Shown: positions 1 to 9,233 of the stretch, one piece after another
Layout of the letters: every line of letters begins with the position of its first letter
Numbering within the stretch: position 1 is the stretch's first letter
NCBI RefSeq assembly: GCF_003334255.1
Contig: NZ_QOWU01000090.1
Source: Escherichia coli
GTDB lineage: Bacteria; Pseudomonadota; Gammaproteobacteria; Enterobacterales; Enterobacteriaceae
Strand: one strand, 5' to 3'
Length of the DNA stretch: 9,233 nucleotides
Notes under the pieces: generated by a model
What the model was told of the DNA's origin: nothing
Seen by the model: only the letters and a program-made list of their open reading frames with translations
Database searches by the model: none
Position numbers and translations under genes: made by a program

Positions 1-76
1 AGTTATCGTGAGAGTAATTCATCGGCACGTTAAATCATATCAGGCGTAATACCACAACCCTTAAGTTAGCGCTTAT

Positions 77-96
77 GGGGGGAAGTCCCCCTTTTT
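77..96 (+). terminator. Possible intrinsic terminator ending a transcript that enters from the left edge
   Basis: GGGGG(77-81) / CCCCC(87-91) stem with 5-nt loop, immediately followed by TTTTT (92-96). The T-run is only on the + strand side. Short stem, so only moderate support. Confidence 0.4.
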
Positions 97-404
97 AACG
101 TCATTTTATGCAGGGAATGTGTAGTTCTACACAGATTCTATGCAGTATCGGTATAGTCCCTTTTTATTCTAACTTATTGAAATATATAAAGAATCTGCAA
201 AGCCTCTTTTCAGGGAGCTATGCAGGGTGTTAGTCGTCCCTCTCCAGACACTACATATAGTGCTATATACAGGGCTATATAACGATATATAGATGTTTGG
301 TCACATGGTGTAACTATCAAGAAACTTAATAGTTTCCTATGTGAAAGTTATTTCTGAGGGTGGGTAAGTGCTCAGGAGATTTCATGAGGATAATTCTTAT
401 CCGA

Positions 405-445
405 ATCATCACGTAGAACACGCTTAAGCACAGATACAAAAAAGC
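405..445 (+). repeat. Diverged member of the intergenic repeat family (shares ACGTAGnnCACGCTTAA and ACAGATAC..AAAAA sub-motifs with the 6874-6937 element)
   Basis: 409-428 cacgtagaacacgcttaagc matches 6921-6939 acgtagctcacgcttaaag at 15/17; 430-445 cacagatacaaaaaag resembles aacagata..caaaaa in the repeats at 6874 and 9113. Permuted order, so the relationship is weaker than between the two main copies. Confidence 0.3.
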
Positions 446-486
446 CCCCATGAAGGAGGCTATGAATCTATGCAGGTGATGAGAAA

Positions 487-1029
487 TTATTCAGCTTTAA
501 TACGCTGTACAGTTGACTTGGCAACGTTGAATTGAGCGGCTACTTTAGCGATTGAACTACCAGCAGCAAGAGCAGCTTTAATACCTTCTCTGTCAACCGC
601 TTTACCGTTACCCCTTCCAACTACACGACCAGCAGCTTTAGCAGCTTCATAACCTTCTCTTTGACGCTCAAGCATCATTTTACGTTCAGCTTCAGCCACT
701 GCTGAAAAGATTGTGAGAATCATCTTAGACGTGGGGTTATCGTCACCAGTTATCAGACCTTCTTTGTGAAAGTGAACCTTGATACCTTTCTGTGAAAGTT
801 TATCCACCAGCGTTAATACATCCACGGTAGAGCGCCCTAAACGTGACAGGTCGTGTACATGGATAGTGTCACCTTCACGAACATAATCGAGCATAGCCTT
901 TAGTTGTGGACGGTCTGTATTCTTCCCAGATGCTTTATCAGTAAATACCTTATCCAGTACGACCCCTTCAAGTTGACGGTCTGTAATCTGCTGGATTGAT
1001 GAAACTCGAACATAACCAATGTTAGCCAT
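487..1029 (-). CDS. Small serine recombinase (resolvase / DNA invertase family)
   Basis: Translation MANIGYVRVSS.Q...Q... gives the catalytic-serine N-terminus typical of Hin/Gin/Tn3-type serine recombinases (Ser at position 10 when started at the second Met), DLSRLGRS motif, and a C-terminal GR..GR..-HTH (SIAKVAAQFNVAKSTVQRI). The ORF track extends to 1053 (8 more residues, MSKANEYI); I prefer the internal ATG at 1027-1029 because it places the catalytic Ser at the canonical position, but the SD is weak for both starts. Confidence 0.85.
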   Translation of the reverse strand: MANIGYVRVSSIQQITDRQLEGVVLDKVFTDKASGKNTDRPQLKAMLDYVREGDTIHVHDLSRLGRSTVDVLTLVDKLSQKGIKVHFHKEGLITGDDNPTSKMILTIFSAVAEAERKMMLERQREGYEAAKAAGRVVGRGNGKAVDREGIKAALAAGSSIAKVAAQFNVAKSTVQRIKAE

Positions 1030-1363
1030 AATATACTCATTTGCCTTACTCATTTGATGGATTGAGTATAACGTACCGATAAAGTGTTTTACAAGGCTAA
1101 TCGGTATGGTTTTTACAGGGGGTTAGCTATACCTTTTTAGTATGCTATATCGGTATGCCTAAGAGATGGAGATGCCTTTACAGCAACTCACATAGAAAGT
1201 CAATAGATATTTGGCTTTTTTGCAAAGGGGGTCACATAGCTGGTGTGACGGGTACTTAGCAGGTATAGACCTGTGATAGATATTTTCGAAGATTCGGGGA
1301 AGATGAGATTCAAAGAGGGCTAGTCATTTTTTATAAAAATTTTCAGACTCTGAAAAGTTACTG

Positions 1364-1468
1364 TACAGATTTTATACAGATATCTTTAAAGTATCTGTAA
1401 AGACTTTTAAGATAAGAGATAGATATCCCAGAAAGGATATCCGTTTAGAAAACCTGTTAAGTATCTCT
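1364..1468. repeat. Cluster of dyad-symmetric elements in the recombinase / methyltransferase divergent intergenic region (candidate operators or recombinase binding sites)
   Basis: TACAGAT direct repeat (1364-1370, 1375-1381); 8-bp inverted arms TACAGATA (1375-1382) / TATCTGTA (1392-1399) with 9-bp spacer; GATATCC (1422-1428) / GGATATC (1435-1441) with 6-bp spacer; AGAGATA (1415-1421) / TATCTCT (1462-1468). Each alone could be chance; the clustering is the evidence. Confidence 0.4.
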
Positions 1469-1521
1469 TAAAAGAGAGTAAACCTTGTCAATAGTGATTG
1501 CAATAAAAATTTTTATTTCTT

Positions 1522-2184
1522 ATGTCAATTGAGCATATTTTAATCGGGAAACATCATGGGGGTTCTGATTACTGGAGAACTCCATTTCTTATATTCCGCA
1601 ATTTGCACCGTGAGTTTAGTTTCAGTCTGGATGGTGCTGCAACTGAGCATGACACGCTGTTACCACGATTCACCAATGATATTCACAATCAGTCATGGGA
1701 TGGTGAACGGGTGTTCTGTAACCCACCATACAGCGACACTAAAACATTCCTCCTAAAAGCCGCTGAAGCGGATTTAGCGGTATTCCTGATACCGTACCGA
1801 CCCCACACCACATACTGGCTTAAGCACCTCTTCACAAACCCGCTTTGCCATGAAATCCGTATTCTTCATCGTGCAGTTAAATACCTTCCACCAGCAGGGC
1901 ATAACGGGCTTGCTATTAGGTCACCGTTTGCAAGTGCAATTGTCATCTTTAAAACTGAGCCACGCAGACATGAAATTACGCAGATGATTTGCTGTGCTGA
2001 TACATTGCTACCGTTAACCATCATTAACAGAGGAGGCTTAAGAGGAAGACCCACCATTTACCCACCTGAGACGCTCGACAGCTTCATAAAGCTATACAGG
2101 CAAGGAAAACCCATTAAGTGCATTGCAGATGCTCTCAGAATGCCTCTGAGCACGTCATACAGGATTGCGCAAAGGTTGAGCTAA
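1522..2184 (+). CDS. Phage-type DNA N6-adenine methyltransferase (Dam-like, NPPY family) with a C-terminal resolvase-type helix-turn-helix
   Basis: N-terminal ~150 aa carry DYWRTP...FSLDGAATEH...RFT...WDGERVFCNPPYS...PFASAIVIF, the motif order of the phage Dam N6-adenine methyltransferase family (catalytic NPPY). The C-terminal ~55 aa, NRGGLRGRPTIYPPETLDSFIKLYRQGKPIKCIADALRMPLSTSYRIAQR, follow the GRP...HTH pattern of Hin/resolvase DNA-binding domains. No convincing SD precedes the ATG at 1522, so the start is uncertain. Confidence 0.8.
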   Translation: MSIEHILIGKHHGGSDYWRTPFLIFRNLHREFSFSLDGAATEHDTLLPRFTNDIHNQSWDGERVFCNPPYSDTKTFLLKAAEADLAVFLIPYRPHTTYWLKHLFTNPLCHEIRILHRAVKYLPPAGHNGLAIRSPFASAIVIFKTEPRRHEITQMICCADTLLPLTIINRGGLRGRPTIYPPETLDSFIKLYRQGKPIKCIADALRMPLSTSYRIAQRLS

Positions 2185-2550
2185 AATTCTCATAAATATG
2201 GCCATTTACAAGACAGGTGATTTAGATATTAAGAAGTATCCCTGTGAACAATAAATGACCAATCAGTAATTATTCTGTGAAATAATTGTTGCAATCTATA
2301 ATCACACATGATATAGTTTCATAGTGGGCTGATAAAAAAGTTCATGTCTTGAAGTGGTAACACTTGGGGAGGTGTCAGATGATTGACGTCAACAAGACCT
2401 CTCATTCAGGGTAATTACCTCAGCGTTTTAATCATCGTACTGTTTCAGGCATGGACTTCTTTATCAGTCCATCAATCCCCCAGATATTTTAATCACACAG
2501 GCTAATCGGTTTTATCCGGTTGGCCTTTTCACGTATGAGGTAATTTATGA

Positions 2551-3489
2551 ATGTCTAAATATAACCCAAATCAGTTTTATAAATTTGATGTGCGAATCTC
2601 TCAGCTTTCAGAAGAAATTAACGCAGCAGCAAGATTAATTTATATGGTCATGGTTCATAGCTGTGATTTCTATGAAGAGAAGTACAAAGCATATTCACCA
2701 AGTATTGACCATCTAGCTTATATGGCTGGTGTTTCAAAGAGAACGGCAATCAGAGCTATTGAGACACTTGAGAAACACGGTTTAATTCAGGTGCAAAAGA
2801 ATCAGGGTCGTCAAAGCACTTATCGTGTATTCACACTGGATGATAAGCCGGAATTACTTGTAAGACCTACATCACAGGAAGTTGCAGCCTCAGTAAGACA
2901 AAATGACACCACTACCAGTGACAAAATGTCATCAGTACCAGTGACAAAATGTCATGGGGGTAGTGACAAAATGTCACCCGTGTTAGATAAGTTATTAGAT
3001 AAAACATTAGATAATAATATTATAGATAAGAGTAAAGATACTGAACTTGATGTTGGTATCAATGAAGATGATTTTCTTTCTTTGGATGAATTAAATGATT
3101 TTCTCTCTATGAATGAATCTGACCTTGATAGTGAAGCTACTAAAGAGACCTCTAAAACATCTGACTTAGAGGAAGATAAAATCTCTGATGTGAATGAAGT
3201 TAGTGACCAGCAAGATACACCTTGCCGCCTCGAATCAACTGATGATGAATTACCGGATGTTGACCTTGATGATGAAGAAGACCCTGAAGAGGAATTGAAA
3301 CGTGAACAGCGTAAAGCAGAAATTAAAGAAAGATTCAGAAAGGCAAAGCTAAAGAACAGGATTGATGAACTTGATGACTTTGATGATAGTGACGATGATT
3401 TTACTTTTACACCAAAAAAGAAAACTCACACCGAGCCAAAGAAAGAAAAAGTTAAAGTCAGACGTGTTTATGCTGGAGGAATGTTTTAA
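2551..3489 (+). CDS. Replication initiator, lambda O-like (N-terminal winged-helix DNA-binding region, iterons inside the gene, highly acidic C-terminal tail)
   Basis: SD GAGG at 2537-2540. N-terminal 100 aa (…IDHLAYMAGVSKRTAIRAIETLEKHGLIQV…STYRV) look like a winged-helix replication-initiator domain. The middle of the gene holds an iteron array plus an AT-rich tract. The C-terminus is low-complexity acidic (DDELPDVDLDDEEDPEE…DDFDDSDDD). The functional call rests on architecture and was not confirmed by a homology search. Confidence 0.65.
   Translation: MSKYNPNQFYKFDVRISQLSEEINAAARLIYMVMVHSCDFYEEKYKAYSPSIDHLAYMAGVSKRTAIRAIETLEKHGLIQVQKNQGRQSTYRVFTLDDKPELLVRPTSQEVAASVRQNDTTTSDKMSSVPVTKCHGGSDKMSPVLDKLLDKTLDNNIIDKSKDTELDVGINEDDFLSLDELNDFLSMNESDLDSEATKETSKTSDLEEDKISDVNEVSDQQDTPCRLESTDDELPDVDLDDEEDPEEELKREQRKAEIKERFRKAKLKNRIDELDDFDDSDDDFTFTPKKKTHTEPKKEKVKVRRVYAGGMF
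2894..2976. repeat. Iteron array: four copies of a ~15-bp dyad element (consensus AGTGACAAAATGTCA) at 22-23 bp spacing, inside the rep coding sequence
   Basis: Exact copies at 2917-2931, 2940-2954 and 2962-2976; a degenerate copy (11/15) at 2894-2908. Arms TGACA / TGTCA are inverted repeats. The period is not a multiple of 3, so the encoded peptide (SDKMSSVPVTKCHGGSDKMSPV) is not itself repeated; conservation is at the DNA level. Confidence 0.65.
2981..3060. other. AT-rich tract with phased TAGATAA repeats immediately after the iterons (candidate DNA-unwinding element of an embedded origin)
   Basis: TAGATAA at 2984, 2996, 3008 and 3023 (about 12-bp phase) within a very AT-rich stretch (gttagataagttattagataaaacattagataataatattatagataag). 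Position relative to the iterons mirrors the lambda origin layout. Confidence 0.45.
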
Positions 3490-3779
3490 TGAAAGAATAT
3501 AACGGTGAAAAACGATACAAAGATTATCTATTAAGGCGCTACAGCATTTCTCGTGAAGGTCATCTTCTGAAAGATACTCATGGGGAGGTTTACCGGATTC
3601 GACCGAAGAAGGAAGGAAAGAATTATTTCTTTTTTGATGGTGTGACAGATTTAAAGATTGACGCTTTGAGGTTTGCAGTGATGTATCATTTTGATGTCTG
3701 GGATTCAGTCCACCAGCTACGATTAAAAGACGGTGACCCCGGTAATCTGAAGGCCACCAATATCATCACAAAACGTTAG
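3489..3779 (+). CDS. Hypothetical 96-aa protein with weak NUMOD4 / HNH-like resemblance
   Basis: Start ATG overlaps the rep stop (TAATG at 3487-3491), suggesting translational coupling. YSISREGHLLKDTHGEVYRI resembles the NUMOD4 motif and VHQLRLKDGDPGNLKATNI loosely resembles the HNH_3 core, but the canonical catalytic His/Asn positions are not all present. The coding call is reasonable; the functional call is weak. Confidence 0.5.
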   Translation: MKEYNGEKRYKDYLLRRYSISREGHLLKDTHGEVYRIRPKKEGKNYFFFDGVTDLKIDALRFAVMYHFDVWDSVHQLRLKDGDPGNLKATNIITKR

Positions 3780-3961
3780 TTTGTTTTACCATCATCAATC
3801 GTAATTGTGATTTCATATTTGAAAAGCTTAATGCTGAAATTGAATCGTGTACTTTTGGCGATAATCATTTTTAAAAGCTGATACACCAGAAGCACCAGAA
3901 ACACAAAGCAACCTAAGCTTGCGAATCTGTGAGATTCAGCAATTGTTTCAAGAAAGCCCAT
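3776..3961 (-). CDS. Small hydrophobic protein (61 aa, one predicted transmembrane helix), convergent with and overlapping the 3' end of the upstream + strand gene
   Basis: On the minus strand, AAGGGGA is followed 4 nt later by the ATG (3959-3961). Hydrophobic segment LGCFVFLVLLVYQLLKMII. An upstream CCCTT / AAGGG hairpin (3968-3985) could sequester the SD. A promoter-like element lies upstream (see 4012-4040). Function unknown. Confidence 0.4.
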   Translation of the reverse strand: MGFLETIAESHRFASLGCFVFLVLLVYQLLKMIIAKSTRFNFSIKLFKYEITITIDDGKTN

Positions 3962-4011
3962 TAATTCCCCTTATTTATCAAAGGGAATGACCTGTATCAG
4001 CCCCTATAACC

Positions 4012-4040
4012 ATAATATCATGTAAATGAGATGTTGACAA
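4012..4040 (-). promoter_or_regulatory. Candidate sigma70-type promoter for the small minus-strand ORF
   Basis: Minus-strand reading: TTGTCA (complement of 4035-4040), 17-bp spacer, TATTAT (complement of 4012-4017). The -35 overlaps the -35 of the divergent + strand promoter. Match quality is moderate; not unlikely by chance in AT-rich DNA. Confidence 0.35.
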
Positions 4041-4062
4041 TATGTTAAATAAATGTTAAGAT
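4034..4062 (+). promoter_or_regulatory. Candidate sigma70-type promoter for the 4099-5374 small-gene cassette
   Basis: TTGACA (4034-4039), 17-bp spacer, TAAGAT (4057-4062; 4/6 to TATAAT), about 37 bp upstream of the ATG at 4099. ATGTT recurs at 4031, 4042 and 4053 (~11-bp phase) across the element. Confidence 0.35.
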
Positions 4063-4098
4063 TGTAGTATGAGTAAGAGATTTAAGGAGATTTTTACA

Positions 4099-4389
4099 AT
4101 GACTCACACAGTTACGCGCCTTTTGCCAGAGGCATTTGAACGACTGGCAGCAATCAAAGCCAAATATCCCGATATGAAGCACACAGCGCTTGTTGCAGAG
4201 GTTTTAAAAGAGCCGGTAGACTTGACCCCTTTCGATAACGTTAAGGGCGTTGCAGAGGGTTCTAAGGCCATCAGAATCACAACGGGCCAACTGGAACTAC
4301 TCAAAGCACAGTCCGCAGTAGCAGGTTGCTCAATGATTCAGGTCTTAAGCGCAAAGGTTCATCAATTAGCGGATAAGCTGGGGGTTTAA
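4099..4389 (+). CDS. Hypothetical small DNA-binding protein; two consecutive ribbon-helix-helix-like segments
   Basis: SD AAGGAG at 4083-4088, ATG at 4099 (the ORF track's 4069 start lacks an SD). Residues TVTRLLPEAFERLAAIKAKYP…ALVAEVL and AIRITTGQLELLKAQSAVAGCSMIQVLSAKV each fit a beta-strand / helix / turn / helix (Arc/CopG-like) pattern. Assigned by eye only. Confidence 0.6.
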   Translation: MTHTVTRLLPEAFERLAAIKAKYPDMKHTALVAEVLKEPVDLTPFDNVKGVAEGSKAIRITTGQLELLKAQSAVAGCSMIQVLSAKVHQLADKLGV

Positions 4390-4814
4390 TGCTATGTACA
4401 TTTGATTATCATGCGTTTTATCGACATAGAGGTCATCTTGTCCGTGAGAATAACGGAACATGGAAAGATTTAACTCGTAATGCTGAACCCTTCACACACC
4501 AGCAATTAAAATCCCGCTTCTCCAGATGGAAGAATGCACCAGCAGATACTGGTGATTTTGAGATTATCCATACCTTCGATTATGCCTCAGAAGATGACCT
4601 TCACGATGCAATTAAGCTGATTGAAGACTTCAATACCTCAGAAAATGTGGATGGTGACAAATATAAATCCCGTGGTAACCGCTATAACCGTGATGATATC
4701 ACTCAGGCCATAAATGCTGGTCAATCTCAGCGATACATTACAGAAAAATATGGTATTTCACGGAGACAGTATTTCTACGTTAAATCATTGATTAATAAAG
4801 ACAATTCAAAATAA
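4389..4814 (+). CDS. Hypothetical 141-aa protein with a C-terminal HTH-like segment
   Basis: Start overlaps the upstream stop (TAATG at 4387-4391), suggesting translational coupling. C-terminus DDITQAINAGQSQRYITEKYGISRRQYFYV resembles an HTH. No recognisable catalytic motif. Confidence 0.6.
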   Translation: MLCTFDYHAFYRHRGHLVRENNGTWKDLTRNAEPFTHQQLKSRFSRWKNAPADTGDFEIIHTFDYASEDDLHDAIKLIEDFNTSENVDGDKYKSRGNRYNRDDITQAINAGQSQRYITEKYGISRRQYFYVKSLINKDNSK

Positions 4815-4820
4815 CCATCT

Positions 4821-4920
4821 CAGTAACGGTAGAATGCACTTTACAGGCAGAGTTGCACCTTAATTTGATAAATTACCTTACCAGCCAGTGCAACTCCCTC
4901 TGTAACCCGCATGGTTACTG
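4821..4920. repeat. About 100-bp interrupted inverted repeat (three collinear helices of 7, 6 and 9 bp around a 28-nt AT-rich centre) in the intergenic region
   Basis: CAGTAAC (4821-4827) pairs with GTTACTG (4914-4920); TTACAG (4841-4846) with CTGTAA (4900-4905); GAGTTGCAC (4851-4859) with GTGCAACTC (4888-4896). The central loop is cttaatttgataaattaccttaccagcca. Confidence 0.45.
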
Positions 4921-4973
4921 GCCTCAGAATGGCTATTTTAAGAGGTCTGAGATGTGTTTTAGAGGAATTTAAA

Positions 4974-5297
4974 ATGAGCAATTACGAATTACAGATTTTC
5001 GTTGATAACGACACCGCTATGATGATTCAGGCTTTCAGTGATTCCGGTGTATCAATTGATTTTGACAGGCTGTTAAAGCTGATGGCTGATAATGCAGAAA
5101 ACATCTCTGACTTTATTCAGTCGGTGGAGTTTAACGAGCCTCGAATGATGCTACCAATTACCGACTCAAACATGAAAAGATTGGTTATCGAGCAAACGAA
5201 CAAACACAGTATTTCCCCAGAGCAATTTTTGAAAGGTGCTGTGACAATCCTGCACAGCGATAATATTCTGGTGACGGATTCTATGAGGGTTCACTAA
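4974..5297 (+). CDS. Hypothetical 107-aa protein
   Basis: SD-like AGAGGAA about 8 nt upstream of the ATG at 4974; the ORF track's longer start at 4911 lies inside the inverted-repeat element and lacks an SD. No recognisable motifs and no Cys residues. Confidence 0.6.
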   Translation: MSNYELQIFVDNDTAMMIQAFSDSGVSIDFDRLLKLMADNAENISDFIQSVEFNEPRMMLPITDSNMKRLVIEQTNKHSISPEQFLKGAVTILHSDNILVTDSMRVH

Positions 5298-5374
5298 TGG
5301 GATTGATAATTGCTTGGACAGCTTTAGGTTTATTTGTTGGTTGCTGGGTGGGCAACACAGTAAATAAGAATTGA
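5297..5374 (+). CDS. Candidate 25-aa hydrophobic peptide (MGLIIAWTALGLFVGCWVGNTVNKN), coupled to the upstream gene
   Basis: ATG overlaps the stop of the 107-aa gene (TAATG at 5295-5299). The ORF is a single hydrophobic helix-length segment with a polar tail. It is below the ORF-track size cutoff and could be fortuitous. Confidence 0.3.
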   Translation: MGLIIAWTALGLFVGCWVGNTVNKN

Positions 5375-5398
5375 TGTTACCAATCTGTTAAAAAGCTG

Positions 5399-5427
5399 TT
5401 GACAAATAACCTTAAGCATGGCATAAT
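5399..5427 (+). promoter_or_regulatory. Near-consensus sigma70 promoter (TTGACA, 17-bp spacer, CATAAT)
   Basis: TTGACA at 5399-5404, exactly 17 bp of spacer, CATAAT at 5422-5427. Predicted start near 5434-5436. A GGATAG / CTATCC hairpin sits at about +5 to +22 (5439-5456). Confidence 0.55.
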
Positions 5428-5622
5428 TGTATATATGAGGATAGTCTTCTATCCGAAGTCTATAGGAAGAGCAATTTTTCCTAAAATCATATTTTCAATA
5501 ATCCGATGGATGGATATTCTGAGTTGGAAAGGTGCAATGCTTTTCGTCATGGCCTTTCAGTTTAGTCTGAGAGGTCATCTCAAAAAGTGCTTAATCATTC
5601 ATTATTGAACCCTTACAGCTTT

Positions 5623-5652
5623 GCCCTAACTCATGATTAGGGCGTTTTCTTT
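5623..5652 (+). terminator. Intrinsic terminator
   Basis: GCCCTAA (5623-5629) / TTAGGGC (5637-5643) 7-bp stem with 7-nt loop, followed by GTTTTCTTT. Confidence 0.55.
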
Positions 5653-5723
5653 AAGAGTTTTGAAACAGAGCTTTTAAAGAAAGTTTTCCTGAAACTTCGT
5701 TAACGTTATAAGCAAACCTTCAA

Positions 5724-5756
5724 AGCCCTTCACAGATTATGTTTAGGGCTTTTCTT
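5724..5756 (+). terminator. Second, related terminator-like hairpin
   Basis: AGCCCT (5724-5729) / AGGGCT (5745-5750), extendable to 8 bp, with a 15-nt loop and TTTCTT tail. Sequence is related to the first terminator (…gccct…tagggc.ttttctt.a..agag). Confidence 0.4.
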
Positions 5757-5853
5757 AATAGAGCATCTTTAATAAATCGTTAAGTCATCTTCTAAGTGTA
5801 TTGGCGTTGAAGGTGCTCTATTAAGAAATAACCACACTTAGAGGAAAAAAATA

Positions 5854-6564
5854 ATGACAAACGATATTTACATTAATGGCAAAGTGATTGATAGCTTCGG
5901 TGACTGGTCACCACAGACTGAACATCCAGCTATCGCTATTCAGCGCAAAGAGCACGATGCGAGAATTGCACTTGAGCAATCGCTAAAGATGACACCAAAG
6001 GAAATTACCTTTGTGGCTCCTGAACCTCAAGAGATGCCCGATATTGGCAAAACTGAAGCATTATTTAATCTTGAGCGCGAATATTACCCACAGTTAAAAG
6101 AACAGCGCCTTAGATTAGATGACGCTTACAGCAAAGTTACCTTGATGCAATCAGCTATTGAGCCGTCAGAATTTGAGATTCAGGATGAATTGTCACAGAA
6201 ACCATTTGTCTATTACCAATACGAAGACAATGATGGTTTTGGTACTTTTCCAGAAAACATCACAGGCGTGATTAGTAGTCTTCCTGATGGATATCGAATT
6301 GTGAAGATGGTTAAAGCTTCAAGAGGTGCTGGTCAGTTTATTTACATGACCAATAAGAGCGATGAAGAACTCCGTGAAATTGCCAGACAGAACATCTTGG
6401 CATCACGTAACAAGCAACTTGAAAATGTTAAGTTGTATCTCTCAAGAGAGCTTCAGGCTATGAAAGAGCTTGTTAGTGAATATGAGTCGCAGAAGAAGAT
6501 TGCTATGCAAGCCGATATTGAGCAGCTTACGAAGATTTCTCAGAAGTATAGCAAAGCGATTTAA
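5854..6564 (+). CDS. Hypothetical 236-aa protein with a coiled-coil-like C-terminus
   Basis: SD GAGGAA at 5839-5844 with good spacing to the ATG at 5854. C-terminal third is rich in heptad-like E/K/Q/L. No recognisable catalytic motif. Confidence 0.7.
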   Translation: MTNDIYINGKVIDSFGDWSPQTEHPAIAIQRKEHDARIALEQSLKMTPKEITFVAPEPQEMPDIGKTEALFNLEREYYPQLKEQRLRLDDAYSKVTLMQSAIEPSEFEIQDELSQKPFVYYQYEDNDGFGTFPENITGVISSLPDGYRIVKMVKASRGAGQFIYMTNKSDEELREIARQNILASRNKQLENVKLYLSRELQAMKELVSEYESQKKIAMQADIEQLTKISQKYSKAI

Positions 6565-6580
6565 TTTAAGTGAGGTGAGA

Positions 6581-6796
6581 ATGATTGATTTGCAACAGCG
6601 TTATGAAACTATTAAGTCGGCTTGTGAAAACTTAAAGTTACAAACCAAGCCAGCCTTAAGAATTAAAACCAAACATCAAATTATCACCTCACACAAACCA
6701 AAAACACGCAAGATTCCAAAGTGGTGTATTGACCGTATTCCTTCTGATGCTCAAATCATAGGTGAAACGGAATTACATTATCTTGTCCGACATTAA
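6581..6796 (+). CDS. Hypothetical small basic protein (71 aa)
   Basis: SD GAGGTGAG at 6572-6579, ATG at 6581. The same frame stays open upstream and overlaps the last ~95 nt of the 236-aa gene in the +1 frame (ORF track 6470-6796). Confidence 0.45.
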   Translation: MIDLQQRYETIKSACENLKLQTKPALRIKTKHQIITSHKPKTRKIPKWCIDRIPSDAQIIGETELHYLVRH

Positions 6797-6823
6797 AAAA
6801 GAATTGGTTGGGTAAAAATCAAC

Positions 6824-6866
6824 GGGAGAGATTATCGAGTGATATCGGTAGTTTCTCCCTTTTTTG
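6824..6866 (+). terminator. Intrinsic terminator
   Basis: GGGAGA (6824-6829) / TCTCCC (6854-6859) stem enclosing a structured loop, followed by a 6-T run (6860-6865). Confidence 0.65.
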
Positions 6867-6873
6867 TATGTGT

Positions 6874-6915
6874 GCTACGTGAAATCTTCTGAACAGATAT
6901 ACCCACCAAAAATTA
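6874..6915 (+). repeat. 42-bp intergenic direct repeat, copy 1 (upstream of the 688-aa gene)
   Basis: gctacgtgaaatcttctgaacagatatacccaccaaaaatta; 35/42 identical (ungapped) to 9113-9154, with the first 26 nt matching 24/26. Confidence 0.6.
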
Positions 6916-6956
6916 TTTTTTACGTAGCTCACGCTTAAAGAGGTGAAAAAATATGA

Positions 6957-9023
6957 ATGGCACAATTTAAAGTTGATGATTTTCTGATTGAGCTAGGTTT
7001 TAACTCTCAGAGGGTTTTAAAAGGTCTGGAAAAAGCCGAGAAACAAACGATGCAGGTAGCATCACGAATTGAGAAGCGATTGAATAAAGCTTTTAAAGTT
7101 AACCCTACGCCTTTAAATGATTCTCTCAAGGTCATGGAAAGAAATGTCGATAAAACTGTTTCCAAGATTGAGCAGCGTCTTAAAAACACTAAAGCGTTTA
7201 AGATTAAAACGGAAATTGAGGATACTTTAAAGCCACTTAGACAACCGAGACAGCCACGAATTAGCGGAAGCAGAGCAATTACAGCAGCGCATAGCGTGAA
7301 TATGAGCAAGCTTCGTGACTTTAATCCTATGCTTGAGAAGTATTTTAAAAGCCAGTATTACAGCTTAAGCAGTAAATCCAAGACACTTGGAAACGAAGCT
7401 TTTAATCGTGAGTTAGCAAAATTAAATCAATCTCTTCGTGAAACACTTTCTAAGTTTAACAAGACCACCAGCAAAAATAATCACAGTGAAAATGCTTCGA
7501 ATGGTCTGGATGTATTAGCTACGAGTGCAATCAAAGCAGGTACAGCCATTTATAGTTTTCAGACAGCCTTAGAAGCTTACAGGCGGATTATGGAGGTTGG
7601 TCTGAAAAAAGAAGCATCACAACGAGCGGCACAATTCGTTTTAGGTGATGAAGGTGCTAAACGAGCTACAGAATTTGTTAAGAATCTTGCTGATAGTAGT
7701 GGTGTAGACCAGATTGAAACATTAAGCAGTTTTGCTAAGTTTTCCGCTGGTGCTGGTGATATGAATGCAGACCAGAAAGAATCCTTATTTTCTAATGTGA
7801 TTGGTACATCCAGATTAATGGGGCTAAGCACCGATGAAATTAACGGGATTTTAAAAGCTTTCGAGCAGATGGCATCTAAAGGAAAGATTCAGGCTGAAGA
7901 GCTACGCGGTCAATTAGGTGACAGAATGGCAGGTGCTTTTCAGTTATTTGCCAGAAGTCTTGGGATGACTACGGAAGAATTAGACAAGGCTATGAAAGAC
8001 GGTAAGGTTCTTTCTAAAGATGTTCTCCCTAAAGTATCCGCTGAAATGGGAAAGATGATTGATAAAGCGGGAGGATGGGAAAAGATTATTAACTCTACTC
8101 AGACGCAGTTAGGCCGCTTAAGTAATTCATGGAATAATAATTTGGCCTTAATGTTCGATGGTTCACAGGAAGGTTTAACAGACTTTACAAGGTCACTGAC
8201 TAATTTACTTAATTCACTGGGTGGTCAATCTAAAAATCTTGGTGAACATTTTGGCGACTTGATGAAAAGCATGTCAAACGGTATTGATGATTTAACCACG
8301 ATTAGCTACCGAGTGCAGGGATTCTTTGACAGAGTGACCCTTGCTTACAGAGAATTAAATGACACTCAAAAAGCTGTAGCTGATGGTATCGCAAATGGCC
8401 TGTTAAGTGCATTAAAGGGACTTGCTGGTATTGTCGCTGTAAGGTCTGGTATTGGTGCTGTAGGTGGTATCTGGAACTTAATTAGGGCTATTTCCACGCT
8501 TGGGAATGTAGCAAATACAGCAGCAGGAAGAATTAATTCACGTTCTGGTGGTGTTGAAAGTGGAAAAAGTAGGCTATCTGTAGCTGATGCAATTACCAGA
8601 GTAATGATTGTCGGTATGACAACTGATGTGATTAATGCCATTGTCAAACCGTTCTATGAACGTCAGATGAGTAAGTCAGATAATCCGATTGATAAAGTTG
8701 TAAGGTCAAAGGTGGAACCCACAGACCAGGCATTAACTGGTGACATGAACTCTTTAGCCGCTGTTTTATGGGCTATGGTTCATGGCAAATCAAAAGATGT
8801 TCCACAGTTTTCACCTGAAGCATTAAATAATCTAAAAGGTCGAGTGGAAACATTCACACAAGATTTAAAGGTTATCAAGCCGTCAGTAAATATTCAGCCT
8901 CAGACAATCAATATCACAACTCAGACGGTACTTGATGGAAAGGTTATTGATGAAAGAACCACATCGCATATTAATCGTATGCAGGAAGATACCTTGATTA
9001 GCTCAGCTTACCCAGAGGAATAA
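6957..9023 (+). CDS. Tail tape-measure-like protein (688 aa)
   Basis: SD AGAGGTG at 6938-6944. Coiled-coil-like N-terminal region. Central segment …MASKGKIQAEELRGQLGDRMAGAFQLFARSLGMTTEELDKAMKDGKVLSKDVLPKVSAEM… (DNA about 7800-8050) matches the conserved pattern of the tape-measure N-terminal domain as I recall it. Followed by a Gly/Ala-rich hydrophobic stretch (GLLSALKGLAGIVAVRSGIGAVGGIWNLI). The coding call is strong; the product call is from motif memory, not a search. Confidence 0.75.
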   Translation: MAQFKVDDFLIELGFNSQRVLKGLEKAEKQTMQVASRIEKRLNKAFKVNPTPLNDSLKVMERNVDKTVSKIEQRLKNTKAFKIKTEIEDTLKPLRQPRQPRISGSRAITAAHSVNMSKLRDFNPMLEKYFKSQYYSLSSKSKTLGNEAFNRELAKLNQSLRETLSKFNKTTSKNNHSENASNGLDVLATSAIKAGTAIYSFQTALEAYRRIMEVGLKKEASQRAAQFVLGDEGAKRATEFVKNLADSSGVDQIETLSSFAKFSAGAGDMNADQKESLFSNVIGTSRLMGLSTDEINGILKAFEQMASKGKIQAEELRGQLGDRMAGAFQLFARSLGMTTEELDKAMKDGKVLSKDVLPKVSAEMGKMIDKAGGWEKIINSTQTQLGRLSNSWNNNLALMFDGSQEGLTDFTRSLTNLLNSLGGQSKNLGEHFGDLMKSMSNGIDDLTTISYRVQGFFDRVTLAYRELNDTQKAVADGIANGLLSALKGLAGIVAVRSGIGAVGGIWNLIRAISTLGNVANTAAGRINSRSGGVESGKSRLSVADAITRVMIVGMTTDVINAIVKPFYERQMSKSDNPIDKVVRSKVEPTDQALTGDMNSLAAVLWAMVHGKSKDVPQFSPEALNNLKGRVETFTQDLKVIKPSVNIQPQTINITTQTVLDGKVIDERTTSHINRMQEDTLISSAYPEE

Positions 9024-9112
9024 ACAATGTTAGAGCTACTAATATTTATTGCCACACATGGCAATCTATTAATCTTTATCTAGTATGACGATTCAACTAT
9101 GAATAGTCGAAT

Positions 9113-9154
9113 GCTACGTGATTTCTTCTGAACAGATACCAACATCAAAAATTA
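9113..9154 (+). repeat. 42-bp intergenic direct repeat, copy 2 (downstream of the 688-aa gene)
   Basis: gctacgtgatttcttctgaacagataccaacatcaaaaatta; see copy 1 at 6874-6915. Confidence 0.6.
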
Positions 9155-9233
9155 GATGAACCGCCCCGGGTTTCCTGGAGAGTGTTTTATCTGTGAACTC
9201 AGGCTGCCAGATCATTGTTTCCGATGGAAGCAT

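What the first reader, a model, noticed from the sequence alone, without database searches (positions are those of the whole stretch)
1054..1521. Divergent recombinase / methyltransferase control region packed with dyad elements
The ~470-bp region between the divergently oriented recombinase and methyltransferase genes contains several inverted repeats built on ACAGATA/TATCTGT and GATATCC/GGATATC cores (1364-1468). Related short motifs (CAGGGnGTTAG at 224-234 and 1120-1130; TATGCAGG at 108, 220 and 469) flank the recombinase gene on both sides. Serine resolvases and invertases act at sites adjacent to their own genes, and both flanking proteins carry resolvase-type HTHs, so these are candidate res/inversion or autoregulatory sites. 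Statistically each short element alone could be chance; only the clustering is suggestive.
Basis: partly seen in the sequence, partly recalled or inferred. Interest (0 to 1): 0.35.

Follow-up and report, generated by a model that had tools for sequence, protein, structure and literature searches.

The report
Satellite island copies helper-phage signals
The dyad-rich DNA between the recombinase and methylase genes is mostly a copy of non-coding control and genome-end sequences of Felix O1-like virulent phages. It sits on a small E. coli island that looks like an undescribed parasite (satellite) of those phages, and the recombinase's own likely sites lie elsewhere, right next to its gene.

Summary
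The dyads are real and exceed chance: the region folds at z about -2.7 on either strand, and motif counts exceed all shuffles. They are not sites for the neighbouring recombinase. The interval 1054-1521 is three juxtaposed modules.

1. 1045-1169: a Tn3/gamma-delta-like res site. It has three dyads of 28, 34 and about 24 bp, with 21- and 5-bp gaps, and overlaps the recombinase promoter. It belongs to a swappable "recombinase + site" cassette.
2. 1200-1378: a homologue of the right boundary of the direct terminal repeat of Felix O1-like phages. A profile built from islands hits the phage uniquely (E 5e-16). This is a candidate packaging signal.
3. 1379-1521: a homologue (82-86%, E 2e-10) of the phages' gene 40/41 divergent control region.

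Relatives carry three or more unrelated small recombinases, or none, next to an almost invariant copy of module 3. No inverted arrangement was found in 530 E. coli genomes.

The host element is an 11-13 kb island in roughly 8-10% of complete E. coli genomes. It encodes a large serine integrase, a replication initiator and homologues of phage tape-measure and baseplate proteins. I read it as a PLE-like satellite of virulent Ounavirinae; I found no description of it in the searchable literature. The homologies are computed results. The functions are inferred.

The parts
1..79 (.). End of an IS4-family element (IS421-like) that truncates the island on the left
   Evidence: 100% matches to IS421-annotated DNA in plasmids and phage records. 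Homology to relative L003 starts at 77.
77..91 (+). Terminator-like hairpin GGGGGGAAGTCCCCC + T-run. In relative L003 it follows the large serine integrase gene.
123..350 (.). Conserved non-coding left flank of the variable cargo slot. Most conserved stretch is 128-286. Function unknown.
   Evidence: Alignment A1: long invariant blocks across six islands with different cargo. No phage match.
443..461 (-). Intrinsic terminator of the recombinase gene
   Evidence: It resembles a phage terminator.
487..1029 (-). Small serine recombinase, resolvase-like (180 aa from ATG 1029; the longest ORF runs to 1053)
   Evidence: PDB: Tn3 resolvase E 9e-31, gamma-delta resolvase 1e-30, Gin 2e-24. phrog_125 at 1e-58.
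1047..1068 (-). res-like site III: TACTCA-N10-TGAGTA (24 bp with the flanking A/T). Overlaps the -10 element.
   Evidence: Invariant in 5 relatives.
1065..1094 (-). Promoter-like site of the recombinase gene: -35 TTGTAA at 1094-1089, 18-nt spacer, -10 TATACT at 1070-1065
1074..1107 (-). res-like site II: 34 bp, ATACCGAT-N19-ATCGGTA. Brackets the -35 element.
   Evidence: TACCGAT occurs 5 times against 0.67 expected.
1129..1156 (-). res-like site I, the candidate crossover site: 28 bp, ATACC-N18-GGTAT, central AT
   Evidence: The unit swapped relative to L015 ends at 1169.
1200..1378 (+). Part A: homologue of the right boundary of the direct terminal repeat (DTR) of Felix O1-like phages. The position equivalent to the boundary is about 1255-1257. 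Candidate packaging / terminase-processing signal.
   Evidence: Alignment A3. A profile of 6 islands hits phage 3HA14 74405-74573 (E 4.7e-16) and Pr103Blw 525-699 (E 7.7e-11). The DTR is annotated at 1-581 in MW481326. Present in 411 E. coli genomes.
1329..1343 (.). TTTTATAAAAATTTT block, invariant in all islands and phages aligned
1375..1399 (.). Dyad TACAGATA-N9-TATCTGTA at the Part A / Part B junction. Island-specific.
   Evidence: Broken without compensation in 11 of 29 metagenomic islands. Absent from phages.
1379..1521 (+). Part B: homologue of the gene 40/41 divergent control region of Felix O1-like phages, with an array of CTNTWAAG repeats at 1384, 1395, 1404, 1454 and 1465-1467
   Evidence: blastn E 2e-10 to 8e-9 in 266 phage records. 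Alignments A2 and A5. Motif clusters in phage regulatory regions.
1422..1441 (.). Dyad GATATCC-CAGAAA-GGATATC. The phage version is AGATATC-CAGAAA-GATATCT.
   Evidence: Near-invariant in both classes.
1464..1477 (.). Palindrome TCTCTT-AA-AAGAGA
1477..1503 (-). Position homologous to Felix O1 promoter P41: TTGCAA-N15-TTTACT here, against TTGACA-N15-TATAGG in Felix O1. Also TGTCAA at 1486-1491, which reads TTGACA on the - strand. Weak candidate leftward promoter.
   Evidence: with PMC3185647. Inference.
1522..2184 (+). Dam-family N6-adenine methyltransferase fused to a C-terminal Hin/resolvase-type HTH
   Evidence: Pfam PF05869 at 4e-15 and HTH_7 at 5.5e-4. PADLOC orphan MTase.
2289..2317 (+). 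Best sigma-70-like promoter (TTGCAA-N17-TATAGT with TG) ahead of the replication module. In relatives without the methyltransferase, their Part B lies about 100 bp upstream of it.
2551..3489 (+). Replication initiator (DnaD/O-like)
   Evidence: PHROG hits at 2e-10 to 1e-9.
6866..6950 (+). Repeated roughly 80-bp element upstream of the tape-measure gene. Its second copy (9107-9146) is cut by an IS.
6957..9023 (+). Tape-measure protein related to Ounavirinae tape-measure proteins
   Evidence: tblastn full length, 27-33% identity. 77-87% nucleotide identity over 7857-8062.
9146..9233 (.). End of an IS3-family element that truncates the island on the right

Best explanation
The interval is not one control region. 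It is three modules placed side by side on a small integrative island that behaves like a satellite of virulent Felix O1-like phages (Ounavirinae).

Module 1 (1045-1169) is the recombinase's own site. It has three dyads of WTACYNNT half-sites with the geometry of a Tn3/gamma-delta res, and they overlap the recombinase promoter. The recombinase probably binds here, represses itself, and resolves dimers of the excised, replicating island. Gene plus site form an accessory cassette that is exchanged for other 'recombinase + own site' cassettes, or lost.

Module 2 (1200-1378) copies the phage sequence that spans the right boundary of the phage's terminal repeat. This is where the phage terminase has to recognise and cut concatemers. 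It would let phage terminase process and package island DNA.

It copies the phage's gene 40/41 divergent control region. Whatever phage (or phage-modified host) factor acts on the CTTTTAAG-type repeats and the GATATC dyad in the phage would act on the island copy too. That would couple transcription of the island's rightward genes (methyltransferase, then the replication module), and possibly a leftward transcript, to infection.

Shown here: the homologies, the mosaic structure, independence from the recombinase, and the absence of inversion. Inferred: every binding, cutting and activation step.
For: Part B. It matches 266 phage records, and the 20 listed (all Ounavirinae) reach 82-86% identity over 60-80 nt (E 2e-10 to 8e-9 in a 2.3-Gb database). 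In phages it lies between the leftward morphogenesis/tRNA unit and the rightward block. This is the Felix O1 gene 40/41 region, whose regulation is reported as unknown (PMC3185647). The alignment runs from the repeats through TTGTCAA...TTGCAAT. Between Felix O1 and 3HA14 this non-coding stretch is 83-95% identical, against 78-86% in the flanking genes. The phage's other divergent region, upstream of the DNA polymerase gene, has the same architecture. The CTNTWAAG motif clusters at three phage non-coding regions.

Part A. It is collinear with the phage in six islands. A profile built from islands alone gives unique hits at E 4.7e-16 and 7.7e-11. The hit spans position 581 of Pr103Blw, the annotated end of the DTR. 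PhageTerm reported a 581-bp DTR (PMC8303462), and both copies are identical in the record. Part A is the most widely kept piece: 411 genomes have it, and about 300 of these have it without this Part B.

Helper link. The tape-measure protein is closest to Ounavirinae tape-measure proteins over its full length, with a 200-nt stretch at 77-87% nucleotide identity. The island's baseplate protein is 70% identical to the phage gene that follows the phage tape-measure gene.

Island make-up. Relatives have a large serine integrase and a replication initiator, and no capsid or terminase genes. They use four integration sites. They occur in 411-569 of 5426 complete E. coli genomes.

res-like site. The dyads are 28, 34 and about 24 bp with gaps of 21 and 5 bp, about 112 bp in all. 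[quoted passage not shown] TACCGAT occurs 5 times against 0.67 expected. The half-sites are invariant in five relatives. The promoter lies inside the site. The unit swapped relative to L015 is 467-1169. rec2 and rec3 each carry their own half-site cluster.
Against: No experiment links these islands to any phage; induction, replication and packaging are inferred.

The DTR boundary rests on one depositor's PhageTerm annotation in one Felixounavirus. The island copies only the right boundary, not the left one. How an 11-13 kb element would be cut twice and fill a capsid sized for 88 kb is therefore unexplained.

No convincing sigma-70 promoter or ribosome-binding site precedes the methyltransferase ATG.

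No phage homologue of an island regulator, and no identified phage factor, is known for the repeats.

Relatives such as L003-L005 have other Part B versions, some without the GATATC dyad, so individual dyads are dispensable.

The GATATC dyad shows no compensatory variation.

The res assignment rests on geometry and repeated half-sites alone. The cassettes are 88-98% identical, so conservation says little.
Confidence: 0.55

Rival explanations
1. The dyads at 1364-1468, together with the short motifs on the far side of the gene, are res, hix-like or autoregulatory sites of the adjacent serine recombinase. The recombinase would invert or delete the segment that holds its own gene, or control the divergent promoters.
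For: The dyads are real and non-random. An imperfect inverted repeat brackets the gene: 174-213 against 1350-1389, 70% complementary. Small serine recombinases of several types recur in this slot.
Against: The same dyad segment is almost invariant with rec2, with rec3 or with no recombinase, and is shared with phages. An inverted query found no full-length match in 530 genomes. Orientation is fixed for each recombinase type in 16 of 16 metagenomic islands. The left-flank motifs do not co-vary with the recombinase. There is no Din-type 26-bp site. The protein is closer to resolvases than to Gin, and a better site lies at 1045-1156.
Confidence: 0.04
2. The repeats and dyads of Part B are operators for the Hin/resolvase-type HTH fused to the C-terminus of the adjacent methyltransferase. 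The enzyme would repress its own gene or be tethered there, as some methyltransferases with an HTH region autoregulate (SsoII/EcoRII-type; from general knowledge). This could coexist with the best explanation.
For: HTH_7 preceded by a GRP arm in the methyltransferase. This Part B version was followed by the methyltransferase gene in all 7 genomic cases, and in 22 of 29 metagenomic cases by an exact 14-mer test. Two repeats match Din-family half-sites: TATCTGTAAAGA against the gix half-site TTCCTGTAAACC (8 of 12), and ATCTCTTAAAAG against the cix half-site TTCTCTTAAACC (9 of 12) (site table in PMC3241671).
Against: The same repeats and the GATATC dyad occur in phages, in which tblastn finds no homologue of the methyltransferase or its HTH. 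Islands without the methyltransferase (L003) still have CTTTTAAG-type arrays. The matches to Din half-sites are partial and lack the AAACC end.
Confidence: 0.2
3. The repeat array is the island's replication origin, i.e. iterons for its initiator. The phage arrays would be phage origins rather than transcription or packaging signals.
For: Repeats recur at about 11 bp (1384, 1395, 1404). In relatives without the methyltransferase, the array lies just upstream of the replication operon. An invariant AT-rich block lies nearby. Similar arrays fill a 1.6-kb non-coding phage region.
Against: Islands with a different replication module (L002, L004, L005, L010) keep Part A and similar arrays. An initiator-specific origin should change with the initiator. 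In phages the arrays sit at both divergent promoter regions and in the terminal repeat. The island initiator has no phage homologue.
Confidence: 0.12
4. The similarity to phage DNA is an inert relic of past recombination between a decaying prophage and Felix O1-like phages. The dyads have no present function.
For: The element in this window is itself damaged, with IS elements at both ends. Mosaic junctions are frequent.
Against: Part B is almost invariant across islands at four integration sites, while Part A and the genes differ by 5-13%. Part A keeps the same blocks in islands and in two phage genera. The element has the same gene order and intact ORFs in hundreds of genomes.
Confidence: 0.06

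Closest known systems
[quoted passage not shown]
   Same: A small chromosomal island with a large serine recombinase as integrase and its own replication initiator, without capsid or terminase genes. Its apparent partner is a virulent myovirus, not a temperate phage. PLE biology is taken from PMC9638900 and PMC9410903, as listed.
   Different: No sequence relation was found. The host and phage family differ. This island carries homologues of the phage tape-measure and baseplate proteins, plus copies of phage non-coding DNA. No experimental evidence of induction or transfer exists.
P4 and its helper P2 (shared cos site; late promoters with the same activator-binding dyad, cross-activated by Ogr/Delta). 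From general knowledge.
   Same: The logic is the same. The satellite carries the helper's packaging signal and promoters built like the helper's, so that helper factors act on both.
   Different: The sequences are different. P4 has a tyrosine integrase, and P2 is temperate and cos-packaging. Here the copied signals are a terminal-repeat boundary and an early/late divergent control region whose regulator is unknown.
Tn3 / gamma-delta resolvase with its 114-bp res (sites I, II, III)
   Same: The protein aligns end to end at E 1e-30. Three dyads of 28, 34 and about 24 bp with 21- and 5-bp gaps lie directly upstream of the gene and overlap its promoter.
   Different: There is no Tn3-family transposase and there are no terminal inverted repeats. 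The half-site is WTACYNNT rather than TGTCYNNTA (the latter from memory). The module sits as a free-standing cassette on an island, more like a plasmid multimer-resolution system.
Din-family DNA invertases (Hin, Gin, Cin, Pin) with 26-bp hix/gix/cix sites
   Same: A small serine recombinase with a C-terminal HTH on a phage-related element. Some Part B repeats resemble the outer part of gix and cix half-sites.
   Different: There is no full 26-bp site, no inverted pair of good sites, and no orientation polymorphism. The protein scores higher against resolvases.

Membership tests
Tn3/gamma-delta-type resolvase-res module | Small serine recombinase with an N-terminal catalytic domain and a C-terminal HTH | tested here: met
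   End-to-end alignment to Tn3 and gamma-delta resolvase, E 9e-31 and 1e-30. The catalytic-Ser context YVRVSS is present.
Tn3/gamma-delta-type resolvase-res module | res of about 114 bp next to the gene, with three dimer-binding dyads whose spacers differ (I = III + 3 bp, II = III + 9 bp) | tested here: met
   Dyads of 28, 34 and 22-24 bp at 1129-1156, 1074-1107 and 1047-1068, with gaps of 21 and 5 bp. Reference geometry. Found by inspection, with no binding data.
Tn3/gamma-delta-type resolvase-res module | Part of a replicative transposon (tnpA, 38-bp terminal repeats) | tested here: not met
   The cassette is only about 700-850 bp. No transposase ORF lies beside it.
Tn3/gamma-delta-type resolvase-res module | Resolution between two directly repeated res sites | not testable with these tools
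   There is one copy per island. An in vitro or in vivo resolution assay is needed.
Din-family invertase switch (Hin/Gin/Cin/Pin) | Two 26-bp crossover sites (TTC---AAAC- -A -GTTT---GAA) in inverted orientation around the invertible segment | tested here: not met
   A consensus search with 3 mismatches gave one chance-level hit at 3765. The best bracketing inverted repeat is only 70% complementary.
Din-family invertase switch (Hin/Gin/Cin/Pin) | Both orientations of the segment found among genomes | tested here: not met
   No full-length match to the inverted arrangement among the 530 E. coli genomes that matched the query, about 30 of which carry this cassette. Orientation is fixed in 16 of 16 metagenomic islands.
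Din-family invertase switch (Hin/Gin/Cin/Pin) | Fis-dependent enhancer inside the recombinase gene | not tested
   No tool or model was applied.
Phage satellite, PLE-like | Integrative element with its own integrase (a large serine recombinase in PLE) | tested here: met
   Integrases of 506-514 aa (by annotated gene length) at one end of the relatives L001, L003 and L010, and a partly captured one in L002. In this window that end is replaced by an IS.
Phage satellite, PLE-like | Own replication initiator, and no capsid, portal or terminase genes | tested here: met
   Initiator at 2551-3489. The gene lists of the 11-13 kb islands show only tape-measure and baseplate homologues as structural genes.
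Phage satellite, PLE-like | Carries signals or proteins matched to a specific helper phage | tested here: met
   Part A, Part B, the tape-measure protein and the baseplate protein are all closest to Ounavirinae.
Phage satellite, PLE-like | Induced, replicated and packaged only on helper infection; transduced in helper-derived particles | not testable with these tools
   Requires infection experiments.
P4-like, PICI and cfPICI satellites | Their marker genes (P4: psu, delta, sid, alpA, tyrosine integrase; PICI: tyrosine integrase, alpA/stl, pri-rep; cfPICI: capsid genes) | tested here: not met
   The PHROG, NCBIfam and PADLOC scans of the nine window proteins returned no hit to any such marker family. 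The integrase is a serine recombinase.

The most novel reading that the evidence does not exclude
These 11-13 kb islands are a previously undescribed family of satellites of virulent Felix O1-like phages, found in about 8-10% of complete E. coli genomes at four or more integration sites. Window 1200-1521 would be their helper interface. One part is a mimic of the terminal-repeat boundary that recruits the helper terminase. The other is a mimic of the helper's gene 40/41 control region that senses infection. If so, the shared CTTTTAAG-type repeats and the GATATC dyad also point to the still unknown regulatory and packaging signals of Ounavirinae themselves.
Probability: 0.45. Interest if true: 0.8.

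Novelty: new variant of a known kind. Interest (0 to 1): 0.6.

Why it matters
Felix O1-like phages are widely used for Salmonella and E. coli typing, biocontrol and therapy. Their transcriptional programme and packaging signals are still undefined; the Felix O1 genome paper says temporal regulation is not known.

A common chromosomal island that copies two of their non-coding signals and two tail proteins would matter in three ways:
- It would be a PLE-like parasite of a virulent coliphage. I found none described in the searchable literature. It is likely to interfere with phage yield and hence with therapy.
- It would provide a natural comparative map of which phage non-coding bases matter, namely the invariant blocks shared by island and phage.
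- It would be a tractable E. coli model for how satellites exploit phages that package by direct terminal repeats.

For annotation, the result shows that "dyads next to a recombinase" need not be recombination sites. It also locates the likely real res.

Tried and rejected
- Inversion switch. I built the arrangement with 214-1349 inverted and searched 5426 E. coli genomes. There was no full-length hit.
- Left-flank motifs as partner sites. TATCGGTAT, CAGGGnGTTAG and TATGCAGG do not co-vary with the recombinase in relatives.
- Known RNA families. An Rfam E-value scan of the whole window gave only three chance-level hits.
- RNA hairpin supported by covariation. Among 29 island-type and 15 phage-type copies, the GATATC dyad is nearly invariant. 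The ACAGATA dyad is broken without compensation in 11 of 29. There is therefore no covariation evidence either way. The one suggestive difference is the extra C...G in the island version, a single event.
- Hidden small gene. There is no ORF of 20 aa or more in 1314-1519.
- Sigma-70 promoter for the methyltransferase. None was found.
- Left flank against phages. No match.
- IMG/VR scan for the dyad. Zero hits.
- Homology to the left boundary of the phage terminal repeat. None found in four islands.
- Phage homologues of other island proteins. None except the tape-measure and baseplate proteins.
- Literature. Four searches for a described satellite of Felix O1-like phages, or for this island, found nothing relevant. 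The library lacks most subscription journals, so this is weak evidence of novelty.
Full report
**What is in the window.** The window holds a small serine recombinase gene (487-1029/1053, minus strand). It diverges from a Dam-family N6-adenine methyltransferase gene (1522-2184) that ends in a resolvase-type HTH. Downstream lie a replication-initiator gene (2551-3489), several genes of unknown function, and a tape-measure gene (6957-9023). The first 79 bases and the last 88 bases belong to IS elements. The element here is therefore truncated at both ends.

**Check of the observation.**
- TACAGATA-N9-TATCTGTA at 1375-1399.
- GATATCC-N6-GGATATC at 1422-1441.
- TCTCTT-AA-AAGAGA at 1464-1477.
- A 17-bp perfect palindrome at 1340-1356.

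The stretch 1340-1521 folds far better than its shuffles on either strand (z -2.70 and -2.80). The core motifs are over-represented: ACAGATA 7 against 1.6 expected, CAGGGNGTTAG 2 against 0.01, TATGCAGG 4 against 0.24. The flank-motif coordinates are off by 1-4 bases. No ORF of 20 aa or more lies in 1314-1519, and no Rfam family matches.

**The element.** Relatives of the window occur in 411-569 of 5426 complete E. coli genomes, always on the chromosome. In full copies the element is 11-13 kb. It lies between yciI and tonB, within yecE, next to ymdF, or next to lafU. One end carries a gene for a large serine recombinase of 506-514 aa (by annotated gene length). After the tape-measure gene comes a gene annotated as phage baseplate protein. 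There are no capsid, portal or terminase genes.

**The recombinase is a swappable cassette.**
- Between a conserved non-coding left flank (window 123-350, alignment A1) and a conserved right part (from about 1200), relatives carry different cargo.
- The cargo is this recombinase (rec1), a second one in the opposite orientation (rec2, L001), a third (rec3, L015), extra genes, or no recombinase at all (L010, L016-L018).
- rec1, rec2 and rec3 are only 30-35% identical to each other.
- Relative to L015, the exchanged unit is window 467-1169.

**The recombinase's own site.**
- rec1 aligns end to end with Tn3 and gamma-delta resolvase (E about 1e-30). It aligns less well with Gin (2e-24).
- Directly upstream of its start are three dyads built from WTACYNNT half-sites:
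  - ATACC-N18-GGTAT (28 bp, 1129-1156, centre AT);
  - ATACCGAT-N19-ATCGGTA (34 bp, 1074-1107);
  - TACTCA-N10-TGAGTA (22-24 bp, 1047-1068).
- The gaps between them are 21 and 5 bp.
- The promoter-like site of the gene (-35 at 1094-1089, -10 at 1070-1065) lies inside the second and third dyads.
- TACCGAT occurs five times in the window against 0.67 expected, three of them here.
- Tn3 res is 114 bp with three dimer-binding sites. [quoted passage not shown] The same relations hold here.
- rec2 and rec3 each have their own cluster of repeated half-sites upstream of their genes: TGAGAC five times and TATAGAC four times.
- I therefore place the res/autoregulatory site at 1045-1156. This is an inference from geometry; there are no binding data.

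**The flagged dyads do not belong to the recombinase.**
- The segment 1330-1525 is almost invariant in seven islands that carry rec1, rec2, rec3 or no recombinase (alignment A5).
- The same holds in 29 metagenomic copies.
- An artificial query with 214-1349 inverted between the best bracketing repeat (174-213 against 1350-1389) found no full-length match in 530 genomes.
- In 16 metagenomic islands, rec2-type genes are always on the plus strand and rec3-type always on the minus strand.
- No Din-type 26-bp crossover site is present (site table from PMC3241671).
- The left-flank motifs are either conserved with every cassette type or absent from L002, which has the same recombinase.

**Part B (1379-1521).**
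- A sensitive blastn of 1200-1521 against 50,697 phage records hit 266 records. The best were Ounavirinae (Mooglevirus, Suspvirus), at 82-86% identity over window 1383/1399-1461 (E 2e-10 to 8e-9).
- In the phages the match lies in the roughly 390-bp divergent gap between the morphogenesis/tRNA transcription unit and the opposite block.
- This is the Felix O1 gene 40/41 region. The genome paper places promoter P41 there and states that temporal regulation is unknown (PMC3185647).
- Alignment A2 shows the shared order:
  - CTTTTAAG-type repeats (in phages, a perfect 20-bp palindrome CTTTTAAGAnnTCTTAAAAG abutting the ribosome-binding site of gene 41);
  - CTTTTAAGATAAGAGATAG;
  - the GATATC dyad;
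  - further repeats;
  - then TTGTCAA...TGTCAA/TTGCAAT, which on the other strand is the -35 of P41.
- Between Felix O1 and phage 3HA14 this gap is 83-95% identical, against 78-86% in the flanking genes.
- The phage's second divergent gap, upstream of the DNA polymerase gene, has the same build. The CTNTWAAG motif clusters at these two gaps and in a 1.6-kb non-coding region.
- The island version of the GATATC dyad has one extra base on each side of the loop.
- The ACAGATA/TATCTGT dyad is island-specific. It is broken without compensation in 11 of 29 copies.
- Some relatives (L003) have a Part B without the GATATC dyad.

**Part A (1200-1378).**
- Most E. coli hits (about 300 of 411) end at window 1374-1378. 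This point is therefore a common module junction, and 1200-1378 is the most widely kept piece.
- All islands tested match, collinearly and on one strand, positions 74418-74572 of phage 3HA14.
- A profile built from six island sequences alone finds that place and no other in the 88.6-kb genome (E 4.7e-16). It also finds positions 525-699 of phage Pr103Blw (E 7.7e-11).
- The Pr103Blw record is opened at the physical end. It annotates a direct terminal repeat at 1-581 and 87841-88421, identical in sequence. This repeat was determined with PhageTerm (PMC8303462).
- The island segment thus spans the right boundary of the terminal repeat. The equivalent position is about window 1255-1257.
- The blocks conserved between islands and phages are GATATTT, TTTTGCAAAG, GTAC..AGCAG, AGATATTTT, TTTTATAAAAATTTT and CTG.A..CTrTAyAG. 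The GTAC..AGCAG block straddles the boundary itself and the others lie on either side of it (alignment A3).
- No homology to the left boundary was found.

**Other links to the same phages.**
- The island tape-measure protein is most similar, over its full length, to Ounavirinae tape-measure proteins (27-33% identity). It shares 77-87% nucleotide identity with phage 3HA14 over window 7857-8062.
- The island baseplate protein is 70% identical to the 3HA14 gene that follows the tape-measure gene.
- The other island proteins have no homologue in that phage.

**Interpretation.** The homologies, the mosaic structure and the independence from the recombinase are computed results. From them I infer that the island is a satellite-like parasite of virulent Felix O1-like phages. 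It would be comparable in logic to PLE/ICP1 and to P4/P2.
- Part A would be its packaging or processing signal.
- Part B would couple island transcription to infection through whatever factor acts on the phage's own 40/41 region.
- The recombinase cassette would be an accessory multimer-resolution module.

Alternatives that remain open are binding of Part B by the methyltransferase's Hin-like HTH, and an origin function of the repeat array. Four literature searches found no description of such a satellite or of this island. The library omits most subscription journals.

**Limits.**
- There is no experimental link to a phage.
- The terminal-repeat boundary comes from one annotated phage.
- Only one boundary is copied.
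- No promoter could be assigned to the methyltransferase.
- The res assignment is by inspection.
- The copy in this window is IS-truncated and may be inactive.

Noticed in passing
window 6866-6950 and 9107-9146; L001 23936-24010: A roughly 80-bp element is repeated upstream of the tape-measure gene and of the baseplate gene: TGCTACGTGAwwTCTTCTGAACAGATA...AAAAATTA...ACGTAGCTCACGCTTAA. It has the dyad GCTACGT/ACGTAGC and an ACAGATA core. It looks like a pair of co-regulated promoters. The second copy in the window is cut by the IS3-family element.
   Followed up: partly
window 131, 1365, 1376, 6893, 9132; L016 about 1180: An ACAGAT-containing motif of about 16-20 nt (CTrwACAGATwyyATryAG) recurs in island non-coding DNA: the left flank, the Part A/B junction, the two tail-gene leaders, and the cargo-free slot of L016-L018. 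WACAGATW occurs 8 times against 2.2 expected. Its binder is unknown.
   Followed up: partly
window 123-350 (most conserved 128-286): The non-coding left flank is highly conserved in all islands whatever the cargo. Its blocks are CACAGATTCTATGCAGTAT, TAACTTATTGAAATATATAAAGAATCTG, GTGTTAGTCGTCCCTCTC and GCTATATACAGGnCTATATAACG. It has no phage match. After excision it would lie next to attP and the integrase gene. Function unknown.
   Followed up: partly
window 487-1169; L001 15230-15990; L015 718-1470; metagenomic loci L019-L094: At least three unrelated small serine recombinases (30-35% identical), plus variants about 72% identical to two of them, occupy the same slot. Each has its own cluster of half-sites. 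16 of 29 metagenomic islands have one. The recurrent acquisition suggests that the island needs a resolvase-type function.
   Followed up: partly
window 1522-2184, residues about 165-220: The Dam-family methyltransferase is fused to a Hin/resolvase-like DNA-binding domain (RGRPTIY...STSYRIAQRL; HTH_7, E 5.5e-4). The gene has no visible ribosome-binding site or sigma-70 promoter. It is inserted between Part B and the promoter of the replication module; L003 lacks it.
   Followed up: partly
window 7857-8062; L001 24021-24791: The island tape-measure gene shares a 200-nt stretch of 77-87% nucleotide identity with phage 3HA14. The island baseplate protein is 70% identical to the phage gene that follows the phage tape-measure gene. 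This points to recent gene exchange with Mooglevirus-type phages.
   Followed up: yes
window 439-461: The terminator after the recombinase gene (AAAAAGCCCCCATGAAGGAGGCT) is 92-100% identical, over 23-25 nt, to a terminator found in phage 3HA14 (22557-22580) and next to the non-coding terminal region of Pr103Blw (1178-1201).
   Followed up: no
L009 28911-30519 (phage 3HA14 73911-75519); L013 1-1213: Felix O1-like phages have a 1.2-1.6 kb gene-free region around the terminal repeat. It is packed with 9-11-bp repeats (CTGTTAAGA, ACTAACAAG, CTATATAG, CTTTTAAG). Other island versions of Part B (L004, L005) match other parts of it.
   Followed up: partly
window 1-79 and 9146-9233: IS elements replace both ends of the island: IS421-like on the left and IS3-family on the right. 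The left IS abuts the terminator that in L003 follows the integrase gene. This copy has probably lost its integrase and is immobile. No complete E. coli genome matches the window at more than about 95% identity, so the source may be a Shigella-like, IS-rich genome.
   Followed up: partly
L010 (E. coli O157:H7 Rafaela_II, 2305-2319 kb): O157:H7 carries a relative of the island inserted in yecE. It has different cargo (a 306-aa protein and an AP2/ERF-domain protein), an IS1203 insertion, and no small recombinase.
   Followed up: no
L017 about 1040-1080 and 1470-1500; L018 about 630-670 and 1450-1500: Short inverted-repeat insertions of about 40-60 bp (TAGTTGATTCGG...CCTCATAG) interrupt the non-coding regions of some islands, including Part A of L018. 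They look like miniature mobile elements.
   Followed up: no
window 2289-2380: A strong sigma-70-like promoter (TTGCAA-N17-TATAGT with TG) is followed by a conserved leader with a good ribosome-binding site (GGGGAGGTGTCAGATG). The leader opens only an 11-codon reading frame ahead of the replication gene. This could be a leader peptide or a regulatory RNA.
   Followed up: no

Follow-up and report, generated by a model that had tools for sequence, protein, structure and literature searches.

Which function is encoded by four small co-directional genes that lie between the replication module and a predicted promoter/terminator unit in a mobile element of Escherichia coli? The stretch analysed here, referred to as the window, comprises 9,233 nucleotides and carries these genes, called A, B, C and D, on its + strand at positions 4099–4389 (96 aa), 4389–4814 (141 aa), 4974–5297 (107 aa) and 5297–5374 (25 aa). 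A sequence-only reading of the window had left open whether they form a regulatory or exclusion module, serve in anti-defence or resemble toxin-antitoxin pairs.

Gene set and host element

All four ORFs were recovered at the coordinates first proposed, and annotation of homologues together with purifying selection identifies them as real genes. Homologues of A, B and C are annotated coding sequences in RefSeq records of related E. coli chromosomes. Purifying selection was found for all four genes, with pN/pS ranging from 0.18 to 0.34, D included (pooled pairwise pN/pS of 0.18 for the 96-aa type of A, 0.31 for the 92-aa type of A, 0.34 for B and 0.34 for C). The order A-B-C-D is kept across 23 related loci, with an exchangeable B slot. 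The earlier notion of a four-gene cassette inherited as a unit thus had to be narrowed to a core of A, C and D, which is present in every variant. None of the four proteins matched Pfam, PHROGs, NCBIfam, PADLOC or PDB sequences, and a full-text literature search with peptide strings of A, C and D found nothing. The absence of a catalytic motif was borne out for A–D, and motifs of known families were likewise not found. Translational coupling, proposed from the sequence, is seen as a TAATG overlap at the A/B and C/D junctions.

The earlier reading had compared the position of the genes with that of cargo genes in phages and plasmids. They lie on a chromosomal island with a large serine recombinase gene and a tape-measure gene, neither a plasmid nor an ordinary phage, and this element appears to be a satellite-like, phage-related chromosomal island of 11–13 kb. 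It also encodes a replication-initiator-like protein and a phage 'baseplate' protein, and no capsid or terminase genes are annotated in the islands. This gene content is that of a satellite, with an integrase, a replication initiator, small size and no annotated capsid genes. The island is carried by about 9–10% of complete E. coli genomes, O157:H7 included, and its host range is restricted to Escherichia and close relatives. Two types of replication module were found, one with a 312-aa replication protein and one with a 185-aa protein. Eleven IMG/VR contigs with the island are predicted proviruses, not demonstrated particles. A literature search found no description of the island, which is apparently undescribed. 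An inversion of the small recombinase segment was considered and rejected, as the gene in the window (− strand) and that in the related locus L001 (+ strand) belong to different types that are 34–36% identical.

The island resembles the Vibrio PLEs and the mycobacterial EPIPs in being small and in encoding a large serine recombinase and a replication initiator of its own, next to genes that are mostly orphans. A tape-measure gene, reported as almost absent from known satellites, is common to the mycobacterial EPIPs and the island. However, no proteins shared with PLEs or EPIPs were detected, and the hosts of the island are Escherichia and close relatives alone.

Promoters, TGTTR repeats and gene A

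Upstream of the operon, a sigma-70-like promoter, P_A, is predicted at 4034–4062 on the + strand (TTGACA-17-TAAGAT, 10 of 12 consensus matches, with TG before the −10 hexamer). The region marked in the sequence-only reading begins at 4034, which is the −35 hexamer of P_A. A consensus and terminator scan of positions 3700–6000 gave a sole terminator-like site at 5622 and none between P_A and that site, and P_A would drive transcription of A-B-C-D without an intervening terminator. A second sigma-70-like promoter was predicted by the consensus scan in the leftward direction (4012–4040, − strand, TTGTCA-17-TATTAT), and its −35 hexamer overlaps that of P_A. On its left side, the promoter region of the operon is paired with a divergent ORF of 61 aa with one hydrophobic segment (3776–3961, − strand), which is an annotated coding sequence in L001 and is found with 40–100% identity in all elements that have the 312-aa replication protein.

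An operator-like repeat (4032–4058, + strand; TGTTG-N6-TGTTA-N6-TGTTA) covers P_A from the −35 through the −10 hexamer. Its units recur with a period of 11 bp, with a fourth, degenerate one (TGTAA) at 4021, and the repeat is kept at the same site in L001, L002, L005, L006 and L018. A second copy (5375–5401, + strand; TGTTA-N6-TGTTA-N6-TGTTG) begins 1 nt past the stop codon of D and reaches into the −35 hexamer belonging to a second predicted promoter, P2 (5399–5427, + strand; TTGACA-17-TGnCATAAT), which has an extended −10, shows 11 of 12 consensus matches and bounds the module of the four genes on its downstream side. The triple TGTTR repeat occurs twice in the window and in none of 200 shuffles (0 expected), a statistic that is inflated because the pattern was defined post hoc, after both sites had been seen. 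In addition, TGTTG overlaps the −35 consensus, and the repeat is therefore in part the promoter itself. Across loci, the composite TGTTR-N6-TGTTR-N8-TTGACA was found at the P2 site in 20 of 22; all eight loci of the 185-aa type carry it as well at the early promoter that precedes this gene. A stretch of about 60 bp around P2 hardly varies among 22 loci, although the coding DNA that flanks it has a pS of 0.4–0.5.

P2 is followed by a structured leader RNA (5434–5752, + strand) with two terminator-like hairpins (5622–5644 and 5722–5752), which precedes an operon of a 236-aa gene and the tape-measure gene. The 236-aa protein had no match in Pfam, NCBIfam or the PDB. An alignment of nine loci analysed with RNAalifold gave four base pairs with compensatory changes, and a comparison with Rfam returned no match. 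An antisense immunity RNA of the P4 CI or P1 C4 type was considered for the leader and rejected, as an Rfam match was lacking and the best complementarity in the window (12–14 nt) was at chance level.

Of the roles first considered, the regulatory one fits best, because the two promoters that bracket the operon share the triple TGTTR repeat. Direct repeats of 11 bp are also typical of iterons, and the operon follows the replication genes. The repeats might accordingly be read as a replication origin or a packaging site, with A, B and C as accessory proteins and B as a small-terminase-like one, which is a very improbable explanation. The repeats are invariant even where the replication module is exchanged wholesale (312-aa versus 185-aa type), every set stands in fixed register with a −35 hexamer, and B is optional, its terminase match being a generic helix-turn-helix (HTH) alone over 45 residues. 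The TGTTR repeat would be the site of neither the replication protein nor the integrase, since both vary or are replaced between loci and the repeat is constant.

A candidate binder of the TGTTR repeat is the product of gene A, a basic protein (pI 8.8) whose family is basic throughout. Its start at 4099 is preceded by AAGGAG 10 nt upstream; an alternative, longer start at 4069 is without a Shine-Dalgarno sequence and coincides with the predicted transcription start. The two ribbon-helix-helix (RHH)-like segments noticed in the sequence reappear in an AlphaFold model as two beta-alpha-alpha repeats in one chain (E3-8, H10-22, H28-36, E56-61, H62-75 and H79-94 by DSSP; pLDDT 67–90). The sequence A75-G-C-S78 fits the G-x-S/T/N turn that precedes helix B in RHH proteins. 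Candidate ribbon residues are polar or basic (H3, T4, T6, R7 and K56, R59, T61) and invariant or nearly so across the types of A. The other variants all carry 92-aa homologues of 30–36% identity, in which H3, T4, T6, R7, I58, R59 and I60 are invariant, and this constancy of ribbon residues at low identity parallels the invariant repeat. A significant RHH profile match for A was not obtained in Pfam. As the curated families match none of A–D, RHH membership is carried by models and motifs, from which A is inferred to be a single-chain, pseudo-dimeric, basic RHH protein.

Comparison with known folds was done by Foldseek against the PDB. The best 11 matches were all TraY chains (E 0.2–1.4, not significant), followed by single-chain Arc, DndE and VirC2 (E 0.2–7 overall); the model used for A and C was an artificial A-(GS)15-C fusion, and for this reason the TraY matches may stem from either A or C. 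In F TraY, a single polypeptide contains the equivalent of an RHH dimer, and three such monomers occupy adjacent sites on about 30 bp of DNA (10.1101/2024.12.19.629322). A resembles TraY in its two predicted RHH repeats per polypeptide, pseudo-dimeric build and size (about 100–130 aa), and the three TGTTR units, which span 27 bp, would be the counterpart of that train of three TraY molecules. These units are all direct, whereas F has one TraY molecule of the three in inverted orientation. Moreover, no sequence homology between TraY and A was detectable, and the sites described here lie on promoters of a phage-related island with no relaxase or oriT context.

The least probable of the readings considered takes A or C as a TraY-like relaxosome accessory protein, with the TGTTR repeats marking an oriT and the island mobilised by conjugation. 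TraY likewise binds its own promoter and tandem sites, and the ranking of fold matches, with TraY first and RHH-type chains including VirC2 after it, would agree with this reading (the matches being non-significant). However, there was no Pfam TraY match, hhalign against F TraY gave a probability below 1% for both A and C, and eight annotated islands are without an annotated relaxase, coupling protein or T4SS gene. The island has tape-measure and phage 'baseplate' genes, and both repeat sites coincide exactly with predicted promoters.

A further functional parallel for A as a repressor might be the immI region of phage P22, where Arc and Mnt are small RHH repressors of their own and a neighbouring promoter, with operators that overlap the −35 and −10 hexamers. 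Arc, Mnt and the CopG- and omega-type proteins recognise palindromic or heptad sites in the form of homodimers or tetramers, whereas A is a predicted single-chain pseudo-dimer facing asymmetric direct repeats and has no Pfam RHH match.

The exchangeable B slot and the C-D pair

Gene B (+ strand) starts with an ATG that overlaps the stop codon of A. In its product, a disordered linker joins an orphan N-terminal domain (beta3-alpha-beta-alpha) to a C-terminal HTH. An HTH-like tail had been suspected from the sequence, and the AlphaFold model confirmed it as a resolvase-type HTH. The fold is likened to the HTH of the gamma-delta and Tn3 resolvases and to the three-helix HTHs of TrpR, sigma region 4 and the N-terminus of small terminases. 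Unlike gamma-delta and Tn3 resolvases, B is without a recombinase catalytic domain, and its N-terminal domain matches nothing. In other variants the slot is occupied by genes for a 71-aa protein and an HNH endonuclease. A role as HicB-like antitoxin (beta-beta-beta-alpha-beta N-terminal fold plus DNA-binding domain) was rejected, as structure and profile support was absent. A role as directionality factor of the large serine recombinase was rejected as well, as the types of B and of the recombinase do not co-vary; B proteins with 98.6% identity occur beside recombinases that are just 27% identical. B might be an exchangeable accessory regulator with an HTH. A tblastn search of 50,697 phage records with B and C as queries found nothing.

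The spacer between B and C contains a stem-loop (4834–4912, + strand; inverted repeat I2) with a folding energy of −29.7 kcal/mol (z −3.55), whose inner 9-bp stem is altered on both sides in L005, L006, L007 and L010. Gene C (+ strand) follows, with GAGGA 7 nt upstream of its start at 4974. No other protein of the element is as conserved as its product (66–100% identity in 23 loci, compared with 26–100% for neighbouring genes). C is acidic (pI about 4.4), and so are all its homologues (pI 4.1–4.8; net charge −7 to −11). In the fused AlphaFold model (pLDDT 57–77), C shows the elements E6-10, H12-23, H30-39, H41-50, E58-62, H65-78 and H82-95, and its predicted topology matches the 2x(beta-alpha-alpha) arrangement of A. 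Turn-like motifs (S24-G-V-S27 and K77-H-S-I-S81) are present in this fold, which is predicted at a pLDDT of 57–77. A and C as paralogues were considered and rejected at the sequence level, with a profile-profile probability of 0.1% and internal-repeat tests that were not significant for either protein. In C, the residues E5 and D11 flank the first predicted strand, where RHH proteins read DNA, and C is acidic; DNA binding by C is therefore unlikely. C might act instead through protein-protein contact, as a co-regulator or anti-repressor, and candidate targets would be A or B, RNA polymerase or a protein of a helper phage.

The database holds 3368 relatives of C, and these near-identical entries gave rise to the idea of a diversity-generating mechanism. 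This idea was rejected, as variable positions in C are scattered, with few alternative residues at each; the pattern looks like mosaic recombination, and C is less variable than any other protein of the element.

Gene D (+ strand) overlaps the stop codon of C with its ATG. It is an intact ORF with the identical TAATG overlap in all 12 loci examined and is annotated in none of them, and C and D are always found together. D occurs in a 25-aa type (G11xxxG15xxxG19 in the window) and in a 21-aa type, which also carries GxxxG. The 25-aa type has a pN/pS of 0.24 at a pS of 0.52, and the window differs from L002 at four positions, every one of them synonymous. The proposal of a membrane peptide was upheld by the prediction of a single membrane helix with the GxxxG(xxxG) motif. 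With its small size, single predicted membrane helix and GxxxG motif favouring oligomerisation, D resembles TisB, Ibs, ShoB, MgtS and AcrZ. In contrast to peptides of the TisB, Ibs and ShoB type, it is coupled to a protein gene instead of being under antisense-RNA control, and it is homologous to none of the five peptides named. D would be a low-abundance, oligomerising membrane micro-protein made in a fixed ratio with C.

Two alternative explanations concern these gene pairs. According to the first, the operon consists of one or two toxin-antitoxin or abortive-infection pairs (antitoxin A with toxin B, antitoxin C with membrane toxin D) that stabilise the island or kill infected cells. In each pair an RHH-type gene comes first and is followed by a gene whose ATG overlaps it at the stop codon; the size and composition of D are reminiscent of small hydrophobic toxins, and such pairs typically lie beside replication genes in mobile elements. 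On the other side, unrelated genes replace B while A stays, which is unexpected for a cognate pair, and a soluble acidic protein is unlikely to neutralise a 25-aa membrane helix. The other element type also has tight overlaps throughout its operon, and coupling is therefore not specific to the pairs. Toxin, antitoxin and defence profiles gave no match, and the second genes show no toxin family or fold. This explanation is rather improbable. In general, the defence and profile searches gave no positive support from databases for the toxin-antitoxin, exclusion and anti-defence roles considered at the outset.

According to the second, C and D, and possibly B, are effectors, not regulators, and A merely regulates their expression. 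C could then be an acidic DNA-mimic-like protein or an anti-repressor directed against a conserved DNA-binding protein of the host or a helper phage or against RNA polymerase, and D could alter lysis timing, entry or membrane potential. This explanation is unlikely, yet it is the best placed of the alternatives. The acidity of C throughout its family, with E5 and D11 beside the first predicted strand, is in line with it, and a conserved external partner of C is suggested because C is the most conserved protein in a highly mosaic element. The GxxxG(xxxG) motif is retained in both sequence types of D, and C and D stand late in the operon at a ratio fixed by the TAATG overlap. On the other hand, PADLOC, PHROGs, Pfam and PDB sequences gave no match, INPHARED phages contain no relative of C, and the confidence of the C model is moderate (pLDDT 57–77). 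Furthermore, C and D are a fixed core abutting the invariant P2, unlike anti-defence cargo, which is usually variable.

A proposed control circuit and its meaning

For the whole of these data, the best explanation, to which about even confidence is given, is that A–D are the central control operon of a satellite-like island, with A as its repeat-binding repressor. Monomers of A would line up on the asymmetric TGTTR units, in the manner of TraY at the F oriT. Bound to the repeats at P_A, from the −35 to the −10 hexamer, A would repress its own operon. A might also gate P2, where the repeats reach from about −57 to −35 and where transcription would enter the structured leader with its terminators ahead of the tape-measure operon. 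The acidity of C does not fit well with a simple model of two repressors, and D finds no place in a model that is purely transcriptional. The near-consensus P2 could also fire constitutively, in which case the terminators would be the point of control.

This layout resembles the lambdoid arrangement of Q, P_R', 6S RNA and t_R', in which the last early genes lie upstream of a strong promoter, a terminated leader and structural genes. The corresponding elements were found in the window, namely P2 with 11 of 12 matches, a terminator at 5622–5644, a hairpin at 5722–5752, and the 236-aa and tape-measure genes following. Searches of Pfam, PHROG and NCBIfam revealed no antiterminator of the Q family among A–D. 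C differs from lambdoid Q in being acidic and outside the Q family, and the leader, in turn, is set apart by a conserved RNA structure with two terminator-like hairpins for which Rfam has no family. A bolder proposal, given little credence, sees C, D, P2 and the leader RNA as a core switch that stays invariant within a new class of Escherichia satellites with a tape-measure gene and a serine recombinase. C, with an acidic RHH-like fold, would target RNA polymerase or a helper-phage regulator, not DNA. Transcription from P2 would start constitutively and end within the leader, and C would let it read through into the tail operon. The logic would be that of Q, though the protein performing it is unrelated to Q, with D coupling the switch to membrane state or lysis timing.

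Taken alone, small DNA-binding regulators in a mobile element are ordinary in kind. Among solved structures, the single-chain RHH proteins that the fold search returned (TraY, VirC2 and DndE) come from conjugation and DNA modification. If the reading of A as repressor is true, it would add a phage-type regulator, that is, a single-chain double RHH protein reading direct repeats. The TGTTR operators, P2 and the leader RNA would then offer a handle to switch the island on, and it would become testable whether E. coli satellites bring their own tape-measure protein. D is another conserved micro-protein overlooked by genome annotation. If the model holds, the four genes make up the control centre of a mosaic island that about 9–10% of complete E. 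coli genomes carry.

The operon and its proteins

The four small plus-strand open reading frames of the sequence-only reading were borne out at their coordinates: A (96 aa, 4099-4389), preceded by AAGGAG; B (141 aa, 4389-4814), whose start codon overlaps the stop codon of A (TAATG); C (107 aa, 4974-5297); and D (25 aa, 5297-5374), which overlaps the stop codon of C in the same sequence (TAATG). An alternative start of A, an ATG at 4069, is without a Shine-Dalgarno sequence and falls on the expected start of transcription. RefSeq annotation carries homologues of A, B and C as coding sequences, and pooled pairwise pN/pS is low (0.18 and 0.31 for the two types of A, 0.34 for B and 0.34 for C). 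D is without annotation in every case; its reading frame and TAATG overlap are intact in all 12 loci examined. It occurs as a 25-aa (MGLIIAWTALGLFVGCWVGNTVNKN-like) and a 21-aa (MELVIICFVLIGMIAGASIKV-like) type, the former with a pN/pS of 0.24 at a pS of 0.52, and all four differences between the window and the related locus L002 are synonymous. The four genes are thus under selection. The left edge of the region singled out earlier, 4034, coincides with the -35 hexamer of P_A (4034-4062), which resembles a promoter (TTGACA-17-TAAGAT), and a single terminator-like site was found in 3700-6000, at 5622-5644; A to D are therefore read as one operon.

None of the four proteins matched PHROGs, NCBIfam, PADLOC or Pfam, and we consider it improbable that they form toxin-antitoxin or abortive-infection pairs. 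Profiles of A, B and C found nothing significant in the PDB, and tblastn of B and C against 50,697 phage records gave zero matches. Homologue searches returned 3368 entries for C, 42 for A and 10 for B, the last from a profile search of 1.84 billion representative proteins. In the AlphaFold model of B (pLDDT 67), an N-terminal domain (beta3-alpha-beta-alpha) is joined through a disordered linker to a C-terminal domain of three helices with pLDDT of about 80, in agreement with the helix-turn-helix-like tail proposed for it. Foldseek found no significant structural match to the model, and the N-terminal domain is an orphan.

A and C were modelled as one (GS)15-linked fusion on an alignment of paired and unpaired homologues, which is a compromise. 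The A half shows beta-alpha-alpha-(short alpha)-beta-alpha-alpha (pLDDT 67-90), upholding the two ribbon-helix-helix (RHH)-like segments suggested earlier, and the C half beta-alpha-alpha-alpha-beta-alpha-alpha-(alpha) (pLDDT 57-77). The 11 top PDB matches of the fusion are TraY, chains E, F and G of F-plasmid relaxosome structures (chain identity verified), followed at lower rank by single-chain Arc, DndE and VirC2; these matches have E values of 0.2-7, none significant, and the output does not give which half is matched. At sequence level neither A nor C was related to TraY, nor A to C, and a TraY-like transfer function is barely credible. In the A family, 15 of 16 members have a basic pI of 8.6-10.2, and the predicted ribbon of A bears T, R and K, with an A-G-C-S turn preceding the last helix; all 15 members of the C family are acidic (pI 4.1-4.8, net charge -7 to -11), and E5 and D11 flank the predicted first strand of C. 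Based on this opposite charge and these residues, A is accepted as a predicted DNA-binding double RHH, whereas C probably has an RHH-like topology in the model and is unlikely to bind DNA. The residues best kept between the two deep A types are those of the predicted ribbon (H3, T4, T6 and R7; I58, R59 and I60).

D is one hydrophobic helix; the 25-aa type carries G11xxxG15xxxG19, the 21-aa type GxxxG, and both have a lysine close to the C-terminus. It would be made in a fixed ratio to C and function in the membrane. That C and D are effectors directed against the host or a helper is unlikely, if conceivable.

A mosaic chromosomal island

IS elements of a type frequent in plasmids and Stx phages of E. 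coli, IS3 or IS4-like (IS421), are matched at either end of the window (1-79 and 9146-9233). The contig may have broken off in IS copies, or an IS may have truncated the island. The DNA between these ends is part of a chromosomal island: of 5426 complete E. coli genomes, 569 carry related DNA, on the chromosome in all cases. Annotated relatives (L001, 20001-31344; L002-L008) span 11-13 kb and are inserted at yciI/tonB, at ymdF/wrbA, inside yecE and at mdtG, with a large serine recombinase at the right end. The yecE copy of O157:H7 is presumably the small integrative element SpLE2 of strain Sakai. IMG/VR adds 11 loci. Relatives of C were found only in E. albertii and one Escherichia sp. when one genome per species was scanned; the homologues in databases belong to Escherichia and Shigella, apart from one cluster of Citrobacter braakii.

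Gene order is identical across 23 loci: small serine recombinase, variable replication module, A, variable slot, C and D, then a strong promoter and its conserved leader, and after these the genes for proteins of 236 aa and 72 aa, for a tape-measure protein, for a so-called baseplate protein and for the integrase. In the window, the tape-measure gene stops at 9023 and the "baseplate" and integrase genes of the relatives are missing. The tape-measure protein matches phrog_4036 (E 4e-93), and the "baseplate" protein corresponds to phrog_3721. The replication module takes two forms, either a methyltransferase with a 312-aa replication-initiator-like protein or an AP2/HNH gene with a 185-aa protein. 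Islands of the latter form have about 1.5 kb without an annotated gene between these two genes (L003, 4940-6515; L004, 5016-6487). The small serine recombinase lies at 487-1053 on the minus strand in the window and at 20420-20971 on the plus strand in L001; an inverted segment was ruled out, as the two types, one on the plus and the other on the minus strand in annotated loci, are different genes (34-36% identical). Identities between loci range from 26 to 100% for the 236-aa protein, 40 to 100% for the tape-measure protein and 27 to 100% for the integrase, and the element is extremely mosaic. The searchable literature yielded no description of it, and it has the look of a satellite-like family that seems to be undescribed. 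According to a 2025 preprint, hardly any satellite is known to carry a tape-measure gene.

As regards the proposed four-gene cassette, the order was retained in the 23 loci, whereas the unit is a core of A, C and D with B in an exchangeable slot. The cassette region matched 479 E. coli genomes, most of the query being found in just 59, and matches mostly start at about 4893-4990, that is, at C. A is universal, since 92-aa proteins at the equivalent position elsewhere are full-length homologues (30-36% identity), and among the proteins of the island conservation is highest for C (66-100% identity). B occurs with 141 or 128 aa, independently of the A, replication and integrase types; in other loci its place is taken by a 71-aa protein with an HNH endonuclease or by an HNH endonuclease with a 66-aa protein. 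In two database chimeras (P0178 and P0179), the C-terminal helix-turn-helix of B is fused to the N-terminus of either the 185-aa protein or C, which indicates deletions between operon genes in some strains. Nearly all C entries are single-member clusters with 89-100% identity to the query that stayed unmerged despite clustering at 90% identity; their variable sites lie scattered and show two to four alternative residues each, a pattern that points to mosaic recombination where variable and conserved arms meet.

Repeats, promoters and RNA signals

The 9.2-kb window contains precisely two copies of the pattern TGTTR-N6-TGTTR-N6-TGTTR (11-bp period), and 200 shuffles contained none; the pattern was set after both sites had been seen, and the chance of a second copy in the window given the first is estimated at about 1e-4. 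Copy 1 (4032-4058) spans P_A from -35 to -10 and also overlaps the -35 of a divergent leftward promoter. This promoter (4012-4040), whose -35 overlaps that of P_A, precedes a conserved 61-aa membrane protein gene (3776-3961, minus strand) with one hydrophobic segment. Its transcript would run antisense into the replication operon, and the two promoters could form a two-way switch. Copy 2 (5375-5401) starts one base after the stop codon of D and ends in the -35 of P2 (5399-5427), which reads TTGACA-17-TGnCATAAT (11 of 12 matches, extended -10).

Relatives keep both copies. TGTTR-N6-TGTTR-N8-TTGACA is present at P2 in 20 of 22 loci and, with equal geometry, at the early promoter before the 185-aa gene in each of the eight loci with this replication type. 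About 60 bp at P2 are almost invariant among the 22 loci, compared with a pS of 0.4-0.5 in the flanking genes. Since replication genes and integrase are exchanged while the repeat stays constant, it was ruled out as their binding site; an origin or packaging site is highly improbable. The repeat matches the expected target of a single-chain, asymmetric RHH: direct repeats spaced by one helical turn. TraY of F is described as a monomer with the entire RHH dimer in one chain, and three such monomers line up on about 30 bp (10.1101/2024.12.19.629322), similar to the three TGTTR units with an 11-bp period found here.

We give roughly even odds to the operon being the transcription-control module of the island, with A binding the repeats. 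Bound to the TGTTR units, A would repress P_A and gate P2, B would be an optional second regulator, and C might act through protein contacts as a co-regulator or anti-repressor.

Downstream of P2 lies a conserved leader, about 200 nt long (features within 5399-5760) and without a match in Rfam, containing a 5' hairpin with compensatory changes, a second covarying hairpin, a first terminator (5622-5644) and a second terminator-like hairpin (5722-5752). Pairing of about 5526-5533 with 5620-5627 is a possible anti-terminator; L004 and L008 are without the first terminator and about 80 nt of leader. The layout of promoter, leader and terminator resembles P_R', 6S RNA and t_R' of lambdoid phages; however, the lambdoid late unit has Q, and the island operon is without a Q-like protein. 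Ahead of the 236-aa gene lie interleaved inverted repeats (5751-5772/5807-5828, 22 nt and 91% complementary; 5788-5799/5834-5845), of which the right arm 5834-5845 covers the Shine-Dalgarno sequence AGAGGA, and which may serve translational control or form alternative structures. The B-C spacer holds a long stem-loop (4834-4912; -29.7 kcal/mol, z -3.55) in which both sides of the inner 9-bp stem differ in L005, L006, L007 and L010. It was ruled out as an intrinsic terminator because no T-run follows, and it may be a processing or stability element.

Meaning for mobile elements

Small DNA-binding regulators ahead of mobile-element late genes are already known in kind. New are three orphan protein families, what is apparently a single-chain RHH, as modelled, acting as promoter regulator on direct repeats, a most conserved gene that encodes an acidic protein of predicted RHH-like topology, and a conserved membrane peptide of 21-25 aa missed by annotation. 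Their setting appears to be an undescribed island family bearing a tape-measure gene, and the wider interest lies mostly in this island and its P2 leader unit, and less in the four genes.

What the first reader, a model, noticed from the sequence alone, without database searches (positions are those of the whole stretch)
4821..4920. About 100-bp interrupted inverted repeat between the 141-aa and 107-aa genes
Three collinear helices (7, 6 and 9 bp: CAGTAAC/GTTACTG, TTACAG/CTGTAA, GAGTTGCAC/GTGCAACTC) surround a 28-nt AT-rich centre. The collinear arrangement makes chance unlikely. It could be a structured RNA that gates expression of the downstream genes, a two-half-site operator for one of the adjacent DNA-binding proteins, or a recombination or packaging site.
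Basis: seen in the sequence. Interest (0 to 1): 0.45.

Follow-up and report, generated by a model that had tools for sequence, protein, structure and literature searches.

The report
Origin-like DNA site in phage satellite
The inverted repeat is real, but only its inner 9-bp stem is conserved, and it sits beside a ~30-base sequence that recurs almost unchanged inside the replication origins of many unrelated plasmids, phages and islands, so it is more likely a DNA replication site than an RNA switch.

Summary
Only the inner 9-bp pair (4850-4858/4888-4896, with a 29-nt, 69% AT spacer) is conserved. Relatives carry three alleles (GAGTTGCAC, GAGTGAGAC, GAGTGTCAG) with fully compensated arms and a constant spacer length. 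Each allele travels with the helix-turn-helix allele of the 141-aa protein encoded just upstream. The two outer helices occur only in this lineage. One decays without compensation, and together they are no better than shuffled sequence (p=0.08).

The right half overlaps an asymmetric motif, CCCT-CTGTAACCCGCATGGTTACTGG (4896-4921). I found it in more than 80 unrelated families: IMG/VR phages, about 38 bacterial species (Proteobacteria and Clostridia), and 2010 plasmids including IncHI2 R478. There it lies among family-specific iterons next to Rep or primase-helicase genes, that is, inside replication origins. It shows no internal covariation, so it is a linear DNA motif.

Best reading: a DNA-level replication initiation or priming module, with a specific inverted repeat bound by the 141-aa protein plus a pan-replicon origin core. 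It is separate from a lambda-like iteron origin inside the initiator gene (2897-3014). Confidence is about 0.4, and the motif's biochemical role is unknown.

The parts
4850..4858 (+). Left arm of the conserved 9-bp inverted repeat (GAGTTGCAC, allele A).
   Evidence: It is 100% paired with 4888-4896 in all 16 distinct relatives. Four of 9 pairs are changed on both sides between alleles A, B and C. The arms are never polymorphic within an allele.
4859..4887 (.). 29-nt spacer or loop, 69% A+T. Its length is constant in all alleles and its sequence tolerates point changes.
   Evidence: It falls inside the AT-rich patch seen at -60..-20 upstream of the motif across 80 families.
4888..4896 (+). Right arm of the conserved inverted repeat (GTGCAACTC). 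The A/B homology break lies inside it, at about 4893.
4894..4924 (+). Pan-replicon origin-core motif. The core is CTGTAACCCGCATGGTTACTGG at 4900-4921, preceded by CCCT.
   Evidence: An HMM built from 80 non-satellite families hits here only, with E=1.5e-10. Instances in phages, genomes and plasmids.
4841..4846 (+). Found only in allele A, where it never varies.
   Evidence: It is absent from alleles B and C, and its partner lies inside the conserved motif.
4821..4827 (+). Lineage-specific and decaying.
   Evidence: AAGTAAC, AAGAAAC and GAATAAC occur in A-type relatives without compensating changes; outer pairing p=0.08.
4389..4814 (+). Gene for the 141-aa protein with a C-terminal three-helix HTH. 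It is the candidate binder of the inverted repeat.
   Evidence: The recognition-helix allele (SRRQYFYVKS / SRSQYYKIKA / SERQYYRIKQ) tracks the repeat allele. Similarity to the resolvase HTH is weak (E 0.3-0.8).
4974..5297 (+). Downstream 107-aa gene of unknown function. Its start lies 53 nt after the motif.
   Evidence: Homologues of this stretch occur in 473 of 5426 complete E. coli genomes.
2897..3014 (+). Context: lambda-like origin candidate inside the O-like initiator gene (2551-3489). It has 3.5 copies of a 23-bp iteron (GACAAAATGTCATCAGTACCAGT), then an AT-rich 12-bp repeat.
   Evidence: The iteron allele assorts independently of the inverted-repeat allele (window and L003 share iterons but not repeat alleles; window and L001 the reverse).

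Best explanation
Region 4850-4924 is a DNA-level cis element with two parts.

(1) An element-specific 9-bp inverted repeat surrounds a 29-bp AT-rich spacer. It is most likely the two half-sites for the helix-turn-helix protein encoded immediately upstream (141 aa), or is extruded as a hairpin.

(2) Directly 3' of it lies a ~26-31 nt asymmetric motif (CCCT-CTGnAAsCCGCrTGGTTACTGG-sTT). In more than 80 unrelated plasmid, phage, satellite and island families this motif sits between opposed initiator-binding repeats, next to the rep or primase-helicase gene, that is, in the core of the replication origin.

The module therefore most likely acts in starting DNA synthesis on this ~11.5-kb integrative satellite-like element. 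The specific protein would mark the site, the AT-rich spacer would melt, and the conserved motif would be used by conserved, probably host, replication machinery as a loading or priming site. One strand carries two CTG triplets, the preferred DnaG start (established knowledge). The module is separate from the lambda-type iteron origin inside the initiator gene, so it may be a second cis-required site in the manner of P4 crr, or a single-strand initiation site.

Shown: the anatomy, conservation and allele linkage of the repeat, the distribution of the motif and its genomic company. Inferred: binding by the 141-aa protein, any role in replication in this element, and what reads the motif.
For: Inner repeat: 100% paired, 4 of 9 pairs doubly changed, Watson-Crick pairs only, spacer always 29 nt, arms invariant within an allele while the spacer carries about 10 point changes. 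The repeat allele follows the HTH allele, even in N-term-A/C-term-B chimeras. It does not follow the rep/iteron allele.

Motif: an HMM built without any satellite sequence hits 4894-4924 with E=1.5e-10. Instances were found in 25 + 48 IMG/VR loci, 40 loci from about 38 species, 40 GenBank phages and 2010 plasmids.

Family-specific iterons flank the motif, inverted on the 5' side and direct on the 3' side.

The neighbouring gene is a primase, helicase or Rep in at least 14 independent families. In R478 the motif lies between GATC heptamers and five 21-bp iterons, 760 bp upstream of repHI2.

In one phage group DnaA boxes take the place of iterons.

P4 crr and ori have the same layout around a T-rich spacer.

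An AT-rich patch lies 5' of the motif across 80 families. L089 and L066 share the satellite's layout: 9-bp inverted repeat, 22-35 nt spacer, 3-6 nt, then the motif.
Against: The element already has a textbook lambda-like origin (iterons plus an AT-rich run) inside its initiator gene, 1.9 kb away.

There is only one repeat pair and no further copies of the arm in the window.

Repeat/HTH linkage could simply reflect physical adjacency.

In several phage families the motif lies next to terminase genes.

Two large phage contigs carry at least 14 copies in a ~90-nt cassette upstream of ORFs, which is odd for an origin.

Three copies abut tRNA 3' ends.

No factor that reads the motif is identified. 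Homology to G4 oric is not supported by the HMM.

The 141-aa protein has no significant family or fold match.
Confidence: 0.4

Rival explanations
1. Transcriptional operator. The 141-aa HTH protein binds the two 9-bp half-sites to regulate itself or the downstream genes (the 107-aa gene onward, towards the tape-measure gene). The conserved motif beside it would be incidental or serve another purpose.
For: Repeat/HTH allele linkage and perfect DNA palindromy. The site lies at the junction between the regulatory/replication genes and the downstream structural-type genes.
Against: Half-site centres are 38 bp apart, which is unusual for a dimeric HTH operator. No convincing promoter overlaps the site. 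This reading does not explain why the adjacent ~30 nt is shared with origins of unrelated replicons.
Confidence: 0.2
2. Packaging signal. The 141-aa protein is a small-terminase-like specificity factor. The inverted repeat plus motif would be a pac/cos-type site that directs helper-phage packaging of the satellite.
For: The motif lies next to terminase genes in several phage families and at the record end of Pectobacterium phage Ymer beside its terminase gene. The site sits where the replication genes meet the structural-type genes.
Against: The motif is present in non-packaged plasmids (R478 oriV region and about 2000 plasmids). It is flanked by iterons and primase-helicase genes in most families. 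There are multiple copies in single phage genomes. The protein has no terminase-like family or fold match.
Confidence: 0.15
3. Structured RNA. The long interrupted hairpin in the polycistronic mRNA (or an antisense transcript) gates expression of downstream genes by attenuation, processing or masking of the ribosome-binding site.
For: Fold z-scores of -3.8 and -4.4. CCCTCT could pair with the AGAGGA ribosome-binding site. A weak hairpin followed by TATTTT lies at 4919-4939.
Against: No Rfam match and no terminator by scan. The outer helices are absent from alleles B and C and decay uncompensated in A. No G-U pairs occur in the conserved stem. The motif occurs in both orientations relative to transcription and shows no internal covariation.
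Confidence: 0.1
4. No dedicated function. The motif is a short conserved linker at a module boundary that promotes recombination between mosaic elements, and the repeat is a by-product.
For: The A/B homology break falls exactly at the repeat/motif junction, about 4893. Chimeric 141-aa alleles exist.
Against: Near-identity of about 22 nt across Proteobacteria and Clostridia, in a fixed arrangement with iterons, needs strong functional constraint. The arms are under purifying selection relative to the spacer.
Confidence: 0.05

Closest known systems
Iteron origins placed beside the primase/helicase gene of satellites and islands (P4 ori and crr; SaPI/PICI ori)
   Same: Short element-specific repeats in opposed orientation surround a central ~30-35 bp segment next to the replication gene. 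P4 also needs a second cis site (crr) distant from ori (and established knowledge of P4 and SaPIs).
   Different: In P4 the central segment is T-rich and lacks the motif. Here the centre or flank is a conserved, moderately GC-rich, asymmetric 22-30-mer. The satellite has only one repeat pair, and its recognisable initiator has its own iterons elsewhere.
IncHI2 plasmid R478 RepHI2A replicon (oriV region)
   Same: It contains the same motif (CTGTAGGCCGCATGGTTACTGG), directly followed by Rep iterons and preceded by GATC heptamers, upstream of repHI2. PMC4980987 cites Page et al. 2001 for R478 iterons.
   Different: It has a classical Rep-type initiator with 21-bp iterons. I found no description of the motif itself in the papers I could search.
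G4-type (DnaG primase-dependent) single-strand initiation signals, and RSF1010 ssiA/ssiB
   Same: A hairpin is followed within a few nt by 5'-CTG-3' on the template. G4 has stem-loop I + CTA + CTG, and the window has hairpin + CCT + CTG. G4 and motif variants share GAAAGCCGC and ACTG. This would explain conservation across replicons with unrelated initiators.
   Different: The motif HMM does not hit G4 oric. The 9-nt identity applies only to AAGCC variants, not to the window. No biochemical evidence exists. This is a resemblance, not membership.
Phage lambda ori (iterons inside the O gene)
   Same: The satellite's O-like initiator gene carries 3.5 x 23-bp iterons followed by an AT-rich run.
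   Different: That is a different locus (2897-3014). The finding at 4821-4920 is an additional module with no lambda counterpart known to me.

Membership tests
Pan-replicon origin-core motif class (defined here) | Significant match to a profile built from independent, non-satellite instances. | tested here: met
   nhmmer E=1.5e-10 at 4894-4924, the only hit in the window.
Pan-replicon origin-core motif class (defined here) | Flanked by family-specific repeats, inverted on the 5' side and direct on the 3' side. | tested here: inconclusive
   One 9-bp inverted pair lies 5' of the motif, and no copy lies 3' of it or elsewhere. L089 and L066 share this layout.
Iteron-type replication origin | Several initiator-binding repeats adjacent to an AT-rich unwinding segment. 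| tested here: inconclusive
   An AT-rich 29-bp spacer is present, but there are only two half-sites. A fuller iteron array lies at 2897-2976 inside the initiator gene.
Iteron-type replication origin | Supports replication in cis when the initiator is supplied. | not testable with these tools
   Needs a cloning and replication assay.
G4-type DnaG priming signal (ssi) | Stem-loop followed closely by a 5'-CTG-3' start site. | tested here: met
   Hairpin 4850-4896, then CCT, then CTG at 4900-4902. G4 for comparison.
G4-type DnaG priming signal (ssi) | Sequence homology to G4 oric or known G sites. | tested here: not met
   The motif HMM finds nothing in G4 3700-4200. BLAST of the motif against plasmids and phages returned no IncFII or G4 hits.
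G4-type DnaG priming signal (ssi) | Primase-dependent priming on SSB-coated single-stranded DNA. | not testable with these tools
   Biochemical assay required.
Cis-regulatory structured RNA (attenuator or riboswitch) | Match to a curated RNA family, or a terminator/antiterminator pair. | tested here: not met
   No Rfam match even at E<=1. No terminator-like site in 4300-5400.
Cis-regulatory structured RNA (attenuator or riboswitch) | Helices maintained by compensatory change in relatives. | tested here: inconclusive
   The inner helix is maintained, with 3 alleles and Watson-Crick pairs only. The outer helices are not conserved or compensated.
Serine-recombinase crossover site (res/hix type) | Dyad-symmetric half-sites around an even-length centre holding a 2-bp crossover. 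| tested here: not met
   The motif's GTAACC/GGTTAC symmetry has a 5-nt centre and is not conserved across families. The inner repeat arms are 29 bp apart.
attP core of tyrosine integrases | Located next to an integrase in temperate elements, and identical to a host attB. | tested here: not met
   The motif is present in Erwinia phage Y2 (Chaseviridae; a virulent phage to my knowledge), where no integrase is annotated in the 5.9-kb stretch examined. It is present in plasmid origins and in multiple copies per genome. In the satellite it is internal, whereas integration uses a large serine recombinase at the element end.

The most novel reading that the evidence does not exclude
The ~26-31 nt sequence CCCT-CTGnAAsCCGCrTGGTTACTGG-sTT is a previously unrecognised, near-universal origin module. 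Mobile replicons with unrelated initiators (Rep_3-type, Toprim + DUF927, Prim-Pol/D5, P4-alpha-like, CyRepA1, DnaA-box-driven) would all plug it in between their own iterons because a conserved host replisome component reads it, for example DnaG primase or the DnaB loading machinery. The E. coli satellite would pair it with its own allele-specific HTH protein and inverted repeat as a minimal, swappable replication-specificity cassette.
Probability: 0.3. Interest if true: 0.85.

Novelty: new variant of a known kind. Interest (0 to 1): 0.6.

Why it matters
If the motif is a shared origin core, it gives a sequence handle for finding replication origins in uncharacterised plasmids, phages, satellites and genomic islands across phyla. 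It also points to a step of initiation, priming or helicase loading, that is common to replicons with unrelated initiators and has no known sequence signal. Both ideas are directly testable on R478 mini-replicons or on this small satellite. For the satellite family itself (present in about 9% of complete E. coli genomes and apparently undescribed), the repeat/HTH alleles would define specificity or incompatibility groups. If the module instead turns out to be an ordinary operator, the finding is routine.

Tried and rejected
- Rfam at E<=1 on the window and at gathering threshold on 11 motif loci gave nothing relevant. The tRNA/tmRNA scan found none.
- The sigma-70 promoter and terminator scan found nothing convincing at the site. 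A sigma-54-like TGGCC-N-GGCT match is not conserved in relatives (by eye).
- I considered a hairpin within the motif (CTGnAAsCC/GGsTTnCAG with an 11-nt loop). It looked compensated in a few families, but across 83 families pairing at the variable positions is at chance (p about 0.8).
- I considered the left outer arms as a degenerate inverted copy of the motif. The HMM does not support this.
- P4 ori and crr have the same layout but no motif. The G4 oric similarity is not supported by the HMM.
- Similarities to the ColE1 nic site and ori (TACTGGCTT) are recalled from memory and were treated as coincidence.
- An attP core, a serine-recombinase site, Tus/Ter, IHF and DnaA boxes were all rejected on sequence or context.
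- No protein family is shared by neighbours of the motif (blastp clustering and phmmer).
- The 141-aa protein has no Pfam, PHROG or NCBIfam family, only a weak resolvase-HTH hit, an AlphaFold model of pLDDT 68 and no significant fold match.
- The 185-aa gene of rep-less relatives and the ORF beside the pKPC2 motif have no family hits. Only some records annotate homologues of that ORF as a replication protein.
- Literature searches by sequence returned 0 papers, and keyword searches returned nothing describing the motif or this satellite family. PMC397286 is not held.
- The metagenome scan for new repeat alleles returned only A and B.

Full report
**1. Observation.**
The centre is 29 nt (4859-4887), 69% A+T. 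A fourth outer helix exists (4816-4823 with 4947-4954). As single strands, 4810-4960 folds with z=-3.8 (+) and -4.4 (-). Taken apart, the inner 9-bp hairpin is significant (p=0.003). The pairing between the two outer arm regions is not (p=0.08). Stronger structures exist elsewhere in the window, for example 5716-5845 with z=-5.7.

**2. What the window is.**
It is a ~11.5-kb integrative element of E. coli. Its genes are a small serine recombinase, an N6-adenine methyltransferase, an O/DnaD-like HTH initiator (312 aa), several small ORFs and a tape-measure protein. Intact relatives also carry a baseplate protein and a large serine recombinase. They are inserted at wrbA, in a DUF72 gene next to yecD/yecN, or next to yciI or mdtG. 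Here the element is bounded by IS629-like fragments. Homologues of 4300-5400 occur in 473 of 5426 complete E. coli genomes, always on the chromosome. I found no paper describing the family.

**3. Relatives split the repeat into a conserved core and lineage-specific trimmings.**
BLAST of the intergenic region found 57 genomes with the whole region. About 120 matched only window 4893-4974, so homology breaks inside the right inner arm. Reading the loci shows three alleles:
- A: GAGTTGCAC-29 nt-GTGCAACTC
- B: GAGTGAGAC-29 nt-GTCTCACTC
- C: GAGTGTCAG-29 nt-CTGACACTC

All three are followed by the same CCCTCTG(T/A)AACCCGCATG. On 10 distinct sequences the helix is 100% paired. Four of 9 pairs are changed on both sides, all Watson-Crick. 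In 43 metagenome loci plus the genomes there are 16 distinct sequences. The arms are never polymorphic within an allele, the spacer carries about 10 point changes, and the spacer is always 29 nt.

The ~100-bp interrupted repeat is therefore not a conserved unit. The 9-bp pair is.

**4. Who reads the arms.**
The gene ending 35 nt upstream encodes a 141-aa protein (128-133 aa in other alleles) that is confined to Escherichia and has no Pfam family. Its C-terminus is a three-helix HTH with weak similarity to the gamma-delta resolvase DNA-binding domain (E 0.3-0.8). The model has pLDDT 80-85 in that region and no significant fold match. The putative recognition helix differs by allele: SRRQYFYVKS, SRSQYYKIKA and SERQYYRIKQ. 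Chimeric proteins with an A-type N-terminus and a B-type C-terminus carry the B repeat.

The repeat allele does not follow the initiator. The window and L003 share the same 23-bp iterons inside the initiator gene but carry A and B repeats. The window and L001 share repeat A but have different iterons. Relatives that lack the 312-aa initiator still keep the 128-aa protein and repeat B. This fits binding by the upstream HTH protein, although simple adjacency would also produce the linkage.

**5. The right-hand sequence is not private to this element.**
A scan of IMG/VR with CCCTCTGNAACCCGCATG returned, besides satellites, about 10 unrelated phage families whose similarity continued beyond the pattern. 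A second pattern, CTGNAANCCGCNTGGTTACTGG, found the following:
- 48 viral loci
- 40 loci in about 38 of 100,044 species, mostly Gamma- and Betaproteobacteria but also Clostridia, Selenomonadaceae, Desulforudis and Armatimonadetes MAGs
- 40 GenBank phages by BLAST, from Erwinia, Pantoea, Pectobacterium, Pseudomonas and Klebsiella
- 2010 plasmids by BLAST

Information content defines a bounded, asymmetric element from about -6 to +25. A profile built from 80 non-satellite families hits the window once, at 4894-4924, with E=1.5e-10. The variable positions do not co-vary as a stem. The motif occurs in either orientation relative to neighbouring genes. It is therefore a linear DNA motif, not an RNA hairpin, promoter or terminator.

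**6. The company it keeps.**
In most families the motif lies among short family-specific repeats, inverted on its 5' side and tandem direct on its 3' side. Examples are TGTTGCCAC, GTTCCCAC, GACGTTCACC, AAATTAACG, GGTTAGGT and TACGGGACAA. One phage group has four DnaA boxes in that place.

The adjacent gene is a DNA primase, primase/helicase or replication protein in L083, L085, L099, L090, L111, L112, L084, L088, L043, L053, L070, L072 and L042 (PHROGs). In L066 it is a CyRepA1 plasmid replication protein. L108's neighbour has an HUH-like motif by eye and a weak SF3 helicase hit.

In IncHI2 plasmid R478 the motif lies between GATC heptamers and five 21-bp iterons, 760 bp upstream of repHI2. 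A second iteron array nearer the gene lacks it. In about 760 Klebsiella-type plasmids it is framed by a 12-bp inverted repeat about 100 bp upstream of an ORF whose homologues are annotated as a replication protein in some records.

P4 has the same geometry next to its primase gene, with opposed 8-bp repeats around a 35-bp spacer, but a T-rich spacer and no motif. Across 80 families the strongest AT excess lies at -60..-20, 5' of the motif. That is where the satellite has its AT-rich spacer. L089 and L066 show the satellite's exact layout: 9-bp inverted repeat, 22-35 nt spacer, 3-6 nt, then the motif.

**7. Interpretation.**
The best-supported reading is a DNA-level replication module: an allele-specific binding site with an AT-rich spacer, plus a conserved origin core.

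The initiator families next to the motif are unrelated (Toprim, Prim-Pol, SF3/SF4 helicases, Rep-type, DnaA boxes). The motif is therefore more likely read by conserved host machinery than by the element's own proteins. It has two CTG triplets on one strand and none on the other. In the satellite a hairpin is followed by CCT-CTG, much as G4 stem-loop I is followed by CTA-CTG. That makes a primase start or loading site attractive. It is only a resemblance, because the HMM does not hit G4.

**8. Caveats.**
- The satellite has a classical lambda-type origin candidate inside the initiator gene (2897-3014). The module at 4850-4924 would then be a second cis site (as P4 has crr), a priming site, or something else.
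- In several phages the motif lies next to terminase genes.
- Two large phage contigs carry at least 14 copies in a ~90-nt cassette.
- Three copies abut tRNA 3' ends.
- Conservation figures for the core are inflated because the instances were collected with exact patterns.
- I could not identify the reader of the motif or find it described. Sequence-string searches returned no paper, but old subscription literature on plasmid origins is not searchable here.

**9. Verdict.**
- Observation: confirmed.
- Outer helices: not meaningful.
- Inner repeat: real, conserved and probably a protein-binding palindrome.
- RNA-switch reading: not supported.
- Best explanation: a replication-associated DNA module (confidence about 0.4). 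Rivals are an operator (0.2), a packaging site (0.15) and an RNA structure (0.1).
- The unexpected result is the pan-replicon motif, which deserves follow-up in its own right.

Noticed in passing
window 4896-4924; loci L010-L126: A ~26-31 nt asymmetric motif (CCCT-CTGnAAsCCGCrTGGTTACTGG-sTT) is shared nearly verbatim by more than 80 unrelated phage, plasmid, satellite and island families across Proteobacteria and some Firmicutes. It is usually embedded in iteron arrays next to Rep or primase-helicase genes. No description was found in the searchable literature.
   Followed up: yes
window 2897-3014 (inside the 312-aa initiator gene, 2551-3489): There are 3.5 tandem copies of a 23-bp unit containing the palindrome TGACAAAATGTCA, followed by an AT-rich 12-bp repeat. 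This resembles a lambda-type origin inside the initiator gene. L003 has the same iterons, while L001 has a different 22-bp iteron and a diverged N-terminal part of the gene.
   Followed up: partly
window 5716-5845 (long non-coding gap 5298-5853): This is the strongest structure in the window: 22-nt arms that are 91% complementary (5751-5772 with 5807-5828), preceded by a terminator-like hairpin AAAGCCC...GGGCTTT plus a T-run (5722-5755). The 181-nt fold gives z=-5.7. It lies just upstream of the 236-aa gene.
   Followed up: partly
window 1-79 and 9146-9233: Both ends of the window match IS629/IS3-type sequences found in Stx phages. The element here stops after the tape-measure gene and lacks the baseplate and large serine recombinase genes of intact relatives, so this copy appears truncated or bracketed by IS elements.
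   Followed up: partly
window 346-1205 versus L001 11059-11855: The small serine recombinase module is on the minus strand here and in L004, L005, L006 and L007, but on the plus strand in L001 and L002. The window's module shows no nucleotide homology to L001's between conserved flanks. That indicates a cassette swap rather than a simple inversion.
   Followed up: partly
window 1350-1411: An AT-rich palindromic region with repeated TACAGAT/ATCTGTA units lies upstream of the methyltransferase gene. It gave only a chance-level Rfam miRNA hit. It could be a protein-binding or recombinase site.
   Followed up: no
L045, L061-L065 (IMG/VR contigs 3300045988_124452 and _137192, 111 and 152 kb): At least 14 copies of the motif sit inside a conserved ~90-nt cassette (tgcaaatgtagcatcgt-motif-...aatttacttctaagtaaggaatggtt), often upstream of ORFs. 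In L063 two divergent copies are each followed about 130 nt later by a degenerate second copy. This does not fit a single-origin role.
   Followed up: partly
L058, L086, L094: The motif ends 0-1 nt from the CCA end of a tRNA gene on the opposite strand. In L058 a partial duplicate of the tRNA T-arm lies on the other side of the motif. This may mark origins placed at the very end of tRNA-integrated islands.
   Followed up: no
whole window; L001-L008: The element family (~11-12 kb; two serine recombinases, methyltransferase, initiator, tape-measure and baseplate proteins, no capsid or terminase genes) is present in 473 of 5426 complete E. coli genomes at several insertion sites. It looks like an undescribed phage satellite or tail-related hitchhiker. 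Some records annotate the 236-aa protein as a transposase, with no family support.
   Followed up: partly
window 5432-5463; L001 17993-18023; L004 11003-11034: A 32-nt sequence from the non-coding gap after the 107-aa gene recurs at 97-100% identity just upstream of the tape-measure gene in relatives. It may be a repeated regulatory element.
   Followed up: no

What the first reader, a model, noticed from the sequence alone, without database searches (positions are those of the whole stretch)
5399..5756. Near-consensus promoter driving a ~200-nt non-coding leader that ends in two related terminators
A TTGACA-17-CATAAT promoter (5399-5427) is followed by a start-proximal hairpin (5439-5456), no SD-led ORF, then an intrinsic terminator at 5623-5652 and a second sequence-related terminator-like hairpin at 5724-5756. 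It sits between the replication/accessory block and the downstream block containing the tape-measure-like gene. This resembles the lambdoid late promoter PR', its short terminated transcript and tR', where the Q antiterminator allows read-through. Alternatively it could encode one or two small regulatory RNAs. No Q-like (Cys-rich) protein is recognisable upstream, so any antiterminator would be of a different type.
Basis: partly seen in the sequence, partly recalled or inferred. Interest (0 to 1): 0.55.

Follow-up and report, generated by a model that had tools for sequence, protein, structure and literature searches.

The report
Promoter, short structured RNA, tandem terminators
This interval is a conserved control region in a small mobile element of E. 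coli: a strong promoter makes a short, folded, non-coding RNA that stops at one or two terminators just before the element's phage-tail genes, so it probably gates those genes and may also supply a regulatory RNA.

Summary
The promoter, the non-coding leader and both terminators are at the stated coordinates.

The window is part of an 11-12 kb integrative, phage-satellite-like element found in about 10% of complete E. coli genomes. The 5375-5853 gap is conserved in every copy examined (over 110 distinct sequences).

Covariation shows a folded + strand RNA:
- a 5' hairpin
- a swappable variable module
- a near-invariant 20-mer
- a 12-bp hairpin with compensatory changes
- terminator T1, with T2 as a back-up

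The start-proximal hairpin is only an optional 27-nt insert. The 69-aa ORF is not conserved.

Relatives whose downstream protein is only 30-37% identical keep five things: the near-consensus promoter, two terminators, a long hairpin that uses the T2 U-tract, and the Shine-Dalgarno sequence. They do not keep the RNA body. This favours a termination/read-through gate, lambda PR'-tR'-like in logic, for the tape-measure/Dit operon.

No Q-like protein is present. The upstream gene has a tandem ribbon-helix-helix fold, and a phased TGTT array is shared by this promoter and the element's other promoter. The short RNA may also act in trans, like SviR of Vibrio PLE, but no target was found.

No transcription data were available.

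The parts
5375..5400 (+). Phased array TGTT-N7-TGTT-N7-TGTT. The third repeat is TGTTGACA and overlaps the -35. Candidate operator.
   Evidence: In the window it occurs only here and at 4021-4057: expected 0.14, observed 3, 0/200 shuffles. In 78 oriented loci, 63 exact copies lie at this position and 30 at the upstream promoter, with 1 elsewhere. L136 keeps the array.
5399..5427 (+). Sigma-70 promoter: TTGACA, 17 bp, extended -10 TGgCATAAT.
   Evidence: 11/12, the best in the window. TTGACA in 111/112 homologues at fixed spacing. Distant relatives have TTGACA-17-TATAAT (L137) and TTGACA-17-CATAGT (L136) with unrelated spacers.
5434..5652 (+). Predicted short non-coding RNA, about 219 nt. The 5' end is inferred from the -10; the 3' end is the T1 tail.
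   Evidence: Folds at -64.9 kcal/mol for 5434-5660, z -3.5. No Rfam family matches. No conserved ORF. A covariance model of its 3' domain finds one copy in every element. The transcript itself was not observed.
5437..5463 (+).
   Evidence: Present in 19/113 sequences. Related to a second optional 28-nt module (GTGAGGTATGTTCTATACCGAACATTCT) found before the core in 26/113. That second module is absent from this window.
5464..5482 (+). H1, the conserved 5' hairpin. It is 5'-terminal in copies that lack I1.
   Evidence: 16 alleles all fold. GC and AT pairs exchange at five stem positions.
5483..5526 (+). Variable module V: at least four unrelated sequence types, each with its own small hairpin. 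This copy is type A, with a (GGAT)n repeat.
   Evidence: The repeat count n is 2-5 between copies.
5527..5546 (+). Near-invariant 20-mer GAAAGGTGCAATGCTTTTCG. Its 3' half pairs with CAAAAAGU at 5581-5588.
   Evidence: Identical in 17 of 18 BLAST-collected E. coli copies. The metagenome set was fetched with this 20-mer, so its invariance there is by construction. The L133/L139 variant GTAAGTGCAATGCTTGCTT keeps the helix with changed partners, GCUUgCUU/AAGaAGC.
5549..5578 (+). H3, a 12-bp hairpin.
   Evidence: 33 alleles all fold, at 9-13 bp and mean -16 kcal/mol. On alignment A3, 6 pairs have changes on both sides and there are many G.U pairs, so the + strand RNA is the folded species.
5579..5622 (+). 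A/U-rich single-stranded linker with a (CATT)n repeat.
   Evidence: The repeat number varies between copies.
5623..5652 (+). Intrinsic terminator T1: stem GCCCUAA/UUAGGGC, tail GUUUUCUUU.
   Evidence: It occurs as two alleles that are reverse complements of each other (44 and 23 sequences). It is absent in about a quarter of copies.
5647..5681 (+). Spacer hairpin that can pair the distal T1 tail (UUCUUUAAGAG) with CUUUUAAAGAA.
   Evidence: 9-11 bp complementarity. L137 has the same arrangement. It competes with a neighbouring hairpin, so it is less certain.
5722..5759 (+). Intrinsic terminator T2: stem AAAGCCCU/AGGGCUUU, tail UUUUCUUAAU.
   Evidence: -14.0 kcal/mol, z -3.4. Present in all aligned copies, with loop insertions of up to about 40 nt. 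Present in L133, L136 and L137.
5751..5828 (+). Long hairpin H5. The 5' arm 5751-5773, which includes the T2 U-tract, pairs with 5806-5828.
   Evidence: 15-nt perfect complement. -37.3 kcal/mol, z -6.6. Conserved in 73 distinct sequences: mean -37.6 kcal/mol, about 38 pairs, about 5 G.U pairs, and at least 3 unrelated arm sequences. Also present in L133, L136 and L137.
5834..5856 (+). Shine-Dalgarno region (AGAGGA) and ATG (5854) of the first gene of the downstream operon.
   Evidence: The Shine-Dalgarno sequence is unpaired in the minimum-energy fold. An alternative pairing of 5788-5799 with 5834-5845 exists but is not favoured.
4974..5297 (+). Context: a conserved ~107-aa gene immediately upstream, with a tandem ribbon-helix-helix fold. 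Candidate binder of the TGTT arrays.
4021..4062 (+). Context: a second TGTT array overlapping the element's other promoter (TTGACA-17-TAAGAT, 4034-4062).

Best explanation
The interval is the control region of the tail-gene operon of an 11-12 kb integrative, satellite-like element. That operon encodes a 236-aa coiled-coil protein, a ~70-aa protein, a tape-measure protein and a Dit-like protein.

Proposed mechanism:
1. A conserved sigma-70 promoter at 5399-5427 fires. It is probably modulated by a protein bound to the phased TGTT array that it shares with the element's other promoter.
2. It makes a structured non-coding RNA. Most transcripts end at T1, with T2 as a back-up, and accumulate as a short RNA. 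That RNA is about 219 nt here, about 190-200 nt typically, and 55-80 nt in distant relatives.
3. The operon has no recognisable promoter of its own, so it is expressed only from polymerases that pass both terminators.
4. Read-through RNA folds a long hairpin from the T2 U-tract. This hairpin is a likely RNase III or stabilising element. The Shine-Dalgarno sequence is then left open.
5. Read-through is presumably conditional, for example on helper-phage infection.

In logic this is lambda PR'-6S RNA-tR', but without a Q-family protein.

Shown: conservation of the promoter, the terminators and the hairpins, and + strand RNA covariation. Inferred: the transcription start, that termination occurs, that read-through is regulated, and who regulates it.
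For: - The promoter is conserved in 111/112 sequences at fixed spacing. It is also kept in relatives with unrelated spacers.
- T1 and T2 are predicted terminators.
- Relatives whose downstream protein is only 30-37% identical (L136, L137) keep the promoter, T1, T2, the U-tract hairpin and the Shine-Dalgarno sequence, while the RNA body is replaced or shortened.
- H5 uses the T2 U-tract as its 5' arm. It is kept with at least 3 unrelated arm sequences and about 5 G.U pairs, so a + strand RNA spanning T2 is under selection.
- No sigma-70 site of 9/12 or better lies between T1 and the ATG at 5854.
- No conserved ORF lies in the leader.
- The TGTT array is shared by the two promoters, and a ribbon-helix-helix protein is encoded next to it.
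Against: - No transcript data. The start site, termination efficiency and read-through are all inferred.
- No antiterminator candidate was identified. boxA and ops motifs are not above chance, and no Q family matches.
- A helper-phage-type promoter after T2 would not be recognised by the sigma-70 scan.
- The near-invariant 20-mer, the covarying H3 hairpin and the mosaic variable module look like features of an RNA with a function of its own. A pure gate does not explain them.
- About a fifth of copies have only one recognised terminator.
Confidence: 0.5

Rival explanations
1. It is a stand-alone gene for a trans-acting small RNA, a functional analogue of SviR of Vibrio PLE. The RNA base-pairs with helper-phage, host or element mRNAs through the near-invariant 20-mer and/or the swappable variable module. 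T1 and T2 simply end the gene, and the tail operon has its own promoter, possibly helper-dependent.
For: - Discrete promoter-to-terminator unit of about 200 nt with a 5' hairpin and a terminator tail.
- Strong covariation: 97.9% of cells paired against 92.9% in shuffles, 11 pairs with double changes against 4.9, 0/500 shuffles reaching the observed value.
- Near-invariant 20-mer.
- Mosaic variable module of at least four types.
- The RNA module recombines independently of the downstream protein: L141 has the standard RNA with a protein only 26% identical.
- Precedent: SviR is a ~210-nt satellite RNA with an intrinsic terminator, lying between a variable region and a conserved gene cluster (bioRxiv 10.1101/2022.04.08.487710).
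Against: - No complementary site was found. There were no phage matches at E<=10, no site of 10 nt or more that tracks the variable type inside the element, and no conserved 8-9-nt complement to the core (at most 10/90 loci).
- The RNA body is not kept in L136 and L137, although the promoter and terminators are.
- H5 needs RNA that runs through T2.
Confidence: 0.25
2. It is a constitutive attenuator with no dedicated antiterminator. The tandem terminators simply pass a fixed small fraction of transcripts from a strong promoter, setting a low level of tail-gene mRNA. All regulation is at initiation, through the TGTT operator.
For: - Both terminators are of moderate strength: 7-8 bp stems and interrupted U-tracts.
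- Terminator number varies between copies.
- An operator-like array is shared by the two promoters, and a ribbon-helix-helix gene lies next to it.
Against: - Keeping two terminators plus a U-tract hairpin across deep divergence is elaborate for a fixed attenuator.
- It does not explain the conserved RNA body.
Confidence: 0.15
3. The RNA is the antitoxin of a type I toxin-antitoxin pair, and the adjacent 25-aa hydrophobic micro-ORF (5297-5374) is the toxin.
For: - The micro-ORF is conserved as a protein in two families.
- In this window the linker 5600-5613 is complementary (13/14) to the micro-ORF's ribosome-binding site and ATG, with a duplex of -23.9 kcal/mol.
Against: - Cognate pairs pair no better than non-cognate pairs (-14.4 against -15.2 kcal/mol).
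- The GGGTTC/GGATTC alleles of the initiation region do not track the GAACCC/GAATCC linker alleles.
- The micro-ORF is translationally coupled (TAATG) to the upstream gene rather than separately transcribed.
Confidence: 0.03
4. It is a P4-type immunity RNA. The short RNA pairs with complementary sites on the same nascent transcript and forces premature termination.
For: A strong promoter, a leader RNA and premature termination ahead of an operon in a satellite-like element resemble the P4 PLE/CI arrangement. This comparison is from my own knowledge of P4.
Against: - No Rfam C4/CI match.
- No repeated complementary boxes within the leader beyond local hairpins.
- No complementarity in the element that tracks the variable type.
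- Termination here can be explained by ordinary intrinsic terminators.
Confidence: 0.04

Closest known systems
Lambdoid late control: PR' promoter, 6S RNA (194 nt), tR' terminator, Q antiterminator
   Same: A strong sigma-70 promoter immediately before the morphogenesis genes. An abundant short non-coding transcript ended by an intrinsic terminator. The late genes lie behind the terminator with no promoter of their own.
   Different: No Q-family protein: Pfam finds nothing and the upstream gene has a ribbon-helix-helix fold. Two tandem terminators. The U-tracts are taken up in downstream hairpins. An operator-like TGTT array sits at the -35. A Q-binding element and a sigma-dependent pause could not be tested.
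SviR small RNA of Vibrio cholerae PLE satellites (bioRxiv 10.1101/2022.04.08.487710)
   Same: A ~200-nt intergenic RNA with its own promoter and an intrinsic terminator, in a satellite that carries a large serine recombinase. It lies between a variable replication-side region and a conserved downstream gene cluster, and is conserved across element variants.
   Different: No sequence relation was established. The SviR promoter is induced by the helper phage, whereas this one is a near-consensus sigma-70 promoter. SviR has defined seeds and targets, and none was found here. SviR is flanked by inverted repeats, whereas here the inverted repeat (H5) lies after T2.
Satellite phage P4 immunity: PLE leader and CI RNA
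   Same: A satellite. A leader RNA from a constitutive-looking promoter. Premature termination keeps the downstream operon silent.
   Different: P4 depends on seqA/seqB/seqC complementarity and processing of the leader. No such boxes were found and there is no Rfam match.
HK022 put RNA (cis-acting, protein-independent antitermination)
   Same: A structured RNA of several hairpins transcribed directly after a promoter and ahead of terminators.
   Different: No sequence or family match is available for testing. The hairpin body is not conserved in L136 and L137, which still keep the terminators. That argues against an essential cis-acting RNA body.

Membership tests
Lambdoid Q/PR'/tR' late antitermination module | Strong sigma-70 promoter directly upstream of the late (morphogenesis) genes | tested here: met
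   11/12 with extended -10. Conserved in 111/112 sequences and in distant relatives.
Lambdoid Q/PR'/tR' late antitermination module | Short promoter-proximal non-coding transcript ended by an intrinsic terminator | tested here: met
   In silico only: T1 and T2, no conserved ORF, conserved in relatives.
Lambdoid Q/PR'/tR' late antitermination module | Q-family antiterminator gene adjacent to the promoter | tested here: not met
   The upstream gene has no Pfam, PHROG or NCBIfam match. Its fold is tandem ribbon-helix-helix.
Lambdoid Q/PR'/tR' late antitermination module | Q-binding element in the promoter and a sigma-70-dependent promoter-proximal pause | not testable with these tools
   AT-rich -10-like hexamers follow the -10 in all lineages, but this is not distinguishable from base composition.
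Trans-acting satellite small RNA (SviR-like) | Discrete intergenic RNA gene with its own promoter and an intrinsic terminator, conserved across element variants | tested here: met
   In silico only.
Trans-acting satellite small RNA (SviR-like) | Conserved seed with complementary targets in helper or satellite mRNAs | tested here: inconclusive
   A near-invariant 20-mer exists. No target was found in the phage database or within the element. Seeds shorter than 8 nt and unknown helpers were not covered.
Trans-acting satellite small RNA (SviR-like) | Sequence or structure homology to SviR | not tested
P4 CI / P1 C4-type immunity RNA | Complementary boxes between the RNA and the same transcript; a match to Rfam C4 | tested here: not met
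   No Rfam hit at E<=1. No such boxes.
Type I toxin-antitoxin | Antitoxin RNA whose complementarity to the toxin mRNA is conserved | tested here: not met
   Cognate duplexes are no better than non-cognate, and the alleles do not co-vary.
N/nut or RfaH/ops antitermination | boxA (TGCTCTTTAACAA-like) or ops (GGCGGTAG) element in the leader | tested here: not met
   No match in 5434-5853. Window-wide counts equal chance.
Protein-coding leader (5399-5608 ORF) | Reading frame conserved among homologues | tested here: not met
   The core falls in frames 0/1/2 in 39/44/37 sequences, and ORF length ranges from 13 to 69 aa.

The most novel reading that the evidence does not exclude
The short RNA is a new class of satellite-encoded regulatory RNA. 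A fixed scaffold (5' hairpin, 20-mer core, H3, terminator) carries an exchangeable specificity module: the variable types A, B, C and E, the optional I1 and I2 hairpins, and the tetranucleotide repeats. This retargets the RNA to different helper phages or rival elements, while the same transcription unit also gates the element's own tape-measure/Dit operon. A related possibility is that the scaffold acts in cis on RNA polymerase to allow read-through without any protein.
Probability: 0.2. Interest if true: 0.8.

Novelty: new variant of a known kind. Interest (0 to 1): 0.55.

Why it matters
If correct, this is the regulatory switch of a widespread and, as far as I could find, undescribed family of E. 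coli mobile elements. These elements carry their own tape-measure and distal-tail genes and occur in about 1 in 10 complete genomes.

It offers a compact, experimentally tractable example of late-gene gating by tandem terminators without a Q-type factor. It may also be a second example, after PLE SviR, of a satellite-encoded small RNA.

The promoter, the terminators, the TGTT operator and the ribbon-helix-helix protein give direct handles for asking what signal wakes the element.

Tried and rejected
- **Rfam** scan of the whole window at E<=1: only three chance-level hits elsewhere. No tRNA or tmRNA.
- **Coding potential** of 5399-5608: rejected.
- **Type I antitoxin** pairing with the micro-ORF start: strong in this copy but does not co-vary.
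- **P4-like self-targeting and variable-module targets** inside the element: nothing specific to the cognate element.
- **Homology or complementarity to phage genomes**: only chance hits in unrelated phages. No plasmid homologue.
- **boxA and ops motifs**: at chance.
- **A 21-nt quasi-copy** of H1 plus core inside the upstream gene (5219-5239): present in only some alleles and does not co-vary with H1.
- **Shine-Dalgarno sequestration** by 5788-5799: possible, but not in the minimum-energy fold in most alleles.
- **RNAalifold on the MAFFT alignment** of the whole RNA missed H3 because of register shifts. I replaced it with per-allele folds and a covariance-model alignment. Five weak reverse-strand matches entered alignment A3, so the 'changes on both sides' reported for helix 1 are unreliable. 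Those for H3 are not affected.
- **A first duplex scan** timed out.
- **Fold search of the 236-aa protein** gave only generic coiled-coil matches. Pfam, PHROG, NCBIfam and PADLOC found nothing, so the 'transposase' label in RefSeq has no support here.
- **Literature searches** for the element, its protein accessions and the 20-mer found nothing.

Full report
**1. What the window is**

Both ends of the window (1-79 and 9146-9233) match IS3-family ends. The rest matches a chromosomal element present in 569 of 5,426 complete E. coli genomes at roughly 80-95% identity. It has no plasmid counterpart.

Complete copies are 11-12 kb and are inserted at several sites:
- between yciI and tonB
- within the DUF72 gene yecE
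- next to dinB
- between an MFS transporter gene and a lipid A acyltransferase gene

The gene order is constant:
1. a small serine recombinase (minus strand)
2. a Dam-like methylase
3. a replication-initiator-like protein and small variable ORFs
4. a conserved ~107-aa protein with an overlapping 21-25-aa hydrophobic micro-ORF
5. a 390-570-nt non-coding gap
6. a 231-249-aa protein
7. a ~70-aa protein
8. a tape-measure protein
9. a Dit-like distal tail protein
10. a large serine recombinase (minus strand)

This order rests.

Two metagenome contigs point to a circular form. One has a 55-bp terminal overlap (L034) and one is circularly permuted (L135). The tape-measure protein is about 28% identical over its full length to those of Felix O1-like myoviruses. 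So the element looks like a phage satellite. I found no description of it in the searchable literature. The finding is the non-coding gap.

**2. The observation**

| Feature | Coordinates | Notes |
|---|---|---|
| Promoter -35 | 5399-5404 | TTGACA |
| Promoter -10 | 5419-5427 | TGgCATAAT, 17-bp spacer |
| Start-proximal hairpin | 5439-5454 | |
| T1 | 5623-5652 | |
| T2 | 5722-5759 | same GCCCU/AGGGC stem as T1 |

An 11/12 promoter match alone would occur in a third of shuffled windows. The case therefore rests on conservation.

I collected homologous gaps from three sources:
- 18 E. coli genomes
- 13 IMG/VR contigs
- 99 metagenome stretches

This gave 110-121 distinct sequences. TTGACA is present in 111 of 112, always 17 bp from TGnCATAAT (94 sequences) or from the weaker hexamers TGnGATGAT or TGnGAAGAT (18 sequences).

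The 69-aa ORF that opens at the TTG of the -35 is an artefact. The invariant core falls in all three frames relative to it, and its length ranges from 13 to 69 aa.

**3. Anatomy of the RNA**

Alignments show a modular transcript:

| Module | Coordinates | Notes |
|---|---|---|
| H1 | 5464-5482 | 5' hairpin with GC/AT exchanges |
| Variable module | 5483-5526 | At least four unrelated types; some contain a (GGAT)2-5 repeat |
| I2 | absent here | Optional second insert before the core, related to I1 |
| Core 20-mer | 5527-5546 | Near-invariant |
| H3 | 5549-5578 | Hairpin |
| Linker | 5579-5622 | A/U-rich, with a (CATT)n repeat |
| T1 | 5623-5652 | Terminator |

All 33 H3 alleles fold into a 9-13-bp stem.

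I built a covariance model of the core-to-T1 domain. It found one strong match in every element copy among the 98 sequences searched. On the resulting alignment:
- 97.9% of cells form standard pairs, against 92.9% in shuffles
- 11 pairs carry changes on both sides, against 4.9
- the covariation score is 0.184, against 0.104
- none of 500 shuffles reached the observed values
- slid registers collapse to 31-59% paired

Six H3 pairs are compensatory. Four H3 positions are G.U in a third to a half of the sequences. This shows that the + strand RNA is the selected structure, not duplex DNA or the opposite strand. The alignment was fitted to the model, and five weak reverse-strand matches contaminate helix 1, so I rely on H3.

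No Rfam family matches.

**4. What lies after T1**

T1 is missing in about a quarter of copies. It exists as two alleles that are exact reverse complements of each other. T2 is present in every aligned copy.

Directly after T2 lies a long hairpin, H5. The T2 U-tract and the following bases (5751-5773) pair with 5806-5828, at -37.3 kcal/mol and z -6.6. H5 is present in all 73 distinct downstream sequences. It occurs with at least three unrelated arm sequences and about five G.U pairs each. It is therefore also a + strand RNA structure, and it can form only in RNA that has read through T2.

The Shine-Dalgarno sequence of the 5854 gene is open in the favoured fold. No sigma-70 site of 9/12 or better lies between T1 and 5854.

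**5. Deep comparison**

A search of 1.8 billion representative proteins with the 236-aa protein found five full-length relatives at 26-41% identity. All sit in the same element architecture.
- L133 and L139 keep the RNA family with a variant core, and the partner strand of its helix has changed to match.
- L141 combines the standard RNA with a protein only 26% identical, so the leader recombines as a module.
- L136 and L137 are the informative cases.

L136 and L137 keep a near-consensus or consensus promoter: TTGACA-17-CATAGT in L136 and TTGACA-17-TATAAT in L137. They also keep a first terminator, a second terminator, a hairpin built on the second terminator's U-tract, and the Shine-Dalgarno sequence. 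The RNA before T1, however, is only about 55-80 nt and unrelated in sequence.

So the part under the longest-term constraint is the promoter-terminator-terminator-hairpin arrangement, not the RNA body.

**6. Regulation at the promoter**

Three TGTT motifs at 11-bp spacing lie at 5375-5400, and the last is TGTTGACA. In the window the same array occurs only at 4021-4057, over the -35 of the other good promoter (TTGACA-17-TAAGAT). The expected count is 0.14, the observed count is 3, and 0 of 200 shuffles reach it.

In 78 oriented loci (823 kb), 63 exact arrays sit at the RNA promoter, 30 at the upstream promoter and one elsewhere. L136 keeps the array. It is an inference that the ribbon-helix-helix protein binds these arrays. 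The shared array does suggest that the promoter is not simply constitutive.

**7. Mechanism**

The best-supported reading (confidence about 0.5) is a termination gate. The promoter fires, most transcripts end at T1 or T2 as a short stable RNA, and the tail operon is made only from read-through transcripts. Those transcripts then fold H5, which may serve in RNase III processing or stabilisation.

The main rival (about 0.25) is that the RNA is chiefly a trans-acting regulator like PLE SviR. The near-invariant 20-mer, the covarying H3 and the mosaic variable module favour an RNA with its own function. However, I found no target in phage genomes or within the element, and the body is dispensable in L136 and L137. 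The two readings are compatible.

The remaining alternatives are weaker. A fixed attenuator has about 0.15 confidence. A type I antitoxin is not supported (no covariation). A P4-type immunity RNA is not supported either (no complementary boxes).

**8. Limits**

Nothing here is transcript-level evidence. The start site, termination and read-through are all inferred from sequence and comparison. The metagenome set was retrieved with the exact 20-mer, so the invariance of that 20-mer is informative only in the BLAST-collected set (17 of 18 identical). The helper phage, if there is one, is unknown.

Noticed in passing
window 80-9145; full copies L001:15000-26400, L002, L133, L137: The window belongs to an 11-12 kb integrative element that encodes a tape-measure protein, a Dit-like distal tail protein, and large and small serine recombinases. 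It has no capsid or terminase genes. It occurs in about 10% of complete E. coli genomes, at four or more insertion sites, and also in Salmonella records. It looks like an undescribed phage-satellite family.
   Followed up: partly
L034 (11,233 bp) and L135 (contig 11,280 bp): Metagenome contigs suggest a free circular form of the element. L034 has a 55-bp terminal overlap. L135 is circularly permuted, with the large recombinase next to the left-end gene.
   Followed up: partly
window 5375-5400 and 4021-4057: A phased TGTT-N7-TGTT-N7-TGTT array overlaps the -35 of both good promoters and occurs nowhere else in the window. It is probably a shared operator.
   Followed up: yes
window 4974-5297: The conserved ~107-aa protein next to the promoter has a predicted tandem ribbon-helix-helix fold resembling TraY, DndE and Arc. 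The listed 128-aa ORF (4911-5297) probably starts at the internal Met, as annotated in RefSeq copies.
   Followed up: yes
window 5297-5374: A 25-aa hydrophobic micro-ORF (MGLIIAWTALGLFVGCWVGNTVNKN) whose ATG overlaps the stop of the upstream gene (TAATG). It is conserved as a protein in two families of 25 aa and 21 aa and is not annotated in RefSeq copies.
   Followed up: partly
window 5437-5463; second module absent here (e.g. L011:1022-1049 region): Two related optional hairpin modules of 27-28 nt, I1 and I2, are present or absent in different copies of the RNA. I2 is flanked by a 7-bp direct repeat, ATTCTGA.
   Followed up: partly
window 5505-5516 and 5594-5604: Tetranucleotide repeats inside the RNA, (GGAT)n and (CATT)n, vary in copy number between copies, from 2 to 5 and from 1 to 4.
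   Followed up: no
window 5623-5643: T1 occurs as two alleles that are exact reverse complements of each other, GCCCTAACTCATGATTAGGGC and GCCCTAATCATGAGTTAGGGC, in 23 and 44 sequences.
   Followed up: no
window 5219-5239: Inside the upstream gene, AGAGCAATTTTTGAAAGGTGC equals the 3' part of H1 joined directly to the start of the 20-mer core. It is present in only some alleles and does not co-vary with H1.
   Followed up: yes
window 1-79 and 9146-9233: Both ends of the window match IS3-family element ends. In this genome the element lacks the Dit-like and large recombinase genes found after the tape-measure gene in complete copies.
   Followed up: no
window 5854-6564: RefSeq often labels this protein 'transposase', but it has no Pfam, PHROG, NCBIfam or PADLOC match. 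Its model is a long coiled coil with a small alpha/beta insert. The label seems unfounded.
   Followed up: yes
window 4057-4071: The ATG of the 4069 ORF lies 7 nt after the -10 (TAAGAT, 4057-4062) of the upstream promoter, so that mRNA could be leaderless. RefSeq copies annotate a later start.
   Followed up: no
window 6957-9023: The tape-measure protein is about 28% identical over its full length to those of Felix O1-like myoviruses of Escherichia and Salmonella. This is a lead to the helper phage.
   Followed up: no

What the first reader, a model, noticed from the sequence alone, without database searches (positions are those of the whole stretch)
6874..9154. Family of ~42-bp intergenic direct repeats bracketing the tape-measure-like gene, with a diverged third copy near the recombinase
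6874-6915 and 9113-9154 are 35/42 identical (24/26 over gctacgtg..tcttctgaacagata), which is well beyond chance for a 9-kb window. The DNA just after copy 1 (acgtagctcacgcttaaag, 6921-6939) reappears at 409-428 next to cacagatacaaaaaa, so 405-445 holds a rearranged third member. Each copy lies at a gene boundary. Possibilities include phage-specific promoters or regulator binding sites repeated before transcription units, recombination or endonuclease target sites that make the 688-aa gene an exchangeable module, or a short intergenic mobile repeat.
Basis: seen in the sequence. Interest (0 to 1): 0.55.

Follow-up and report, generated by a model that had tools for sequence, protein, structure and literature searches.

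The report
Conserved 55-bp palindromic control module
The repeats flanking the tape-measure gene are real copies of a fixed-geometry 55-bp palindromic DNA module that also sits, unannotated, in front of the cre recombinase gene of phage P1 and many related recombinase genes, and it most likely acts as a protein-binding control site whose binding partner is still unknown.

Summary
The repeat pair is real: it scores 25.5 against 14.1±1.1 in shuffles. It was under-delimited, though. The true unit is a 55-bp bipartite palindrome with two 15-bp arms (GCTACGTGAAWTCTG / CAGAWTTCACGTAGC) exactly 25 bp apart, followed by a short leader (TCACGCTTAA) and the next gene's ribosome-binding site. Copy 1 is 6874-6940. 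Copy 2 (9113-9156) is cut mid-unit by an IS629-type end. The third copy is 336-428 and carries a 27-nt insertion.

The module is not specific to this island. P1 has it between loxP and cra/cre, overlapping the annotated promoter P3cre. An arm-to-arm pattern scan found 147 hits in viral and metagenome contigs, 97 of them spanning exactly 55 nt. Its only recurrent neighbours are Cre-like and small Xer-like recombinase genes.

The arms are conserved, the spacers vary freely, and arm positions do not co-vary. This argues for a protein-binding DNA site and against an RNA hairpin.

Units are gained, lost and exchanged as discrete modules, and the tape-measure gene between them is a highly divergent cassette.

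Best reading (about 0.4): an operator pair clamping a weak promoter. The binding factor is unidentified.

The parts
6874..6928 (+). Copy 1: the complete 55-bp bipartite palindrome. Left arm 6874-6888 GCTACGTGAAATCTT, spacer 6889-6913, right arm 6914-6928 TATTTTTTACGTAGC.
   Evidence: This exact 55-nt stretch is missing in relative L008.
6929..6956 (+). Tail and leader of copy 1: TCACGCTTAA, then the Shine-Dalgarno sequence AAGAGGTG, up to the tape-measure ATG at 6957.
   Evidence: The tail is conserved in all island units and resembles the P1 and L088 leaders.
9113..9156 (+). Copy 2, truncated: left arm 9113-9127, spacer 9128-9152, and the first 4 nt of the right arm. The rest was removed by the IS insertion. 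In intact islands this unit ends 29 nt before the hub ('baseplate') gene.
336..428 (+). Unit 3, diverged: left arm 336-350 CCTATGTGAAAGTTA, spacer 351-377, right arm 378-385 plus 413-417 split by a 27-nt insertion (386-412), tail 418-428 AACACGCTTAAG. It marks the start of a variable cassette (351-1205).
   Evidence: L007's tape-measure unit carries the reverse complement of 349-421.
6824..6866 (+). Intrinsic terminator (15-pair stem plus T-run) immediately upstream of copy 1.
6957..9023 (+). Tape-measure gene bracketed by copies 1 and 2. It is a highly divergent cassette among islands.
9157..9233 (+). IS3-family (IS629-type) terminal sequence that truncates copy 2 and the island.
5437..5460 (+). 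Second small palindromic module, GAGGATAGTCTTCTATCCGAAGTC, just downstream of the strong sigma70-type promoter match at 5399-5427. The same motif replaces unit 1 in L321, and a variant of it forms the 27-nt insertion in unit 3.

Best explanation
Each repeat is a copy of a cis-acting DNA module of about 70 nt. It consists of a 55-bp bipartite palindrome, with two 15-bp arms held exactly 25 bp apart, plus a short leader that runs into the ribosome-binding site of the next gene.

The two arms are most likely two binding sites for one protein. That protein would be common to many Gammaproteobacteria and would not be encoded by the island. It would clamp the interval in which, or next to which, a weak promoter lies. 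In the island the candidate promoter is TGAACA-18 nt-TAGATT/TATTTT. A -10-like TANNNT at the inner end of the right arm is present in every island variant, and it predicts a transcription start in the outer right arm.

Placed directly behind terminators, the module would put the tape-measure gene and the hub gene under the same control, each as its own unit. It would do the same for whatever cassette follows unit 3. The homologous module in phage P1 overlaps the annotated cre promoter P3cre/pR1.

Shown here: existence, geometry, conservation pattern, absence of pairing covariation, position relative to genes, and homology to the P1 cre control region.

Inferred: protein binding, promoter activity and co-regulation. 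The binding factor is not identified.
For: 1. Fixed geometry. A pattern that allowed spans of 47-65 nt returned 97 of 147 hits at exactly 55 nt, 15 at 56 and 7 at 54. The spacers in these hits are unrelated in sequence.
2. Arms constrained, spacer free, in a sample not selected on the arms. In 73 P1 loci with 99-100% identical Cre, 8 of 25 spacer columns vary, against 2 of about 84 in the arms, leader and proximal upstream segment together. Island spacer types A and B share identical arms.
3. No selection for pairing. Arm position 11/45 is an A.A mismatch in 26 of 61 units and behaves independently on the two sides. Pairing in the flanks is close to the independence expectation.
4. Position. 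A terminator comes immediately before copy 1. The unit ends 28-29 nt before the start codons of the tape-measure and hub genes. The tail is always on the gene-proximal side, and in both recombinase families the gene starts on the unit side.
5. Homology to P1. P1 118-172 has the same arms, the same 25-nt spacer length and a similar leader and Shine-Dalgarno sequence. The annotated P3cre -10 (124-129) lies inside the left arm.
6. All island variants keep TANNNT at the start of the right arm.
Against: - The consensus scan finds no sigma70 promoter in or near either unit. The -35-like hexamer is not conserved between spacer types.
- L322 and L008 have a tape-measure gene with no palindrome upstream, and L321 has no unit 2. 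The module is therefore dispensable for having these genes.
- Some units lie between convergent genes, where no promoter is needed (L099, L114, L126).
- No candidate DNA-binding protein recurs near units, and I recognised no known transcription-factor motif.
- The metagenome sample was selected for exact outer arms, so outer-arm conservation in that sample is circular.
Confidence: 0.4

Rival explanations
1. A miniature mobile or gene-converted palindromic element, loosely like a MITE or REP. The 15-bp arms would be terminal inverted repeats recognised by a transposase or recombinase. Copies would spread between loci and islands, and any regulatory effect would be incidental.
For: - Clean presence/absence at the arm ends: L008 lacks exactly the 55 nt of copy 1. 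L322 lacks unit 1 and L321 lacks unit 2.
- Unit 2 is 98.6% identical, spacer included, between islands whose tape-measure proteins are 42% identical.
- L007's unit 1 is a chimera carrying unit-3 features in inverted orientation.
- Units occur in many unrelated intergenic sites.
Against: - No target-site duplication at filled versus empty sites.
- Copy number is only 1-3 per element.
- Spacers in different contexts are unrelated while the length stays exactly 55, which is unlike copy-and-paste families.
- No transposase recurs nearby.
- In the P1 population the arms are conserved in situ.
Confidence: 0.2
2. An architectural or insulating accessory site of site-specific recombination modules. 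A bound protein would delimit or shield a recombination locus such as lox or dif and its recombinase gene. The island would have borrowed it to delimit gene cassettes.
For: - The only recurrent neighbours are two tyrosine-recombinase families, covering about 15 of 34 independent unit lineages.
- Units sit 35-80 bp from lox-type sites in P1, L094 and L095.
- Two units bracket dif, together with whatever has integrated there, in L199, L214, L151 and L172.
- In L129-type loci two units bracket a 235-nt non-coding segment beside the recombinase gene.
- Mosaic breakpoints of the tape-measure cassette coincide with the unit positions.
Against: - No recombination site is known next to units 1 and 2 in the island.
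- Cre/loxP needs no accessory site (established knowledge).
- No function of this kind has been described for this sequence.
Confidence: 0.15
3. An RNA hairpin in the 5' untranslated region or intercistronic region, serving as a processing, stability or translational-control element formed by pairing of the two arms.
For: - The arms can fold: -17 to -29 kcal/mol, z = -2.9 to -5.2.
- The position just 5' of the ribosome-binding site resembles phage RNase III sites.
- A few arm differences are G.U-compatible (copy 1).
Against: - No covariation. The commonest state at arm position 11 is an A.A mismatch, positions 12-15 are unpaired in 20-40% of units, and there is no excess of G.U over A.C.
- Flank pairing is at the independence level.
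- The arm sequence, rather than the pairing, is what is conserved.
- A fixed loop length is not expected for a hairpin.
- In P1 the annotated -10 lies in the left arm, so that transcript would lack the 5' arm.
- No Rfam match.
Confidence: 0.08
4. The crossover site of a site-specific recombinase: the island's small serine recombinase, its large serine integrase, or a Cre-type enzyme. Direct repeats would then allow excision or exchange of the tape-measure gene.
For: - The copies are direct repeats flanking a divergent cassette.
- A DNA-invertase-type gene lies beside unit 3.
- The 55-bp size is in the range of attP sites of large serine recombinases (my own knowledge).
Against: - The 25-nt unconserved spacer is incompatible with tyrosine-recombinase cores, which have 6-8 bp spacers.
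- It also lacks the inner palindromy of serine-recombinase sites.
- The arms are identical beside recombinases with different cognate sites (loxP, L094 lox-like, L095 rox-like).
- No hix/gix-like sites were found.
- Units occur where no recombinase gene is nearby.
Confidence: 0.05

Closest known systems
Phage P1 cre regulatory region (promoter pR1 = P3cre, between loxP and cra/cre; Sternberg et al. 1986 as annotated in X03453 and NC_005856)
   Same: It is homologous. It has the same 15-bp arms with 1-2 substitutions, the same 25-nt spacer length, and a similar downstream leader and Shine-Dalgarno sequence. It lies immediately 5' of a gene.
   Different: In P1 the palindrome itself is not annotated, and I found no paper describing it. 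The annotated -10 lies in the left arm thanks to a G-to-A change (TAAAAT) that most units lack. The island uses the module before tail genes rather than a recombinase gene.
Operator pairs flanking a promoter in phage and satellite late-gene control (for example P2/P4 late promoters with a conserved dyad, or repressor operators bracketing the core promoter)
   Same: A repeated, conserved, dyad-symmetric element placed at a fixed distance before several transcription units of one mobile element.
   Different: The half-sites are 40-45 bp apart, with a free spacer of fixed length. The element is shared across unrelated mobile elements and chromosomes. The regulator is unknown, and no TGT-N12-ACA type motif is present.
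Bacterial interspersed palindromic elements (REP/BIME, ERIC/IRU, Neisseria Correia elements)
   Same: Short intergenic palindromic modules with conserved ends, presence/absence polymorphism, and possible promoter, processing or protein-binding roles.
   Different: Very low copy number, unrelated interiors with a strictly fixed length, no target-site duplication, and a strong association with the 5' ends of recombinase genes.
Recombinational enhancer of Hin/Gin/Cin invertases (two Fis sites at a critical fixed spacing)
   Same: Two protein sites whose spacing, rather than the intervening sequence, is what is conserved.
   Different: The arms do not fit the Fis consensus. The centre-to-centre distance is 40 bp rather than 48 bp. 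The element is not inside an invertase gene. This is a resemblance in geometry only.

Membership tests
Homologue of the P1 cre upstream module | Same arm sequences in inverted orientation with a 25-nt spacer | tested here: met
   P1 118-172 is GCTACGTAAAATCTG-25 nt-CAGATTTCGCGTAGC, against island GCTACGTGAAATCTT-25 nt-TAGATTTCACGTAGC.
Homologue of the P1 cre upstream module | Similar leader and Shine-Dalgarno sequence downstream, with a gene start close by | tested here: met
   P1 ...GCACTTAGC...CAGAGGTGAAAAATG; L088 GCACGCTTACTTAGCC...AGAGGTG; window TCACGCTTAAAGAGGTGAAAAAATATG.
Sigma70 promoter with flanking operators | -35 and -10 hexamers with 16-18 nt spacing | tested here: inconclusive
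   The consensus scan (at least 9 of 12) finds none. A weaker TGAACA-18-TAGATT/TATTTT (8 of 12) is present in type A spacers only. TANNNT at the start of the right arm is present in all island variants.
Sigma70 promoter with flanking operators | A protein that binds the arms | not testable with these tools
   No recurrent neighbouring DNA-binding gene. Biochemistry is needed.
Structured RNA (hairpin, RNase III site, riboregulator) | Compensatory changes that maintain pairing | tested here: not met
   Arm position 11 is independent on the two sides (26 of 61 A.A). Flank pairing is close to the independence expectation.
Structured RNA (hairpin, RNase III site, riboregulator) | Match to a curated RNA family | tested here: not met
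   No Rfam hit at E<=1 overlapping any unit in the window, P1 (L096) or L095.
MITE/REP-like mobile element | Terminal inverted repeats | tested here: met
   15-nt arms.
MITE/REP-like mobile element | Target-site duplication, or empty sites differing only by the element | tested here: inconclusive
   Empty or filled sites exist (L008, L321, L322), but no duplication is visible.
MITE/REP-like mobile element | Many near-identical copies, and a partner transposase with the same ends | tested here: not met
   1-3 copies per element, unrelated interiors across contexts, no recurrent transposase.
Tyrosine-recombinase core site (lox/dif type) | Two 11-15 bp inverted binding elements around a 6-8 bp overlap region | tested here: not met
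   The spacer is 25 nt. Separate 13-8-13 or rox-like sites lie beside units in P1, L094 and L095, and dif lies between units in L199.
Serine-invertase crossover site (hix/gix/cix) | A 26-bp site with an AAACC-NN-GGTTT core | tested here: not met
   No convincing match in the window.
Sigma54 promoter | GG-N10-GC in a conserved register | tested here: not met
   Present in about 10 of 55 oriented units, at different registers. Chance expectation is about 16% per orientation.
P1 late (Lpa-dependent) promoter | 9-bp -22 box AAGTGACTT plus a -10 | tested here: not met
   The six annotated P1 late promoters share no similarity with the arms.
ParB box A / parS-like site | GTGAAAT/ATTTCAC heptamers as in P1 parS | not tested
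   The resemblance is recalled from memory only. parS was not in any fetched locus.

The most novel reading that the evidence does not exclude
The 55-bp module is the binding site of an as yet unidentified factor conserved across Gammaproteobacteria. That factor would control or delimit dimer-resolution and Cre/Xer-type recombination loci: it lies 5' of cre in P1, brackets dif in marine bacteria, and lies 5' of small Xer-like recombinase genes. An E. coli satellite-like island has then co-opted it to control decoy tail genes (tape measure and hub) aimed at Felix O1-like phages. On this reading, a conserved regulatory input to the best-known site-specific recombinase has gone unnoticed.
Probability: 0.3. 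Interest if true: 0.75.

Novelty: new variant of a known kind. Interest (0 to 1): 0.55.

Why it matters
If the arms are a protein-binding site, an unannotated and strongly conserved control element sits directly upstream of cre in phage P1 and in front of many Cre-like and Xer-like recombinase genes. That would make a testable question of how these recombinases are regulated or insulated in their native hosts.

For the island, it would show how a small chromosomal element that carries homologues of a lytic phage's tape-measure and baseplate-hub genes co-ordinates their expression. It would also show how tail-gene alleles are swapped between conserved junction modules.

The fixed 55-bp geometry with a free interior is also a convenient signature for finding further copies.

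Tried and rejected
- **Sigma54 promoter.** The commonest P1 spacer reads TGGCAG-N5-GTGCT, which looked promising. GG-N10-GC is not enriched or in register across units, so I rejected it.
- **Sigma32-like and sigma-E-like readings** of the arm plus the central C-run. These were matches by eye only, lack the key -11 A, and were not pursued.
- **P1 late-promoter -22 box.** Unrelated to the arms.
- **RNA family search.** No Rfam hit.
- **Covariation** in the inner arms and in the flanks. None found.
- **Helper-phage promoter mimicry.** There is no blastn match of the unit in 50,697 phage records, and no arm-like sites near the tape-measure/hub genes of SUSP2 or phiSUSP1.
- **Invertible-spacer idea.** The P1 and L088 spacers match 10 of 25 when inverted against 6 of 25 direct, by my hand count of the sequences. 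This is not significant, and close relatives show no flipped spacers.
- **A Cra-like small protein as the binder.** The interval before the small Xer-like genes holds no conserved ORF, and the marine ORF looks spurious.
- **hix/gix-like sites.** None.
- **Literature.** Searches by sequence string and by topic found nothing on this element. A Cre-type discovery pipeline only considered 8-bp spacers. The P1 genome paper could not be read.
- **Cre-homology scan for an arm-unbiased sample.** It returned almost only P1 itself. The loci from the second scan, L298-L320, were not analysed in detail.
Full report
**What the window is.** The first ~99 nt are the end of an IS421 element, and from 9157 onward the sequence is an IS3-family (IS629-type) end. 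Between them lies most of an integrative island of about 11 kb, found in 144 of 5,426 complete E. coli genomes and always on the chromosome.

Intact relatives are L001, inserted between yciI and tonB, and L002, inserted in a DUF72-domain gene that the record annotates as split. Their gene order is: a variable left cassette, a Dam-like methylase, a replication initiator with internal iterons, small ORFs, a 236-aa gene and a 72-aa gene, a tape-measure gene, a 256-aa 'baseplate' (hub-like) gene, and a large serine recombinase on the opposite strand.

The tape measure is collinear over its full length with those of Felix O1-like myoviruses, at about 29% identity. The hub-like protein is about 70% identical to the gene that directly follows the tape measure in phages SUSP2 and phiSUSP1. 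In those phages the two genes abut. In the island they are separated by about 170 nt that contain the repeat.

**The observation.** The pair 6873-6915 / 9112-9154 is real: 84% identity over 43 nt. A 26-nt core pattern matches twice in the window and never in 200 shuffles. The best direct repeat scores 25.5, against 14.1±1.1 in shuffles.

Intact relatives show that the unit is about 70 nt long. It is a 55-nt palindrome with 15-nt arms (GCTACGTGAAATCT[T/G] ... [T/C]AGATTTCACGTAGC) around a 25-nt spacer, followed by TCACGCTTAA and the Shine-Dalgarno sequence of the next gene.

In the window, copy 2 is cut after TAGA by the IS end.

The 'third copy' is a full unit on the + strand at 336-428. Its right arm is interrupted by a 27-nt insertion. 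Homology between the window and its relatives breaks exactly after that unit's left arm. The cassette that follows (351-1205) holds a DNA-invertase-type gene in the window, a different recombinase gene on the other strand in L001, and no gene in L002.

**The unit is not island-specific.** Degenerate pattern scans found the same arms in P1-like phages. In L094 and L095 the unit lies between the c1/coi immunity genes plus a lox-like or rox-like site and a Cre-like gene. In L088 and phage JK004 it lies between loxP and a 353-aa cargo gene.

P1 itself has it at 118-172 of NC_005856: GCTACGTAAAATCTG-25 nt-CAGATTTCGCGTAGC, followed by a leader resembling the island's. The detailed P1 annotation places the -10 of promoter P3cre (= pR1) inside the left arm. 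It does not annotate the palindrome at all.

A metagenome scan with GCTACGTGA-N29-47-TCACGTAGC, pooled with the earlier viral hits, gave 147 hits. Of these, 97 span exactly 55 nt, 15 span 56 and 7 span 54. The other spans are scattered, mostly in GC-rich contigs, and look like chance matches. The 61 distinct 55-nt units have essentially unrelated spacers apart from a central C-rich motif.

**DNA site or RNA hairpin?** The inner arm positions follow a consensus (GAAWTCTG) independently on the two sides. Position 11/45 is an A.A mismatch in 26 of 61 units, with genotype counts close to independence. Positions 12-15 are unpaired in 20-40% of units, and G.U pairs are not in excess over A.C. Outside the arms, which the search did not constrain, pairing is at the independence level.

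In a sample not chosen by arm sequence (73 P1 loci whose Cre is 99-100% identical), 8 of 25 spacer columns vary, against 2 of about 84 in the arms, the leader and the adjacent upstream sequence.

The arms can fold, but so can any inverted repeat, and there is no Rfam match. In P1 the annotated -10 would put the transcription start inside the spacer, so that transcript would lack the 5' arm.

Together with the strictly fixed spacing, this favours two protein-binding sites in duplex DNA over a selected hairpin.

**Context.** I clustered all ORFs within ±3 kb of units from 34 independent spacer lineages. The only families that recur are two kinds of tyrosine recombinase: Cre-like (7 lineages) and small Xer-like proteins of about 250 aa (8 lineages). 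No small DNA-binding protein recurs.

The recombinase gene always starts on the unit side, 22-36 nt away. In five loci the distance is about 290 nt, and there a second, half-degenerate unit overlaps the start codon.

In one marine lineage two units bracket the chromosomal dif site. Whatever has integrated at dif lies between them: a Zot-encoding filamentous prophage in L151 and an IS21-type element in L172. A Cre-like gene lies next door.

Other units lie between convergent chromosomal genes.

**Modularity in the islands.**
- L008 lacks exactly the 55-nt palindrome of copy 1 and keeps a remnant of the tail.
- L322 has neither palindrome nor tail before its tape measure: the terminator runs straight into the Shine-Dalgarno sequence. 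Its unit 2 is nevertheless 98.6% identical over 69 nt, although the tape-measure proteins are 42% identical and the hub DNA is 72% identical.
- L321 has no tape-measure/hub intergenic region at all. In the unit-1 slot it carries a different small palindrome, GAGGATAGTCTTCTATCCGAAGTC. In the window the same motif sits at 5437-5460, just downstream of the strong promoter match at 5399-5427, and a variant of it forms the 27-nt insertion in unit 3.
- L007's unit 1 carries the reverse complement of the interior of the window's unit 3.
- Between L001 and L322, DNA similarity stops about 4 nt before unit 1's position and resumes about 10 nt before unit 2.

So the units are discrete, exchangeable junction modules, and the tape measure between them is a divergent cassette.

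**Mechanism.** I rank a protein-bound operator pair clamping a weak promoter first, at about 0.4.

In its favour:
- the terminator-unit-ribosome-binding-site layout;
- the homology to the P1 cre promoter region;
- the conservation of TANNNT at the start of the right arm in every island variant;
- the fixed geometry.

Against it:
- no consensus sigma70 promoter is detected;
- the unit is dispensable in some islands;
- some units are not upstream of any gene;
- no binding protein could be named.

The rivals are a low-copy mobile or gene-converted palindromic element (0.2), an architectural or insulating accessory of recombination loci (0.15), an RNA hairpin (0.08), and a recombinase crossover site (0.05).

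Specific ideas I tested and dropped were a sigma54 promoter, the P1 late-promoter box, helper-phage promoter mimicry, hix-like sites, and a Cra-like binder. One lead remains untested: the resemblance of the arm core GTGAAAT/ATTTCAC to P1 ParB box A. That resemblance comes from memory only.

**Novelty.** Searches of the held literature by sequence string and by topic found no description of this element. A recent pipeline for discovering Cre-type recombinase sites would have excluded it by design, because it considered only 8-bp spacers. I could not read the P1 genome paper or the 1986 cre paper, so an earlier mention of the inverted repeat cannot be excluded.

I rate it a new variant of a known kind: an interspersed palindromic cis-element or operator, unusual for its fixed 55-bp geometry and its association with recombinase genes. 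Interest is 0.55.

Noticed in passing
window 123-9156; L001 12001-23400: The element is an ~11-kb integrative island. It has a large serine recombinase, a replication initiator, and homologues of the tape-measure and adjacent hub genes of Felix O1-like (Ounavirinae) lytic phages (hub ~70% identical to SUSP2's). It has no capsid or terminase genes. It could be a phage satellite or a tail-assembly-interference defence island. It occurs in 144 of 5,426 complete E. coli genomes, and I found no description of it in the searched literature.
   Followed up: partly
window 1-99 and 9157-9233: An IS421 end and an IS629-type end truncate the island in this window. The hub gene and the large serine recombinase gene are missing, so this copy can probably no longer excise.
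   Followed up: partly
window 5437-5460; also 386-412; L321 1460-1486: There is a second small palindromic module, GAGGATAGTCTTCTATCCGAAGTC (6-bp inverted repeat GGATAG/CTATCC). It sits just downstream of the strong promoter match at 5399-5427. The same motif replaces unit 1 before the tape-measure gene in L321, and a variant is inserted in the right arm of unit 3 and, inverted, in the left arm of L007's unit 1. It looks like an operator or a 5'-end hairpin that is shuffled among regulatory slots.
   Followed up: partly
window 5399-5853: A near-consensus sigma70 promoter (TTGACA-17-CATAAT with TG) is followed by a ~420-nt leader with two or three terminator-like hairpins (5622-5650, ~5726-5757, 5751-5828) before the 236-aa gene. 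This suggests a non-coding RNA or antitermination control of the tail-gene region.
   Followed up: no
window 2897-2981 vs L001 14714-14782: The iterons inside the replication-initiator gene differ completely between islands (AGTGACAAAATGTCA in the window, ACCAGAATTTGGTTAC in L001). This coincides with a non-homologous stretch of the gene (window 2554-3053), which looks like a swapped origin-specificity module.
   Followed up: no
window 351-1205: This is a variable cassette that begins exactly at the left arm of unit 3. In the window it holds a DNA-invertase-type small serine recombinase (487-1053, minus strand). L001 has a different recombinase on the plus strand, and L002 has no gene. No hix/gix-like crossover sites were found in the window.
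   Followed up: partly
L097 (P1 NC_005856) 118-172; L218-L297: The P1 palindrome upstream of cra/cre is not annotated in the otherwise exhaustive P1 record. Its 25-nt spacer is a local diversity hotspot among P1 isolates with 99-100% identical Cre, while the arms are invariant.
   Followed up: yes
L199 1536-2728; L214, L151, L172: In a marine gammaproteobacterial lineage, two units bracket the chromosomal dif site (L199 1786-1813), and a Cre-like 424-438-aa recombinase gene is adjacent. A Zot-encoding filamentous prophage (L151) or an IS21-type element (L172) lies between the units.
   Followed up: partly
window 108-480: The heptamer TATGCAG recurs four times near the island's left end (about 108, 156, 221 and 469). 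These could be recombinase or directionality-factor binding sites near the attachment site.
   Followed up: no
window 1522-2184: The Dam-like N6-adenine methyltransferase matches the methylase families only over about its first 150 of 220 residues. The remaining ~70-aa C-terminal extension looks by eye like a helix-turn-helix, which is unusual for this family and was not tested against Pfam.
   Followed up: no

Follow-up and report, generated by a model that had tools for sequence, protein, structure and literature searches.

A tape measure protein of the Felix O1 phage type in a small chromosomal island of Escherichia coli: a probable chimeric-tail satellite

Results

Organization of the locus

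The stretch of Escherichia coli DNA analyzed here (9,233 nt, hereafter the window) is a short contig that lies between two insertion sequence (IS) ends and has been cut from an island of about 11 kb (Table 1). Homology to the island begins at about position 123 on the left and ends at position 9157 on the right. Positions 9146-9233 are 96–100% identical to IS3-family/IS629-annotated DNA of Stx phages and plasmids, and the plasmid matches to both window ends fall under IS3-family and IS421-family transposase annotations.

Table 1. Features of the 9,233-nt window.
Feature	Position	Strand	Remarks
Second insertion sequence end (IS4-family, IS421/IS186-like)	1..79	.	Assigned by elimination; ends contig
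Small serine recombinase (resolvase/invertase type)	487..1053	-	Variable slot; phrog_125, E = 1.2e-58
Segment resembling the right boundary of the phage direct terminal repeat (DTR)	1207..1375	+	Candidate packaging signal; aligns with Felix O1 13288-13452
Felix-O1-type promoter (..TTGACAAGGT..) and ~50-nt leader element	1385..1512	-	Shared with Ounavirinae
DNA N6-adenine methyltransferase	1522..2184	+	phrog_111, E = 1.2e-25; RefSeq annotation of relatives
Replication initiator (lambda O-like/DnaD-like winged helix)	2551..3489	+	PHROG replication-initiation families, E down to 2.4e-10
Candidate island small RNA, ~215 nt	5399..5650	+	Own strong promoter and terminator
o236, orphan coiled-coil protein, 236 aa	5854..6564	+	Always upstream of the tape measure gene; gene order conserved
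o71, basic protein, 71 aa, pI 9.8	6581..6796	+	Between o236 and the tape measure gene; position conserved
Intrinsic terminator closing the o236-o71 unit	6824..6865	+	15-pair stem, 6 G-C pairs, T run
Cassette (GCTACGTG-N40-ACGTAGC, then CTCACGCTTAA), presumed promoter/operator	6873..6939	+	29 nt upstream of the tape measure start
Tape measure protein gene, island allele of Ounavirinae tape measure	6957..9023	+	688 aa
Second cassette copy, truncated	9112..9154	+	Precedes the tube-initiator gene in relatives
IS3-family insertion sequence end	9155..9233	.	Cuts second cassette; ends contig

Region 350-1194 is conserved neither in L001 nor in L002, two related loci used for comparison. Four iterons of about 22 nt lie within the initiator gene (2894-2981), and this region probably serves as the replication origin. 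One further open reading frame, o96, was considered as a homologue of the HNH_3 protein of a Salmonella island and was rejected. The small RNA candidate has a promoter of the form TTGACA-17-CATAAT with a TG element, a terminator at 5622-5644 and a fold z-score of -3.3. The transcript itself would span 5434-5650, and its structure in 14 islands comprises 26 consensus pairs, seven of them with compensatory changes. A search of Rfam returned nothing.

A full-length tape measure protein

The initial annotation of this DNA had described the protein encoded at 6957-9023 as a tape measure protein in an atypical context, and this description proved right. The reading frame had been placed exactly, and its start codon is backed by homology (MAQFKVDDF in the island, MAQYTVDSF in Felix O1). 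Profile searches bear out the identity as a tape measure protein (TMP), with matches to Pfam TMP_3 (PF20155; E = 9.5e-21, residues 229-396), to TIGR02675 "tape_meas_nterm" (60.6 bits against a cut-off of 21.35, residues 287-355) and to phrog_4036 "tail length tape measure protein" (E = 3.8e-93), and ten further PHROG families annotated as TMP match as well. Given the position of the TIGR02675 match, the nominally N-terminal domain sits in the middle of the island protein.

Residues 1-688 align with residues 1-741 of Felix O1 ORF67 at 29% identity from end to end (E = 5e-78), and the TMP of phage Bas63 (gp17, PDB 9ndy_F) matches with E = 1.7e-74. Identity to phage TMPs amounts to 26–31% overall and is concentrated in three conserved stretches, residues 1-50, residues 301-360 and the last 13 residues, outside of which it falls to 16–30%. 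Ten of the last 13 residues are identical to those of the Felix O1 TMP; in the structure of Bas63, the C-terminal 25 residues of the TMP touch the hub and the puncture protein (PMC12609058). As judged from these alignments, the 688-aa protein is orthologous to the Ounavirinae TMP and colinear with it over the full length, and it has kept the N-terminus, the central motif and the putative hub-docking C-terminus. The option raised initially, a tape-measure-domain protein with a different role, therefore falls short of what the protein is.

A tail gene was also found in the wider locus: in every intact relative the TMP gene is followed by a gene for a tube-initiator homologue. This second protein shares 68% of its residues with Felix O1 ORF68 and as many as 73.6% with proteins of other Ounavirinae, and it matches Bas63 gp18 (PDB 9ndy_A) with E = 5e-108. 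When island proteins were compared with Felix O1 by tblastn, only the TMP and the tube initiator gave matches. Since the IS has cut the tube-initiator cassette in the genome studied here, this copy of the island may be impaired.

The Gly-rich hydrophobic segments noticed in the TMP are present as well, at about residues 473-520 and 540-567, with 17% Gly in residues 471-545. Such segments are typical of the membrane-inserting part of TMPs, and channel-forming, muralytic or polymerase activities are known from TMPs of other phages (PMC12609058), which could suggest that a TMP-derived protein serves the island outside of any tail, as a membrane channel or pilot for DNA entry or in a muralytic or lysis function. 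We consider this very unlikely. Pfam and NCBIfam profiles detected no additional enzymatic domain, and colinearity with the phage TMP extends over the protein from the first to the last residue, including the hub-contacting C-terminus. Moreover, it is always paired with the tube-initiator homologue under the same cassette, a pairing that makes sense only in a tail.

Among islands, the TMP alleles are mosaic and hypervariable. They range from 679 to 716 aa, and every one is shorter than the 742-aa phage TMP (by 26–63 aa). Both tail genes evolve under purifying selection, with dN/dS values of 0.07–0.37 for the two together and of 0.12–0.37 for the TMP among island alleles.

Upstream genes and repeat cassettes

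No tube, sheath or chaperone gene lies ahead of the TMP gene according to PHROG and Pfam searches and BLAST against the Felix O1 chaperones, in agreement with the first impression of the locus. The two genes found there instead encode the coiled-coil and the basic protein that had been recognized at the outset. For o236, a long antiparallel coiled coil and a small alpha/beta domain are predicted; an AF2 model (pLDDT 79) retrieved nothing better than E = 0.26 from the PDB. There are 3082 close clusters of o236, which are essentially restricted to the island family, and at the 50% level a set of 1.8 billion proteins contains just 24 cluster representatives. The NCBI name "transposase" for o236 has no domain support. 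Pfam, PHROG and PADLOC searches gave no match for either o236 or o71, nor did an NCBIfam search assign o71 to a family. As candidates for tail assembly chaperones both were rejected: BLAST revealed no similarity to Felix O1 ORF65/66, Pfam and PHROG gave no match, and the o236 model had no matching fold.

The strong terminator reported upstream of the TMP gene is present as a stem at 6824-6859 followed by a T run, and it is kept in L001 and L002. The bracketing repeat, first given as 42 bp, is likewise real; it measures 43 nt (6873-6915 versus 9112-9154, 84% identical) and is the top direct-repeat family of the window. In intact relatives it belongs to a cassette of 55–67 nt which stands ahead of the TMP gene and again ahead of the gene that follows, and in L001 and L002 full-length cassettes are located 30 nt upstream of the tube-initiator gene. 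The half-sites and their 40-nt spacing are invariant in all copies detected by a scan that required both half-sites, while the inner sequence is variable. From this arrangement we presume a regulatory function.

Felix O1 contains nothing that corresponds to the cassettes ahead of the TMP and tube-initiator genes. A phage-like promoter within them was rejected, as the comparison with Felix O1 yielded only chance 10–13-mers and the half-site words occur there at or below the expected frequency. The inverted repeat of the cassette can pair as an RNA hairpin, with a fold z-score of only -1.5 and without covariation, since its pairs are invariant.

Non-coding similarity to Felix-O1-like phages

Apart from the two tail genes, two non-coding segments link the island to Felix-O1-like phages. 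The first resembles the right boundary of the phage DTR. The DTR of phage Ro111lw corresponds to Felix O1 12771-13339 when mapped, and a look-alike of its boundary (about Felix O1 13283-13467) was found in 14 of the 18 island loci scanned. The similarity is short (40–170 nt, 68–96% identity) and covers the right boundary and some interior segments only. In the window, the boundary would fall at about 1240-1260. We regard this look-alike as a candidate packaging signal.

The second segment is an early promoter, directed leftward at about position 1500 of the window, with a leader element; 63 nt of it are 84–86% identical to Felix O1 21578-21640. It matches 253 phage records, essentially all of them Felix-O1-like (Ounavirinae), where it immediately precedes the ORF41 homologue. 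The element is confined to a subset of islands, and many are without it.

A widespread island of about 11 kb

With about 39% GC, the island is similar to Felix-O1-like phages and dissimilar to its host. It occurs in 455–569 of 5426 complete E. coli genomes (roughly 8–10%), always in the chromosome, and also in Salmonella and E. albertii; E24377A, UMNK88 and GB089 are among the strains that carry it. A scan of genome contigs returned only Escherichia loci; since it used just two peptide patterns, it provides weak evidence for absence elsewhere. Besides the genes for the TMP and the tube-initiator homologue, intact islands carry genes for a large serine recombinase and for an O-like initiator with iterons, as well as small orphan genes. 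The large serine recombinase lies at the end of complete islands and was seen in relatives, outside the window. At least four integration sites are used, among them yciI/tonB, yecE, lafU/dinB and wrbA. Furthermore, a metagenome contig of 11,233 bp (L030) represents a closed circle with a 55-nt terminal overlap and contains the right-end-to-left-end (attP) junction in comparison with the integrated locus L047. In principle, this circle could stem from a tandem duplication instead; among IMG/VR loci no concatemers or tandem copies were seen.

Capsid, terminase, tube, sheath and lysis genes were found in none of the islands by PHROG, Pfam and NCBIfam searches, by tblastn against Felix O1 or in the annotations of complete islands, and without these genes the island cannot form particles alone. 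The TMP and the tube initiator are the only structural genes of complete islands, which is why the initial suggestion of an unusually organized structural module of a phage does not hold.

Could the locus be what is left of an ordinary prophage tail module in decay, with deletion of the remainder as the only cause of its atypical context? The IS elements flanking the window, one of which cut the downstream cassette, would fit such decay, and RefSeq annotates only a "tape measure protein" and a "phage baseplate protein" there. We nevertheless judge this the least probable of all explanations considered. The same compact architecture of about 11 kb is seen again and again, in hundreds of genomes and at a minimum of four sites, with open reading frames intact and in a circular form; complete islands are flanked directly by core genes, with no other phage structural or lysis genes in between; PHROG searches and tblastn against Felix O1 detected no pseudogenized structural genes; and the dN/dS values are well below 1. 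Moreover, the sole phage relatives are virulent Ounavirinae, which genome reports describe as lytic and devoid of temperate marker genes.

Discussion

Our analysis places a full-length TMP and a tube initiator in a mobile element which otherwise lacks structural genes. It is this pair of proteins that is seated on the baseplate hub and acts as the template for the tail tube. In our view the TMP probably belongs to a small (~11 kb) integrative and self-replicating island that acts, similarly to the PLE elements of Vibrio cholerae, as a satellite of virulent Felix-O1-like myophages and builds chimeric tails. Dependence on a helper phage and packaging of the island are what we infer from its gene content and its similarity to phage DNA. 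Several findings weigh against this reading: deposited phage records contained no island sequence, no concatemers were seen, no tail assembly chaperone was recognized, the cassettes ahead of the two tail genes lack a Felix O1 counterpart, the terminal-repeat similarity is short, and the promoter with its leader is missing from many islands. According to the best reading of the available records the island has not been described before: the literature searched contains no account of a Felix-O1/Ounavirinae satellite or of this island.

Under this model, infection by a Felix-O1-like phage would activate the island, which would then be excised and replicated. The two matching cassettes would drive expression of the TMP and the tube initiator, and both proteins would dock on hubs made by the phage, the former through its conserved C-terminus and the latter through its tube-like domain. 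Phage tube and sheath would subsequently polymerize around the island TMP. Because the island TMP has 688 aa and that of the phage 742, the resulting chimeric tails should be shorter than phage tails, by about 8 nm or about two of 26 discs. Such tails would serve particles filled with island DNA, provided that the phage terminase recognizes the mimic of the terminal-repeat boundary. In addition, the island tail proteins would draw tail assembly away from the phage.

PLE appears to be the closest precedent. These satellites of the virulent myophage ICP1 encode a TMP, a chaperone and a baseplate hub protein (tail operon TAC, TMP, BhuB) with 19–41% identity to the phage proteins (PMC12987554). 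They build shorter chimeric tails, and tmp is required for transduction (PMC12987554; Mathur, Boyd et al., Nature 2026). PLE and the island have in common a small size, a large serine recombinase, an own replication initiator, a virulent myophage helper (known for PLE and deduced for the island), and an own, shorter TMP with a baseplate-core protein, both divergent from the phage (19–41% in PLE, 29% and 68% in the island). Neither encodes tube, sheath or fibre genes. However, beyond generic functions their gene contents differ. The likeness concerns the way of working, and we do not claim membership in the PLE family. The island is smaller, resides in Escherichia and Salmonella, is associated with Ounavirinae as helper family and is known here from its sequence alone. 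Its second tail gene encodes a tube initiator, whereas that of PLE encodes a hub, and genes for a chaperone, a capsid scaffold (TcaP) or an Rta-like protein were not recognized in it.

On the phage side, the gp17-gp18 pair of Bas63 and the ORF67-ORF68 pair of Felix O1 (PDB 9ndy; PMC12609058) are colinear orthologues of the island genes in the same order, TMP followed by tube initiator, and in the TMPs both termini and the TIGR02675 motif are conserved. Unlike in the phages, the genes stand behind promoter-like cassettes of their own in a bacterial island, without neighboring chaperone, tube, sheath and hub genes.

Other satellites share single traits with the island. For the EPIP satellites of Mycolicibacterium and for cf-PICIs carrying tmp genes, a TMP has been reported or predicted as well, but capsid, connector or small-terminase genes are present in these elements too and their helpers are temperate, whereas the island lacks such genes and its relatives are virulent phages. 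Hallmarks of P4-like elements (psu/sid/delta/alpha), of PICIs (alpA, pri-rep, terS, capsid redirection) and of cf-PICIs (capsid, portal, protease) had no PHROG, Pfam or NCBIfam match in any island open reading frame. PICMI satellites of virulent vibriophages (PMC10803314) are likewise very small, lack capsid-remodelling genes and have a virulent helper. Their published summary describes a reduced gene content and does not mention tail genes, and we compare the two elements by description only. PICMIs are packaged as concatemers (PMC10803314), and by analogy this would be a plausible route for an 11 kb island into a head of about 87 kb.

No gene for changing capsid size or redirecting the terminase was recognizable in the island, and PHROG and Pfam searches revealed no packaging or capsid-remodelling gene. 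This would also suit a purely defensive element, in which the divergent TMP and tube initiator are dominant-negative proteins that poison tail assembly on the phage hub and protect the bacterial population, while the island itself escapes packaging and travels by some other route. The retention of only the docking ends and the central motif of the TMP, with the remainder diverged to 16–30% identity, and the hypervariable, mosaic alleles, as an arms race would produce them, point in the same direction. Moreover, interference with tail assembly is a known defence of mobile elements. Tai, encoded by PICIs and prophages (PMC11364771), and Rta of PLE11 act against the phage tail-assembly pathway as the island would, but they are small inhibitors that bind a phage tail component, whereas the island encodes structural homologues of tail components. 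We hold defence without transfer to be unlikely, although less so than the two alternatives weighed above. A poison would not obviously have to be a complete TMP whose size is conserved and whose entire length is under purifying selection; nor would it require a replication module or a terminal-repeat-boundary look-alike that is kept across island variants. In PADLOC-DB 2.0, the TMP, the tube initiator, o236, o71 and the other small open reading frames had no match, and the initiator had weak HTH-type matches only. Furthermore, defence is compatible with the chimeric-tail satellite that we favor, since PLE does both.

The most comprehensive version of our interpretation is one that we advance tentatively, with slightly less than even confidence. 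It envisages a widespread new satellite family, about 11 kb in size, whose members in Escherichia and Salmonella live on virulent Felix-O1-like phages, replace the TMP and the tube initiator of the tail core, have their DNA cut and packaged by way of a look-alike of the terminal-repeat boundary, probably as concatemers of about eight copies in full-size heads, and are run by their own conserved small RNA and cassette promoters. Such a family would be an independent invention of the chimeric-tail strategy of PLE, in a model organism and with a helper, Bas63, of solved structure.

Felix-O1-like phages are the classical typing phages of Salmonella and have been widely proposed for biocontrol and therapy. 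If the island is built to exploit or sabotage the tails of these phages, its presence in about one tenth of E. coli strains would have consequences for host range, phage yield and gene transfer when they are applied in this way. Satellite-encoded tape measures have so far been demonstrated only for PLE in Vibrio cholerae (PMC12987554), and our interpretation, if true, would mean that they arose independently in enterobacteria. The question of why a satellite needs its own tape measure could then be put to the test in E. coli by means of the BASEL phage Bas63, for which the structure of tail and baseplate has been solved. Moreover, the TMP alleles of 679–716 aa provide natural variants for studying how the length and sequence of a tape measure set tail length and compatibility.

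Tape measure and tube initiator proteins of Felix-O1 type

The product of the 688-aa ORF had been read in the initial annotation as a tape measure protein (TMP), and profile searches confirmed this identity: Pfam TMP_3 matched residues 229-396 (E 9.5e-21), the NCBIfam tape-measure domain TIGR02675 scored 60.6 bits (cut-off 21.35), and eleven PHROG families with tape-measure annotation were recovered, with phrog_4036 as the best (E 3.8e-93). All other features listed there are also present in the window, namely two Gly-rich hydrophobic stretches in the TMP (~473-520 and ~540-567), an upstream 236-aa protein for which a long coiled coil is predicted, a 71-aa basic protein (pI 9.8), a strong intrinsic terminator upstream of the TMP gene and a pair of bracketing repeats.

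A tblastn comparison with 50,697 phage records returned full-length matches of 28-29% identity, and all of the top-ranked ones were Felix-O1-type phages. The TMP aligns from first to last residue with the 742-aa ORF67 of Felix O1 (E 5e-78) and also matches the TMP of phage Bas63 (PDB 9ndy; E 1.7e-74). Most conservation between the phage and island TMPs lies in three places: residues 1-50 (56-60% identity), residues 301-360 with the TIGR02675 motif (up to 92%) and the C-terminal 13 residues (77%). Within the virion of Bas63, the final 25 residues of the TMP touch the hub and the puncture protein (PMC12609058). In intact relatives of the mobile island from which the window derives, the next gene encodes a product that matches gp18, the tube initiator of Bas63 (E 5e-108); identity is 68% to Felix O1 ORF68 and reaches 73.6% to proteins of other Ounavirinae. 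ORF68 directly follows the TMP gene in Felix O1 as well. The other island proteins have no counterpart in Felix O1. A role of the TMP outside tails is unlikely, since the protein is fully colinear with the phage TMP and is constantly paired with a tube initiator. In one relative (L001, 21021-21791), a 32-residue stretch of the tube initiator is identical to Felix O1 ORF68, which suggests either that sequence was exchanged recently or that the interface is under very tight constraint.

Both genes are under purifying selection among island copies (dN/dS 0.12-0.37 for the TMP and 0.07-0.25 for the tube initiator). The alleles of the TMP differ extremely (41-97% identity), are mosaic relative to the adjacent genes and measure 679-716 aa, in every case shorter than the 742-aa phage protein. 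Matches to the TMP region alone occur in 455 complete E. coli genomes, just 113 of which cover at least 80% of the window allele at the DNA level; what is widely conserved in this region is the cassette upstream together with the 5′ end.

A compact chromosomal island

Relatives of the window interior, 80-95% identical, were found in 569 of 5426 complete E. coli genomes, without exception in the chromosome, and the island family extends to Salmonella. GC content is ~39%, compared with ~51% for the host. In some E. coli genomes, as many as 4-5 places match. Two distinct TMP alleles, with 96% and 53% identity to the window protein, are present in the type strain of E. albertii (NBRC 107761), implying that a single genome harbours two islands.

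Intact relatives form a compact island of ~11 kb with conserved gene order: a variable slot, an adenine methyltransferase (in the copies nearest to the window), a replication initiator, a number of small orphan genes, the 236-aa and 71-aa proteins, the TMP, the tube initiator (256 aa, annotated as ‘phage baseplate protein’) and, finally, a large serine recombinase. The slot often holds a small serine recombinase; elsewhere we observed a different recombinase on the plus strand (L001), none annotated (L002) or an additional 227-aa ORF (GB089). Among the island ORFs, profile searches (PHROG, Pfam and NCBIfam) found no match to capsid, terminase, tube, sheath, fibre or lysis families, and PADLOC defence models gave none either. 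The 236-aa orphan is named ‘transposase’ in many database entries, a name without support from any model of Pfam, PHROG or NCBIfam.

The window ends (1-79 and 9146-9233) match IS ends in thousands of plasmids and in Stx phages, and the exact 236-aa protein occurs in eight contigs, the longest just 9.7 kb; both observations make it very likely that the window is a short-read contig whose ends fall in IS copies. The right IS interrupts, at 9155, a second cassette that in relatives precedes the tube-initiator gene. That gene, if still present here, is thus separated from its cassette, and this copy of the island may be disabled.

Features of the window
Feature	Position	Strand	Description
Left contig end	1-79		IS4-family end (IS421/IS186-like), adjoining GGGGGAAGTCCCCC site
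Recurring short words	100-480, 1070-1160		non-coding left part
Variable slot	350-1194	- (recombinase)	188-aa serine recombinase, resolvase/invertase type
Phage-like segment	~1207-1375		aligns to Felix O1 13288-13452
Promoter/leader look-alike	~1385-1512	-	Felix-type promoter word CT(A/C)TTGACAAGGT, then ~50-nt element
Replication initiator	2551-3489		C-terminal third very acidic
Iterons	2894-2981		inside initiator gene; four tandem, ~22 nt, AGTGACAAAATGTCA...
Candidate small RNA	5399-5650	+	~215 nt; near-consensus sigma-70 promoter (TTGACA-17-CATAAT with TG), intrinsic terminator
Inverted repeat	5751-5772 / 5807-5828		22 nt, just 5′ of the 236-aa ORF start; 91% complementary, 34-nt loop
Orphan 236-aa protein	5854-6564		predicted coiled coil
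Terminator	6824-6859		intrinsic
Bracketing repeats	6873-6915, 9112-9154		43 nt, 84% identity
TMP gene	6957-9023	+	688-aa ORF
Right contig end	9155-9233		IS3-family end (IS629-like)

Integration, circular form and replication

Integrated islands carry the large serine recombinase at either end, and the recombinases of different islands are just ~33% identical. Observed insertion sites are yciI/tonB, within yecE, lafU/dinB and within wrbA; at wrbA (L047, 8261-8480), the island end provides a new start codon and N-terminus, MSVKARILVLYYSMYGH... A gut-metagenome contig (L030; 11,233 bp, 55-nt terminal overlap), 99.96% identical to the integrated copy L047, joins the right end of the island to the left end at the exact point where L047 meets wrbA, which points to a circular form bearing an attP junction. 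As in lambda O, the iterons are internal to the initiator gene. Two short words are repeated in the non-coding left part, CTATGCAG in four or more places and CGGTAT(A/G)G in several, and the recombinase or the initiator may bind at them.

According to genome reports, Felix-O1-like phages are lytic and devoid of temperate marker genes, and the island is therefore not part of a prophage. Degeneration from one is likewise contradicted by the conserved compact architecture, the purifying selection and the multiple insertion sites, as well as by the lytic lifestyle of the sole related phages.

Regulatory candidates and phage-like DNA

The TMP and tube-initiator genes share one cassette type, GCTACGTG-N40-ACGTAGC followed by CTCACGCTTAA, located 29-30 nt and sometimes 70-91 nt upstream of the start codon. 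Half-sites and spacing are invariant in all copies detected by a scan that demanded both half-sites, to which degenerate copies are invisible, while the inner 40 nt vary. Felix O1 has no counterpart of the cassette. The candidate small RNA (fold z-score -3.3) keeps its promoter and three hairpins in 14 islands, with compensatory changes at seven base pairs, and has no Rfam family; the 69-aa ORF at the same position is probably not a gene. The inverted repeat may act as a late-block operator or attenuator.

Two non-coding island segments resemble Felix-O1-type DNA. One, the promoter/leader look-alike, is confined to a subset of islands; its ~50-nt element is 84-86% identical to an element just upstream of the phage ORF41 homologue and matches 253 phage records, practically all from Felix-O1-like phages (Ounavirinae). 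The other concerns the genome ends. Felixounavirus genomes are reported to be packaged with direct terminal repeats; that of Ro111lw, 613 bp, maps to Felix O1 12771-13339, and its left boundary is the start of several other phage records. From these coordinates, the island segment straddles the right boundary of the repeat. The same phage coordinates were matched in 14 of 18 loci scanned, and a repeat-internal segment was matched in six loci too. We interpret the boundary segment as a candidate packaging signal. A purely defensive role of the island, as a decoy, would fit the hypervariable TMP but would account for neither the replication module nor the terminal-repeat mimic; decoy defence is also compatible with a satellite lifestyle, and both can coexist, as they do in PLE, a satellite of Vibrio cholerae phage ICP1.

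A proposed satellite of Felix-O1-like phages

By analogy with PLE, we propose that the island is a satellite of Felix-O1-like phages. PLE exploits a virulent myophage and uses a large serine recombinase for integration. Its genes include those for a chaperone, a TMP and a baseplate hub, whose products show 19-41% identity to those of ICP1; PLE particles contain the PLE TMP and hub on tails otherwise made by ICP1, these tails are 10 nm shorter, as predicted from the shorter TMP, and deletion of tmp lowers transduction ~1000-fold (PMC12987554). Genes for a TMP (tmp) had been noted just in Vibrio PLE-like elements and some cf-PICIs (PMC12987554), and a mycobacterial preprint reports a further TMP-bearing satellite.

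Identity, synteny, distribution, selection, the circular form and the DNA mimicry are the demonstrated steps of this model. Upon induction, which we infer along with co-assembly, packaging and transfer, the TMP and the tube initiator of the island would attach to phage hubs and serve as template for chimeric tails ~8 nm shorter than those of the phage (54 residues at ~1.5 Å, roughly two of 26 discs), and island DNA would be packaged via the mimic of the terminal-repeat boundary. Eight units of 11.1-11.2 kb give 89 kb, against helper genomes of 87-89 kb, a fit that is statistically meaningless alone.

A full-text literature search turned up no account of the island, nor of a satellite exploiting any Felix-O1-like phage. 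PLE is the nearest precedent, and the likeness lies in the way of working; we do not claim membership of the PLE family. The apparent way of working is known from PLE; what seems new is the element itself, together with its host range and helper family.
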